Assembly (NCBI GenBank): GCA_043228905.1
Contig: JBHGNT010000013.1
Location: 12,896,001 to 12,960,000 of the forward strand
Direction: 5' to 3'
DNA from: Azolla caroliniana
Taxonomy: Eukaryota; Plantae; Polypodiophyta
DNA length: 64,000 nucleotides
Numbering within the stretch: position 1 is the first letter of the stretch; every line of letters starts with the position of its first letter. The notes under the pieces were generated by a model. It was not told where the DNA came from. It was given only the letters and a program-made list of their open reading frames with translations, and made no database searches. A program made the position numbers and the translations under genes. Positions 1 to 64,000 of this stretch are shown here, piece by piece.

Positions 1-139
1 GTAACTTGAACTAAGAGTGGAGGTGGTCTAGCACTCATAAAGGTTTTGGCCAACCAAAACTGGTTCGTCGATGGAGCCGATGCTGCCGGCAAAGCGACGG
101 TGGCACACCAGCAACCGGTGATCCGACAGAGCTGGTGGA

Positions 140-330
140 ACCGACATCCGGCAGTGCACCGGCGAGGCGATGGCGCACCGGCATCCGGCGTGAGTGAGGC
201 GACGATCGAGGCGACGACATCCGGTGTCGGCGGCACACCGGCGGCATCCGGCACCGGCGAGGCGATGACATCCGGCGCCGGCGAGGCGGTAGCCACCGGT
301 AACCGGCGGCATCCGGCGAACCCGCGACTA
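140..330. repeat. GC-rich degenerate short repeats (core GGCATCCGGC / GAGGCGA)
   Basis: Repeated motifs are directly visible; the overlapping ORFs show repeated peptide units. Confidence 0.6.
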
Positions 331-384
331 GATAAATAAATATATAAATATATATATGTATAAATATATATACATATACCAGGA

Positions 385-450
385 GGGCAAGTAAGGATTC
401 AAACCTTGCACCTCCAAGTTAGGAGTCAATTGGCTTACCACTAAGACAAG
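385..450 (-). promoter_or_regulatory. tRNA-like Pol III A/B-box segment inside the LTR, antisense to the element
   Basis: Reverse complement reads GTCTTAGTGGTAAG...GGAGGTGCAAGG-TTTGAAT-CCTT (A box, B box, T-arm-like stem). Confidence 0.45.
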
Positions 451-938
451 ATATTTAGTTGAAATTATATTTCTATCATTGTACTTTTACATATAAATTC
501 TCATACATGAGAGCTAAAATGAGTGACATGGTTATCATGCACCACATCTAATACATGAGCGCCAAATGGTAAACATGCATTTTATGCATGTCTTGAACCC
601 TCAAATGCATGAGGGCATCTATAAAAGAGGGAATGAAAAAGATCAATGGGGGATTTTTTGGGGATAAAAGAAAGCTTTGTACTTTAAATCCAAATTAATA
701 TTAAGAAGAAAATTCGTTATCCTTTTGATGATATACCTTGTTCTTGAAATCTAAAGTCAAGAGTTCTTAATCTCTCTCTCAATCTAAAATCAAGCGTTCT
801 ATCTTATCTCAATCTCTCTCTCTTTCAATCTATCTTAATTCCTTTCCCGCTAAATCTTGTGCAAACTTGAGTCCTTCCGGTCCAGAACCCCGGCGGTTCC
901 GCCTCGCGATCCGCGCCTACTGACGGATCTTCACGACA

Positions 939-1909
939 ACGTAGCATACGACATGAATCTATGGCACCCCACAATCCGAAGCAGAACAGAATTTCCGAGC
1001 GGATAAATCAGACAATTCCAGAAAGGATAGTTTCCATGCTCCAACACTCCGGACTATCGAATGGCTTCTGGGCAAAGGCACTGCTTATGGTAGTTCACAT
1101 AATCAATATGTCGCCGAGCAGGCCTCTCGGTCTTCGGATACCTCTGGAATCATGGACTGGCAGTAAGCCGAATTATGATAAGCTAAGGATTTTCAGGTGC
1201 GAGGCGTATGCCCTCATCCCGAAAGATGATCGCTGCAAACTTGCACCAAGGTCCAGGAAAAGTATTTTCCTTGGTTATGGAGTAGATGGCGAAATTGGCT
1301 ACCGACTCTGGGACCTTGAGCACAGACAAATCGTCTGAAGTTCGGACGTAGTGTTCAATGAGTTAGCCATGCACCAATCGGCCGAAAACCCGATTGAAGT
1401 CCTCAGGGTAATTTTTTTGGATGTGCCAACCCTTCATGAAGGCCCAACACAAATCACAAGGTTGGCTTCACGAGTAGCCAAAAATTCTAGTACCGACTCG
1501 ACAACATCCCACTCGGGACAACCGAATGTTTCAGCTACGGACCATCCGGCTATGACACCTGATGCGACTAGTCCAATCATACCTCGAAGATCCGAGAGAC
1601 TGTCGCAGCCCCAAGAGAGATACGCTCCTAGTATCTTCTTTACGAACATCGGTTCTCTGATGTCATACGAAGAAGCATCGGCATCTGGCAATGGAGTCCG
1701 AAATGAACTCCATTAGAGCAAACCAAACTTGGGACTTGGTCGAACTACCGAAAAATCGACGTGGTTTTCCGTGTAAATGGATCTATAGAATTAAAGAGAA
1801 GTCTGATTCGGCCACCCCAAAATTCAAGGCCAGATTAATTGCGAAAGGGTTTCAATAGAAATATGTCATCGATTTCGAGAAATTTTTTTTACTAGTGGTG
1901 AAAATCACA
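939..1909 (+). pseudogene. pol: Ty1/copia (family C) pol fragment: integrase C-terminal part to RT N-terminus
   Basis: PHNPKQNRISERINQT, FWAKAL, KLAPRSRKSIFLGY, TWDLVELP, CKWIY motifs; stops present. Confidence 0.9.
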
Positions 1910-2009
1910 NNNNNNNNNNNNNNNNNNNNNNNNNNNNNNNNNNNNNNNNNNNNNNNNNNNNNNNNNNNNNNNNNNNNNNNNNNNNNNNNNNNNNNNNNNN
2001 NNNNNNNNN
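1910..2009. other. Assembly gap (100 N)
   Basis: Run of N. Confidence 1.
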
Positions 2010-3882
2010 ACTGGCGCTCCAGAAGGCTGTCTACGAGAAGGGTACCCCGGTATACATAACGGTGGATACGAGTCCGACCGGGATCTGATGGGTCGTCAAC
2101 CAAGAAGACGGGGACGGCATTCGGTTCCCGATCCGATTCGGCGCGAAGGTCCTGAGTGAGCGACAGCGAGGGTACGCCTAGGTTAAACACGAACTCTGGG
2201 GTATCGTTTCGGCAGTAAAGGCCGACAAAGACTACCTGATCGGGACGGAAGTGATTATCGAGACGGATTGCCTGCCAATTCTTCGCATGGTTTCCGGATG
2301 CGCGAGACCAGACCTGGCAATGCTCAGGTGGATAGCGTACATCAAGTCCCTGGACCCGGAAATACGACACATTTCTGGAAAGGACAACGCCATGGCCGAC
2401 ATGCTTACGAGGGCGAGGTTTGATGACGAGGGCGGCATGGTTTCGGAGGACGAAGAAGTCGGGATGGACTTCTTCGAGGAAGCGTACGTGACGACCCATG
2501 GGACGAGCACTCCGACGCTTAACGACTTCGACGCGAGCAAGTACAACGGCGAGTGGCTCTAGATCGGTGGTTTCTTGAGGACAATGACGCCGGATGCATC
2601 GTGGACGAGAGACGAGGCCAACCGGATCCGGAAGAAAGCATACCGATTCTTTCTACGGAACGGATACTTATGGAAGCACCCGAAGAAGAGGAACGACGTC
2701 CCGCTCCGGGTGGTGGCGATGAAGAAAGAACAGGAGGAGCTGCTGACGGCCTACCACGACAGGCCTTCGGCTGGACACCGTGGAACCTGGGCCATGTTCG
2801 AGAAGATAAAGGGGAAGTACTGGTGGTCGGGACTGTACCGGGACGTGCATCGGTTCGTGACAACTTTCGAGAGCTGTCAGATGCACTCCATAGTCCGGCA
2901 TCGGGACAAGCTTCACCCTACATACCCTCCGACCATCCAGTTCAAATGGATGGTAGATCATGTGACGATCTCGATGGGCGTAGGACAGATGCGGTATCTG
3001 GTCCTGGCTCGAGAAGATCTGACGAACCAGGTGGAAGGCCGAGCCCTTCAGAACAAAACGACCGCGGCCGTATGTCGGTTCCTGATCGAGGACGTGATAT
3101 GCCGGTACGGGTGCGTCGGGAAGATCGTGGCTGATCGCGGGGAGTTGGACGCCGAAGAGGCCGAGGAGCTGTTCGACCGGCTAGGAGTCAAGCTCTCGCT
3201 TACCACTGCGTACAATCCGGAGGCGAATGGGAAGGTGGAGTGCGGACACGGACCGATCGTCAAGGCGTTAGTTCGGGCATGCGGGGGGCAAGTCGGGAAC
3301 TGCCCGCGGCTGCTGCCTTACTCGTTGTGGGCTGACTGAACTATGCACAGTTCGGTAGCCGGATTCATGCCGGCAGAGCTCATGTTTGGGCAGAAGCCGA
3401 TCATGCCGATAGAACGTACGATCTCCTCGTGGGCAACCGTGGACTGGAGAGACGAGATGAGCCGGGAGGAACTGTTGGCGGCGCGTAAACTAAAGATCGA
3501 ACGAAGACCGGAGGACGTGGAGCGAAAGCTTCGGGTGGCAAGGACGAGGAACAAAGGCCGGTTCGACCGGACGCGCCGGCTCCGACCGAAGAAGATCGGG
3601 GAAGGCGACTGGGTTGTAGTCTATGACAGTACCCTCGACAACCAGCACCGAGCGACACGGAAGTTTGCAAGAAGGTGGTTCGGGCCTTACGTGGTACAAA
3701 GCGCCAACGACAACGGGATGTATCATCTGGCGGAACTCGACGGCACGAGAATGGCGATATCGGTAGCTGGGAAGCGGATCAAAGCGTTCAAGAAGCGTCA
3801 CGACGACGAGCCAGATCCGGTTAACCTGGACCGGAACGACGAACGATCCGAAACCGAGGAAGAACTGACGGGTGGGGAATGA
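2010..3882 (+). pseudogene. pol: Gypsy pol (RNase H-integrase) with stops
   Basis: ORF pieces 2251-2562, 2575-3339 and 3343-3882 are collinear with the pol of X and Y. Confidence 0.9.
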
Positions 3883-4604
3883 AGGCTGGACCGGTTTTCT
3901 CCGTCCCAACTCAACTTGGCGCATGCCGGTGGATGCGCGGTTAGGTGGGGGCGGATGTCGTGAAGAAAACCGTCCACGAGCGGAATCAGTGCGCCGGAGC
4001 ATAGGAACCGGCTCTTCATGCATGTGCCCCTTATGTTGTACACAAGAGAGAATTAGGGACATGGAAGATCCGAGGTAGGTAGATTCGGTAGGTAGGAAAT
4101 GTTAATAGGAAACGGCTCCCTTCTTGGCTATAAAAGGAGGGAGACGAGGAAGAGGAAGGGATCGCGGAATCAGAGAGGACGAAGTGCTGTCGGGTTGTCG
4201 GTCGAAGGCTCCTCTTTCTTCCATACTCTCCGTAGCTTCTTTCTGTGCAGGTTTCGTGAGGCTCGCGCTGCTCTGAGGAATGCCCGAGTGCTTCCGGCAG
4301 CACCTCCAACCTACTCCTTCCTTTCTGAGTGTTTGCGAACAGGCATCGGCATCTGTTCGCTGGCCTGTTCGGTTGTAACCGACTTCGTGCTTTTGTTGTT
4401 TGTCTCTGTTAATATATACTTACATACCGTTGTGCCTCTCTGTGTTGGTTTCCCCGCTCGCATCTTCGTGTCGAAGGGCCGTGTCCCTGTAGATCTACGC
4501 TCGCACGTAGTGGGTCCCTTCCCTTCTCCTTTCCCTATTGCTCTTCGGTACAAGACCCCCGAGGTCCCGCCTCATTCCACGCATCTGCGAGGAGTACCTC
4601 GACA
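2010..4604 (+). mobile_element. Ty3/gypsy element Z (Trp-primed family): RNase H, integrase, PPT and 3' LTR (3956-4604)
   Basis: RNase H (TVDTSPTGI, ETDCLP), integrase (GHRG...C, YNPEANGKVE, GPY), PPT GGTGGGGGCGGA, LTR TGTCG...CGACA similar to the LTRs of element Y. Confidence 0.92.
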
Positions 4605-5166
4605 ACGGTTTTCTCCACGACATCTGGCCCCACCTAACCGCGCATACACCGCCATGCATCAAAATAGACCCTTGCCGGAGAAGACCGGCCCGCGCTTACC
4701 CTTCGTCCTCCGGATCCGCCATGTCTCGTCTTTCCGCCCTTCTTGTCCGGCACCGTCTCTACCGAACACTATCCCGTTCCCATTCCTGTCGATGGCCACA
4801 CGCACGTCTTTTGTTCCGCTTTCGGGTGTGCCCGTTTCCGGCTCAGCACACTGCTCCTTAACCGGGTGTCCCCGGCAGCTCATTGGAAGATCACCCTTGC
4901 CGCGTCCTGGCCCGCATAGCCTCCTTTCACGCATCGCCCTGTTTGGTCGGTGCCTCTACTGTTGCCGCCTTTGTCCCCTTGCTGCCACCTTCCATTACCC
5001 TCGGTCTCACATTGCCCCATCAGCCGAACAACCAGGGTTTCTGGACAGGTGTGAAGGATCCTTCTTGGGCCTCTGTCTTGTCTGGTCACTGACTCGTGTG
5101 CCAAGCGCGTCCGATCTTTGTCTTGCCGACCCTGCCGGTCGGGCCCGTATCCGGACCTCGAGAACA
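4605..5166 (-). mobile_element. Remnant of a related gypsy in opposite orientation (first 18 nt of its 3' LTR, PPT and 3' region), interrupted by Z
   Basis: Reverse complement reads GCGCGGTTAGGTGGGGCCAGA|TGTCGTGGAGAAAACCGT. The boundary at 5166 is approximate. Confidence 0.6.
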
Positions 5167-6794
5167 AATGCATTAAACACTTGAGCCAACCAAGTAGGTT
5201 GCTCTTCTTGAATGTTTAATGCTTCATGCGTATAAGAGATATGCGAGGCATTTGCCCATATATGTTTTTTTAAAAGAAACATATATGTCAAGAGTCCTTA
5301 TTTCCCCCTCGTTTACTACAAAATATGTTGGTACGTTACCTAACCTCAAGTCTCGTAATTACGATGGCATACGTCAAAGTGCAACCTAATGGTCAAGCCA
5401 AATGATCCCTCTTCTCGTAGTAGGCCCACATGGCCCATCACATGGTTACGTCATTACGAATGCCTTTCGTAAGAATGACCTCATGGTGGCATCGTATCCA
5501 TGTAACGAGGGAGGGATGTTGGATATGTGTGTCATAGGAGCGACCTCACATGAAGTGGGTCAAGCCCTACGTTCTCAACATCATTGTGGCTATAGGCATT
5601 TCTTTATGTAATAAAATCAAAGTCACCAACGGGAATGTCAACAATGAAAAATTGTTCAAAAAGGGATGGTGACAACACCATTCTCACAAAAATGTGAGGA
5701 CGGCCACCAAGATCCTTTCCCCGAAAAGGAAAACATTCGATATAAAGATCACGTAATATCAAATATACATATATGTTTATTTATCACATATATACGATCA
5801 AATACGTATACACGTGACCACATATGCGTATATTAAAATAAAGTCATAACATCAAATAGCCAACATATGATGAAATCGAGACACGTAATCGAGGCATGTA
5901 GCCTCTATGCACACGAAACATCCAAAATTAAGGGTTAATCGTAATACGCAATTGAGGTATTGACCTCATATGCATACGACACCAAATGCATATCATTTAC
6001 AACAAAATCAAGGTATTGACCTTATACGCATACGACACTAATCACATATGCAATATATGTCCAATGAGGTATTGACCTCATACACATATGTAAACATTTT
6101 ATACAACCAATTAATTACCACTTCAACATCATTGAATATATATATAAAAAAAATTACATATTAACCATACACATGATTAAATTGGGAGAAGAAAGAATAG
6201 AAAAAACAAGAAAGATTACTGAAGTTCCTTTGTGGATTGCTGTTTGGAACAAGGTCGATCGCACGTTGATCGATCGCCATCCATCAAGAAGACAAAACCA
6301 ACAAAAGAAACATTAGGAGATAGGCTCTGATAACAATTGTTAGAGACATGAACTAATGTAAGCATTAGATAAGGATAGAATATAGATAAATAGATAGAAA
6401 GGAGAGAGAGAAAGAAGGGTGTAGATCCACCCGACCATGCCCGAGCAAAGGGATCGAGACGAACTCGAGCCTTGATCAGCGTCCCATACCACCGCCGTGG
6501 CGTCAAGTCGTACCTAGTGCTGGCGCGCTCACTACAAGAGTTGACCCACCACAAGACAGAGTCTCGACGTAGTCAACCAGATGATGAAATGAGGGTAGCT
6601 AGGCCTCTTATTTATAGTGATACCCAAGGCCCCCAAGCAAGTTCACACTTGGCCTAATGGGTTGTCTCAATCCTGAGGATTAAAAGTAATCCTCCCCTTC
6701 TTTACACTCTCGTTTAACCCTCACACTTATCCACGTGTAAAGAATACTACGGTAAATTCTCACCACAGGATATTATATGGTCATGCCCGTAACA
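5167..6794 (-). mobile_element. 5' part of a Met-primed LTR element: LTR 6338-6794, PBS about 6323-6335, long AT-rich noncoding leader
   Basis: TGTTA...TAACA LTR ends; PBS TGTTATCAGAGCC (one mismatch to the tRNA-iMet PBS). Inserted into gypsy RT at 6795. The boundary at 5167 is approximate. Confidence 0.6.
5950..6090. repeat. Three copies of an about 55-60 bp unit (GGTATTGACCTCATATGCATACGACAC)
   Basis: Direct repeats near 5956, 6012 and 6067. Confidence 0.7.
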
Positions 6795-7708
6795 GTCGAT
6801 CTATTCGGTCAGGGATCTGTACTTACGGTACGATCAGTTCCAACTAGTCGTGGACAGTAGGGACATTACGATGATGCGAACTCCTCTCGGCTTAATGCGG
6901 ATGTGTACCCTGCTGCAAGGAGGGACCAACTTGGTGGCACACATCGTGAATGGAATGAATAAGGTGCTGAGGGATTGCATCCCGGACATCACCATGCCAT
7001 TCTTGGACGACATCCCGATAAAAGGGTGCCCGGTGGAAGAGAAGGATGAGTCAGTTGGGTTGGACGACTACCGAAGATTTGTAGTGGACCACATCGGCGA
7101 CTGCGAGAAGGTGCTTCAAAGACTTGAGGATGCGTGGCTCACCTTCTCTGGAGAGAAATCGGCATTCAGGCAGTCGGAGATCCTAGTGGTCAGGCACTTG
7201 CGCGGGCCTTACGGCCGGAAGCCGTCCCTGGCAAAGGTAGAACCCATCTCCGCAATGAAGGAAGAATGCAACTCGGTTACGGAGGTGCAGAGGTTCCCAT
7301 GTGCATTCTACCATATCTGGATTCCGCATTACGCACACGTCGCCGAGCCGCTCTACGGGTTGCTAAAGAAGGGGCGTAAATTCGAGTGGGCGAGGAGCAT
7401 GCGGAGTTAGTTCGTAGACTGAAGGAGGCGCTAACCGTGGCACCGGTACTCCGGAAAGTGGTTTACGGCAAGCACATCCGAATCTATCTTACGGTAGACA
7501 CGAGCCCGATCGGGATAGGATGGGTGGTCAACCAAGACGACAAAACTGGCACGAGGTTCCCCATCCGGTTCGGAGCGAAGGTGCTGAGTGAGCAACATCG
7601 AGGATACGCCCAAGTTAAACGCAAACTCTAGGGTATTGTTTCGGCAATCAAGGCCGATAAAGACTACTTGATCGGGACGAAGGTGAGAATCGAGACGGAC
7701 TAACTACC
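6795..7708 (+). pseudogene. pol: Gypsy element W (Trp family) RT-RNase H fragment; host of copia A
   Basis: ITMPFLDDIPIKG RT catalytic motif, TVDTSPIGIGW; continues as integrase at 30769. Confidence 0.9.
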
Positions 7709-8124
7709 TGTAAACGATTACTTGTGGAAGCGTTAGAAAACAGAGAAAGTAGAGAATACACAGAGTACACGGGAGAGACTTAGAGAGAGCAGAACGTAAA
7801 AGCTATATTCAAAACAATATATACACTCTGTTATTACAATTGTGCTCAGTAGCACTATTTATACAAGTCCTCGTGGGACTGACAGAAGTACCGCGTACTT
7901 CAATGCTCACACGTGCATCTGACACTTACTACGAGACTATAACTACCTAGTAGTCTAAACTAATACTAGGCTTCCGGTTACCGATTGGATCCAGCTAACC
8001 GGCTCCCCAACTCACCGGCTCAGTTGCTTGCCGGCTCGGTTGCTCACCGGCTTACCGATCCGTCTCGCTCACCGGCTCAGGCTTATCCAGCCGATCTGGC
8101 TCCAGTTGAGCTTGCCGCTCAACA
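7709..8124 (-). repeat. Copia A 3' LTR (416 bp)
   Basis: TG...CA ends, adjacent PPT TTGAGGGGGAG, matches 30507-30768. Confidence 0.9.
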
Positions 8125-8891
8125 CTCCCCCTCAAGCTCAACTTGAGGTTGTATCCTAGTGTCAGCCTCTGTAGCAGTCGATTCTTCCAACCGACTTCTC
8201 CTGGCGTCGCTCTGCCTTGCTCGCGCACCTCGTCCGGTCCGGTTCTGTTTGCTGCGACCCCTCTTGTTCTGCGCAGCTCGACCTCCTCGGTCAGCTTGTC
8301 TGCTCAACAGGCCCAATTCAGCTCCCTTGCTATTGTGACTTCGGCGCGTTCCGGTTCGTCGATTCCTTTGTGTTGGCGTCGACTTTCGTTGCCTTCTTGT
8401 TCTCTTGGCCTTGAATTGATCTGGTTCTTCCGAATCGATCTGTTGAACCGAATCGACTGTCTCTGATTCGTTCCAGCTCTTGTCTGAATCGACTACTCCT
8501 GATTCGTCTTCTGGTTCCAAGCCCTTCACCACATCGGACCATGTTCGGGTCTTGGCCTTCTTCCTTCGATTGGCTCTATCCTTCTTGACTCTGCCGCCGC
8601 TGCCGCTTGTTCCGACTTGTTCGGACGTGTCGACTTCTCTTGTCGACTCAGCTCCTTTCTTCTTCTTGACTCTCCCTTCGTCGGTTCTTCCCTCACCGGC
8701 GCAATCAACAGTCTCTTTGCCTTTGCCCGTTCCGGTGTCTTTGCCCGTTCTCCCCCTCAAGTGTGGCACGTCGAGATGCTGAACACCAAGCATTTCGGTG
8801 AAGTGCTACAACTTGTCCGATCCGAGTGGTTTGGTGAAGATGTCGGCAACTTGCCGATTCGTGTGAACATACCAAAGTTCGACCTCACCGC
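8119..8891 (-). pseudogene. pol: Copia A RNase H end plus an about 210-aa charged C-terminal extension
   Basis: VADIFTKP then, after one TAG, an open in-frame ORF (8119-8793) running to the PPT. Confidence 0.65.
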
Positions 8892-9448
8892 TGTCGTGCC
8901 TTTCGGCTCCGGATCGTTTGCGTGAGTCGGGTGGGAACCACTGGGGTTTTGGACTAGGAGGAAAGAAAAATACAAATAAGGCTAGTAAAGAATAGGTATA
9001 AAGAGTTATAAGATAAGAATCTCGTGAATCCCACGAGTTTAGTATATTTAGTCAATATTTAGGTAGTAAGAGAGAATTATTTTAGCAAATTCGTGAATCC
9101 CACGAATATTTTAGATTGATTGATCATTATAGAAAAATAATCAACAAAAACTACAATGTGCTCCCCATCCTTATATAGTGATGGGAGAGACTAAGCATAG
9201 CTACATGCTTTTTTCTAATATGTTCATGCACACTAAATGTGCATGTGATGCTTTTCTAATCCTTGCTTTTATTTGCTAAATATAGTGCTCATGCACGCTA
9301 GATGTGCATGAGTCACTTTTTAGTTGCTTGCGTTTTTCTATAAAATATTCACGCACTCTAAATATACATGATTTACCTTTTAATAAAGGTAGGCGCAAAT
9401 AAAGCACTTATAGTTATTAAATCTATTTATAGAACACTAAAGATAAGG

Positions 9449-9512
9449 TAGCATAATGGTAAAGTTGAGGTTTGGCTACGTGGAGGTACAAGGTTCGAAT
9501 CTTGCCCTATGC
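9449..9512 (+). promoter_or_regulatory. tRNA-like Pol III A/B-box segment in the LTR (second copy at 12268-12331)
   Basis: TAGCATAATGG (A box) and GGTTCGAATCT (B box) at tRNA-like spacing. Confidence 0.55.
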
Positions 9513-10234
9513 ACATGATAAATATCTTGATATTCTTATTTTATTTATTTATATGTAATTAAATCGGTTATATTATTTTTACTTTTTCACGTAGTGTACG
9601 AAATACACTACGACACTCGCCCCCTCCGAACCCGCACATCCTCCGGTATGTGCCGAAGTTGCCGATGCTCGTTGTCTCCCCTTCATCCTCCGTTTGTCCC
9701 GCTATGTCAACTTTGTCTCTCCATTTTGAGTAGACCCATTCTTTCCACCCGAACCATTGTCGCCATCCGATCCACCATATTCTTTGTTCTCTCTCATCAT
9801 ATTCTTGGCCCTTGTCATTCGTGGTAGGGTCTTTTACTGGCCTCTTTCTTGTCTTCATCAACCTTGACTTTTTTCCGGATCGCTCTCGTCCGATCGACTT
9901 TCGGTTTGATCGGCTTCCGATCGGATTCGTATTCGGCCGAATCGGAATCGGTTGTTCGGTTTCGATTGAGTTGGTCTCCTTCCGGCCCAGTTTCGATCTA
10001 TCGGTTTCGGTTTCGGTTGGCTTTCTTTTCCTCGTTTTCACCAGCCTCGACCGGTCCAACCTTCGGTTGAGTCGGATTAGCTTCTTTCCGGATCGGTCTC
10101 GTCCGATCGGCTTTCGGCTAGGTCGGCTTCCATCCATATTCGCGTTCGGCCAAGTCAGACTCAGTCGATCGGTTTTGACCAAGTCGACCCCTTTTCGGGT
10201 CGGCTTTCTTTCGGGTCGTCTTTTGGCCGAATCC

Positions 10235-11671
10235 TCATTCGCCCGATTCAGCTTTCGTTTGTGTCGTCTTTCGGTTCGGCTTTCTTTCGGGTCGACTTTC
10301 GGTCGAATCCTCTTTTACCCGGTTTGGCTTTCTTTCGGTTCTTCTTTCAGCCGAATTCTCTTTTACCCGGTTCGACTTTCTTTCGGATCGGAATCTCGTC
10401 CGGATCACCTTCCATCCGAACCGGCTTCCGACTTTACCTTTCTTGCCGCCACCTCCCGTCTCTCCGGTCTCACGTTGCTTCTCAGACACAACCGCTGAAG
10501 TCTCTAGGATTAGTGGGTAGGAATCCTCGGTATTATCATCCTCTATCATTTCAACCATAGCCTCCTTCTCGGCTATCTCTCTGTCGTATGCATCGACTTC
10601 GACATTCGTTTTCTCTCCGCCACCTTCCGTCTCTTCGGTCTCACGTTGCCTTTCGATCGCAACCGCCGGAGTCTCTGGAATCAGTGGTGGGGAAGTCTCG
10701 ATATGGCAATCCGCCATTGATTCGTCCATAGCCACCTCCGATTCGATTTCGTCTTTTGTGGCTACCTCCTTAATCACATCCGCTTCACACTCTTTATCTG
10801 CATCAATTATGCAAACATCTATTATGCTTACCCCTTTTTGACCCGATGTCTCGGGCACTTGTATCCCGAAATTTCCTTCTACACTTGAATTATCGGCCTT
10901 ATCCTTCGCCATCGTTCTTTCACAAGACAAGAGGGTAGCTTGTTTTACACCCTCTTCCGTCGCACCATCATGTTGTATTTCGGCCTTCATATCGGCTTCA
11001 TCGTTTTTCCTCAATCGACCATCCTTCATGGGCCATGTCGTTGTTGACGAGATTCTCAGCTTCCTTTCATCATGTCTTCGGCATACCCTTTCGACTTTGG
11101 CCCAATCCTCGGTAAGACCGTTCGCACCGTCATCATCTTCGAGTTCGATCCCAATGTCCATCCTTTCTTTCCGATCGATCGATCTTACGAACATTAAGAC
11201 TTTATCTTCTCCCACCAATCTTCGTTCCCGCTCCGAGAGTCGAGCAAAACGATGCTCGAACTCTAGGAACGCTTGCGTTGCACTTCGGTGAGTCTTCTCC
11301 GACGCCACCCATTCGTCGAATTCTCGTCGATCTCGTCCCGTCCATCTCTCATAGTCATATGCCTCCCGTAAAGCTTCTTCAAAGGACTCCCATGTCGAGT
11401 TTTGTTGTTGTATCTTGTGGATTCTCTCTTGTAGTTCGTCCGAGGCCACCCGACTAAAGGATATCACTTGCAATCCTTCCGGTATCCGATATTGCATCAT
11501 CTCCGCCTTATATTCACGTAGGTAGCGTGACACACCCTTACCGTTGAATTCCCCGTTTCGTCGCAGAAGCCGCTCTATTGCCGCCTTCATCTCCGACATC
11601 GCACGTTGTTCTTGTTGCATCCGCTCAAACATTATCATCATCATGTTCATCGCCTCTTGTTGATTCTCCAT
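10235..11671 (-). CDS. gag: Gag-like protein (about 478 aa, uninterrupted) with acidic/low-complexity C-terminus
   Basis: N-terminal region (EFNGKGVSRYLREYKAEM...VLMFVRSID...GLTEDW) aligns with gag of X/Y (RFSGKDATKYLASYGAEM...VLLFVKSVD...GLTTDW). ATG lies just downstream of the PBS. Confidence 0.8.
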   Translation of the reverse strand: MENQQEAMNMMMIMFERMQQEQRAMSEMKAAIERLLRRNGEFNGKGVSRYLREYKAEMMQYRIPEGLQVISFSRVASDELQERIHKIQQQNSTWESFEEALREAYDYERWTGRDRREFDEWVASEKTHRSATQAFLEFEHRFARLSERERRLVGEDKVLMFVRSIDRKERMDIGIELEDDDGANGLTEDWAKVERVCRRHDERKLRISSTTTWPMKDGRLRKNDEADMKAEIQHDGATEEGVKQATLLSCERTMAKDKADNSSVEGNFGIQVPETSGQKGVSIIDVCIIDADKECEADVIKEVATKDEIESEVAMDESMADCHIETSPPLIPETPAVAIERQRETEETEGGGEKTNVEVDAYDREIAEKEAMVEMIEDDNTEDSYPLILETSAVVSEKQRETGETGGGGKKGKVGSRFGWKVIRTRFRSERKSNRVKENSAERRTERKPNRVKEDSTESRPERKPNRKTTQTKAESGE

Positions 11672-12434
11672 CTCCTTGCCACCCGCCTTCACGTCGGGTT
11701 CACCAACTTGTGTCGTGCCTTTCGGCTCCGGATCGTTTGCGTGAGTCGGGTGGGAACCACTGGGGTTTTGGACTAGGAGGAAAGAAAAATACAAATAAGG
11801 CTAGTAAAGAATAGGTATAAAGAGTTATAAGATAAGAATCTCGTGAATCCCACGAGTTTAGTATATTTAGTCAATATTTAGGTAGTAAGAGAGAATTATT
11901 TTAGCAAATTCGTGAATCCCACGAATATTTTAGATTGATTGATCATTATAGAAAAATAATCAACAAAAACTACAATTTGCTCCCCATCCTTATATAGTGA
12001 TGGGAGAGACTAAGCATAGCTACATGCTTTTTTCTAATATGTTCATGCACACTAAATGTGCATGTGATGCTTTTCTAATCCTTGCTTTTATTTGCTAAAT
12101 ATAGTGCTCATGCACGCTAGATGTGCATGAGTCACTTTTTAGTTGCTTGCGTTTTTCTATAAAATATTCACGCACTCTAAATATACATGATTTACCTTTT
12201 AATAAAGGTAGGCGCAAATAAAGCACTTATAGTTATTAAATCTATTTATAGAACATTAAAGATAAGGTAGCATAATGGTAAAGTTGAGGTTTGGCTACGT
12301 GGAGGTACAAGGTTCGAATCTTGCCCTATGCACGTGATAAATATCTTGATATTCTTATTTTATTTATTTATATGTAATTAAATCGGTTATATTATTTTTA
12401 CTTTTTCACGTAGTGTACGAAATACACTACGACA

Positions 12435-13893
12435 CCGCTCAGGACACGCTCACGCATGAAGTGATAGTGCACTTCTATGTGCTTTTGTGCGAGCATGGAA
12501 TACGGGGTTCTTGGCGAGTTGCATGCTACTTATGTTGTCGCAGTAGACCAGAATCGGGGTCCGTACCTCGATCTGTAGGTCTTGCAGCAGTCACCGAAGC
12601 CAAATGGCTTCACAGGTGGCAATGGTAGCACCCTGATACTCAGCCTCAGTGCTTGACAGAGCAACTGTAGGCTACTTTTTGCTGCTCCACACAACAACCG
12701 CGCTACCTAGGGAAAACATGTAACCGGAGGTTGATCGGCGATTTGATGCATCGCCGGCCCAGTCGACATCTATGTAACTGACCAGCTCTTCGGGTATACC
12801 GCACCGGTATAACAAGCCGCTTACATATCGTACTATCCGCTGCGCACACTGAAGGTGCTCCACGGTCGGCTTCTGCATGAACTGGCTTATCATTCCGATC
12901 GGATTGCTGATGTCGGGTCGCATGATAGTCAAGTAAATAAGGCTTCCGACAATTTGTTGGAACCGTTTCTCGTTCCAGGCCAGTCCGGAGTTAGGATGAA
13001 GCTTCTGGTTCCGGTCCAAGGGTGTGGAGATAGGTTGGCATTCTGTCATGCTGAACTTGTACAGCATATTCAAGACGTAATGTCGTGGTGAGAGCAATAT
13101 GCCATCGGGGGTTCGGATCACCTCGATCCCAAGAAAATAATGAAGGTCCCCCAGGTCCTTCATCTCAAATGTGTCCGACAACTGGGACTTGATGTGGTTC
13201 ACTTCTGGAACACCCGGTGCGGTGATGACTAAATCATTAACGTACAGTAGGATGCATACAGGATCGGCTGAGCCTTTCCATGTGAACAACGAAGAGTCGG
13301 ACTTGGAGGCTGCAAACCCCATCTTACGCAACTGGTGCGTGATCTTCGCATTCCAAGCTCGAGGGGCATGCTTTAGGCCATACAACGACTTCTTCAGCCG
13401 GCATACCGCCAACTTGGTCATCTCCGATTGTAAACCGGGGGCCGGAGTCATAAAGACTTCTTCTTCAAGATCACCCTGAAGAAATGCATTCTTCACATCC
13501 ATCTAGTGAAGAAGCCACCCTCTTGCTGCAGCAACCGCCAGCACCACACGAACCGTCGTCATCTTAGCTATCGGAGCGAAGGTCTCGTCGTAGTCGATTT
13601 CGTGGGTCTGTGCGTATCCCTTCGCCACTAACCGGGCCTTGTACCGGTTAACTAAACCATCGACATTGTACTTTACCTTGTACACCCACTTGCATCCGAT
13701 CAGTTTACAGTGACGGGGAAGGTCAACTAGGTCCCATGTCTTGTTGACATCAAGTGCCCGCATTTCTTCCTCCATAGCGGCATGCCAATTTGCGTCCTTC
13801 GCCGCTTCTGTGTAGCTCTCTGGCTCACGCACTTCCGCCACCTTAGTCATGTATGCATAGTGATGCGCCATGTACTCATTTTACCCGTACCGC
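12435..13893 (-). pseudogene. pol: Copia A reverse transcriptase-RNase H
   Basis: KARLVAKGY, MDVKNAFLQG, LYGLK, LYVNDL, DVDWAGD, KHIEVHYHF. Confidence 0.93.
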
Positions 13894-15185
13894 TGTCGTG
13901 AAGAAAACCGTCCCCTGGCGTAATCAGTGAATAGCACAAAGGAACCGGCCCTTCACGTGTGCGCGCTCTTAATGTATATAATAGAGAATTAGGTACAGAG
14001 AGAGATCCGGGGTAGTTAGATTCGGTAGGTAGGAAGTAAATGAGGGAGATGGCTCCCCTCTTGACGCTATAAAGGAGAGGGAGACGCAGGGAGAGAGGAT
14101 AGCGCATTGAGGAGGACGAAGTGCTGTCGGACCGGAACCGAACGCTTCTCCAATGTTTGTTCTCTGTTGCCCTTCTCTGCAGGTTTCAGGAGGCTCGCGC
14201 TGCTTCGAGGAACGCCCGTGTGCTTCCGGTAGCACCTCCATCCTATTCCCATTTCGTGCGTAGACGAACAGACGAACAGCCCGTGCTCATACGTGACCGA
14301 GCGTCTCTCTCCTTCTCTTTCTCCTTCTATCACCTGCTCTTCGGTTCAAGACCCCGGTGGTCCCGCCTTGTTTCTCCACGCACGCGCGTAACAACGCGAC
14401 ATCTTTGGTGAACCCGACGTGAAACAGGCGGCAAAGGAGCAGAAGATGAGGGGGTCGGATCTTGCAGAGGCCATGGCTTCGGCCGTGGACCGGATAGTGA
14501 GCGCGCGTTGTTGTGAAGAAAACCGTCCACAAGCGGAATTGGTGCGCCGGAGCGTAGGAAACGGCTCTTCTTGCGCGTTGTACATAAGAGAGAATATTGT
14601 ACATAGAAGATCCTAGGCAGGTAGATTCGGTAGGTAGGGAGTTAATGGGAAACGGCTCCTTCCTTACCTATAAAAGGAGGGAAACGAGGAGGGGCGAAGG
14701 CATCGCAAAATCAGAGAGGACGAAGTGCTGTCGGATTGCAGGCCGAAGGCTTCTCTCTCTTCCATACTCTGTAGTTCCTTTCTGTGCAGGTTTCGGGAGG
14801 CTCGCGCTGCTCTGAGGAATGCCCGAGTGCTTCCGGCAGCACCTCCAACCTACTCCTTTCTTTCTGTGCGTTTACGAACAGGCATCGGCACCTGTTCGCC
14901 GGCCTGTTCGGTTGTAACCGACTACGTGTTTTTGTTGTTTGTCTCTGTTAATATATACATACATTCCTTCGTGTCTCTCTGTGTTGGTTTCCCGCTCGCG
15001 TCTTCGTGTCGAAGCGCCGTGTCCCTGTGGATCTACGCTCGCACCTAGTGGACCTCTTCCCTTCTCCTTTCTCTCTTGCTCTTCGGTACAAGACCCCCGA
15101 GGTCCCGCCTCATTCCACGCATCCACGAGGAATACCTCGACATCTTGGTGAACCCGACGTGAAGGAGGCGGTAGAAGAGCAGAAG

Positions 15186-17313
15186 ATGAAAGGGTCAGAT
15201 CTTGCGGAGGCCATGGCTTCGGCCGTGGATCGGATATTGAGCGCACGCGAGGGCTCGGGCGCCCTTGATAGAGCCATTGAGGCGGTCGTCACTACGATCG
15301 GCCGGTTCAGCGGAAAGGATGCCACGAAGTATTTGGCGTCCTACGGGGCAGAAATGCTGATGCGGGACATTCCGGAAGAGAGGCGTCTTGCCGGGTTCGC
15401 TCGAGTGGCGATGCCGAGCATCCATGCGGAGGTGCTCGAGGTGCGGGCGGAGAGCCGTACCTGGGAGGAGTTCGAAGGTCGACTCCTAGAAAAATACGGG
15501 CTGGACGACGAGCTCCGGCTTTTGAAACGGGACTTCATGGAATGGGTGGAGTCCCCCGGCAAGGGAAGAAACGCGTCGGCACTCCTCCTAGAGTTTGAGG
15601 AACGCTTTGCACGCCTTTCGGCGCTTGACCGCACCGTTCTGGATACGAGCCGGGTCCTACTGTTCGTCAAGTCGGTGGACGAGCGGGACCGGGATCAAGT
15701 CGGCTCCTTGCTGGAAACCGAAGACGGGCTGACGACCGACTGGGCGGTGGTTAAGAGAGTCTGTGGCCGTTTCGACAAACGGCGAGAATGGGCTAAGGAC
15801 GGGGCGGCCGGTGCGGGCTCTGTCATAGCAAGGAGGCTTGAACCGGCACCGCAAGGGCGAAGGGTTTAGGGCCCGGGAGTGGCTCGAAACCGGTTCGGCT
15901 TCGACCGGCATGGTCAATGGCTCATCCGGAGGAGCAGCGCTGGAGGAGTTGACGCGGGCGATAAAGGATCTCCAGATCGCCCAGACTCGAAGGGAAGGCG
16001 GCGAACCGGGTCATGACCGACGGCCGGTAGCAGGGAACAGGTGCATGTGGTGCGACGAGGTCGGCCACATCCGGAAGGACTGCGGCGATTTCACAGAGGC
16101 GTTGAGGAACCAGGTGGTGTACCTGTGGGAAGAACGGGTGCACGCCGGCGACACCAGAAGGGCCCTAAACCGAAATGACGGGCGAGGAGGTATGAAGAGA
16201 CTGATGGAAGAGGCAGCGGCCCGACACGTGGAGGCCATCCACTACTCGGCGTCGGCTGGTATTCGGGTTGGGGGCAGCGAGGCCTGAAAGGAGAGCAAAG
16301 ACGGATTCTGGCTGGCAATGCTGGAAGGCCTCGCCGGCGCACAGCTGAGGAAAGATGAAACGGACCGCGCTGAGAGACGGGTCCGGGAAATAACCGGGTG
16401 GAGCGACCCGGTCGAGGAGAAGACGGCCTTCGTAGAAGCCGCCTGCCGGAACTTCGAGGCTCTGGTGGAAGACAAACGAGTGGGGAAAGCCGGAGCGTCC
16501 GGGCCCTCACAACGATACGAGACCCGATTCGGGCAACGACGGAACGATGCCGGCGGGTCCAGCGTGCAAGATAACCCCAGGAAGGGCGAATACCGACTGG
16601 GGACGGAAATAGAAAGGACCACGGACCTACGAAAGTTCCTAGAAGAACGGATCCTCGACAGCAAAGTGGAGCTGTCATTACGGGAGGTGCTAGGGATTGC
16701 CAAGAAGGAGTTCCACGACTCCATTGTGGACTTGGTGAAACGAAAGAGGTTGTCGACGGAGACGGAACCGGAAAGACCGGTGGAGGTGCGGACGACGCTC
16801 ATCGACGACATGGCACTGGAAGATGAGTGGGCGGAGAGCCACTATTCGAGGCCACACTAGGCCCGAGCGACCACGGAGACCCCGGTAAAGATCGGAGATG
16901 TTCAGGAACCGGTGGTGGCACTGGTGGACCACGGTTCGGAAATAAACCTGATGTCCATGGACTTCTATAAGAAGGGAAAGTGGCCGATCAACACCAAGCA
17001 CGGCTGGAAGATACGGGCGGCGACGCGCGCCACGGAGGAACTGCATGGGGCCTGCCCGAACGTGCAAGTCAAGATTGGCGACGTCGAGATTGACCAGCAC
17101 TTCTTCGTACAGGAGACGTCCTCGCACCCGGTCATATTAGGGGAACCATACATCACGGCGGCGCGAATGGAGACCAAGGTGTTGGACAACGGTTCGGCCT
17201 ACGCGAGGGTCAAAAGCCAAGATGGGCGTCATTCGGTCCAATTTCTGACGGTGAGACCGAACCACGAGCGAAACCGTGAATCCATCGGTGGCGAGAACCG
17301 GGAGGAGTTTTAG
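15186..17313 (+). pseudogene. gag: Element Y gag-protease (disrupted)
   Basis: Zinc knuckle CMWCDEVGHIRKDC and protease ALVDHGSEINLM; stops and a frameshift. Confidence 0.88.
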
Positions 17314-17369
17314 AGAGGGCTGCCAAGGCGTGGGGCTAAGACAGCCCGGACACTCGGGAAAAACCCCAC
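17304..17369 (+). promoter_or_regulatory. Putative -1 ribosomal frameshift signal (Y copy, slippery site degenerate)
   Basis: G_GAG_TTT TAG, 6-nt spacer, GGGCTG/CAGCCC and GTGGGG/CCCCAC pseudoknot stems. Confidence 0.55.
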
Positions 17370-20300
17370 AGTTGTACGATAGAACCGAAACCGAAGAATC
17401 CCTGTACGATAGGTAGGAAGTTTTGCTTCTCCAACAACGGAGGGTGTATGATAGTCGGCATCGTTGGCCGAGAAAAGACAGGGGCAGAAGTGCGACTTCG
17501 AGCGTGCGGAGTTCTCGGCCCGGACGAGGAAATCAGCGGAGCCGTGGAGGTGGTCTCCTTCGATGACACCTTGGGAATGCTGAGGAAGGTAGCGGGAGAA
17601 GACCTTAACGAAGACCGGACGATACTGGTATGTTCCGAAGAGATGTACGAAGTCATCGCGAACTTCAGTCGGGGGCTCAGGTCGTATCGGACGGCCCGAG
17701 TTAACACAAAGTACAAGACTGTGGACCGGAAGGTAAGGCCAGTCGCGGCACCCTTACCGGAGGGCAGCGAGTCCCGGATCAGAGGGGTTGCGTCGGACCC
17801 TAGTTTACGAGATCCGGCCTGCATAGGACACACCTTCACCGACGGGACGCTCCGGGAGCTCAAAATCGGTGGGGGCGGGTTCCTACTGCCGGCGGAGGAA
17901 GACCGGTTTCGGAGGATGCTCGGAAGGCACGGGAAAGCCTTCGCATTCTCACCGGAAGAGATCGGTTGTGTAGACCTGATGATCGTGGAGCCGATGGTGA
18001 TATTCACGGTACCGCATGTGCCGTGGAATCTCAAGCCGATTCCGGTACCGAGAGGTCACATCCTGAAGTTGATGGAGTTATTGAGGCAGAAAGTAGATAT
18101 GGGCATTCTCGAACCGTTGAGTGCCCCATACTCGAACCGATGGTTTACCGTACCGAAGAAAAACGGAACATTGCGCTTCATTCAGGACCTGTAGCCGGCC
18201 AACAGAGTGACCATTCGGAACGCAGGAATCAGACCGACCATAGACGAGTTCGCGGAGGCCTTCGCCGGAAGGTCGATCTACTCGGTCGGTGATCTGTACT
18301 CATAGTACGACCAGTTCCAGTTAGCCGTGGAGAGCAGAGACATTACGACGATGCGAACTCCCCTCGGCCTAGTGCGAATGTGTACCCTGCAGCAAGGAGG
18401 GACCAACTCGGTGGCCCACATGGTGAATGCAATGAACAAGGTACTGGGGGATTGCATCCCGGACATCACCATGCCATTTCTGGACAACATCCTGATTAAG
18501 GGGTGCCCGGTGGAAGAGAAGGACGAGACAGTCGGGCCGGTCAGATGCTGGCGATTCGTGGCAGCACACATCGACGACTACGAGAAGTTGCTACAAAGGC
18601 TAGAGGATGCGAGGCTCACCTTCTCTGGGGAGAAATCGGCCTTCGGGCAATCGGAAATCCTGGTGGTCGGACACCTATGTGGACCATATGGCCGGAAGCC
18701 GTCTCCGGCAAAGGTAGAAGCCATCTCCGCGATGAAGACCGACTGTAGCTCGGTTACGGAAGTTCGGAGGTTCCTGAGGGCATGCGCGTTCTACCACATA
18801 TGGATCCCGCATTACGCCCACGTTGCGGAGCTGCTATACGGGTTGCTGAAGAAATGGCGAAAATTCGAGTGGCGAGACGAGCACATGGAGTCGTTCCAGA
18901 AACTGAAGGAAGCTCTTGCGGCAGCACCGGCGCTCCGGAAGGCTGTCTACGAGAAGGGTACCCCGGTATACATAACGGTGGATACGAGTCCGACCGGGAT
19001 CGGATGGGTCGTCAACCAAGAAGACGGGGACGGCATTCGGTTCCCGATCCGATTCGGCGCGAAGGTCCTGAGTGAGCGACAGCGAGGGTACGCCTAGGTT
19101 AAACGCGAACTCTGGGGTATCGTTTCGGCAGTAAAGGCCGACAAAGACTACCTGATTGGGACGGAAGTGATTATCGAGACGGATTGCCTGCCAATTCTCG
19201 GCATGGTTTCCGGATGCGCGACACCAGACCTGGCAATGCTCAAGTGGATAGCGTACATCAAGTCCCTGGACCCGGAAATACGGCACATTTCCGGAAAGGA
19301 CAACGCCATGGCCGACATGCTTTCGAGGGCGAGGTTTGATGACGAGGGCGGCATGGTTTCGGAGGACGACGAAGTCGGCGTGGACTTCTTCGAGGCGGCT
19401 TATGTGACGACAGATGGGACGAGCAATCCGGCACTTAATGACTTCGACGAGAGCAAGTACGATGGCGAGTGGCTCCAGATCAGTGGTTTCTTGAGGACAA
19501 TGACGCCGGATGCGTCGTGGACGAGGGACGAGGCCAACCGGATCCGGAAGAAAGCATACCGGTTCTTTCTCCGGGACGGATACTTATTGGAAGCACCCGT
19601 AGAAGAGGAACGGCGTCTCACTCCGGGTGGTGGCGATGAAGGAAGAACGGGAGGAGCTGCTGACGGCCTACCACGACAACCCTTGGGCTGGAAACCGTGG
19701 AACGTGGGCCACATTCGAGAAGATAAAGGGGAAGTACTGGTGGCCGGGACTATACCGGGATGTGCATCGGTTCGTGACAACTTCCGAAAGCTGTCAGATG
19801 CACTCCATAGTCCGACATCGGGACGAGCTTCACCCAACGTACCCTCCGACCATCCACATCAAATGGATGGTAGACCTGGTGACGATGCCGATGGGAGTAG
19901 GACAGATGCGGTATCTAGTCCTGGCTCGGGAAGATCTGACGAACCAGGTAGAACGCCGAGCCCTTCAAAACAAAACGACCGCGGCCAAATGTCGGTTCCT
20001 GATTGAGGACGTGATATGCCGGTACGGATGCGTCGGGAAGATCGTGGCTGATCGCGGGGAGTTGGACGCCGAAGAGGCCGAGGAACTGTTCGAACGACTA
20101 TGAGTCAAGCTCTCGCTCACCACTGCATACAATCCGGAGGCGAATGGGAAGGTGGAGCGCGGACACGGACCGATCGTCAAGGCGTTAGTTCGGGCATGCG
20201 GAGGTCAAGTGGGGAACTGGTCGCGGCTATTGCCTTACGCATTGTGGGCGGACCGAACTACGCACAGTTCGGTAACCAGATTCATGCCGGCAGAGCTCAT

Positions 20301-20870
20301 GTTTGGGCAGAAGCCGATCATGCCGATGGAACGTACGATCTCCTCATGGGCTACCGTGGACTGGAGAGACGAGATGAGCCGGGAGGAACTGTTGACGGCG
20401 CGCATATGGCAGCTCGAGCGAAGACCGGAGGACGTGGAGCAGGCTGCGGAAAAGCTTCGGGTGGTAAGGACGAGGAACAAAGCCCGGTTCGACCGAACGC
20501 ACCGGCTCCGACCGAAGAAGATCGAGGAAGGCGACTGGGTGCTAGTCTACGACAGCAGCCTCGACAACCAGCACCGAGCGACACGGAAGTTCGCAAGAAG
20601 GTTGTTCTGGCCTTACGTGGTACAAAGTGCCAACGACAACGGGACGTACCATCTGGCGGAACTCGACGGTACGAGAATGGCGATACCGGTAGCTGGGAAG
20701 CGTATCAAAGCGTTCAAGAAGCGTCACGACGACGAGCCGGATCCGGTTGACTTGGACCGCGACGACGAACGATCCAAAACCGAGGAAGAACCGACGGGCG
20801 GGGAATTAAGGCTGGACCGGTTTTCTCCGTCCCAACTCAATTTGGCGCATGCCAGTGGATGCGCGGTTAG
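17314..20870 (+). pseudogene. pol: Element Y pol (RT-RNase H-integrase)
   Basis: LRFIQDL, MPFLDNI, ETDCLP and integrase core; several stops. Confidence 0.92.
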
Positions 20871-21515
20871 GTGGGGGCGGATGTCGTGAAGAAAACCGTC
20901 CACCAGCGGAATTGGTGCGCCGGAGCGTAGGAACCGGCTCTTCTTGCGCGTTGTACATAAGAGAGAATGTTGTACATAGAAGATCCTAGGCAAGTAGATT
21001 CGGTAGGTAGGGAGTTAATGGGAAACGGCTCCTTCCTTGCCTATAAAAGGAGGGAAACGAGGAGGGGCGAAGGCATCGCGAAATCAGAGAGGATGAAGTG
21101 CTGTCGGATTGCGGGCCGAAGGCTTCTCTCTCTTCCATACTCTGTAGTTCCTTTCTGTGCAGGTTTCGGGAGGCTCGCGCTGCTCTGAGGAATGCCCAAG
21201 TGCTTCCGGCAGCACCTCCAACCTACTCCTTTCTTTCTGTGCGTTTACGAACAGGCATCGGCACCTGTTCGCTGGCCTGTTTGGTTGTAACCGACTACGT
21301 GTTTTTGCTATTTGTCTCTGTTAATATATACATACATTCCTTCGTGTCTCTCTGTGTTGGTTTCCCGCTCGCGTCTTCGTGTCGAAGGGCCGTGTCCCTG
21401 TGGATCTACGCTCACACCTAGTGGACCTCTTCCCTTCTCCTTTCTCTCTTGCTCTTCGGTACAAGACCCCCGAGGTCCCGCCTCATTCCACGCATCCGCG
21501 AGGAATACCTCGACA

Positions 21516-23548
21516 GCGCGAGGGCACCGGCGCCCTTGACAGGGCTATTGAGGCGATCGTCGGTAGGATCGGCCGGTTCAGTGGAAAGGATGCCACGAGT
21601 TATTTGGTGTCCTACCGGGCGGAGATGTTGATGAGGGATATCCCGAAAGAGAGGCGTCTTGCCGGATTCCCTCGAGTGGCGATGATGGGCATCCATGTGG
21701 AGGTGCTCGAGATCCGAGCGGAGAGCCGGACCTGGGAAGAGTTCGAAGGACGGCTCCTGGAGAAATACAGGCTGGATGACGCGCTTCGACTTACGAAGCG
21801 AAGCTTCATGGAATGGGTGGAGTCCCCCAACAAAGGAAGAAATGCGTCGGTACTCCTCCGGGAGTTTGAGGAACGCTTTGCGCGCCTTTCGGCGCTCGAT
21901 CGGACAGTTCTAGACACAAGTCGTGTCCTACTGTTTGTGAAATCAGTTGACACACGGGATCGGGGACAAGTTGGCTCCTTACTGGAAACCGAAGACGGGC
22001 TGACGACCGACAGGGCCGCGGTAAAGAGAGTCTGCGGCCGTTTTGACAAACGGTGGGAGTGGGCTGATACAGAGGCGACCGGGGCGGGACCTGTCGCAGC
22101 AAGGAAGCTCGAACTGATACCACAGGCACGAAGGGAAGAGACCCGGTAATGGCTCGAAACCGGTTCGTCTTCGATCGGCGGGATAAGAGGATCGTCCGGG
22201 GGAACAGCTCTAGAGGAGTTGACACGAGCGGTAAAGGCTCTCCACATCGCCCAGGCTCGGAGGGAAGGCGGCGATCAGGCTCGTGACCGACGGCCTTCGG
22301 CAGGAAGTAGGTGCATGTGGTGCGACGAGGTCGGCCACATCCGGAAAGACTGTGGGGCTCTGTTGGAGGGTCGGGTGCACGCCAGCGATACTCGGAGGGC
22401 CCTGAAACGAAACAACGGAAGAGGAGGAATGAAAAGGCTAATGGAAGAGGCGGCAGCCCGGCACGCGGAGACCGTCCACTACTCAGCGTCAGCCGGTATT
22501 CGGGTCGGGGGCAGCGGGGCCCGGAAGGAGAGCAAAGCCGAGTTCTGGCCGACGGTGCTGGAAGGCCTCGCTGGTGCCCGACTGAAGAGGGACGAGGCGG
22601 ACCGCGCGGAGAAGCGGGTCCAGGAGGTATCCGGGTGGAGTGACCCGGTCGAAGAAAAGACAGGTTTCGTCGAAGCAGCTTGCCAGAACTACGAGGCTCT
22701 GGTTGAAGACAAACGGGTGGGTAGAAACGGAGGGACCGAACCCTCACAAAGATACGAAACCTGATTCGGGCCGAAACGGAACGAGGTCGGTGAGTCCAGT
22801 GCCCGGGATAACCACAAGAAGGGCGGATACCGGTTGGGCACGGAGATCGAAAGGACCACGGACCTACGAAAGGTCCTGGAAGAACGAATCCTCGACAGCA
22901 AGGTGGAACCGTTGTTGCGAGAGGTGCTCGGGATAGCCAAGAAGGAGTTCCACGACTCCATCGTGGACTTGGTGAAGAGGAAGAGGCTGTCGACGGAGGT
23001 AGAACCGGAAAGGTCGGTGGAAGTGCGGACGGCGCACATAGAGGACATGGCGCTGGAAGACGAGTGGGCGGAGGGCCACTATTCGAGGCCACACTAGGCC
23101 CGAGCGACCACGGAAACCCCGGTGCAAATCGTAGATGTTCAGGAACCGGTGGTGGCACTGGTGGACCACAGTTCGGAAATAAACCTTATGTCCAAGGATT
23201 TCTACAGAAAGGGGAAATGGCCAATCAACACTAAGCACGGGTGGAAGATACGGGCGGCGACGCGCCACCGAGGAACTATACGGGGCCTGCCCAAACGTAC
23301 GAGTCAAGATCGGCGACATCGAAATAGACCAACACTTCTTTGTGCAGGAAACGTCCTCGCACCCGGTCATTCTAGGGGAACCGTACATTACGGCGGCGCG
23401 AATGGAGACCAAGGTGCTGGACAACGGGTCGGCTTACGCGAGGGTCAAGAGCCAAGACGGGCGTCATTCAGTCCAGTTCCTGACGGTACGACCCAACCAC
23501 GAGCGAAACCGCGAGTCCCTCGGTGGCGAGAACCGAGAGGATTTTTAG
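21516..23548 (+). pseudogene. gag: Element X gag-protease (disrupted)
   Basis: CMWCDEVGHIRKDC knuckle; ALVDHSSEINLM protease. Confidence 0.88.
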
Positions 23549-23604
23549 AGAGGGCTGCCAAGGCGTGGGGCTGCGATAGTCCGGACACTCCAGTAAAACC
23601 CCAC
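23539..23604 (+). promoter_or_regulatory. Putative -1 ribosomal frameshift signal (X copy)
   Basis: G_GAT_TTT slippery heptamer, TAG, 6-nt spacer, GGGCTG/TAGTCC and GTGGGG/CCCCAC stems. The -1 frame is open across the site. Confidence 0.65.
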
Positions 23605-26600
23605 AAATGTCTGATAAAAGCGAAACCAAAGAATCCTTGTACCATAAGTAGGAAGTTTTGTTTCTCCAATAACGGAGGGTGTACAATAGTCGGTGTCATA
23701 GGTCGAGAAAAGACAAGGGCGGAAGAGCAACTTTGGGCGTGCGGAGTTCTCGGGCCCGGCAAGGAAATCAACGGAGCCGTGGAGGCGGTCTCCTTCGACG
23801 ATACCTTGGGAATACTGCGAGAGGTGGTCGGAGAGGGCCTTAAAGAGGACGGACGATACCGGTTTGTTCGGAAGAGATGTATGGAGTCATCGCGGACTTC
23901 AGTCGGGGGCTCGAGTCGGATCGGATGGCCCGGGTAAACACGAAGTACAAGACTGCGGAACGGAAGGTAAGGCCAGTTGTGGCACCCTTATTGGAGGGCA
24001 GCGAGTTACGAATCAAGGGGGTCGCGTCGGACCCCAGTTTACGTGATCTGGCCTGCATAGGACACACCTTCACCGACAGAACGCTACGGGAGCTCAAAAT
24101 CGGTGGGGGTGAGTTCCTACTGCCGGCGGAAGAAGACCGGTTTCGGAGAATGCTCGGAAGCCACGGGAAAGCCTTCGCATTCTCGCCGGAAGAAATCGGG
24201 TGCGTAGACCCAACAGTCGTGAAGCCGATGGTGATATTCACGGTACCGCATGTACCATGGAATCTCAAACCAATTTCGGTACCGAGAGCTCACATCCCGG
24301 TGCTGATGGAGCTATTAAGGCAGAAAGTTGATATGGGCATCCTCGAACCATCGAGTGCCCCGTACTCGAACCGGTGGTTTACTGTACCGAAGAAGAACGG
24401 GACGTTGCGCTTCATTCAAGACCTGCAGCCGGTCAACAGAGTGACCATTCGGAACGCAGGAATCGGACCAACGATAGACGAGTTCGCGGAGGCCTTCGCC
24501 AGAAGGTCGATCTACTCGGTCAATGATCTGTACTCGGGGTACGATCAGTTCCAACTAGCCGTAGAGAGCAGATACATTACGACGATGGAGACTCCTCTCG
24601 GCCTAATGCGGATGTGCACCCTGCCGCAAGGAGGGACGAACTCGGTGGCCCACATGGTGAATGCGATGAACAAGGTGCTGAGGGATTGTATCCCGGACAT
24701 CACCATGCCATTCTTGGATGACATCCCAATCAAGGGATGCCCGGTGGAGGAAAAGGACAAAACGATCGGACCGGATGGATGCCGGAAATTCGTGGCAACA
24801 CACATTGACGACTGCGAGAGGGTGCTGCAAAGGCTAGAGGACGCGAGGCTCACCTTCTCTGGGGAAAAATCGGCCTTCGGGCAATCAGAGATCATGGTCG
24901 TCGGACATCTATGCGGAGCATATGGCCGGAAACCGTCTCCGGCTAAGGTGGAAGCCATCTCCGCTATGAAGCCCGACTATAACTCGGTCACGGAGGTACG
25001 GAGGTTCTTGGGAGCATGTGCGTTCTACCACATATGGATCCCGCATTACGCCCACGTTGCCGAGCCGCTATACGGGTTGCTGAAAAAGGGGCGAAAATTC
25101 GAGTGGCGAGACGAGCATGCGGAGTCGGTCCGAAAGATGAAGGAGGCTCTTGCTGCAGCTCCGGCACTCCGGAAGGTTGTCTACGAGAAAGGCACTCCCA
25201 TCTACATAACGGTAGATACGAGTCCGACCGGAATCGGATGGGTCGTCAACCAAGAAGATGAGGACAGCATTCGGTTCCCAATCCGGTTCGGTGCGAAGGT
25301 CCTCAGTGAGCGACAACGAGGATACGACTAGGTTAAACGCGAACTCTGGGGTATCGTTTCGGCGGTGAAGGCCGATAAAGACTATCTGATTGGGACAAAG
25401 GTGATTATCGAGATGGACTGCCTGCCGATTCTCGGCATGGTTTCTGGATGCGCAACGCCGAACCTGGAAATGCTCAGGTGGATCTGGAAATACGACACAT
25501 TTCCGGGAAAGACAATGCCATGGCCGACATGCTTTCGAGGGCGCGATTCGACGACGAGGGCAGCATGGTTTCGGAGGACGAGGAAGTCGGCGTAGACTTC
25601 TTCGAGGCGGCTTACGTAACAACCGAGGGGGGAAGCACTCCGGCGCTTAACGATTTCAATGAGAGCAAGTACGATGGGGAGTGGTTGCAGATTCGGGAAT
25701 TCTTAAGGACAATGATGCCTGACGCATCGTGGACAAGGGACGAGGCCAACCGGATCCGGAAGAAAGCGTACCGGTTCTTTCTCCGGGATGGATTCTTGTG
25801 GAAGCACCCGAAGAAGAGGGACGAAATCCCGCTCCGAGTAGTGGCGATGAAGGAGGAACAGGAGGAATTGCTGAAAGCCTATCATGACAGCCCTTGGGCT
25901 AGGCACCGTGGGACGTGGGCCACGTTCAAGAAGCTGAAGGGGAAGTACTTGTGGCCGGGACTGTACCGGGACGTGCATCGGTTCGTGACAACTTGTGAGA
26001 GCTGTCAGATGCACTCCGTAATCCAACATCGGGACGAGCTTCACCCCACTTACCCTCCGGCCATCCACTTCAAATGGATGGTAGATTTGGTGACGATGCC
26101 GATGGGCGTAGGGCAGATGCGATATCTGGTGCTGGCCCGGGATGACCTGACGAACCAGGTTGAGGCCGAGCCCTGCAGAACAAAACGATCGCGGCCATGT
26201 GTCGGTTCTTGATCGAGGACGTGATATGCCGGTATGGGTGCGTCGGAAAGATCGTGGCTGACCGCGGGGAGTTGGACGCCGAAGAGGCCGAGGAGTTGTT
26301 CAACCGGTTGGGGGTCAAGCTCTCACTCACCACAGCGTAAATCCCGAGGCAAACGGGAAGGTAGAGCGCGGGCACGGGCCAATCGTCAAAGCGCTAGTCC
26401 GGGCATGCGGAGGCCAGGTCGGGAACTAGCCACGGCTGTTACCTTATGCCTTGTGGGCGGACCGGACAACGCACAACTCGGTAACCGGGTTCATGCCGTC
26501 AGAGCTCATGTTCGGATAGAAGCCGATCATGCCGATGGAACGGACGATCTCCTCTTGGGCGACAATAGACTGGAGTGATGAAATGAGTCGGGAAGAACTG

Positions 26601-27050
26601 CTCGCGGCGCGTATACGGCAGCTCGAGCGGAGGCCAGAGGACGTGGAACGAGTGGCGGAGAGACTTTGGGCGGCGAGGATGAAGAACAAAGCCCGGTTCG
26701 ACCGGACGCACCGGCTCCGACCAAAGAAAATCGAGGAAGGCGATTGGGTGCTAGTCTACGACAGCAGCCTCGACAACCAGCACCGAGCAATACGGAAGTT
26801 TGCAAAGCGGTGGTTCGGGCCTTACGTGGTAACGGGCGCCAACGACAATGGGACGTATCACCTGGCGAAACTTGACGGTACAAGGATGGCGATGCCGGTA
26901 GTAGGGAAGCGGGTCAAGGCGTTCAAGAAATGCCACGACGACGAACCGGATCTAAGAGGCCTAGGCAGCGAAGACGAACAGTCCGAAACGGAGGGCGAAC
27001 CGATGGACGAGGAACCGGAACCTGAACCGTTTTTCTCCAACCAGAACCCA
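23549..27050 (+). pseudogene. pol: Element X pol (RT-RNase H-integrase)
   Basis: 484-aa ORF 23877-25331 with DLYSGYDQ, LPQG, FLDDI; integrase HHCC and GPY motifs downstream. Confidence 0.93.
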
Positions 27051-27741
27051 AATTTGGCGCATACCGGTGGATGCACGGTTAAGTGGGGGCGGATGTCGTG
27101 AAGAAAACCGTCCCCTGGCGTAATCGGTGAATAGCACACAGGAACCGGCCCTTCACGTGTGCGCGCTCTTAATGTATATAATAGAGAATTAGGTACAGAG
27201 AGAGATCCGGGGTAGTTAGATTCGGTAGGTAGGAAGTAAATGAGGGAGACGGCTCCCCTCTTGACGCTATAAAGGAGAGGGAGACGCAGGGAGAGAGGAT
27301 AGCGCATTGAGGAGGACGAAGTGCTGTCGGACCGGAACCGAACGCTTCTCCTCTGTTTGTTCTCTGTTGCCCTTCTCTGCAGGTTTCGGGAGGCTCGCGC
27401 TGCTTCGAGGAACGCCTGTGTGCTTCCGGCAGCACCTCCATCCTATTCCCATTTCGTGCGTAGACGAACAGGCATCTGCATCTGTCCGCCGGCCTGTTTG
27501 GTTGTAGCCGCTCGCGTGTTCTGCTGTGTACTCGTTATTCGTTAATATACAAACACTTGTTTCTTCCTATCTCTGTGTCCATTCGCGTCTTCTGTGTTGA
27601 CGGGCCACGCCCCTATGTTTCTTTGCTCATACGTGACCGGGCGTCTCTCTCCTTCTCTTTCCCCTTCTATCACCTGCTCTTCGGTTCAAGACCCCGGTGA
27701 TCCTGCCTTGTTTCTCCGCGCACGCGCGTAACAACGCGACA

Positions 27742-30416
27742 CCGCGTGACAGGATCCTTCTGGCGGGTGGACCGGCGTAACTCACCGTTACCCGGTTTAA
27801 GGCCTTGCTTGGCCGGTTCGGTCTTCGTTGTCGAAGATCCTCCTTTCTCCTTGTTGGAGTCGGATGCACACCAATCCGACTCATCGTTGCCGGTTTCGAA
27901 TTCCGACATCTTTTTCTTCCCTTTCTCTTTGCGCGTGAACCGTCTCCTCGGTTCCTTGCGCGGGGAGAGCACGACAGAGTCTCCACAACTCGCTGGTTTC
28001 TCTTCGGACTGGTCAGATTGACTTAGTGTCTCGTTCGGCCCACTCAACCGAAACGATTCCAGACTCTCATCCTGAGTCCACGCTTCATCATCATCTACCT
28101 GGGCCGGTTTAGGCTCACTAGCCTCATCCTCCAGCATCGGGTCAGATTCGGAAGTTGGAGCCGGTAAGGAGTACCACGATGCCGATTCATCGAACTCGAC
28201 ATCTCGACTAACTCGGACCTACTTTGTCCGAGGCTTATAACACTTATAACCCTTTTGCTCTTTAGCATAGCTGACTAGGATGCATTTTTCCGATTTTGCA
28301 TCCAGCTTCCTCCGCTTCTCATCCGGTACATGCACATATGCAATGCTACCGAAGATCTTAAGGTGTCTAAAATTTGGCTTGCGCCCGAAATACAACTCGT
28401 GGGCTGACACTTTGTCACCGATCCAGTTCTGGATGTAAACAACCGTTAGGACTGCCTCTGCCCAATAGAATTTGGGCATGCTCTTCTCCTCCAGCATTGC
28501 CCTTGCCGCATCAATAAGCGACCGGTTCTTCCTTTCGGCAACACCGTTCTGTTGTGGTGTGTATCTGCAGCTGAACTCTCGCCGAATTCCCTTTTGCTGC
28601 AGATAACTATTGAATTGGCCGGAAAAGTATTCTTTCCTGCCATCTGACCGCAGGCATTTGACCTTCCTCTCCGATTCCCATTCCACCATGCTTTGGAGAC
28701 TCCGGAAACACTCAAAGACTTCACTCTTCCGCTCAATGAGGTAGATCCATGTGTGCCGCGTATAGTCGTCAATGAAGGAGACGAAATATCGACTCCTACC
28801 AAGACTAACATTCTATGCCGGTCCCCACACATCTGAATGGATAAGGTCGAGCTTGTTACGGCTCCGGTTACGTTCGGTAGGGAATGGAAGCTGGTGTTGC
28901 TTCCCGAGTTGGCAGGCTTCACATACTTGGGCCTTCCGGCCGCTGAACTTCGGCAAACCGAAAACAACTTGTTTCGTTTGCAGGTCTTGAAGCCTCCGGT
29001 AATTGACGTGGCCTATCCGCTTGTGCCACAGGTCGATATCCGATTCGATCTTCTGTCCTTTTGCAAACATAGTGGTGCCGACGTCATTGGTGTCGAGGAT
29101 AAACATCCTCCCGTCTCTGCGCCCTGCGCAATAATCTGGCCCTCTTCCTCGATGAAGCACCCGAGGTGCGTAAACCGCACCTGCATCCCTTGGTCGACGA
29201 TCTGTTCGACCGACACCAGGTTCTTCGTGATTGTCGGAACGTGTAATACGTTCATCAGCTTCCCCTTCTGTCTGACGTGGCTCAAAGGGACTTCTCCGAC
29301 GTGCACCATTGGGTGAGGAGTGTCATCTCCGGTTTCGACTACTCCTTGTTGATCCGGTTTCTCCAAAAAGGAGAACCACTCTTTTTGGCTCGTAATGTGG
29401 TTCGACGCACCGGAATCAACATACCACACTTCCTCTAATTTGGAAGTGGTCTTCTTCATCGAGTTCGCCTCGTGCTTCATCACCAAGGCTGGCCCGTTAC
29501 CGTTCTTGGATCCTCTCGATCCCTTCGCGTAGTGCGAGCTTTGCCGGCCATCCTTGCCGGCCTTGGCGGATCCAGATTTGTCCGAATCAGCGCGTTTTCT
29601 CCAGCTCTCACTTTCTCTGTGGCCCTTCTTGCCACAGTACCAGCACTCCGTTGTAGTCTTCTCTTGTCGTCTTCCGGCACCGCCTTGACTCCCCCTGCCT
29701 GTGGAAGTCCCGGGACTGCTGTCGGCACATTCTCTGTGCCTTCGTTCTTGCTCTTGCTGGCCGCCTCCATTGCGTGCCGACCCGCCTCGTCCACCACGCC
29801 CATAGAACCGATCCGCCTCCGTGTACAACATCTAGTTGTCAGTGGGTGCGCTAGTTGACGCACCGGCATGGTTCTCCTCTACAAGGAGCATCGACTGTAA
29901 GTCAAAGAATGACGCGTATTCTCCCTTGTACATATCGCCATTCGGAACACTCTGAACTTAGACCTATACCATCTCGTCTTCCTCTACGGTAACATTGATG
30001 GAGACAAGCGAGTCATAGATCTCTTTGATCCGGGCCGTGTAATCCGCCACTGACTTGTCCTTCTGTCAGACATTGCTCAACTCCTGTTGGAGTTGCAGCT
30101 TCCGGGCGGTCGTACTTACAGCGAAAACCTTCTTCAGGTTTCCCCAAGCCTCTTTCGGCGTCTTGGCGTCTCGGATGTGGCTCAGCAGCTAGTCTCTGAC
30201 ACTGGACGCGAAGCAGTACATTACTCTGCTTGCCGATTGTTCCCACACTGGGAAATCCTTATGTGCCGCATCAGGTGTTGTTTCGTTGGCTCCTTCGACG
30301 AAACTCCAGTAGCCATGCCCAAGCAGGTACTGGTGCATCTTGTACGACCAAAATGCGTAGTTGGATCTGTCGAGTTTCTCCACAGGGAGCGAGCTAGCCA
30401 TTCCTCTATCCATCAC
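27742..30416 (-). pseudogene. pol: Copia A gag-protease-integrase
   Basis: KLDRSNYAFW gag start, CWYCGKKGH, WYVDSGASNH, LWHKRIGH, HSDVWGP, TPQQNGVAERKNR. Confidence 0.92.
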
Positions 30417-30506
30417 TTCTCTGTCTGTTGTTCTTACGACCTATTACGGTTTGCTTTCAAGCATTTTTCGGCGGTAGAGGTTCTCAACCCTCGCGCTCTG
30501 ATACCA

Positions 30507-30768
30507 TGTAAACGATTACTTGCGGAAGCGTTAGAAAACAGAGAAAGTAGAGAATACACAAAGTACACGGGAGAGACTGAGAGAGAGCAGAACGTAAAGG
30601 CTATATTCAAAACAATATATACACTCTGTTATTACAATTGTGCTCAGTAGCACTATTTATACAAGTCCTTGTGGAACTGACAAAAGTACCGCGTACTTCA
30701 ATGCTCACACGAACATCTGACACTTACTACGAGACTATAACTGCCTAGTAGTCTAAACTAATACTAGG
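30507..30768 (-). repeat. Copia A 5' LTR, truncated
   Basis: Matches 7709-7970, then breaks into gypsy integrase. Confidence 0.88.
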
Positions 30769-33148
30769 TGCGGTACCTAGTGCTTGCGCGAGAGGACTTG
30801 GCGAATCAGGTGGAGGGTCGCGCCCTACAAAACAAGACAACCACGGTCGTGTGCCGGTTCCTGATCAAAGAGGTGGTATGTTGGTACGGGTGCGTAGGAA
30901 AGACAGTAGCTGACCGGGGAGAGCTGGATGCACAAGAAGCCGAAGAGTTGTTCGACCGATTAGGGGTTCAACTCTCCCTCACTACGGTGTACAACCCGGA
31001 GGCAAACGGGAAGGTAGAGCGCAGGCATAGGCAGATCGTGAAAGCATTAGTACACGTGTGAAGGTCAAGTTGGGAGTTGGCCACGGCTCCTACCTTACAC
31101 GCTATGGGCGGACCACACTACCCACAGTTCGGTGACCGGGTTCATGCCAGCGGAGCTGATGTACGGGCAGAAGTCGATCATTCCGGTGGAGCGAACGATT
31201 TCTTCCTGGGCCACAGTGGACTGGAAGGATGAGAAGAGCCAGGAGGAGCTGTTGGCAATGTGGATTCGACAACTCGAGTGAAGACCGGAGGATGTGGAAC
31301 GGGCTAAAGCGAAGCTGGACGCGGCGAGGGCGAGGAACAAGGGCCGGTTCGACCGAATGCACTGGCTACGACCGAAGAAGATCGAGGATGGCGATTGGGT
31401 GCTGGTTTATGACATCAGCCTCGACAATCAGCACAAGGCGACGCGGAAGTTTGTGAGGAGGTGGTTCGGGCCCTACACCATAAAGAGTGCAAACAACAAC
31501 GACACTTACCACCTCGCAGAGCTCGACGGGACGCGGATAGCAGTGCCGGTAGCCAGGAAGAGGATCAACGTTTTCAAGAAGCGGCATGAAGACGAGCCGG
31601 ACCCAAGAAGTGAGGACGTCGGTGACAACCAGTTCAAAGCGGGTGAAGTTTCGGAGAACGACGGGTGAATACGAGCCGGGTTTCTCCAACACTTATGACG
31701 GGAACTACAAGGCTCCTTATACGCACCGCTCGGCCACAACCGAGCTTAGAATCATACACAGAAAATGGGAAATAAAACGCACGACACAAACAAGAGAAGA
31801 GTACACAGGATGTTTATGTGGAAAACCCAAACTAGGGAAAAAACCACGGCAGCCCACAGGCTGCAAACTATCACTATGCTAGAATGTTCAACGTTGAGTT
31901 CACGGAGGCAACGACCTCGTGCTCACGATCTTCTCCACAAGCGGCGGTTACAACAGAGGCAGCGACCTCTTCCTCTCACTCTGTCTGTCTTTGTACACAA
32001 TTACGCGCTCTAATCTCGCGCAGACAAGAATAACAACAATAGTAACTATAAGTTTGCCCTAAGTCATATTTATACTAATATGACTTTTCGGCTATTTACA
32101 AATATAGCCTCCATGGACTCTCAAAAACATATTTACGAATATGTCTCTTCATCCGGTGAGAATTCCTCACTGGGTCTGCACCATCCGGCTCTCCGTAGCC
32201 GGGTACTCCTCATCCGGTTCTCACCGGGCCTGCACCATCCGGCTCTCCGTAGCCGGGTACTCCTCTTTCAGTTTAGGCCTCGGCCTGTCGGCCTCAGCCG
32301 AGATTGTTCGTCGGCACTGTTCTTCTCTCTTCCCATCCGGAGGGACCTATCTCCCAACAACTTATCCCTCTCTGGTGCATGCCGGAGGATGCAAAGTTTG
32401 GTGGGAGGCGATGTCATGGAGAAAACCGGCCTTAGGTGGAATCATGGGATTCGGCACGTGGAACGGCACTTATGCGTGTGCACTCAACCCCACACATTGT
32501 ACATAACTAGGAATAGGCTGGGGTGATGTGTATGTCATAGGGAGAATATATTAATAGGCTAGTAAATCGAAGTGGATCTCTGTCCGAAGGGACAAAGAAT
32601 AAAGGTGGTGTGACCGGGATGTAACGGTCCCTCCCCGGCGGCCTATAAAAGGGAAGGGGAGAAGACTGAAAGAGGTGTTTTTGGCAGGGGCGAGGTGTTG
32701 TCGGACTGGGAACCGAGCTCTCTCCTCCACTATCGTTGTTATCTGTAGGGTTTCTGAGTTGGTTGCCTTTACTTCGCGGAAGCCCGTGTGCTTTTCGGAA
32801 AAGGCTCTACTGTGTGTGTGCGGGCGCGTGATTGTCTGGGTTGGGTCTGTTGCTAGCTATCCGGTTGTAATCTTGCAAACACTGTAACCTTTACTATTAT
32901 AGGAATTGAATCTCTTGTTTCCCCCTCTCTCTGTGTTTCTGTGAGTCTCTCTTTTACACGAGTGTGCATCTTGCTCAGACGCGCAGTAGTGGTTCATTTG
33001 GCCAGCAAGTGTTGTCGGTTGCAAACGGGCCTACCCGGCCCAAAGCTTGCGCTCTTCTCCCGCTCTGCCTTCTTCTCTCTCTTTCTCCTCTGTTCAGCGT
33101 CCCCGCGGTCCCGCCTTATTTCCTACGTAAAAGCGGAACAACACGACA
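30769..33148 (+). mobile_element. Gypsy W integrase, PPT and 3' LTR (32412-33148), interrupted by a solo LTR
   Basis: YLVLAREDL, YNPEANGKVE, WFGPY; PPT GGTGGGAGGCGA; LTR TGTCATGGAGAAAACC...ACGACA. Confidence 0.85.
31696..32359 (-). mobile_element. Solo LTR of copia family B (664 bp)
   Basis: Reverse-complement homologue of 36425-37088; perfect 5-bp TSD ACTTA. Confidence 0.92.
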
Positions 33149-33266
33149 CCACGTCGACCTACTCCAAGTCATGTACAAAGTTATTAATGTACGCGTCCTC
33201 GTGTAAAGGGGACGGTTCATGCTCTTTATCCCTTAATTCCTCTTTAGGCCGGTTTTCTCCACGACA
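33149..33266 (-). repeat. LTR start fragment of the Trp-gypsy family in minus orientation
   Basis: Reverse complement begins TGTCGTGGAGAAAACCGGCCT. Confidence 0.7.
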
Positions 33267-34752
33267 CCGGTTTCAGCTTGTACACCCACTTGTTTCGGAG
33301 CGCTCTCTTTCCTTTCGGCATCTCCATCAATTCATATGTGTGGTTCTCATGTAGGGAATCCATCTCATCCTACATGGCAATTAACCACTTGTGGTTGTGG
33401 AAGCTTTCTAGCTCCCCGTCGTCGGCTAGTAAAACATGCTCTGCATCTGGAAATCTCTAGGAGGGCTTCTCTCTCTTAGAGGGTATCTACGTCCTTGATT
33501 TTCGGCCACCAGTTCTTCAGTTAGTTCTTAATCTAAATCTGATTCAAGGTCATGTCCGGTTCCGGCATCCGATCCTTCTTCAGTTGGTTCGGTTCTTTGT
33601 TTGAGTCTGATCGGTTCACTTTGATCTCCAATTCCCAGTTGGCGATGGTCTTGTCTTCCATAAAGACTATGTCCCCACTCCGGATCACTTTCTTTTCAGC
33701 TAGGCTCCACAACCGATAGCTGAACTCATCATCACCGTATCCAAGGAATATACACGGTTGTATTTTTGGGTCTACTTTTCCCCGTTTATCCTTTGCAATG
33801 TGCATATAAGTGAGACAACCAAACACTTTTAGATGCTGGTAAGAAACATCTTTACCGGTCCATTCTCTCTGTGGTGTGTCTCCGTCCAAGGGCACTGAGG
33901 GTGATTTGTTTATCACGTACATCGTCATCGTCAACGCCTTGGCCCAAAACGTCTTGGACAACTTGGCATGTGCGAGCATACTCCAGAGTCTCTCCATTAC
34001 GGTCTGGTTCATTCTCTCGACCAATCCGTTTAGTCTGGTGTCTTCGGCACAATGAACTCAAGTTGGATTCCCTTCGACTGGCAATACTCCTCGAACTGCC
34101 CTCGGTATTTGCCTCCGTTGTCCACTCGAACAACCTTGACCTTCCGACTGGTTTCTCTTTCTACTCTTGCATGGAACTCCTTGAAGACAGACAATATTGG
34201 GTCCTTAGTCTTCAGCGTGGATACCCACAACTTCCGGCTATGGTCATCTATGAACGTCACAAAATACTGCGATCTGGCATGTGACTTCATGTCCATCGAG
34301 CATACGTCGGTATGCATGAACTCAAGCGGTGACTTCCGTCTCATCGTTGGTCTTGACCGAAAAGAGGTTCGGTTCTACTTACCAGCCAAACAATCAGTGC
34401 ACTTCTCAAGTTGCACATTCTTTACCTCCGAAATGAGGTTGTCATCAGCCAATCTTCTCATCCCTTTCTGTCTCATGTGGCATAGCCTCTTGTGCCATGA
34501 CTCACCGGTAGTGTTGGATCCATGTTCACTTCCTCCCGGAATATCCGGGCATGCATCAGATACAATGTGTTGATCTTCCGAGCTCAGGCCATGATCAGGC
34601 TTCCTCTACAAAACTTCATTGTGTCATTCCGGATGCTATCGGTGTAGACTTCATCATCTAGCTGACTGGTTGATATCGGGTTCAGTCGAACCTCCGAAAC
34701 GTATCAGACATCTTTCAACAGCAGTTTACACCCGGTTGACGTTGCCAGCCAC
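33267..34752 (-). pseudogene. pol: Copia B-like pol fragment (end of PR, integrase, RT start)
   Basis: HTDVC, YFVTFIDDHSRKLW, ERMNQT, PCIFLGYGDDEF; collinear with 38160-39760. Confidence 0.88.
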
Positions 34753-35481
34753 TGTTGTCCGCCGGAATAGTAACCGACGAACAAAAGCGTAGGAATAAGA
34801 AATTATATAAGAGCATAACGCATGTAACGGTTCACGCAGGAAGCGTGAACGGCTAATTAGACCCTGCATATATAAAGGGCAGAAAACCTCTGATGGAGGT
34901 GCGTGTAATTTTGGGGAATGTAAAGAAACGCCTGATAATAGAATTCTATCTTCTCTGATTTTCTGTGTATAGCTACGGCTAGTTCAGTGTGGGTGTCTTG
35001 AATACTTAAGCGTTGTAGTACGTAAGTGTAACCCTTAATAAGGATTCGGTTGTAGCAGTCTTCCCTTATACGCTGATAGGTTACAAGGGTTCTTCCCTTA
35101 CGCATTACGCTTAAACACCTGTTCGTTGTTCCACACCCACTTTGAGGTCTAGGTCCAAGGACTGACCGCGAACCGTGTTCCTAAACGGCAACACTTTTGG
35201 CATGCTTGGTGATCTATGTTTCCTCACAGACGAGCAACAACGAATGGATGTTTAGCCGCAGACGACCCAGAGAACCAACACGACAAGACCGGCCAATAAC
35301 AAGGTCCGTCACACGCCAGGCAGAAGAACGCGCACGGCAAAGGCCGCACCTCAGCAACCTCAGTACTACCTGCCGTGAGTGCAAAGGGGATTCTTCGCTC
35401 CCCAAATACCTCGACGAGACGCGGGGACCACGTTCACCACAGCCACCCTGTGGTCTTTCCCGATCCACCGTAGCTCCCACT

Positions 35482-36424
35482 ATGGCCTTTGCCTACCCCC
35501 GCTTTAACGACGAAACTGATTCCGCAACGCATATTCGCATGTTCCTGAATGTTTGGAATGCAAACCACATGGTGCAGAATCTCTCCGAGACGGTGGCACA
35601 CCAGTCGAAAATGACGGAGTTCGGATTAACACTAGATGGGTGTGCGGCGTTTTGGCATTCACAGATGGATTTACCAGCCATAACAACCTTCAATCAGCTG
35701 TAGTCCGCTTTCTTGCGATTCTTCCATCGGAGGGTTCCACAACACAAGATTCTCGGGCAGTTTTTTACAATTAAGCAACTACCGACCGAGACGATAGCGG
35801 ACTTCAGCTTACGTTTCCAAAATTTACGACGGAAACTAAAACGAAGCCCCGCGGAGGAAGAGGCTTGGGAAACATTTCTGGCAGCTTTACGCCGGCCCAT
35901 CTGGGCAACGCTCAACAACAATAGCGTGAAAGGGGAAACGTTGGATATGGTAATTGAACGAGCGTTACAGGTCGAGTTGGATGACGAGGAGGAAAGGTTT
36001 TCTATGTCCTCCTTACGACAAGTGTTACCTCGGGATGAGGAACGCCAATTTCGTCAAGCAATCCAGTGCACGATTTGCTTGAACTCGGGGCATTCCGTAT
36101 TGGAGTGCAATATGCGAATCCACTGCCCAATCTGCCACTCAAAGGCTCACACAGTCGACCAATGCGAGTACAATATGTTAAACAGAGCCACTCCCGCAGT
36201 CCACAGCATGGACACACAACGTCAACCGCACCGGGCTGAACAAAGGAGGCAAGAAGACCGACCCCGGTATAAGGATCGCAACCCGCGGGAGGACCGGTAC
36301 AACCAGAATCGCTGGAATCACAACGATTCCGAGGAGGACGACCCAGAGGACGAGGATTATCGTGGACATCTGAGTTACGCCAAAGGGGGTCGGCGCTACG
36401 AGAATCAACTACCAACAAACAAAC
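35482..36424 (+). pseudogene. gag: gag of the Athila/Tat-like element (continues at 42071-42530)
   Basis: Retrotrans_gag-like QLPTETIADFSLRF; knuckles CTICLNSGHSVLEC and CPICHSKAH; CFICQQPGHYATQC after the insertion. Confidence 0.8.
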
Positions 36425-37117
36425 TGTTGGGAGATAGGTCCCTCCGGATGGGAAGGGAGAAGAACAGTGCCGATGAACAAACTCGGCCGAGGCCGATAGG
36501 CTCGACCCGGTGAGAACCGGATGAGGAGTACCCGGCTACGGAGGACCGGATGGTGCAGACCTGGTGAGAACCGGATGAGGAGTACTCGGCTACGAAGAGC
36601 CGGATGGTGAAGACCCGGTGAGGAGTGCTCTCCGGATGAAGAGAAATATTCGTAAATATGTCTCTGAGAGTCCATCGTGGCTATATTTGTAAATAGCCGA
36701 AAAGTCATATTAGTATAAATATGACTTAGGGCAAACCTTTTTGAGAGTTGTTGTCATTCTTGTTGGTGCAAGGAGAGAGAGAGCGCGTAATTGTGTATAG
36801 AGAGAGAGAGAGAGAAAGAGGTCGTTGCCTCTGTTGTAACCGCCGCCTGTGGCGAGGATCGTGAGCACGAGGTCGTTGCCTCCATGAACTCACTGTTGTA
36901 CATTCTAACATAGTGATAGTTTGCAGCCTGTGGGCTGCCGTGGTTTTTTCCCTTAGTTTGGGTTTTCCACGTAAACATCCTACGTACTCGTCTCTTCTTC
37001 GTGTCGTTCAGTATTTCCCGTTTTCTGTGTATGATTCTAAGCTCGGTTGTGGACGAGCGTTGCGTATAGGGAGCGTGCAGTTCCGTCAAGTGGTATCAGA
37101 GCAAAACGACACAAAAA

Positions 37118-40100
37118 ATGGACAAATCGTTTGGCGGCATGTTCAAGCTCACCGGCTCCAACTATTTAGTGTGGAAGTCAAAGATGAGGAACATGCTCGT
37201 GGTTAAAGATCTTTGGTTACCGGTTCAGTTCGGGGACAAGAGACCGGACAAGATCGACACTACAATATGGGAGGTGATGCACATGAAGACAACGGCGTAC
37301 ATACGGTGCTTCATCGACATGAGCCTATACAACAACTTCAATGAAGAGAGCAAGGCTCATGAGATCTGGGAGAGGATGGGCATTATGTTTCAAAACAAAA
37401 ATGTTGTTAATCAGGTTTCGGTATTCCGGAAGCTAGTAAGACTCTGGTACCAAGATGGCTCCAACATGGCGGAGCACATGAATGCCTTCCAGGGGCTGAT
37501 CCACCAGGCAACTTCATTGTAAGTACCTCTCGCCGATGAGGTACTAGCGCTACTCCTGCTCGGTTCCCTCCCGGATAGCTGGGAGACGTTGGTTGTCACT
37601 TTGGGCAACGCCGGGCCGGAAGGAAAACGGTTATCCCTAGCAAGAGTAAAGTTGAGCTTGCTAGATGAGGAGGCACGTCGGAAAGATAAAGATATGAGCT
37701 CCGACTCCAAAGCGCTCCTTACCGAATCGGAACGCGGAAGACATAGAAACCGTAGTGCCCAGAACCGGGACAAGTCGGGGACACGGTCAAAGTCAAGGGG
37801 AAGGCCTACTTGCTTCTATTGTGGCAAGTCGGGACACTTCCAAAAGAACTGTCGGCATTTCCGAAAAGACAAGGAAACCGACAGTACCGATTCGAAGCGG
37901 ACCCCGGACCGGAACGGTAAAGACCGGAGGGGGCCGGACCGGAAGGGAACAACGACAATCGCGGCAAGTGAAGAAGAGTTGATGCTCATCACCGAGGAGA
38001 GTGAGATAAACATTGCCGGTGACGAGATGACCTGGGTGGTAGACTCCGAAGCGTCGTTCCACCTTACCCCGGACCGGAAATGCTTCTCATTCTACACAGC
38101 CGGTGATCACGGCTATGTCCGGATGGGGAATGAAGGTACATGCCGAATTGTCGGCATAGGAGACGTGTGGCTGACAACACCAACCGGATGCAAGTTGCTG
38201 CTGAAGGATGTCCGACACGTTCCGGAGGTTCGTTTGAACCTGATATTAGCCGGTCGGCTAGATGATGAAGGCTACACGGGTAGCATCCGGAACGGTGTCA
38301 TGAAGTTCAGCAAAGGGAGCCTGATTGTGGCTCGGGCCCGGAAGGTCAACACACTGTACCTGATGAATGCCCGGTTATGTCCGGAAGAAGTGAACGTGGC
38401 ATCCGATACTGCTAGTGAGTTGTGGCACAAGAGGCTGTGTCATATGAGCGAGAAGGGGATGAAGAGGCTTGCAAACGACAACCTCATTCCAATGAAGAAC
38501 GTGCACTTGGAGAAGTGCACTGATTGTCTGGCCGGTAAGCAAAACCGAACCTCCTTCCGACCAAGGCCACCGATGAGACGTAATGCATCACTGGAGATGG
38601 TGCATACGGATGTGTGTCAAGTAGACACGAAGTCACATGCCGGAGCGCAGTACTTCGTGACATTCATAGATGACCACAGCCGGAAGCTGTGGGCCACACC
38701 GTTGAAGACGAAGGATCAGGTGCTATCCGTCTTCAAAGAGCTCCATGCAAGAGTGGAAAGAGAAACCGGCCGGAAGCTGAAGGCGGTTTGAGCAGATAAC
38801 GGAGGAGAATACCGGGGGCAGTTCGAGGAGTACTGCCGCTCGAAGGGAATCCGGCTCGAATTTACCGTGCCGAAGACGCCGGAACTAAACGGGCTGGCCG
38901 AGAGGATGAACCGGACCATAATGGAGAGGGTCTAGAGTATGCTGGCGCATGCAAAATTACCCAAGAAGTTTTGGGCTGAGGCACGGTCGACGGCGACATA
39001 TGTGATAAACAGATCACCCTTAGTACCCTTGGACGGAGACACGCCACAGAGAGTCTCGACCGGTAAGGAAGTGTCCTACCGGCATCTGAAGGTATTCGGG
39101 TGTCTCGTGTACGTGCATGTAGCTAAGGACCAGAGAGGAAAGCTAGATCCAAAGACCCGGCCATGCATATTCCTCGGTTACGGTGACGATGAGTTCGGCT
39201 ACCGAGTGTGGGACCTGGTCGACAAGAAGGTATTCCGGAGTTGAGATATTATCTTCATGGAGGACAAGACGCTCGCCGACTGGGAGTCGGAGAAGAAGAT
39301 GATGAACTCCGAGTCGACCGGTAAGGATCGACTCCACAATGAACAAACCCAACCGATAAGAGACTGGTTAGCACTCGAGGAGCCAGCCGGTTACGGTCAG
39401 GATATCGAACCGGTAGAAGAAGAAGTAGAGGAAGCTGAAACCGGAACCGGCCAAGACCCCGAATCAGATTCGGATGAAGAGAAAATAGAGGAGCCGGTTA
39501 CCGAAGCCTAGAGACGGAGATATCCTCTAAGAGAGAGAAGGGCCCCCCGGAGATTTCCGGATGCAGAACATGTGCTGCTAACCAATGAGGGGGAGCCAGA
39601 AAGCTTCGAAGAAGCGAAGGATGACACCCACAGCCGCAAATGGTTAAGTGCCATGCAGGATGAGATGGATTCCCTGCATGAGAACCATACGTACGAATTG
39701 GTGGAGTTGCCTAAAGGAAAGCGGGCACTCCGAAACAAGTGGGTGTATAAGTTGAAACCGGGAGATGCCGGCAACCCCCCGAGATACAAAGCCAGGATCG
39801 TGGTGAAGGGGTTTCAGCAGAAGAAGGGCGTGGACTTCGACGAGATATTTGCCCCGGTAGTAAAGATGACCTCCATCCGGATGGTGCTAAGTATAGCGGC
39901 AAGCATGGACCTCGAGGTAGAGAAGCTAGACGTGAAGACGACATTCCTTCACGGTGACCTCGAAGAGGAGATCTACATGCAGCAACCGGAAGGATTCATG
40001 GAGAAAGGGAAGGAGCACTTGGTTTGCCGGTTGAGGAAGAGCCTGTACAGACTGAAGCAGGCTCCCCGACAATGGTACCGAAAGTTTGACTCCTTCATGA

Positions 40101-41165
40101 CCGATCAAGGGTACCACAAGACGCAAGTCGATCATTGCGTGTTTGTGAAGAAGTTCGAAGGAGGCGACTTCCTGATACTCCTTCTGTACATGGACGACAT
40201 GTTGATCGTCGGACGGGACCAAGTCAAAATACGGATGCTGAAGAAGGCCCTCAACCGGACCTTCTCAACGAAAGACTTGGGTCCGGTAAGACAGATGTTG
40301 GGGATGCATATTATCCGGAACCGGTCAGCGAAGCAATTATGGCTGTCACAAGAGAAGTATGTGACAAAGGTGCTTCACCAGTTCAACATGTCAGATGCGA
40401 AACCGGTCGGATCGACACTTCCGGCAAAACTGCAGGTTATCCGGTAAGCAAAGCCCGAAGACGAAAGCAGAGAAGGCGGATATGATGAAGATTCCATATG
40501 CTTCTGCCGTCGGGAGCTTAATGTACGCAATGGTTTGTACCCGACCGAATATAGGATACGCAGTCGGAGTGGTGAGCCGGTTTATGAGCAATCCCGGCAA
40601 GGAGCACTGGAACGCGGTCAAATGGATACTCCGGTATTTGAAGGGCACTTCAAATATGTGTCTCCAATTCGGCTCCGGAAAACCTCAACTTGACGGTTTC
40701 ACCGATTCGGACATGTTGGCTGATGTGGAGACCAGCCGGTCTACATCCGGGTATGTAATGACATATGCAGGGGGAGCTGTTTCGTGGCAGTTGAGGCTGC
40801 AGAAGATGGTTGCATTGTCAACCACAGAGGCGGAGTACATGGCGGCTGTGGAAGCCGGCAAGGAAATATTATGGATGAAGGACTTCATTGGAGAGCTCGG
40901 TATCCGGAAAGATGAATACCGACTCTATTGCGACAGTCAAAGTGCCATCCATCTTACTAAGAATGCGGCCTACCATTCCCAGGAGAAGCATATCCAGCGA
41001 AGGTATCACTCGATCCGGGAAAGAGTAGATGACCAAGAGTTCGCGCTGATGAAGATCCACACAGCCGAGAACGGGTCAGATATGCTGACCAAAGTGCTGA
41101 TACCCGACAAGCTGGATGCATGTCGGAAGAGAATCGGACTGGTAAGACACCCCATGTCGGAGTGA
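37118..41165 (+). pseudogene. pol: Copia B gag-pol polyprotein with several stops and a frameshift
   Basis: CFYCGKSGHFQKNC, WVVDSEASFH, HTDVC, KARIVVKGF, LYMDDML, TEAEY, SDMLTK. Confidence 0.93.
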
Positions 41166-41225
41166 AGGGGAAGTTTGTTGGGAGACAGGTTCCTCCGGAT
41201 GGGAAGGGAGAAGAACAGTGCCGAA

Positions 41226-41603
41226 ACCGGATGAGGAGTACCCGGCTACGGAGAGCCGGATGGTACAGACCCGGTGAGAACCGGATGAGGAGTACCCGGC
41301 TACGGAGAGCCGGATGGTACAGACCCGATGCGAACCGGATGAGGAGTACCCGGCTACGGAGAGCTGGATGGTGCAGACCCGGTGAGAACCGGATGAGGAG
41401 TACCCGCCTACGGAGAGCCGGATGGTACAGACCCGGTGAGAACCGGATGAGGAGTACCCGGCTACGAAGAGCCGGATGGTGCAGACCCGGTGAGAACCGG
41501 ATGAGGAGTCCCCGGCTACGGAGGACTGGATGGTGCAGACCCGGTGAGAACCGGATGAGGAGTACCCGGCTACGGAGAGCTGGATGGTGAAGACCTGGTG
41601 AGG
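41226..41603. repeat. 54-bp minisatellite, 7 copies, in the copia B 3' LTR
   Basis: Unit ACCGGATGAGGAGTACCCGGCTACGGAGAGCCGGATGGTRCAGACCCGGTGAGA; only 2 copies in the 5' LTR and in the solo LTR. Confidence 0.95.
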
Positions 41604-42572
41604 AGTGCTCTCCGGATGAAGAGACATTCGTAAATATGTCTCTGAGAGTCCATCGTGGCTATATTTGTAAATAGCCGAAAAGTCATATTAGTATAAATAT
41701 GACTTAGGGCAAACCTTTTTGAGAGTTGTTGTCATTCTTGTTGGTGCAAGGAGAGAGAGAGCGCGTAATTGTGTATAGAGAGAGAGAGAGAGAGAGAAAG
41801 AGGTTGTTGCCTCTATTGTAACCGCCGCCTGTGGCGAGGATCGTGAGCACGAGGTCGTTGCCTCCGTGAACTCACTGTTGTACATTCTAACATAGTGATA
41901 GTTTGCAGCCTGTGGGCTGCCGTGGTTTTTTCCCTTAGTTTGGGTTTTCCACGTAAACATCCTGCGTACTCGTCTCTTCTTCGTGTCGTTCAGTATTTCC
42001 CGTTTTCTGTGTATGATTCTAAGCTCGGTTGTGGCCGAGCATTGCGTATAGGGAGCGTGCAGTTCCGTCACAAACGGGGCGGCTTCAATGGCTATCGGGG
42101 TAAGCCACGGCAATATAGGGATCATCGGCGTCACGACGAAAGCTCGGGGGATGAGCGGCACCAGGAACAACGACGGGACCAACAGCAGCCACCGCGTACA
42201 TTCCGACAAACGAGGCCGGACCGCGAAGAGCAAGTAGCACCCGGAGAGCGGCACACACCACCTGGAGCCAAGAAGGGAGAATCAAGCATCCATTGTTTTA
42301 TTTGTCAGCAACCCGGACATTATGCCACGCAATGCCCAACACGCAAGGGAAAGGGACCCGTTGTCAATATGATTACGGCGGAGATGCAACAAGTCACGAC
42401 ACGCCAGCAAACAAAAACAGTGGATTGGGTTGCGCAAGATGAGGTACGCCGACAAGCCCAAGCGTGGGTGGAAAAAACAAACGCGACCAATACGGAACGT
42501 ATGCGGCCGGAGTCCGCGAACACAATGGAGTGAATAGAGAACGAAAGACCGGGTTCAGACCCCATTTGGCAG

Positions 42573-44635
42573 GTGTTAGCAGGCTGTGAAATAACGTTAA
42601 CCATGGAAAAACTGCTACAGCTAGTTCCACGTTTCCGCCAGACCATGGAAGCACAGGTGGCAAGCATACCCGGGGCGAGTGTCGCCACAAATCTAACAAA
42701 CGTCAGTGATGGACCACCGGTGGTGGATCAACACAACCCGGCTATTACAGCAATATTGCACGGACAGGAAGTTCCTGGATGCGTAATCGACGGCGACTCA
42801 GGCGTCAATGTAATTAGTGCGAAAACTTGCGAGCAGATAGGCATTTCCGAATGGGAGGCGTGTCCATTCTGGCTCCGCATGGCAGATACCCGCTCATTGC
42901 AACCGTTGGGGTTAATTCACAAAATAGGCATCATCGTGGGCAGACACCGCTTCGACATCTCGGCGGTCGTCCTCGCTTTGGACGCCCCAGGAGCGTACCC
43001 AGTGCTTCTAAAGAGACCATGGCTTCGAACAACAAATATCAAGCAGAGCTGGCAACACGAGTGTATTAGTTTCCGGCATGGACGCACCAAGGTTCGCATA
43101 CCTACGGAAGGTAGCACACCACAACCTAAGGGTATAACACCGTTATACGCAGAGGACATAAATATGTTGGCTGGGGTGGAGGAGGCAGAATTGGAGGCGT
43201 ACCTCGACGAACACCCTCGGATTATTCTGTTGTTCGAAATAGATGTCATAGCAACCGAGGCAGAATATGCCACGGCCACTGTTCCCCACGACGAGCCTTA
43301 CGAACCAAACCCAGCATCCATATTGGAACTGAACAGAGCACAGGCAGTATTCGAAAGGGAAATGGAGATTTCACGATGAGTCACTGCTTCCGCTCTCGAA
43401 GAAGTAAATGTGGGTACGGAATCGAAGCCCCGGTTCCTCTCCATCGCAAAGGAATTAAGGCCGGACCAGAGAATCACGATGATCGCACTACTCACGGAAT
43501 ATAAAGATGTGTTCGCTTGGGCTCACGAGGACATGAAGGGGTTAGATCCCAAGTTCTATCAACATAAGATCAATTTAGCAACTGACGTGAAACCCGTCCA
43601 GCAGCATCGCTACCGCATGAACCCCAATTACGCAACCCGCGTGAAAGAAGAAATTGACAAGCTCCTGAAGGCGGGGTTCATATGACCAGTTAAACAAGCG
43701 ACATGGCTAAGCCCGATAGTGGTCATCCCAAAGAAAAACGGCAAAATACGGGTATGCGTAGATTACCGAAAATTAAACGTCGTAACCATTACGAACGCAT
43801 TTCCCTTACCCTTCACCGATAGCGTGTTGGACGTCGTCGCAGGCCATGAGATGTACAGTTTCTTAGATGGCTTCACTGGCTATAACCAGGTACGCATGCA
43901 CCCCGAGGACCAAGAGAAGACGGCGTTTGTCATGGACTGGGGAGTGTATGTGGTAGTCGTCATGATGTTCGGGCTAAAGACAACGCCGGCAACATTTCAA
44001 CGAACGATTACGGATATCTTTGGGGAATACATTCCGGTGTTCATGCAAGTTTTTCTAAACGACTTTGCGGTATATGGGGAAACAATAGACCATTTTACAC
44101 ACTTACGACTGTGCCTGGAACGTTGCCGCACCGCATGCTTAAGCCTAAATCCCGCGAAATGTGCCTTCGGCCTGACCAACGGGACTCTCCTAGGCCACAT
44201 AGTCAGCAAAGAGGGAATAGCGGTCGACCCAAACAAGATCTCCGCGATTACGCAAGCCAAAACTCCGACAAACGCCAAATCGCTAGCCGGTTTTTAGGAT
44301 AAATACGGTGGCATAGTCGGATGATACGATATTTGGCGGACTTCGCCACGCCGCTACACGTTGTCGTACATTGGACTCCTTTCCAATGGACTGCAATGGA
44401 GGATAAGGCCTATGAGGCACTTAAGATAATGCTCACAGAGGCTCCCATCGTACAACCACCAGTTTGGGCGAAGCCATTGCACGTGTTCGTCGATGCCTCG
44501 GACATAGCAATAGGAAGCACACTAATGCAGCTCACCGAACCAAACTGGTACAGGCCAGTATACTACGCGAGTCGTAAATTGTCAGCAATAGAGCGTAACT
44601 TTTCCACAACAGAGCGGGAGGCGCTAGGGATGATA
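42573..44635 (+). pseudogene. pol: Athila/Tat-like protease-RT-RNase H
   Basis: RVCVDYRKLN, MFGLK, FLNDF, YYASRKL...TTEREAL. Confidence 0.88.
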
Positions 44636-46115
44636 CTCGCCCTTGACGCCCTAGGGGCGTATGCGATGCTGTTGGCTTTATTCTGCGAAAATCAAGCAGA
44701 GCTAGCAACACAAGTGTATCAGCTTTCGATGCGGACGCACCAAGGTCCACGTACCGAAAGAGGAAATGGCGACACAACCCAAGGGCATAACACCATTGTA
44801 CATAGAGGATATAAATATGTTGGCTAGGGTGGATGATACCGAATTAGAGGTAAACCTAGACGAGCACCCTCGGATTATTCCGTTGTCCGAAATCGACGTT
44901 ATCGAAACCATGACGGAATATGCCATGCCCCCTACACTCCACGACGAGGCCTACGACCCAAACCCGGAGTCAATATTAGGACTAAGCAGAGCACGGGCAG
45001 CGTTCGAGAGGTAAATGGAAATTTCACGACGAGTCACCGCCTCCACCTTGGAAGAAGTAAACATGGGTACGGCGTCAGAACCCCATTTCCTTTCCATTGC
45101 AAAAGAATTAATGCTGGATCAGAGAGACGCGATGATGGCACTACTCAGGAAGTATAAAGATGTGTTCGATTGGGCCCACAAGGACATGAAGGGGTTAGAT
45201 CCGAAGTTCTATCAACATAAGATCAATTTAGCAACCGACGCGAAACCGGTCCACCAACGTCGATACCGCATGAACCCAAACTACGCAGCCCGCATAAAAG
45301 AAGAAATTGACAAACTCCTCAAGGCTGGATTCATACGACCAATTAAACAAGCCACATGGTTAAGCCCGACAGTAGTCGTACCAAAGAAAAATGGGAAAAT
45401 ACGGGTATGCGTGGACTACCAGAAATTAAACGCCGTAACCATTACGGACGCATTCCCTTTAGTTTTCACCGATAGCGTACTGGACACCGTCGCGGGGCAT
45501 GACATGTACAGTTTTTTAGATGGCTTCAGTGGGTACACCCAAGTACGCATGCACCCCGACGACCAAGAGAAGACGGCGTTTGTCACAGACTAGGGAGTCT
45601 ATGTTGTAGTCGTCATGATGTTCGGGCTAAAGACGGTGCCGGCAACATTTCAACAGACACTCACAGAGAATTTTGGGGAATATATTCCAGCCTTCGTGCA
45701 AGTTTTTTTAGACAATTTTGCGGTATATGGGACAACAACCGACCATTTTACGCATCTGCTTGCCGAACCGCACGCTTAAGCCTGAATCCCGCCAAATGTG
45801 CCTTCGGTGTTACCAACGGGGCTCTCCTTGGCCATATAATCAGCAAGGAAGGGATAACGGTCACTCCAAATAAAATCTCCGCGATTACTCACGTGAAAAG
45901 GCCGACAAACGCGAAATCACTCAACCGGTTTTTAGGACAAATACGATGGTACAATCGGATGATACGCTATTTGGCAGACTTCGCCACGCCCTTACATGCC
46001 ACCATTCATTGGACTCCATTCCAATGGACAGCTACGGAAGAGAAAGCATATGATGCGCTAAAGGTAATGCTAACAAAGGCACACGTCATACAACCACCAA
46101 TTTGGGCGAAGCACT
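44636..46115 (+). pseudogene. pol: Second diverged copy of the post-protease, RT and connection region
   Basis: Collinear with about 42972-44475 (KGLDPKFYQHKINLATD, RVCVDY). Confidence 0.85.
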
Positions 46116-46470
46116 AAAATATGTCACTATGATAGAGAGCAAAATAGGACAACTTGGCTGAGTGGTTAACACGTTTGACTTGGCCATTGGGAAGATATTC
46201 CTCGTAAGGAATAGTTTTGGGAATTAGTGTAGTAGGCTCATTTATGAGCGGTAAAGTACTGTCAGTATTTGTGTCAGCCCGATTGTCAGGGCTTGTATAA
46301 AAGGTGATCACTGAGCACGGTGTATGTACAGATTCAGTATTATTTTGAATTGAGTTATTGTGTGTTCTCTCACTTTGTCACTCCCGCATATTGTGTATAT
46401 TCAAGCTCTCCATTAAACCTGCGTATTTTCTGTGTTCAGTTTTCTATTGCTTCCGCACGCTATTCTTTTC

Positions 46471-47620
46471 AGGAAACAAGGTTACAAAGAGTAGGCTAAG
46501 GGCTAAAGATTGATGTTGAAGCAAATGAGTTGTGATGAATGAATAGACACCTATTTATAGGTCCTTATGGAATGTTCTAGAATGTTCTAAAATATTCTAG
46601 ATATTTATGATATTTAATATAATCATGGAATATCCTAGAATGTTCTAGAATATTCTAGAATACTCTATATATCTTGAAATAACTAATAATATATTTATTA
46701 TAAATAGATATCATATATGTTATGATAATGGTTAAAGGTCTAACATATAAACCAAGACGTCTTGGGATTGAATCCTTGTAAGGCCAAAATGTATGTCTTC
46801 ATGACATTATCCTCCCTTTTCGACAACGAGTTCCACTAGTCGGAAGACAAGATTTAGGACTTTGCTTATGGGGATATTTGTTGTGAAACACAACAACCAT
46901 TTTGGAAGCATTAGCAAGATTCTCGAAAGGTTCCCATGTTCGATCATTAGGTGTATAACCTAACTAGTCAACCAAATAATATAGTTTGTTGCGAACGATC
47001 TTGGAATTGAGAATGGCAGCAACTTCATCTTCGAAGCCATTTGAAACTTCGGTTGGAGGTGGGGGAGATGTAAGACGACCTGGAATAGAGTTGGTTCTGT
47101 AGGGCTCCAAAAGTGAAACATGGAAGACCGAGTGAAGATGCATATGAGGGGCGAGATCAAGGCAAAATGCCACATCAGTAATCTTACCAGATATCACATA
47201 TAGGCCAAAACGTTGATAATCCAATTTGCAGCAAGGTCGGGTTGTTTTAATGTGCCCTTGAAAAACCCATACTCGATCTCCCACTGTCGATGAATCACGT
47301 CGATGACAGTCGGCAACCTTCTTTTGAGTGTTTTAAGCATCACATAAATGGTGCAAAAGGATATCTTGAACTTCTTGGAGTCACCTGAGCTGATCTTCAA
47401 CAATCGGGTTCGTCGAGATTCAGGATGTTCAAGGATAGTCGAACGAGGATGGTACCCAATGTTTGCAAAAAATGGGGAATATTGCTCGGGGACCAAACAA
47501 GGAAAAACAGCTACTTTATCTCGGCGTTCATATATGGAACTTCGACCAGGAGAGGCCACATGAAAGTTAGAAGAAAATCCTCTTTGGTCTTGACCGTCTA
47601 CGACTAATGGCATTTCATGT
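46471..47620 (-). mobile_element. Chromovirus (Tcn1-like) gypsy remnant: integrase end with chromodomain, PPT and partial LTR (46471-46806)
   Basis: HSVFHVSLLEPY; VAAILNSKIVRNKLYYLVD...RTWEP chromodomain; PPT AAAAGGGAGGATAA. Confidence 0.85.
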
Positions 47621-47707
47621 TATAGACACACCCGGGGATTCAATTCTTCTAGCCTACTCTTTGTAACCTTGTTTCCTCATAATATAATCTCATTTCCATT
47701 TCAACGC

Positions 47708-47710
<3 letters not shown>

Positions 47711-47774
<64 letters not shown>
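47711..47774. repeat. (CT)n microsatellite within an LTR fragment
   Basis: Direct observation. Confidence 0.95.
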
Positions 47775-47777
<3 letters not shown>

Positions 47778-48292
47778 CTCACGAGTCATGATAGTCCTCC
47801 AATTGTCGACATTAATTTCCGTTAAGAATAACTATTCCTTTATGCATTTTTGGTTTCCTTATTATCAAGCTTAGATAGATAACATTTCCAACATTTTAAT
47901 GTGGACAATACTAAAATCGATTCATAAAAACTAGAAACAATTTTCCCGACTACTTATGGTGGTGGACTCAAAATCAAATGTTTGCTTCTCGGAGCTTGGA
48001 ATCCTACATTTGTAGACTTTCTTTTAAAATCTTTGATGTTGTCATCGTTGATTTAAATCGACCCATTGTGTGGCAAACCAATACATATCACAATTTACAG
48101 AGGTGACATCTATCATGAATATTTGACCGCTTAAGCCAAATGTGTCAATATTAGCCCGACTCCATATTTTGAAAATTTTCTAATATAACCGAATATTTTT
48201 GCATTAACATAATGGAAACTAAGAAACTCATTAGACGGATTACACAAAATATTAATAGTTTTATTATCTCATGCTAGAAGCCAACCAAATAT

Positions 48293-48373
48293 CGCAAATT
48301 GGCCGAGTGGTTAAGGCGTTTGACTTGAAATCAAATGTGTTCGCCCTCGCAGGTTGGAATCCTATAGTCGTCG
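48293..48373 (+). pseudogene. tRNA-Ser: tRNA-Ser(TGA) copy, degenerate
   Basis: Mismatched acceptor stem and T loop. Confidence 0.75.
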
Positions 48374-48948
48374 AGATTCTTTTACTATGTTTTGGAAACT
48401 ATTTACAAACATTGAGCTTTTGTGCTTTAAACATTAAATATCCCAATAGTAATCAAATGTATGTGCACTAACATACTTGTGAACACTTAAATCGTATCGC
48501 TACCCAAAGAATAAAGACTCATTATTTTCCAATATCCTACCTTATTAGCATGCTTAGATAAAAAATATTTTCAACATTTAATTACAACCAATAGTAAAAT
48601 ATGTTATCGTAGATGGCTACATAGGATAATTAAGCCTAGTTGGTAAGTCGTTTGAGTAGATATGAAATGTGTTCCCCCTCGTAGGTTTGAGCTTGACATA
48701 AGCTAAAAAATCAATATCCCATCTTAGGAAGAAGTGGTCAACATATAGACTAAACTAAAAAAATTTTAACACATTTGTGAACATTGGCTTCCCTATCTAT
48801 CATTAAATCAGGCTTACCTAAAGAAATGTAATTGCAATAAGTTAGTAGTGACCACATAAAGAGTAGCATTACCTTAAGAATAACTACTCTTTCTGGCGTT
48901 TTTCTTTCGCGTATTATCAAGCATATATAGTACGTGCCAACAAAATAC

Positions 48949-49029
48949 GGTAATTTGGCCGATTGGTTAAGGCGTTTGACTTGAAAGCAAATGGGTTCGC
49001 CCTCGCAGGTTCGAATCCTGCAGTTGCCG
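48949..49029 (+). tRNA. tRNA-Ser: tRNA-Ser(TGA), near-intact
   Basis: Acceptor pairs with G:U, perfect T arm, one anticodon-stem mismatch. Confidence 0.65.
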
Positions 49030-49364
49030 ACATTCTTCCATTTAGGTGTTGAAACTATTCACTAACATTGCATTCTTCCGTTTAGGTGTTTGAAATTGTT
49101 CCCTAATATTGAGCTTCTACTCTTTAAACAGTAAATATCCCATTTTAGGAACAAGACTCACAGAGGAAACATGACTTTTAATGTCCCATGTGTTAATAGT
49201 AGCTTCCCCAGGGATTGGAGAAAGGGGCTAAATCGTATCGCTACCCAAAAAATAAAGACTTATCATTGTCATGTTTTCTGCTTTATTAGCATGCTTAGAA
49301 AGAAAATATTTGCAACATTTAATTCCAAATAATACTAAAATATGTAACTATCATAGCAAAAAAG

Positions 49365-49445
49365 GACAACTTGGCCGAGTGGTTAAGATGTTTGACTTGA
49401 AATCAAATGGGTTCGCCCTCGTAGGTTCGAATCCTGCAATTGTCG
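49365..49445 (+). tRNA. tRNA-Ser: tRNA-Ser(TGA), near-intact
   Basis: Cloverleaf with D-stem mismatches; downstream TTTT. Confidence 0.6.
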
Positions 49446-49787
49446 ACATTCTTTTCCAATAAGAATAACTACTCCTTCGTGTGTTTTTCGTTTGCTTATG
49501 ATCAAGCTTAGATAGATAATATCTCCAACATTTTAGTGTGCACAACACTCAAATCGATCCATGAAAACTAGAAACAATTTTCCCGACTACTTACGGTGGT
49601 TGATTCAAAATCAAATGTTTGCTTCTTGGAGCTTGGAATCCTACATTTCGAGACTTTCGCTACCCAAAATATAAAGACTTATATTAGACCTCTTTTCTGT
49701 TTTTTTAGCATGCTTAGATAGATAATATTTACAACATTTAATTATAACCAATACTAAAATATGTAACTATGACAATGACCAAAATAG

Positions 49788-49868
49788 GACAACTTGGCTG
49801 AGTGGTTAAGGTGTTTGACTAGAAATCCAATGGGTTCACCCTCATAGGTTCGAATCCTGCAATTGTCG
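49788..49868 (+). pseudogene. tRNA-Ser: tRNA-Ser(AGA) copy
   Basis: Several stem mismatches. Confidence 0.7.
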
Positions 49869-50523
49869 ACTTTGTTTTAGTTAGGTGTTGACTATTTTAA
49901 ATAACATCGATATTTTTTTATGTGAACCAATGCATCTTCCTTTTCACCCTTTCTTTTCCTTTTTATTTTGCATATGCAGAATTAATTGCATTTGTGTGCA
50001 CACACATTGCACATGCACATTTCTGACCCCCCCTTTCGCCGGTTTTTCCCACCCTCGAGCATGCCACATCACGACCCTCGAGCACGCCATAACTATTTAC
50101 TAACATTTAGCTTCTGTGCTTTAAACATTAAATATCCCAATAGTAATCAAATGTATATGCACTAACATACTTGTGAACACTTAAATCGTATCAGTACCCA
50201 AAGAATGAAGACTTATTATTTTCCTATTTTCTACCTTATTAGCATGCTTAGATAAAAAATATTTCCAACATTTAATTACAACCAATACTTAAATCTGTTA
50301 TCCTAAATAGCTAAAGGCGTTTGACTAGAAATGAAATGGGTTCCCCCTAGTAGGTTCGAGCTTGACATATGTTGAACAATAAATATCCCATATCAGGAAG
50401 AAGTGGTCAACATAGAGACTAAACTAAATTTGTTAAAGCACATTTGTGAATACTAGATTCGTAGGTTCTAAAGTTTATGTTTCGCTTATTATCAAGCATG
50501 AATACTAGACGCCAACTAAATAT

Positions 50524-50604
50524 GGCAATTTGGCTAAGTGGTTAAGGCGTTTGACTTTAAATCAAATGGATTAGCCCTCCTAGGTTTGAATCGTGCAGTT
50601 GTCG
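50524..50604 (+). pseudogene. tRNA-Ser: tRNA-Ser body with TTA anticodon
   Basis: Anticodon loop CTTTAAA; damaged T arm. Confidence 0.7.
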
Positions 50605-50904
50605 ACATTCTTCCGCTTAGGTGTTGAAACTGTTCACTAACATTGAGCTTCTGTTCTTTAAACATTAAATATCCCATTTTAGGAATTAGACTCACATAGA
50701 GGAAACATGGCTTTTAATGTCCCATGTTTTAATATTAGGTTCCCCAAGGATTGGAGAAAGGGGTAAAATCGTATCGCTACCCAAAAAATAAAGACTTATA
50801 ATTGTCATGTTTTCTGCTTTATTAGCATGCTTAGATATATAATATTTGCAACATTTAATTCCAAATAATACTAAAATATGTAACTATCATTAATAGTAAA
50901 AAAG

Positions 50905-50985
50905 GACAACTTGGCCGAGTGGTTAAGGCGTTTGACTTGAAATCAAATGGGTTCGCCCTCGTAGGTTCGAATCCTGTAGTTGTCA
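50905..50985 (+). tRNA. tRNA-Ser: tRNA-Ser(TGA), near-intact
   Basis: GACAACT/AGTTGTC acceptor, intact A and B boxes; discriminator is A rather than G. Confidence 0.72.
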
Positions 50986-51469
50986 ACATTCTTTTCCGTT
51001 AAGAATAACAACTCCTTCGTGCGTTTTTGGTTTGCTTATTATCAAGCTTAGATAGATAATATCTACAACATTTTAGTGTGCACAACACTCAAATCAATCT
51101 AGGAAAACGAGAAACAATTTTCTCGACTACTTACGATGGTTGATTCAAAATCAAATGTTTGCTTCTTGGAGCTTGGAATCCTACATTTGTAGAATTTGTT
51201 TTAGAATCTTTGATGTTGTCGTCGTTGATTTACATCAAGTCATTGTGTGGCAAACCAATACATATCCCAATTTAGAGAGGCAACATCTATCATGAATATT
51301 TAACCCCTAGAGCCAAATGTGTCAATATTAGCCTGACTCCATATTTTCAAAATTTCCTAATATAACCGAATATTTTTGCATTAACATCACGCCAAGTAAG
51401 ATAATCATTAGATGGATTGCCCAAAATATTAAAAGTTGTACTATTTCATGGTAGAAGCCAACCAAATAT

Positions 51470-51550
51470 GGCAATTTGACGGAGTGGTTAAGGCGTTTGA
51501 CTTGAAATCATATGGGTTCGCCTTTGTACGTTCAAATCTTGCAATTGTCA
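51470..51550 (+). pseudogene. tRNA-Ser: tRNA-Ser(TGA) copy
   Basis: Degenerate T arm. Confidence 0.7.
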
Positions 51551-51803
51551 AGATTCTTTTACTATGTTGTGGAAACTATTTACTAACATTGAGTTTTTGT
51601 GTTTTAAACATTAAATATCCCAATAGTATTTAAACGTATGTGCACTAACATACTTGTGAACACTTAAATCATATCGCTACCCAAAGAATAAAGACTTATA
51701 CTAGTCCTCTTTTCTTCTTTATTAGGATGCTTAGATACATAATATTTGCTACATTTAATTACAACCAATACTAAAATATGTAACTATGATAGAGACCAAA
51801 TAG

Positions 51804-51884
51804 GAAAACTTGGCTAAGTGGTTAAGGCGTTTGACTAGAAATGAAATGGGTTCGCCCTTGTAGGTTCAAATCTTGCAATTGTTG
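51804..51884 (+). pseudogene. tRNA-Ser: tRNA-Ser(AGA) copy
   Basis: Multiple transitions relative to the consensus. Confidence 0.7.
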
Positions 51885-52139
51885 AGATTCTTTTACTAAG
51901 TTGTGGAAGTTATTTACTAACATTGAGCTTTTGTGCTTTAAACATTAAATATCCCAATAGTATTTAAATATATGTGCACTAACATACTTGTCAACACTTA
52001 AATCATATCGCTACCCAAGGAATAAAGACTTATAATAGTCCTCTTTTCTGCTTTTATTGGCATGCTTAGATACATAATATTTGCTACATTTAATTATAAC
52101 CAATACTAAAATATGTAACTGTGATAGAGAGCAAAATAG

Positions 52140-52220
52140 GACAACTAGGATGAGTGGTTAAGGCGTTTGACTAGAAATCAAATGGGTTCACCCTCGTATG
52201 TTCGAATCTTGGAGTTTCCA
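52140..52220 (+). pseudogene. tRNA-Ser: tRNA-Ser(AGA) copy
   Basis: Degenerate 3' half. Confidence 0.7.
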
Positions 52221-52371
52221 ACTTTGTTTCAGTTAGTTGTTGACTACTTTCAATAACATCAAGATTTTGTGATGTGAACCAATGCATCTTCTGTCTTAGC
52301 AATGCGACACACGCACACAAGCATGACTTCTTAAGTCCCATGGAACAATTTTCACGATATAAAGCTAGTAT

Positions 52372-52452
52372 GACAATTTGGCCGAGTGGTTAAGGTATTT
52401 GACTCGAAATCAAATGGGTTTGTCCTCGTAAGTTCAAATATTGCAATTGTCG
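52372..52452 (+). pseudogene. tRNA-Ser: tRNA-Ser(CGA) copy
   Basis: Anticodon loop CTCGAAA; T-arm changes. Confidence 0.7.
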
Positions 52453-52849
52453 AGATTTTGGCACTTAGGTATTATTGCTAGTAACTTATATCGAGCTTGA
52501 CATATGCTCAACAATAAATATACCATCTTAGAAAGCATTGGTCACCAGACAAAGAAAACTAAACTTTCTAAGATGCATTTTTGAATATTGGCTTCCGTAG
52601 GTATCGTAAACACAAGCCCACATAGTGAAATATAATTGCGATAACCTACTAGTGAACACATAAATAGTAGTATTACCTTAAGAATAAGTACTCTTTCTAG
52701 CGTTTTTGGTTCACTTATTATCAAGCTTAGATAGATAATATCTCCAACATTATAGTGTGGCCAATACTCAAATCGATTCATGAAAACTAGAAACACTTTG
52801 CCCGAGTGCTTATGGTGGTTGTACTATCTCATAAAAGCCAACAAAAATT

Positions 52850-52930
52850 GGCAATTTGGTCGAGTGGTTAAGGCGTTTGATTTGAAATCAAATGTGTTCG
52901 CCCTCGTAGGTTCGAAGCCTGCATTTTTCG
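52850..52930 (+). pseudogene. tRNA-Ser: tRNA-Ser(TGA) copy
   Basis: Degenerate acceptor stem. Confidence 0.7.
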
Positions 52931-53184
52931 AGATTCTTTTACTAAGTTGTGGAAATCATTTACTAACTTTAAGCTTCTATGCTTTAAACATTAAATATCT
53001 CAATAATATTCAAATGTATGTGCACAAACATACTTGTCAACACTTAAATCGTATCGCTACCCAAAGGATAAAGACTTATATTAGACCTCTTTTCTACTTT
53101 ATTAGCATGCTTAGATAGATAATATTTACAACATTTAACTACAAAAAATACTAAAATATGTAACTATGACAATGAGCAAAATAG

Positions 53185-53265
53185 GACAACTTGGCTGAGT
53201 GGTTAAGATGTTTGACTAGAAATCCAATGGGTTCGCCCTCGTAGGTTCGAATCCTACAATTGTCG
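53185..53265 (+). tRNA. tRNA-Ser: tRNA-Ser(AGA), possibly a pseudogene
   Basis: Perfect T arm GTAGG/CCTAC; mismatches in the D and anticodon stems. Confidence 0.5.
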
Positions 53266-53416
53266 ACTTTGTCTCAGTTAGGTGTTGACTATTTTCAATA
53301 ACATCGATATTTTTTTATGTGAACCAATGCATCTTCCGTCTTAGAAAGGTGACACACGTACACAAGCATGACTTCTTAAGTCCCATGGAACAATTTTTGC
53401 AATGTAAAGCTAATAT

Positions 53417-53497
53417 GATAATTTGGCCGAGTGGTTAAGGTGTTTGACTCGAAATCAAATGTGTTCGCCCTCGCAAGTTCAAATCTTGCAGTTGTCG
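53417..53497 (+). tRNA. tRNA-Ser: tRNA-Ser(CGA), near-intact
   Basis: Anticodon loop CTCGAAA; compensated T stem GCAAG/CTTGC; downstream TTTTT. Confidence 0.55.
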
Positions 53498-54163
53498 AGA
53501 TTTTTGCACTTAGGTATTATTGCTAGTAACTTATATCGAGCTTGACATGTGCTCAATAATAAATATCCCATCTTAGAAAGCATTGGTCACCACACAAAGA
53601 AAACTAAACTTTCTAATACGCATTTTGGAACATTAGCTTCCCTAGGTATCGTAAACACAACCTCACCTAGTGAAATGTAATTGCGATAACCTACTAGTGA
53701 GCACATAAATAACAGTATTACCTTAGGAATAACTACTCTTTCTGGCATTTTTGGTTCGCTTATTATCAAGCTTACATAGATATTATCTCCAACATTTTAG
53801 TGTGGACAATACTCAAATCTATTCATGAAAACTAGAAACACTTTTCCCGACTGCTTATGGTGGTTGACTCAAAATCAAATGTTTGCTTCTCAGAGGTTGG
53901 AAACCTATATTTGTAGACTTTCTTTTAGAATATTTGACGTTGCGGTCGTTGTTTTACATCGAGCCATTTTGTGGCAGACCAATACATATCACAATTTAGA
54001 GAGGCGACATCTATCATGAATATTTAACCGCTTAAGTCAAATGTGTCAATATTAGCCCGACTCCAAATATTTTTGCATTAACATAACGCCAGTGAAAAAA
54101 ATCATTAGATGGATTGCCCAAAATATTAATAGTTGTACTATCTCATAGAAGCCAACAAAATAT

Positions 54164-54244
54164 GGCAATTTGGCCAAGTGCTTAAGGTGTTTGACTTGAA
54201 ATCAAATGTGTTCGCCCTCGTAGGTTCGAATCCTATAATTGTCG
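54164..54244 (+). tRNA. tRNA-Ser: tRNA-Ser(TGA), possibly a pseudogene
   Basis: Cloverleaf mostly retained; D-loop GG changed to GC. Confidence 0.5.
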
Positions 54245-54441
54245 AGATTCTTTTACTAAGTTATGGAAACTATTTACAAACATTCAGCTACAAACAATAA
54301 ATATCCCATATTAGGAAGAAGTGGTCAACATAGAGACTAAACTAAATTTGTTAAAGCACATTTGTGAATACTAGATTCGTAGGTTCTAACGTTTATGTTT
54401 CGCTTATTATCAAGCATGAATACTAGACGCCAACTAAATAT

Positions 54442-54522
54442 TGCAATTTGGCTAAGTAGTTAAGGCGTTTGACTTTAAATCAAATGGATTCGCCCTCCTA
54501 GGTTTGAATCGTACAGTTGTTG
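54442..54522 (+). pseudogene. tRNA-Ser: tRNA-Ser body with TTA anticodon (paralogue of 50524)
   Basis: Anticodon loop CTTTAAA; damaged T arm. Confidence 0.7.
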
Positions 54523-54942
54523 ACATTCTTCCGCTTAGGTGTTGAAATTGTTCACTAACATTGAGCTTCTGTTCTTTAAACATTAAATATCCTATCTTAG
54601 GAATGAGACTCACATAGAGGAAACATGACTTTTAATGTCCCATGTGTTAATATTAGGTTCCCCAAGGATTGGTGAAAGGGGCTAAATCGTATCTTTAAAC
54701 ATTAAATATCCCATCTTAGGAATGAGACTCACATAGAAGAAACATGAGTTTTAATGTCCCATGTGTTAATATTAGGTTCCCCAAGGATTGGAGAAAGGGG
54801 CTAAATCGTATCGCTACCCAAAAAATAAAGACTTATAATTGTCATGTTTTCTGCTTTATTAGCATGCTTAGATAGATAATATTTGCAACATTTAATTACA
54901 CCCAATACTAAAATATGTAACTATCATAGATAGCAAAATAGG

Positions 54943-55023
54943 AGAAGCTAGTCGAGTGGTTAAGGTGTTTGACTTGAAATCAAATGGGTTCGCCCTCGAA
55001 GGTTCGAATCCTGCAGGTGTTGA
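54943..55023 (+). pseudogene. tRNA-Ser: tRNA-Ser(TGA) copy
   Basis: Degenerate acceptor stem. Confidence 0.7.
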
Positions 55024-55265
55024 GATTCTTTTACTAACTTGTGCAAACTATTTACTAACATTGAGCTTCTGTGCTTTAAACATTAAATATCCCAGTATTA
55101 ATCAAATGTATGTGCACTAACATACTTGTGAACACTTAAATTGTATCGCTATCCAAAGAATAAAGACTTATAATAGTCTTAATTTCTGCTCTACTAGCAT
55201 GCTTAGATAGATAATATTTGTAACATTTAATTACAACCAATACTAAAACATGTAATTATTATATA

Positions 55266-55346
55266 GACAACTTGGCTGAGTGGTTAAGGCGTTTGACTAG
55301 AAATCAAATGGGTTCGCCCTTGTAGGTTCGAATCCTGCAGTAGTCG
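55266..55346 (+). tRNA. tRNA-Ser: tRNA-Ser(AGA), near-intact
   Basis: One acceptor mismatch; other arms pair. Confidence 0.62.
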
Positions 55347-56002
55347 AATTTGTTTCAGTTAGGTTGTAGTATCTCCAACATTTTAGTGTGAACAATACTC
55401 AAATCAATTCATGAAAACTAGAAACAATTTTTTTGAGTGCTTATGGTGGTTGACTCTAAATCAAATATTTGCTTCTCGGAGCTTGGTATCCTACATTTGT
55501 AGACTTTCTTTTAGAATCTTTGATTTTTGCGTCGTTGATTTACATCGAGTATTCTCTGGCAAACCAACACATATGACATTTTAGAGATGCAAAATCTATC
55601 ATGCATATTTGACCGCTTAAGTCAAATGTGTCAATATTAGCCCGACTCCATATTTTGAAAATTTCCTAATATAACCGAATATTTTTGCATTAACATAACG
55701 CAAACTAAGAAAATCATTACGCGGATTGCCCAAAATATTAATAGTTGTACTATTTCATGGTAGAAGCTAACCAAATATGGCAATTTGTTAAGGTGTTTGA
55801 CTAGAAATGAAATGGGTTTGCCCTCATAGGTTCGAGCTTGACATATGCTGAACAATAAATATCCCATCTTAGCAGGACTACTCCTGAGAACACTATAAAA
55901 GGAGGCACAAGGCATTATTTCGAAACAAATTGGTTGAACGCCTGTCTTAACCTCAGAGCTATTTTGTATTTACTCTTCACATAATATATCATCTATTATC
56001 AT

Positions 56003-56039
<37 letters not shown>

Positions 56040-56309
56040 TTTCTCTCTTCCTCTCTCGTGGTCTTATGCAGTCAGTCCTATTAGTACTAATATTACTTCC
56101 CTTCTCTAGTATTGATTCTCTCTCTGTTTTAGTACTATTCTTGAGAGTTTGAACAAATTTCTTCCTTTTGGTCTTCTTTTCGGTTTCCCTCATCCTCTTA
56201 CTCCTTTTTCCAATACTACGGATATTGTTAGCTTCCAAGAAAATCAATCCGTTTTTTCTGAGCTTCAATGTATAAAAGAAACAATCGTTGCATTGGAACA
56301 AGAAAACCA

Positions 56310-56900
56310 ATGATTGTTAAGGGATCCAACATTTGATAATCAAAATTAGGTAATCTTGGGACCAACACGTTTGAACACAACCTGGATTTTTTAGACTCTG
56401 TTGGATTCCCGGATTATCAATGCCATACATGCCAATTTGAAGATGGACAAATTTGCTCAAGCCATTCTAGCGCAAATTGATGCCTCTCGGGCATGCTATT
56501 ACCTGTCTCAACAGCCAGGTATGGACTACAGACAATTCAAATATCATTATGCTTTATTATTCTTTAAAAAGCTCTTGTATGTTTCTGATTGCTCCAATTG
56601 CCTTCAAATCGTCCACAATTGTCACGATTTCCATACAGTTGGACATTTCGGTAGTACTAACACGTTTTATCTAGTCCGACAATCTTTTCAGTGGCGCCAT
56701 ATGCGACGTTTTGTCAACGACTACGTTTGAACCTGTGATGCTTGTTGCCAGGCAAATATGCCATGACATCATCCATATGGCTTGTTGGAATCCTTAACAA
56801 TTCCAAGTAAGCCGTGGCAATCCATTTTTCTTGATTTTATCACAGATCTTCCAGTCTTGAAGGCCTTCGATGTTATCTTAACCATCGTTGACCGATATAC
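56310..56900 (+). pseudogene. pol: Chromovirus-type gypsy integrase N-terminal fragment
   Basis: CHD...GHFG...YV*TCDACC...GLL...PWQSIFLDFITDLP...IVDRY. Confidence 0.8.
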
Positions 56901-57325
56901 TTATTTGTTTGTTATCATCATCCTCTCTCTCTCTCTTTTAGTTATTATGACTAGATAAATACTCTTTTTGTTGTAAACCAATTGTCTCATGGGCCAATTT
57001 TGGCCTTAGAAGACGTTAATATATCTTTCTTTCTTTCTTTCTTTCTCTCTCTCCTTTTCCCTCTTCCTCTGTCGTGAATCTTACGCAATTAGTCCTCTTA
57101 GTACTAATAATACTTCCCTTCTCTAGGATTAATTCTCTCTTTGTTTTAGTACTATTCCTTTCCGATAGTGATTTGTTTTGTAGTTTGTGGACTCCACATG
57201 GTTTTTCCCTTCTCGGGTTTTCTACTTTAAAATACATGTCTCTGTATTTTCTATTTTCGGTCTTCTGTTTTGTCTATACACTATCTCATTCAATTCATTG
57301 CACTCACATTCTTATATGATGAAAC

Positions 57326-59880
57326 TGTTGAGAACGCGGTCATCTTGTGCGGAACAAATCAACACTCTCCAAAGGTGAGGATCATAAGTGGATGCAGGCA
57401 AGGTAGATTGATGGCATCAGCAATAGAAACAGAGAAACAAGAACGCAAGAGAGAGAGACGATTAGCCACAAGATGAACTATATTTCAACAACACTCAAAA
57501 CTAGGTTACAAAGTCAATTTATGTATTGACTGACTTAGGGCAATTGCCTTTCTCACTATTTACATAAATAGCGTAAACCTAGTGTGTACAAAAGGAGACA
57601 ATGTGAATACGTTCATTAGAGACCCGCATTCAACACTCCCCCATAATAGGCGTATACATCGAAATTCTGTAAATCAAAATAAATGTACAATACATATTGA
57701 TACAAAAATTTCGAACAAATCGAAATTTGGTTGGAGTTGGTGAACTTCAAAAAACTAAAGGCCGAACTGGCCGAGGTTGGGGAAGCTAAAGTTGAACTTC
57801 GAACTGTCGAAGTTGACCGGGGATTATCATGTCATCCACGTAGATGATGACGAAGATGGGTGACCCATCTCGAGCTATTTTGGTGAAGAGACAGTGGACC
57901 TCATCAGTCTTCGAGCAGTCGACTGATTGAATGATGTCATCGAACTTCCTATACCACTGTCATGGTGCCTATTGCAGGCTGTAAAGAATCTTCCTAAGTC
58001 GGCAGACTAGATGTTCTTGGCCAGGGTGCGACGAAGCCTTTCGGTTGCTCCATATAAATTTCCTCCTCTAGATCATCGTGCAGGAATGTCATTTTGACAT
58101 TTAGTTGAATCAGCACCAAATTCTTGGCTGCCACAACCCCAAACATAAAGTGGAGGGTTGTCATTTTCACCACTAGTAAAACAATTTTGTCGAAATCGAC
58201 GACATATTTCTATTGAAACCCTTTCGCAATTAATCTGGCCTTGAATTTTGGGGTGGCCGAATCAGACTTCTCTTTAATTCTATAGATCCATTTGCACTGA
58301 AAAGCACATCGATTTTTCGGTAGTTCAACCAAGTTCCAAGTTTCGTTTGCTCAAATAGAGTTCATTTCGGACTCCATTGCCAGATGCCAGATGGCCGAAT
58401 CGGCAGATGCTAATGCTTCTTCGTATGATGTCGTTTCTCCAACGTCCGTTCTCTAGGGGCTGCGACATTTTCTCGGATCTTCGAGGTATGACTGGACTAG
58501 TCGCATTGGGTGTCGTAGCCAGATGGTCCGAAGCCGAAACATTCGGTTGTCCCGAGTTGGATGTTGCCGAGTCGGTACAAGAGGTTTCGGCTACCTGTGA
58601 AGCCAACCTTGTGTTGTGTGTTGGGCCTTCATGAAGGGTTGGCACATTCGTAAAAATTACCCTTCGGACTTCGATCGGGTTTTCGGCCGATTGGTGCATG
58701 CCTAACTCATTGAACAATACGTCTGAACTTCAGACAATTTTTTGTGCTCAGGGTCCTAGAGTCGGTAGCCAATTTTGCCATCTACTCCATAACCAAGGAA
58801 AATACTTTTCTTGGACCTTGGTGCAAGTTTGCGGCGATCATCTTTCGCGATGAGGCCATACGCCTCGCACCCGAAAATCCTTAGCTTATCATAAGTCGGC
58901 TTACTGCCGGTCCATGATTCTAGAGGTATCCGAAGACCTAGACGCCTGCTCGGCGACATATTGATTATGTGAACCACCATAAGCAGTGCCTTTGCCCAGA
59001 AGTTATCCGATAGTCAGGAGTGTTGGAGCAAAATCTGGGGTGCCATATATTCATGGTGTATGTTGCGTTGTCGGCAAAATCTGACAAATTCTTTAGATTT
59101 CCTCCATTGTCGGTCCAAAAGCATTTTAGTTTTCAGCCGTACTGATTTTCGACCATAACGAGAAAATCGGAAAAAATCGAGAACACTTGATCTTTAGTTT
59201 TAATTGTATAAGCCCAAACCTTCCAAGTCGAGTCGTCAATAAAGTTGACGAAATACGAGGCACCATCGAGAGTCGGATGTAGCATTGGACCACAAACGTC
59301 TGAATGGACCAAATCGAGGGGACTCGATTCTCTCGGTGCTTATGTTGGATGTGATGGGGTTATTTGTTTGCTATACTGGCAATGCTCACAGAACTCCTGA
59401 TCAGAGAAGGAGAGTTTAGGGATGTATTCGGCTCTAGATAAATGTATAATACCGGCCTTACTGAGATATCTGAGTCCATGCCAAAGTGATGACAGGGGAA
59501 TGTCGACGAAGAACAAGTCACCCTCTCTGAGTGTGACATATAACAGGTACAACGAGTGTAGTTTTAGTCCTCAAGCAAACAAGTGGTTTCCCCTGTGGAC
59601 TGTCGTCTTCGTCTAATTGTTTGTCTGAGATAAAAGGTCTTGAGAGGTCAGGTACATGTCTAACATTATGAAGTGCCAATGTAGAGCCACCCTGAAGGTT
59701 GAGCTCTACTGTGTCGATTCGATTATTGCACATTGTTGTGAATTTCCGACTCGAAATCAGTTGGAATATCGCGTTGCGTATTGCCGAAATTGGGATCGAT
59801 GAGGGGCACATGATATGAAGCGCCCGAATCCAAGAGCCATGTGCTCAATTCCTCTCTCGTGAGCAGAATTTATGATTCAA
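57326..59880 (-). mobile_element. Copia family C remnant: PR-INT-RT with internal deletions, PPT and 3' LTR (57326-57635)
   Basis: Highly similar to the reverse complement of 939-1909; LTR TGTTGA...TCAACA with PPT ATTATGGGGGAG. Confidence 0.85.
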
Positions 59881-59892
59881 CTGGGTTCCCAA

Positions 59893-61100
59893 TAGAGAGA
59901 GAGACATAAGACTTGAAATGGAAATGAGATTATTTTATGAAGAAACAAGGTTACAAAGAGTAGGCTAAGGGCTAAAGACTGGTATAGAACGGAATGAGTT
60001 GTGATGAATGAATAGACACCTATTTATAGGTCCTTATGGAGTATTCTAGAATGTTCTAGAATATTCTAGATATTTATGATATTTAATATAATCATGGAGT
60101 ATCCTAGAATGTTCTAAAATAATCTAGAATACTCTAAATATCTTGTAATAACTAATAATATATTTATGGTAACTATATATCATATATGTTATTATAATGG
60201 TTAAAGATCTAACATATAGACCAAGATGTCTTGGGCTTGAATCCCTGTAAGGCCAAAATGTATGTCTTCATGACATTATCCCCCCTTTTCAACAACAAGT
60301 TCCACGGGTCGGAAGACAAGATTTTGGAATTTGCTTATGGGGATATTTGTTGTGAAACACAACAACCATTTCGGAAGCATTAGCAATATTCTCAAGAGGT
60401 TCCCATGTTCGATCATTAGGTGTATAACCTAACTAATCAACCAAATAATACAGTTTGCAGCGAACGATCTTGGAATCAAGAATGGCAACAACTTCATATT
60501 CGAAGCCATTCGAAACTTTGATTGGAGGTGGGGGAGATGTAAGCCGACCTGCAATAGAGTTGGTCTTGTACAACTCGAAAAGTGAAACATGGAAGACCGG
60601 GTGAAGATGCATATGAGGGGGAAGATCAAGGCAAAATGTCACATCATTAATCTACCAGATATCACATATGGGCCAAAAAGTTGATAATCCAATTTGCAAC
60701 AAGGTCGGGTTATTTTAATATGACCTTGTAAAAGTCATACTCGATCTCCCACTTGAAACGTAATCGATGAATCACGTCGATGACGGTCGGCAACCTTCTT
60801 TTGAGTGTTTTAAGAATCACATAAATGGTGCAGAAGGATATCTTGAACTTCTTGGAGTCGGCTGAGCCGATCTTCAACAGTCAGGTTCGTCAGGAGTTCG
60901 GGATGTTCAAGCATAGTCGAACGAGGATGGTACCCAATGTTTGCAAAAAATGGAGAATATTGCCTTGGGACGCAACAAGTAAAAGCAAATGTTTTATTTC
61001 GACGTTCATAGATAGAACTTCAACCAGGAGAGCCCACATTTGAAAGTTAGAGTCAAATCCTCTTGGGTCTTGACCGTCTACGACTAATGACATTTCATGT
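59893..61100 (-). mobile_element. Duplicate of the chromovirus remnant at 46471-47620 (LTR part ends 60275)
   Basis: Collinear high similarity; FEYEVVAILDSKIVRCKLYYLVD chromodomain. Confidence 0.85.
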
Positions 61101-61109
61101 TACAGACAC

Positions 61110-61560
61110 ACCCGAGGATTCAAATCTTCTGAACTCCATTCAGGAGCATATTGCGACTGATGAATTCGCCCAAGACATTCTGAACAATATTATCCTAGAT
61201 TATGCTTCTTGTTAACAATCTCAAAATCTTCGTCAATACTACAACCAGTTCAATTGGCATGATGGATTACTTTTTCGACAAAATCTCTTATATGTGCCTG
61301 ATGGTCCTTCTCGACTCCAAGACTTGCAACAATGTCATGCCGCACCAATGGCTGGACATTTTGGCATCCACAAGACTTTCACGTTAATTTCTCGAAGATA
61401 TTGGTGGGCACGACTTCACCATTTGGTTATGGATTATGTTCATAATTGTGATACATGTTGCCGATCCAGAAAAACTCGACATCATTCATATGGCTTATTA
61501 CAGCCAATGCCTATTCCTGAGAGTCCATGGAAATCTATTTCATTGGACCTTATTACGGAT
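61110..61560 (+). pseudogene. pol: Chromovirus-type integrase HHCC fragment
   Basis: CHAAPMAGHFG...YWW...CDTCCR...GLLQPMPIPESPWKSISLD. Confidence 0.82.
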
Positions 61561-62127
61561 TAGCCCTTAGCCTACCATTCGTAACCTTGTTTCCTCATAA
61601 TATAATCTCGTTTCCATTTCAACTCTTATCTCTCTCTCTCTCTCTCTCTCCCTCCTACTCACGAGTCACGATAGTCCTCCAATTGTCGACATTCTTTTCC
61701 CTTAAGAATAACTACTCCTTTATGCATTTTTGGTTTGCTTATTATCAAGCTTAGATAGATAATATCTCCAAGATTTTAGTGTGGACAATACTCAAATCGA
61801 TTCATAAAAACTAGAAACAATTTTCCTAACTACTTATGGTGGTTGACTAAAAATCTAATATTTGCTTCCCATAGATAGGAATCCTACATTTATAGACTTT
61901 CTTTTAGAATATTTGATGTTGTCGTCCTTGATTTACATCGAGCCATTGTGTGGCAAACCAATACATATCAAAATTTAGTGAGGCGACATCTATCATGAAT
62001 ATTTTGAAAATTTCCTAATATAACCGAATATTTTTACATTAACATAACGCCAATTAAGAAAATCATTAGATGGATTGCCCAAAATATTAATAGTTGTATT
62101 ATCTCATGGTAGAATCTAACCAAATAT

Positions 62128-62208
62128 GGCAATTTGGCCGAGTGGTTAAAGCATTTGACTAGAAATCAAATGGGTTCGCCCTCATAGGTTCGAATCTTGA
62201 AGTTGTTG
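62128..62208 (+). pseudogene. tRNA-Ser: tRNA-Ser(AGA) copy (positional paralogue of the TGA copy at 48293)
   Basis: Same flanks as the 48293 copy; T-stem mismatches. Confidence 0.7.
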
Positions 62209-62771
62209 ACATTCTTTAACTATGTTTTGGAAACTATTTACAAACATTGAGCTTTTGTGCTTTAAACATTAAATATCCCAATAGTAATCAAATGTATGTG
62301 CACTAACATACTTGTGAACACTTAAATCATATCGCTACCCAAAGAATAAAGACTCATTATTTTCTAATTTCCTACCTTATTAGCATGCTTATATAGAAAA
62401 TATTTTCAATATTTAATTATAACCAATACTAAAATATGTTATCGTAGATGCCTACATAGGATAATTAGGCCAAGTTGTTAAGGCGTTTAAGTAGATCCCA
62501 CTCGTAGGTTTGAGCTTGAGATAAGTTGAAAAATAAATATCCCATCTTAGGAAGAATTGGTCAACATATAGAGTAAACTAAATTGTATAAAACACATTTG
62601 TGAACATTGGCTTCCCAATCTATCTTCAAAACAGCCTAACCTAATGAAACGTATTTGCAATAAGCTAGTAGTGAACACATAAATAGTAGCATTACCTTAA
62701 GAATAACTACTCTTTCTAGCGTTTTTCTTTCGCTTATTGTCAAGCATAGATAGTAGATGCCAACTAAATAC

Positions 62772-62846
62772 GGCAATTTGGCCGATTGGTTAAGACGTTT
62801 GACTTGAAAGCAAATGGGTTCGTCCTTGCAGGTTCCAAACTTGTAG
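62772..62846 (+). pseudogene. tRNA-Ser: tRNA-Ser(TGA) copy, 3'-damaged
   Basis: Paralogue of 48949. Confidence 0.65.
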
Positions 62847-63062
62847 CTCTATAAACAGTAAATATCCCATCTTAGGAATAAGACTCGCATAGAGGAAACA
62901 TCACTTTTAATGTCCCATGTGTTAATATTAGGTTCCCAAGGGATTGGAGAAACGGGCTAAATCGTATCGCTACCCAAAAAATAAAGACTTATAATTGTGT
63001 TGTTTTCTACTTTATTAGCATGCTTAGATAGATAATATTTGCAACATTTACTTACAAAATAG

Positions 63063-63143
63063 GACAATTTGGCCGAGTGGTTAAGGCGTTTGACTTGAAA
63101 TCAAATGGGTTCGCCCTCGTAGGTTCGAATCCTGCAATTGTCG
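63063..63143 (+). tRNA. tRNA-Ser: tRNA-Ser(TGA), fully folding; best functional candidate
   Basis: GACAATT/AATTGTC acceptor, G discriminator, GCC/GGC D stem, TTTGA/TCAAA anticodon stem, GGG-TTCG-CCC variable arm, GGTTCGAATCC B box, upstream CAA and downstream TTTT. Confidence 0.8.
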
Positions 63144-63919
63144 ACATTCTTTTCCCTTAAGAATAACTACTCCTTCATGCGTTTTTGGTTTGCTTATTAT
63201 CAAGCTACTATAGATAATATTTCCAACATTTTAGTGCGGACAATAGTAAAATCGATTCATGAAAACTAGAAACAATTTTCCTGATTGCTTATGGTGGTTG
63301 ACTCAAAATCAAATGTTTGCTTCTCGGAGTTTGGAATCCTACATTTGTAGACTTTCTTTTAAAATCTTTGATGTTGCCGTCATTGATTTACATCGAGCCA
63401 TTGTGTGGCAAACCAATCCATATCACAATTCAGAGAGGCGAAATATATTATGAATATTTGACCGCTTAAGTCAAATGTGTCAATATTAGGCCGACTCCAT
63501 ATAACCGAATATTTTTGCATTAACATAACGCCAACTAGGAAAATCATTAGACGGATTGACCAAAATATTAATACTTGTACTATCTCATAGAAGCCAAAAA
63601 ATTATGGCAATTTGGCCAAGTGGTTTAGGCGTTTGCCCTCGTAGGTGCCAATCCTGTAGTTGTCAAGATTCTTTTAGTAAATTGTGGAAACTATTTACTA
63701 ACATTGAGCTTTTGTGCTTTAAACATTAAATATCCCAATAGTAATCAAATGTATGTGCATTAACATACTTGTGAACACTTAAATCGTATCGCTTCCGAAA
63801 GAATAAAGACTTATAATAGTCTTTTTTTCTGCTTTACTAGCATGCTTAGATAGATAATATTTGCAACATTTAATTACAACCAATACTAAAACATGTAACT
63901 ATCATAAAGAGAAAAATAG

Positions 63920-64000
63920 GACAACTTGGACGAGTGGTTAAGATGTTTGACTAGAAATCAAATGGGTTCGCCCTCGTAGGTTCGAATCCTACAATTGTTG
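63920..64000 (+). pseudogene. tRNA-Ser: tRNA-Ser(AGA) copy
   Basis: D-stem and acceptor mismatches; perfect T arm. Confidence 0.65.

What the first reader, a model, noticed from the sequence alone, without database searches (positions are those of the whole stretch)
46116..64000. Large tandem tRNA-Ser gene array behaving like a complex satellite
Seen: about 21 near-full and about 6 partial head-to-tail copies of one 81-nt class II tRNA-Ser over at least 18 kb. Most keep an upstream CAA motif and a downstream T-rich tract. They are separated by a small set of reshuffled AT-rich spacer modules, with no poly(A) tails or TSDs. A few copies fold fully (63063, 50905); most carry C>T/G>A changes. 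Known: tandem tRNA arrays exist (Arabidopsis Tyr-Tyr-Ser and Pro clusters, Entamoeba arrays), and tRNA genes act as heterochromatin barriers at fission yeast centromeres. Inference: a silenced birth-and-death tRNA cluster bordering a retrotransposon stack, possibly with a structural (centromeric or boundary) role or acting as a tRNA-fragment source.
Basis: partly seen in the sequence, partly recalled or inferred. Interest (0 to 1): 0.8.

Follow-up and report, generated by a model that had tools for sequence, protein, structure and literature searches.

The report
Decaying three-anticodon serine tRNA cluster
One chromosome of this plant carries about 126 tandem copies of a single serine tRNA gene with three different serine anticodons; most copies are damaged and now change as fast as the DNA between them, while five still match intact copies in related organisms, so it is likely an old working tRNA cluster that is dying off in this lineage rather than a centromere or a jumping element.

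Summary
The array is real and larger than reported: 126 hits in 17 blocks (about 40 kb of array DNA) over 420 kb of one chromosome, split by retrotransposons, and present in DNA runs of four studies. The body derives from the host's dispersed tRNA-Ser(CGA) gene, yet the 82 full copies carry UGA (51), AGA (17), CGA (9) or UUA (5) anticodons. Sister copies now diverge at spacer rate (observed/expected 0.99, 0.91). But contigs of relatives (L112, L128) hold the same cluster with intact CGA, UGA and AGA genes: tRNA 7% versus spacer 29% divergent, and five own copies match them outside the anticodon (0.08 expected). Verdict: an ancestral, once-selected one-body, three-anticodon serine cluster in birth-and-death decay, the serine counterpart of plant Pro homoclusters. 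Not a SINE; a centromere or boundary role is unsupported. Expression is untested. The scan's notes held no record of this array, only a giant-virus parallel.

The parts
46116..46182 (+). Spacer end plus 5' third of a tRNA-Ser copy, cut at the anticodon and embedded in Gypsy DNA
47795..55851 (+). Main array block in the window: 17 full-length tRNA-Ser copies (TGA, AGA, CGA, TTA), partial copies and dead-subfamily copies, with reshuffled AT-rich spacers
53185..54244 (+). Module AGA (53185) - CGA (53417) - dead copy (53837) - UGA (54164); the same order stands in relative contig L112 (558, 778, 992, 1349)
50905..50985 (+). tRNA-Ser(UGA) copy with all stem pairs and both boxes intact but discriminator G changed to A
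50524..50604 (+). Copy with UUA (ochre-reading) anticodon; 3 broken pairs and both promoter boxes changed, so likely inactive; a sister stands at 54442
55852..61660 (.). Retrotransposon DNA inserted in the array; its right part (59942-61600) repeats the Gypsy-type fragment at 46473-47795 (84-90% identical, duplicated together with the array block that follows it)
61675..64000 (+). Second array block (4 full copies in the window: 62128, 62772, 63063, 63920); continues beyond the window end
63063..63143 (+). Intact tRNA-Ser(UGA): no broken pair, A and B boxes as in the dispersed gene, G discriminator, upstream CAA, downstream TTTT; identical over 81 nt to L112:1349 in a relative

Best explanation
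This is a tandem cluster of about 126 copies of one nuclear tRNA-Ser body carrying UGA, AGA and CGA anticodons, which likely arose from the dispersed tRNA-Ser(CGA) gene, was likely kept functional by selection in the ancestor shared with relatives, and in this lineage has mostly decayed, with about five copies possibly still working. Steps: (1, shown) the body is 3 changes from the dispersed CGA gene, 15 from the UGA gene and 20 from the AGA gene; (2, inferred) after tandem duplication, position 34 changed C>T and to A, re-creating the UGA and AGA isoacceptors from the CGA body, which serine charging tolerates because it does not read the anticodon (established knowledge, recalled); (3, shown by divergence) tRNA bodies stayed almost unchanged while spacers diverged 22-43% between organisms; (4, inferred from mutation pattern) the cluster became CG/CHG-methylated and was invaded by LTR and LINE elements; (5, shown) 1-6 kb blocks of array plus element were re-duplicated at about 8-10% divergence, and sister copies have since drifted at the spacer rate; (6, inferred) the few intact UGA and AGA copies died last or are still under selection and would add to a small dispersed set (2 UGA and 3 CGA loci found).
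For: Origin: dispersed Ser genes found by pattern, 16 matches = 9 AGA, 2 UGA, 5 CGA (3 loci + 2 near-identical duplicates on small contigs); distances 3/15/20. Past selection: over the 42 positions not fixed by my search pattern, 6 copies from L112 and L128 differ from the own majority at 18 of 252 sites versus 431 of 1474 in flanks, p=5e-16 (the damaged copy L112:558 was left out of the total: 3/42 free, 10/80 all, flanks 58/242); the dead subfamily, an internal neutral control, differs at 13/75 and 21/75; L112 vs L128 bodies differ 2/81 with flanks 36-43% apart; two-sided pair changes at 5-76, 6-75 and 60-70; same AGA-CGA-dead-UGA order. Present decay: 33 polarised sister pairs, tRNA changes 220 vs 223 expected from flanks and 200 vs 220 in the reciprocal run; pair-breaking changes 62 vs 66.7 expected, promoter-box changes 74 vs 67.4. 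Survivors: 5 of 82 full copies (4 lineages) have zero differences, outside position 34, from intact copies of relatives; Poisson expectation 0.08; their flanks changed as much as others (0.065 vs 0.072). Reality: covered in 29-30 of 30 bins by runs X1, X4, X5, X6; run X12 of another organism label has 118 contigs with array-type letters and some spacer pieces.
Against: No expression or methylation data were seen. The relatives' evidence rests on two short contigs (3.0 and 1.1 kb) found by a pattern that demands 39 exact bases, so intact copies are favoured; flank orthology is only best-match, and a dispersed-locus flank from the same assembly as L112 is 94% identical to the own locus (L105 vs L037), so L112 may be an old paralogous branch or array spacers evolve fast. 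The zero-difference excess also follows if copies simply died at different times. Intact copies have weak terminators (TTTT in four, T7 in one) and less stable cloverleaves than the dispersed gene (-20.5 to -22.8 vs -24.8 kcal/mol). The compensatory pairs were counted on copies picked for being intact.
Confidence: 0.75

Rival explanations
1. A tRNA-derived satellite that never worked as a cluster: one CGA pseudogene was amplified as selfish tandem DNA, and the anticodon variants are mutational noise.
For: Recent divergence is neutral; 77 of 82 full copies differ from the intact forms, mean 7 changes; CGA>TGA is a plain CpG deamination; block duplications look like satellite turnover.
Against: tRNA bodies 7% vs flanks 29% between organisms while the dead subfamily diverged like flanks; three serine anticodons intact side by side in L112; 77 of 82 own full copies keep a serine anticodon.
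Confidence: 0.08
2. The cluster is still a conditionally expressed serine supply, silent in most tissues and switched on in a specific cell type as for the Arabidopsis SYY cluster; damaged copies are tolerated around a working core.
For: Five intact copies in four lineages with normally diverged flanks; few dispersed UGA and CGA genes; precedent in PMC12308677 (abstract and section 7 read).
Against: Only 5 of 126 copies intact and scattered over 400 kb, no core of identical copies; no pool-wide selection signal; no CGA copy is intact in this genome (nearest has 5 changes).
Confidence: 0.3
3. The array has a structural role as centromeric repeat or as heterochromatin barrier through TFIIIC binding.
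For: It lies in a retrotransposon-dense stretch; many copies keep one promoter box (A box or B box); tRNA barriers at fission-yeast centromeres are known (recalled).
Against: About 40 kb in 17 blocks on one chromosome; COPA, PPR, kinase genes between blocks and an MA3 gene 27 kb past the last copy; elements lie on both sides and inside; A/B boxes are not protected from change (74 vs 67.4 expected).
Confidence: 0.06
4. A tRNA-derived SINE or other mobile element, or an assembly artefact.
For: One orphan piece of about 1 kb on C3; C200 and C309 repeat parts of the array.
Against: All 56 exact-pattern matches and all 44 spacer matches (40 of 61 candidates scored) fall in the C13 array, C200, C309, the C3 orphan or the dispersed CGA genes; the orphan is a multi-copy fragment without poly(A); C200/C309 are 97-99% identical to C13 and read as second haplotypes (inference); independent runs hold it.
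Confidence: 0.02

Closest known systems
Plant tRNA-Pro homoclusters with mixed AGG/TGG/CGG anticodons (PMC13437025 Table S3 sheet 1 seen; PMC7544208 abstract and section 13)
   Same: Tandem, same-strand, one amino acid, three anticodons of one four-codon box, irregular spacing.
   Different: Serine UCN box instead of proline; here the dispersed AGA, UGA and CGA genes have clearly different bodies (15-20 nt) and the cluster re-made two of them from the third; far more copies, about 94% damaged; broken up by retrotransposons. The sheet lists serine homoclusters only for GCT (apple) and shows no fern.
Arabidopsis SYY (Ser-Tyr-Tyr) cluster (PMC7544208; PMC12308677 abstract and section 7)
   Same: Serine tRNA array of about 40 kb, cluster-specific sequence variants distinct from dispersed genes, pseudogenes toward variable regions, methylation (there measured, here inferred), shared by related species.
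   Different: No tRNA-Tyr; no regular unit; no core of identical copies; expression here not shown.
Moss (Cpu, read as Ceratodon purpureus from memory) and maize tandem tRNA clusters (PMC12652284 passages)
   Same: Large tandem tRNA arrays in land plants outside Arabidopsis; same-amino-acid pairs with different anticodons, serine among them, are reported.
   Different: Those are mostly identical copies; its supplement could not be read, so a listing of this cluster there is not excluded.
tRNA-derived plant satellites (Benslimane et al. 1986; only the reference-list title seen in PMC4411372; paper not held)
   Same: Tandem repeat whose unit goes back to a tRNA gene.
   Different: Here the tRNA is still whole, with intact members and conserved counterparts in relatives: an earlier stage of such a path at most.
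Entamoeba tRNA arrays (PMC2652664, search listing and abstract start only)
   Same: Tandem tRNA genes with AT-rich spacers.
   Different: Those hold almost all tRNA genes of the genome in homogeneous units; here the main genes are dispersed and the array is a small, decaying extra.

Membership tests
Plant tDNA homocluster (Hummel et al. definition) | At least 5 tRNA genes within 5 kb, one isotype | tested here: met
   17 full copies in 7.9 kb of the window, serine body; definition from PMC13578239 passage. If only high-confidence genes count, it is not met in this genome (5 intact copies over 400 kb) but L112 has 4 full copies with no broken pair plus one cut clean copy in 3 kb.
Plant tDNA homocluster (Hummel et al. 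definition) | Adjacent copies in the same orientation | tested here: met
   100 + strand copies in the main stretch; 26 - strand copies in separate inverted blocks
SYY-type silenced cluster | Cluster-specific sequence variants distinct from dispersed genes | tested here: met
   Position 5 differs from the dispersed gene in 82 of 82, position 76 in 80 of 82
SYY-type silenced cluster | High DNA methylation and transcriptional silence | tested here: inconclusive
   Only indirect: CG/CHG sites change several times faster than A/T sites; no methylome or tRNA-seq
SYY-type silenced cluster | Ser-Tyr-Tyr unit; cell-type reactivation | tested here: not met
   No tRNA-Tyr in the window; reactivation not testable here
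Functional tRNA-Ser gene | All stem pairs, A and B boxes, U33, G discriminator, long variable arm | tested here: met
   Met by 5 of 82 full copies; a sixth passes pairs and boxes but has a changed anticodon loop
Functional tRNA-Ser gene | Transcription, maturation and charging | not testable with these tools
   No raw tRNA reads were offered
tRNA-derived SINE | Dispersed copies with tail and target-site duplication | tested here: not met
Centromeric satellite | Long homogeneous array, on most chromosomes, gene-poor surroundings | tested here: not met
   About 40 kb, one chromosome, host genes between blocks
Centromeric satellite | CENH3 binding | not testable with these tools
   No ChIP data available

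The most novel reading that the evidence does not exclude
A plant lineage keeps a dedicated serine-supply cluster that re-invented the whole UCN isoacceptor set (IGA, UGA, CGA) from one tRNA body, is switched on in a special tissue like the Arabidopsis SYY cluster, and can be watched at different stages across relatives: more intact in some, collapsing into a tRNA-derived satellite here, with five survivors still under selection.
Probability: 0.3. Interest if true: 0.65.

Novelty: new variant of a known kind. Interest (0 to 1): 0.42.

Why it matters
Tandem tRNA clusters are known in plants, so the kind is not new. This one adds three things: a serine-only cluster in which two isoacceptors were re-made by anticodon shift although unrelated dispersed genes for them exist; direct evidence, with an internal dead-copy control, that such a cluster was under selection and then lost it; and a natural series across relatives for the open question of whether plant tRNA clusters are adaptive or by-products (stated as unresolved in PMC13578239, passage). 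Diagnostic letters let a single tRNA-seq experiment separate array products from dispersed ones.

Tried and rejected
RNA: no RNA holder listed; two runs guessed as RNA laid 0 contigs; no evidence either way. Run X11 (organism C) covered 6 of 30 bins with 11 contigs, mostly tRNA-only; lack of cover shows nothing. Primer-binding-site test: a search for retroelement primer sites or CCA-ended copies matching the array or dispersed 3' end gave 0 matches for either type: uninformative. First selection test classed sites by the union of both sequences, which inflates the CHH class in AT-rich flanks; replaced by the polarised test. The excess of 'repair' changes (13 vs 3.4; 9 vs 2.5) fell to 1 when polarised by the array majority: read as mis-polarisation, though that check leans on an intact majority. 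An early idea of a fungal or horizontally gained tRNA (recalled likeness to yeast tRNA-Ser) was dropped once the host's own dispersed CGA gene was found. Of 78 loci held from the metagenome scan (84 stretches reported), only L112/L113, L128 and L129/L130 matched spacers; the other hits were to one unmasked 36-nt tRNA remnant. L129/L130 are 93-99% identical to the own array and were not used as an independent relative. TRF found no array-wide period.
Full report
Observation. The reported copies are there. nhmmer with the 63063 copy finds 35 plus-strand hits between 46148 and 64000: 21 full-length, 6 partial and 8 of an old dead subfamily. ARAGORN genes with TGA, AGA, CGA and one TTA anticodon; Rfam passes 19. 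CAA upstream is present in 16 of 21 and TTTT downstream in 13 of 21. In the window the array is two blocks separated by 6.3 kb of retroelement DNA.

Extent. The window is G000:C13:12896001-12960000. I fetched C13 12,606,001-13,120,000, all of C200 and C309, and 30 kb of C3. A scan with the dispersed gene gives 126 hits on C13 (100 +, 26 -), 46 on C200, 6 on C309 and 2 on C3. On C13 they form 17 blocks, about 40 kb in all, from 12.646 to 13.064 Mb. C200 and C309 align to C13 at 97-99% and read as second haplotypes; C200 carries one 5.9-kb block twice. Genome-wide, all 56 matches of an anticodon-arm pattern and all 44 matches of a spacer query, 40 of 61 candidates scored, lie in these places or at the dispersed CGA genes. 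Four DNA runs from four studies cover 29-30 of 30 bins of 47700-56000. So it is neither an artefact nor a dispersed SINE; the C3 orphan is a 1-kb multi-copy fragment without poly(A).

Origin. A pattern for UCN serine genes returns 16 matches: 9 AGA, 2 UGA and 5 CGA, the last being 3 loci plus 2 near-identical duplicates; this is a lower bound. The array majority differs, outside position 34, by 3 nt from the dispersed CGA gene, 15 from the UGA gene and 20 from the AGA gene. Yet the 82 full copies carry TGA 51, AGA 17, CGA 9 and TTA 5. The UGA and AGA forms were therefore most likely re-made from the CGA body by anticodon shift (inference; such shifts are a known process, bioRxiv 10.1101/2020.07.24.220558, passages). 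The dead subfamily keeps C34 with G35>A, which fits a CGA founder.

Present evolution is neutral. I paired full copies by flank similarity (35 disjoint pairs, 33 with an outgroup), chose pairs on one flank and measured the other. tRNA changes were 220 against 223 expected from flank rates by context, and 200 against 220 in the reciprocal run; no context class differed significantly; pair-breaking changes (62 vs 66.7; 59 vs 61.5) and promoter-box changes (74 vs 67.4; 64 vs 60.0) were not depleted. This holds although only the better-preserved 82 of 126 copies entered. CG and CHG sites change several times faster than A/T sites in tRNA and spacer alike, with equal C>T and G>A (52/54), as expected for methylated DNA (inference). 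Blocks of array plus retroelement were re-duplicated at 90-93% identity; 89 of 120 kb in the main stretch is inserted DNA, with three LTR-like pairs at 92-95%.

Past evolution was not neutral. A metagenome scan with a 39-nt pattern gave 84 stretches. Two contigs, L112 and L128, carry the same cluster with spacers about 70-76% identical to the own ones. L112 has 10 copies in 3 kb: four full copies without a broken pair (CGA, UGA, AGA, CGA; the last has lost its G discriminator), one clean copy cut by the contig end, one damaged AGA and four dead ones; L128 has intact CGA and UGA and one dead copy. L112:1349 is identical to window 63063. On the 42 positions my pattern did not fix, six copies differ from the own majority at 18 of 252 sites against 431 of 1474 in flanks (p=5e-16); L112:558 was left out of that sum; the dead subfamily differs at 13/75 and 21/75, like flanks. 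The order AGA-CGA-dead-UGA is shared. Among ten intact sequences, three pairs show two-sided change, a partly circular count. Run X12, under another organism label, laid 118 contigs whose tRNA part mostly has array-type letters, with a downstream flank like that of L128. Caveats: short contigs, pattern bias, best-match flanks, and a 94% identical dispersed-locus flank between L105 and L037, so spacer distance is not a clean species distance.

Survivors. Five of 82 full copies (3 UGA, 2 AGA; four lineages) equal intact relatives' copies outside position 34; a Poisson with the mean of 7.0 expects 0.08, and their flanks changed as much as the others'. Two of them are identical over 81 nt with flanks 19-26% apart. 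They died last or are still selected; the data cannot tell which.

Centromere or boundary. Between the inverted blocks and the main stretch lie COPA, PPR and kinase genes, and an MA3 gene sits 27 kb beyond the last copy. Retroelements lie on both sides and within. Promoter boxes are not conserved. PMC13437025 reports tRNA genes depleted from plant centromeres (passages), but partly from a proxy based on tRNA gaps (supplement 4), so I give it little weight. CENH3 binding is untested.

Comparison. The nearest kind is the plant homocluster with mixed anticodons, common for proline (PMC13437025 Table S3 sheet 1), and the Arabidopsis SYY cluster, silenced by methylation (PMC7544208, abstract and section 13) and reactivated in root cap cells (PMC12308677, abstract and section 7). 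It works like these in origin; it is not an SYY member. Seven paper searches and the sheet showed no serine UCN homocluster of this kind; PMC6786969 mentions tRNA only in methods and references; PlantRNA 2.0 notes many tRNA pseudogenes in some ferns and gymnosperms without describing arrays (passages). The supplement of PMC12652284 could not be read and three supplements of PMC13437025 and the other sheets were not read; they may bear on novelty. Earlier scan notes held nothing on this array.

Verdict. Real; a once-selected three-anticodon serine tRNA cluster now mostly decayed; new variant of a known kind; interest 0.42, rising to about 0.65 if the survivors or the relatives' clusters prove tissue-specifically expressed.

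Noticed in passing
G000:C15:354852-355462 (L040-L043): Four identical canonical tRNA-Ser(AGA) genes in tandem at about 186-bp period: a second, young and intact serine mini-cluster with a different body.
   Followed up: no
window 50524 and 54442; C13 13022811, 13045611, 12648712: Five full copies have a UUA (ochre-reading) anticodon, from at least two origins; all have a changed promoter box and 1-4 broken pairs.
   Followed up: partly
G000:C3:5719768-5720750 (L010): Orphan 1-kb array fragment joined to a Gypsy-type fragment of the family that also sits in the array; no poly(A).
   Followed up: partly
G000:C200 2435-8365 and 46078-52008: The same 5.9-kb block of C13 13.0606-13.0665 Mb appears twice on this contig: copy-number difference between haplotypes or an assembly fault.
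   Followed up: no
G000:C13 12888818-12892246 vs 13087782-13091179: 3.4-kb inverted duplicate (95%) next to the MA3 gene; may mark the rearrangement that inverted the 12.874 Mb array block.
   Followed up: no
L096, L100, L102, L126, L147, L149, L158, L162: Unrelated organisms in metagenomes also have close-packed serine tRNA genes sharing one body with AGA, CGA and TGA anticodons, with unrelated spacers: the one-body arrangement arose more than once.
   Followed up: no
window 47784-47806 and 61660-61690: The end of a retroelement joins directly to the last 8 nt of a tRNA copy, so an element landed in, or a deletion ended in, a tRNA body; the junction was then duplicated.
   Followed up: no
L028:1917-6062 and L047:4045-8205: Two Copia elements with unbroken 1,380-aa reading frames upstream of the window.
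   Followed up: no
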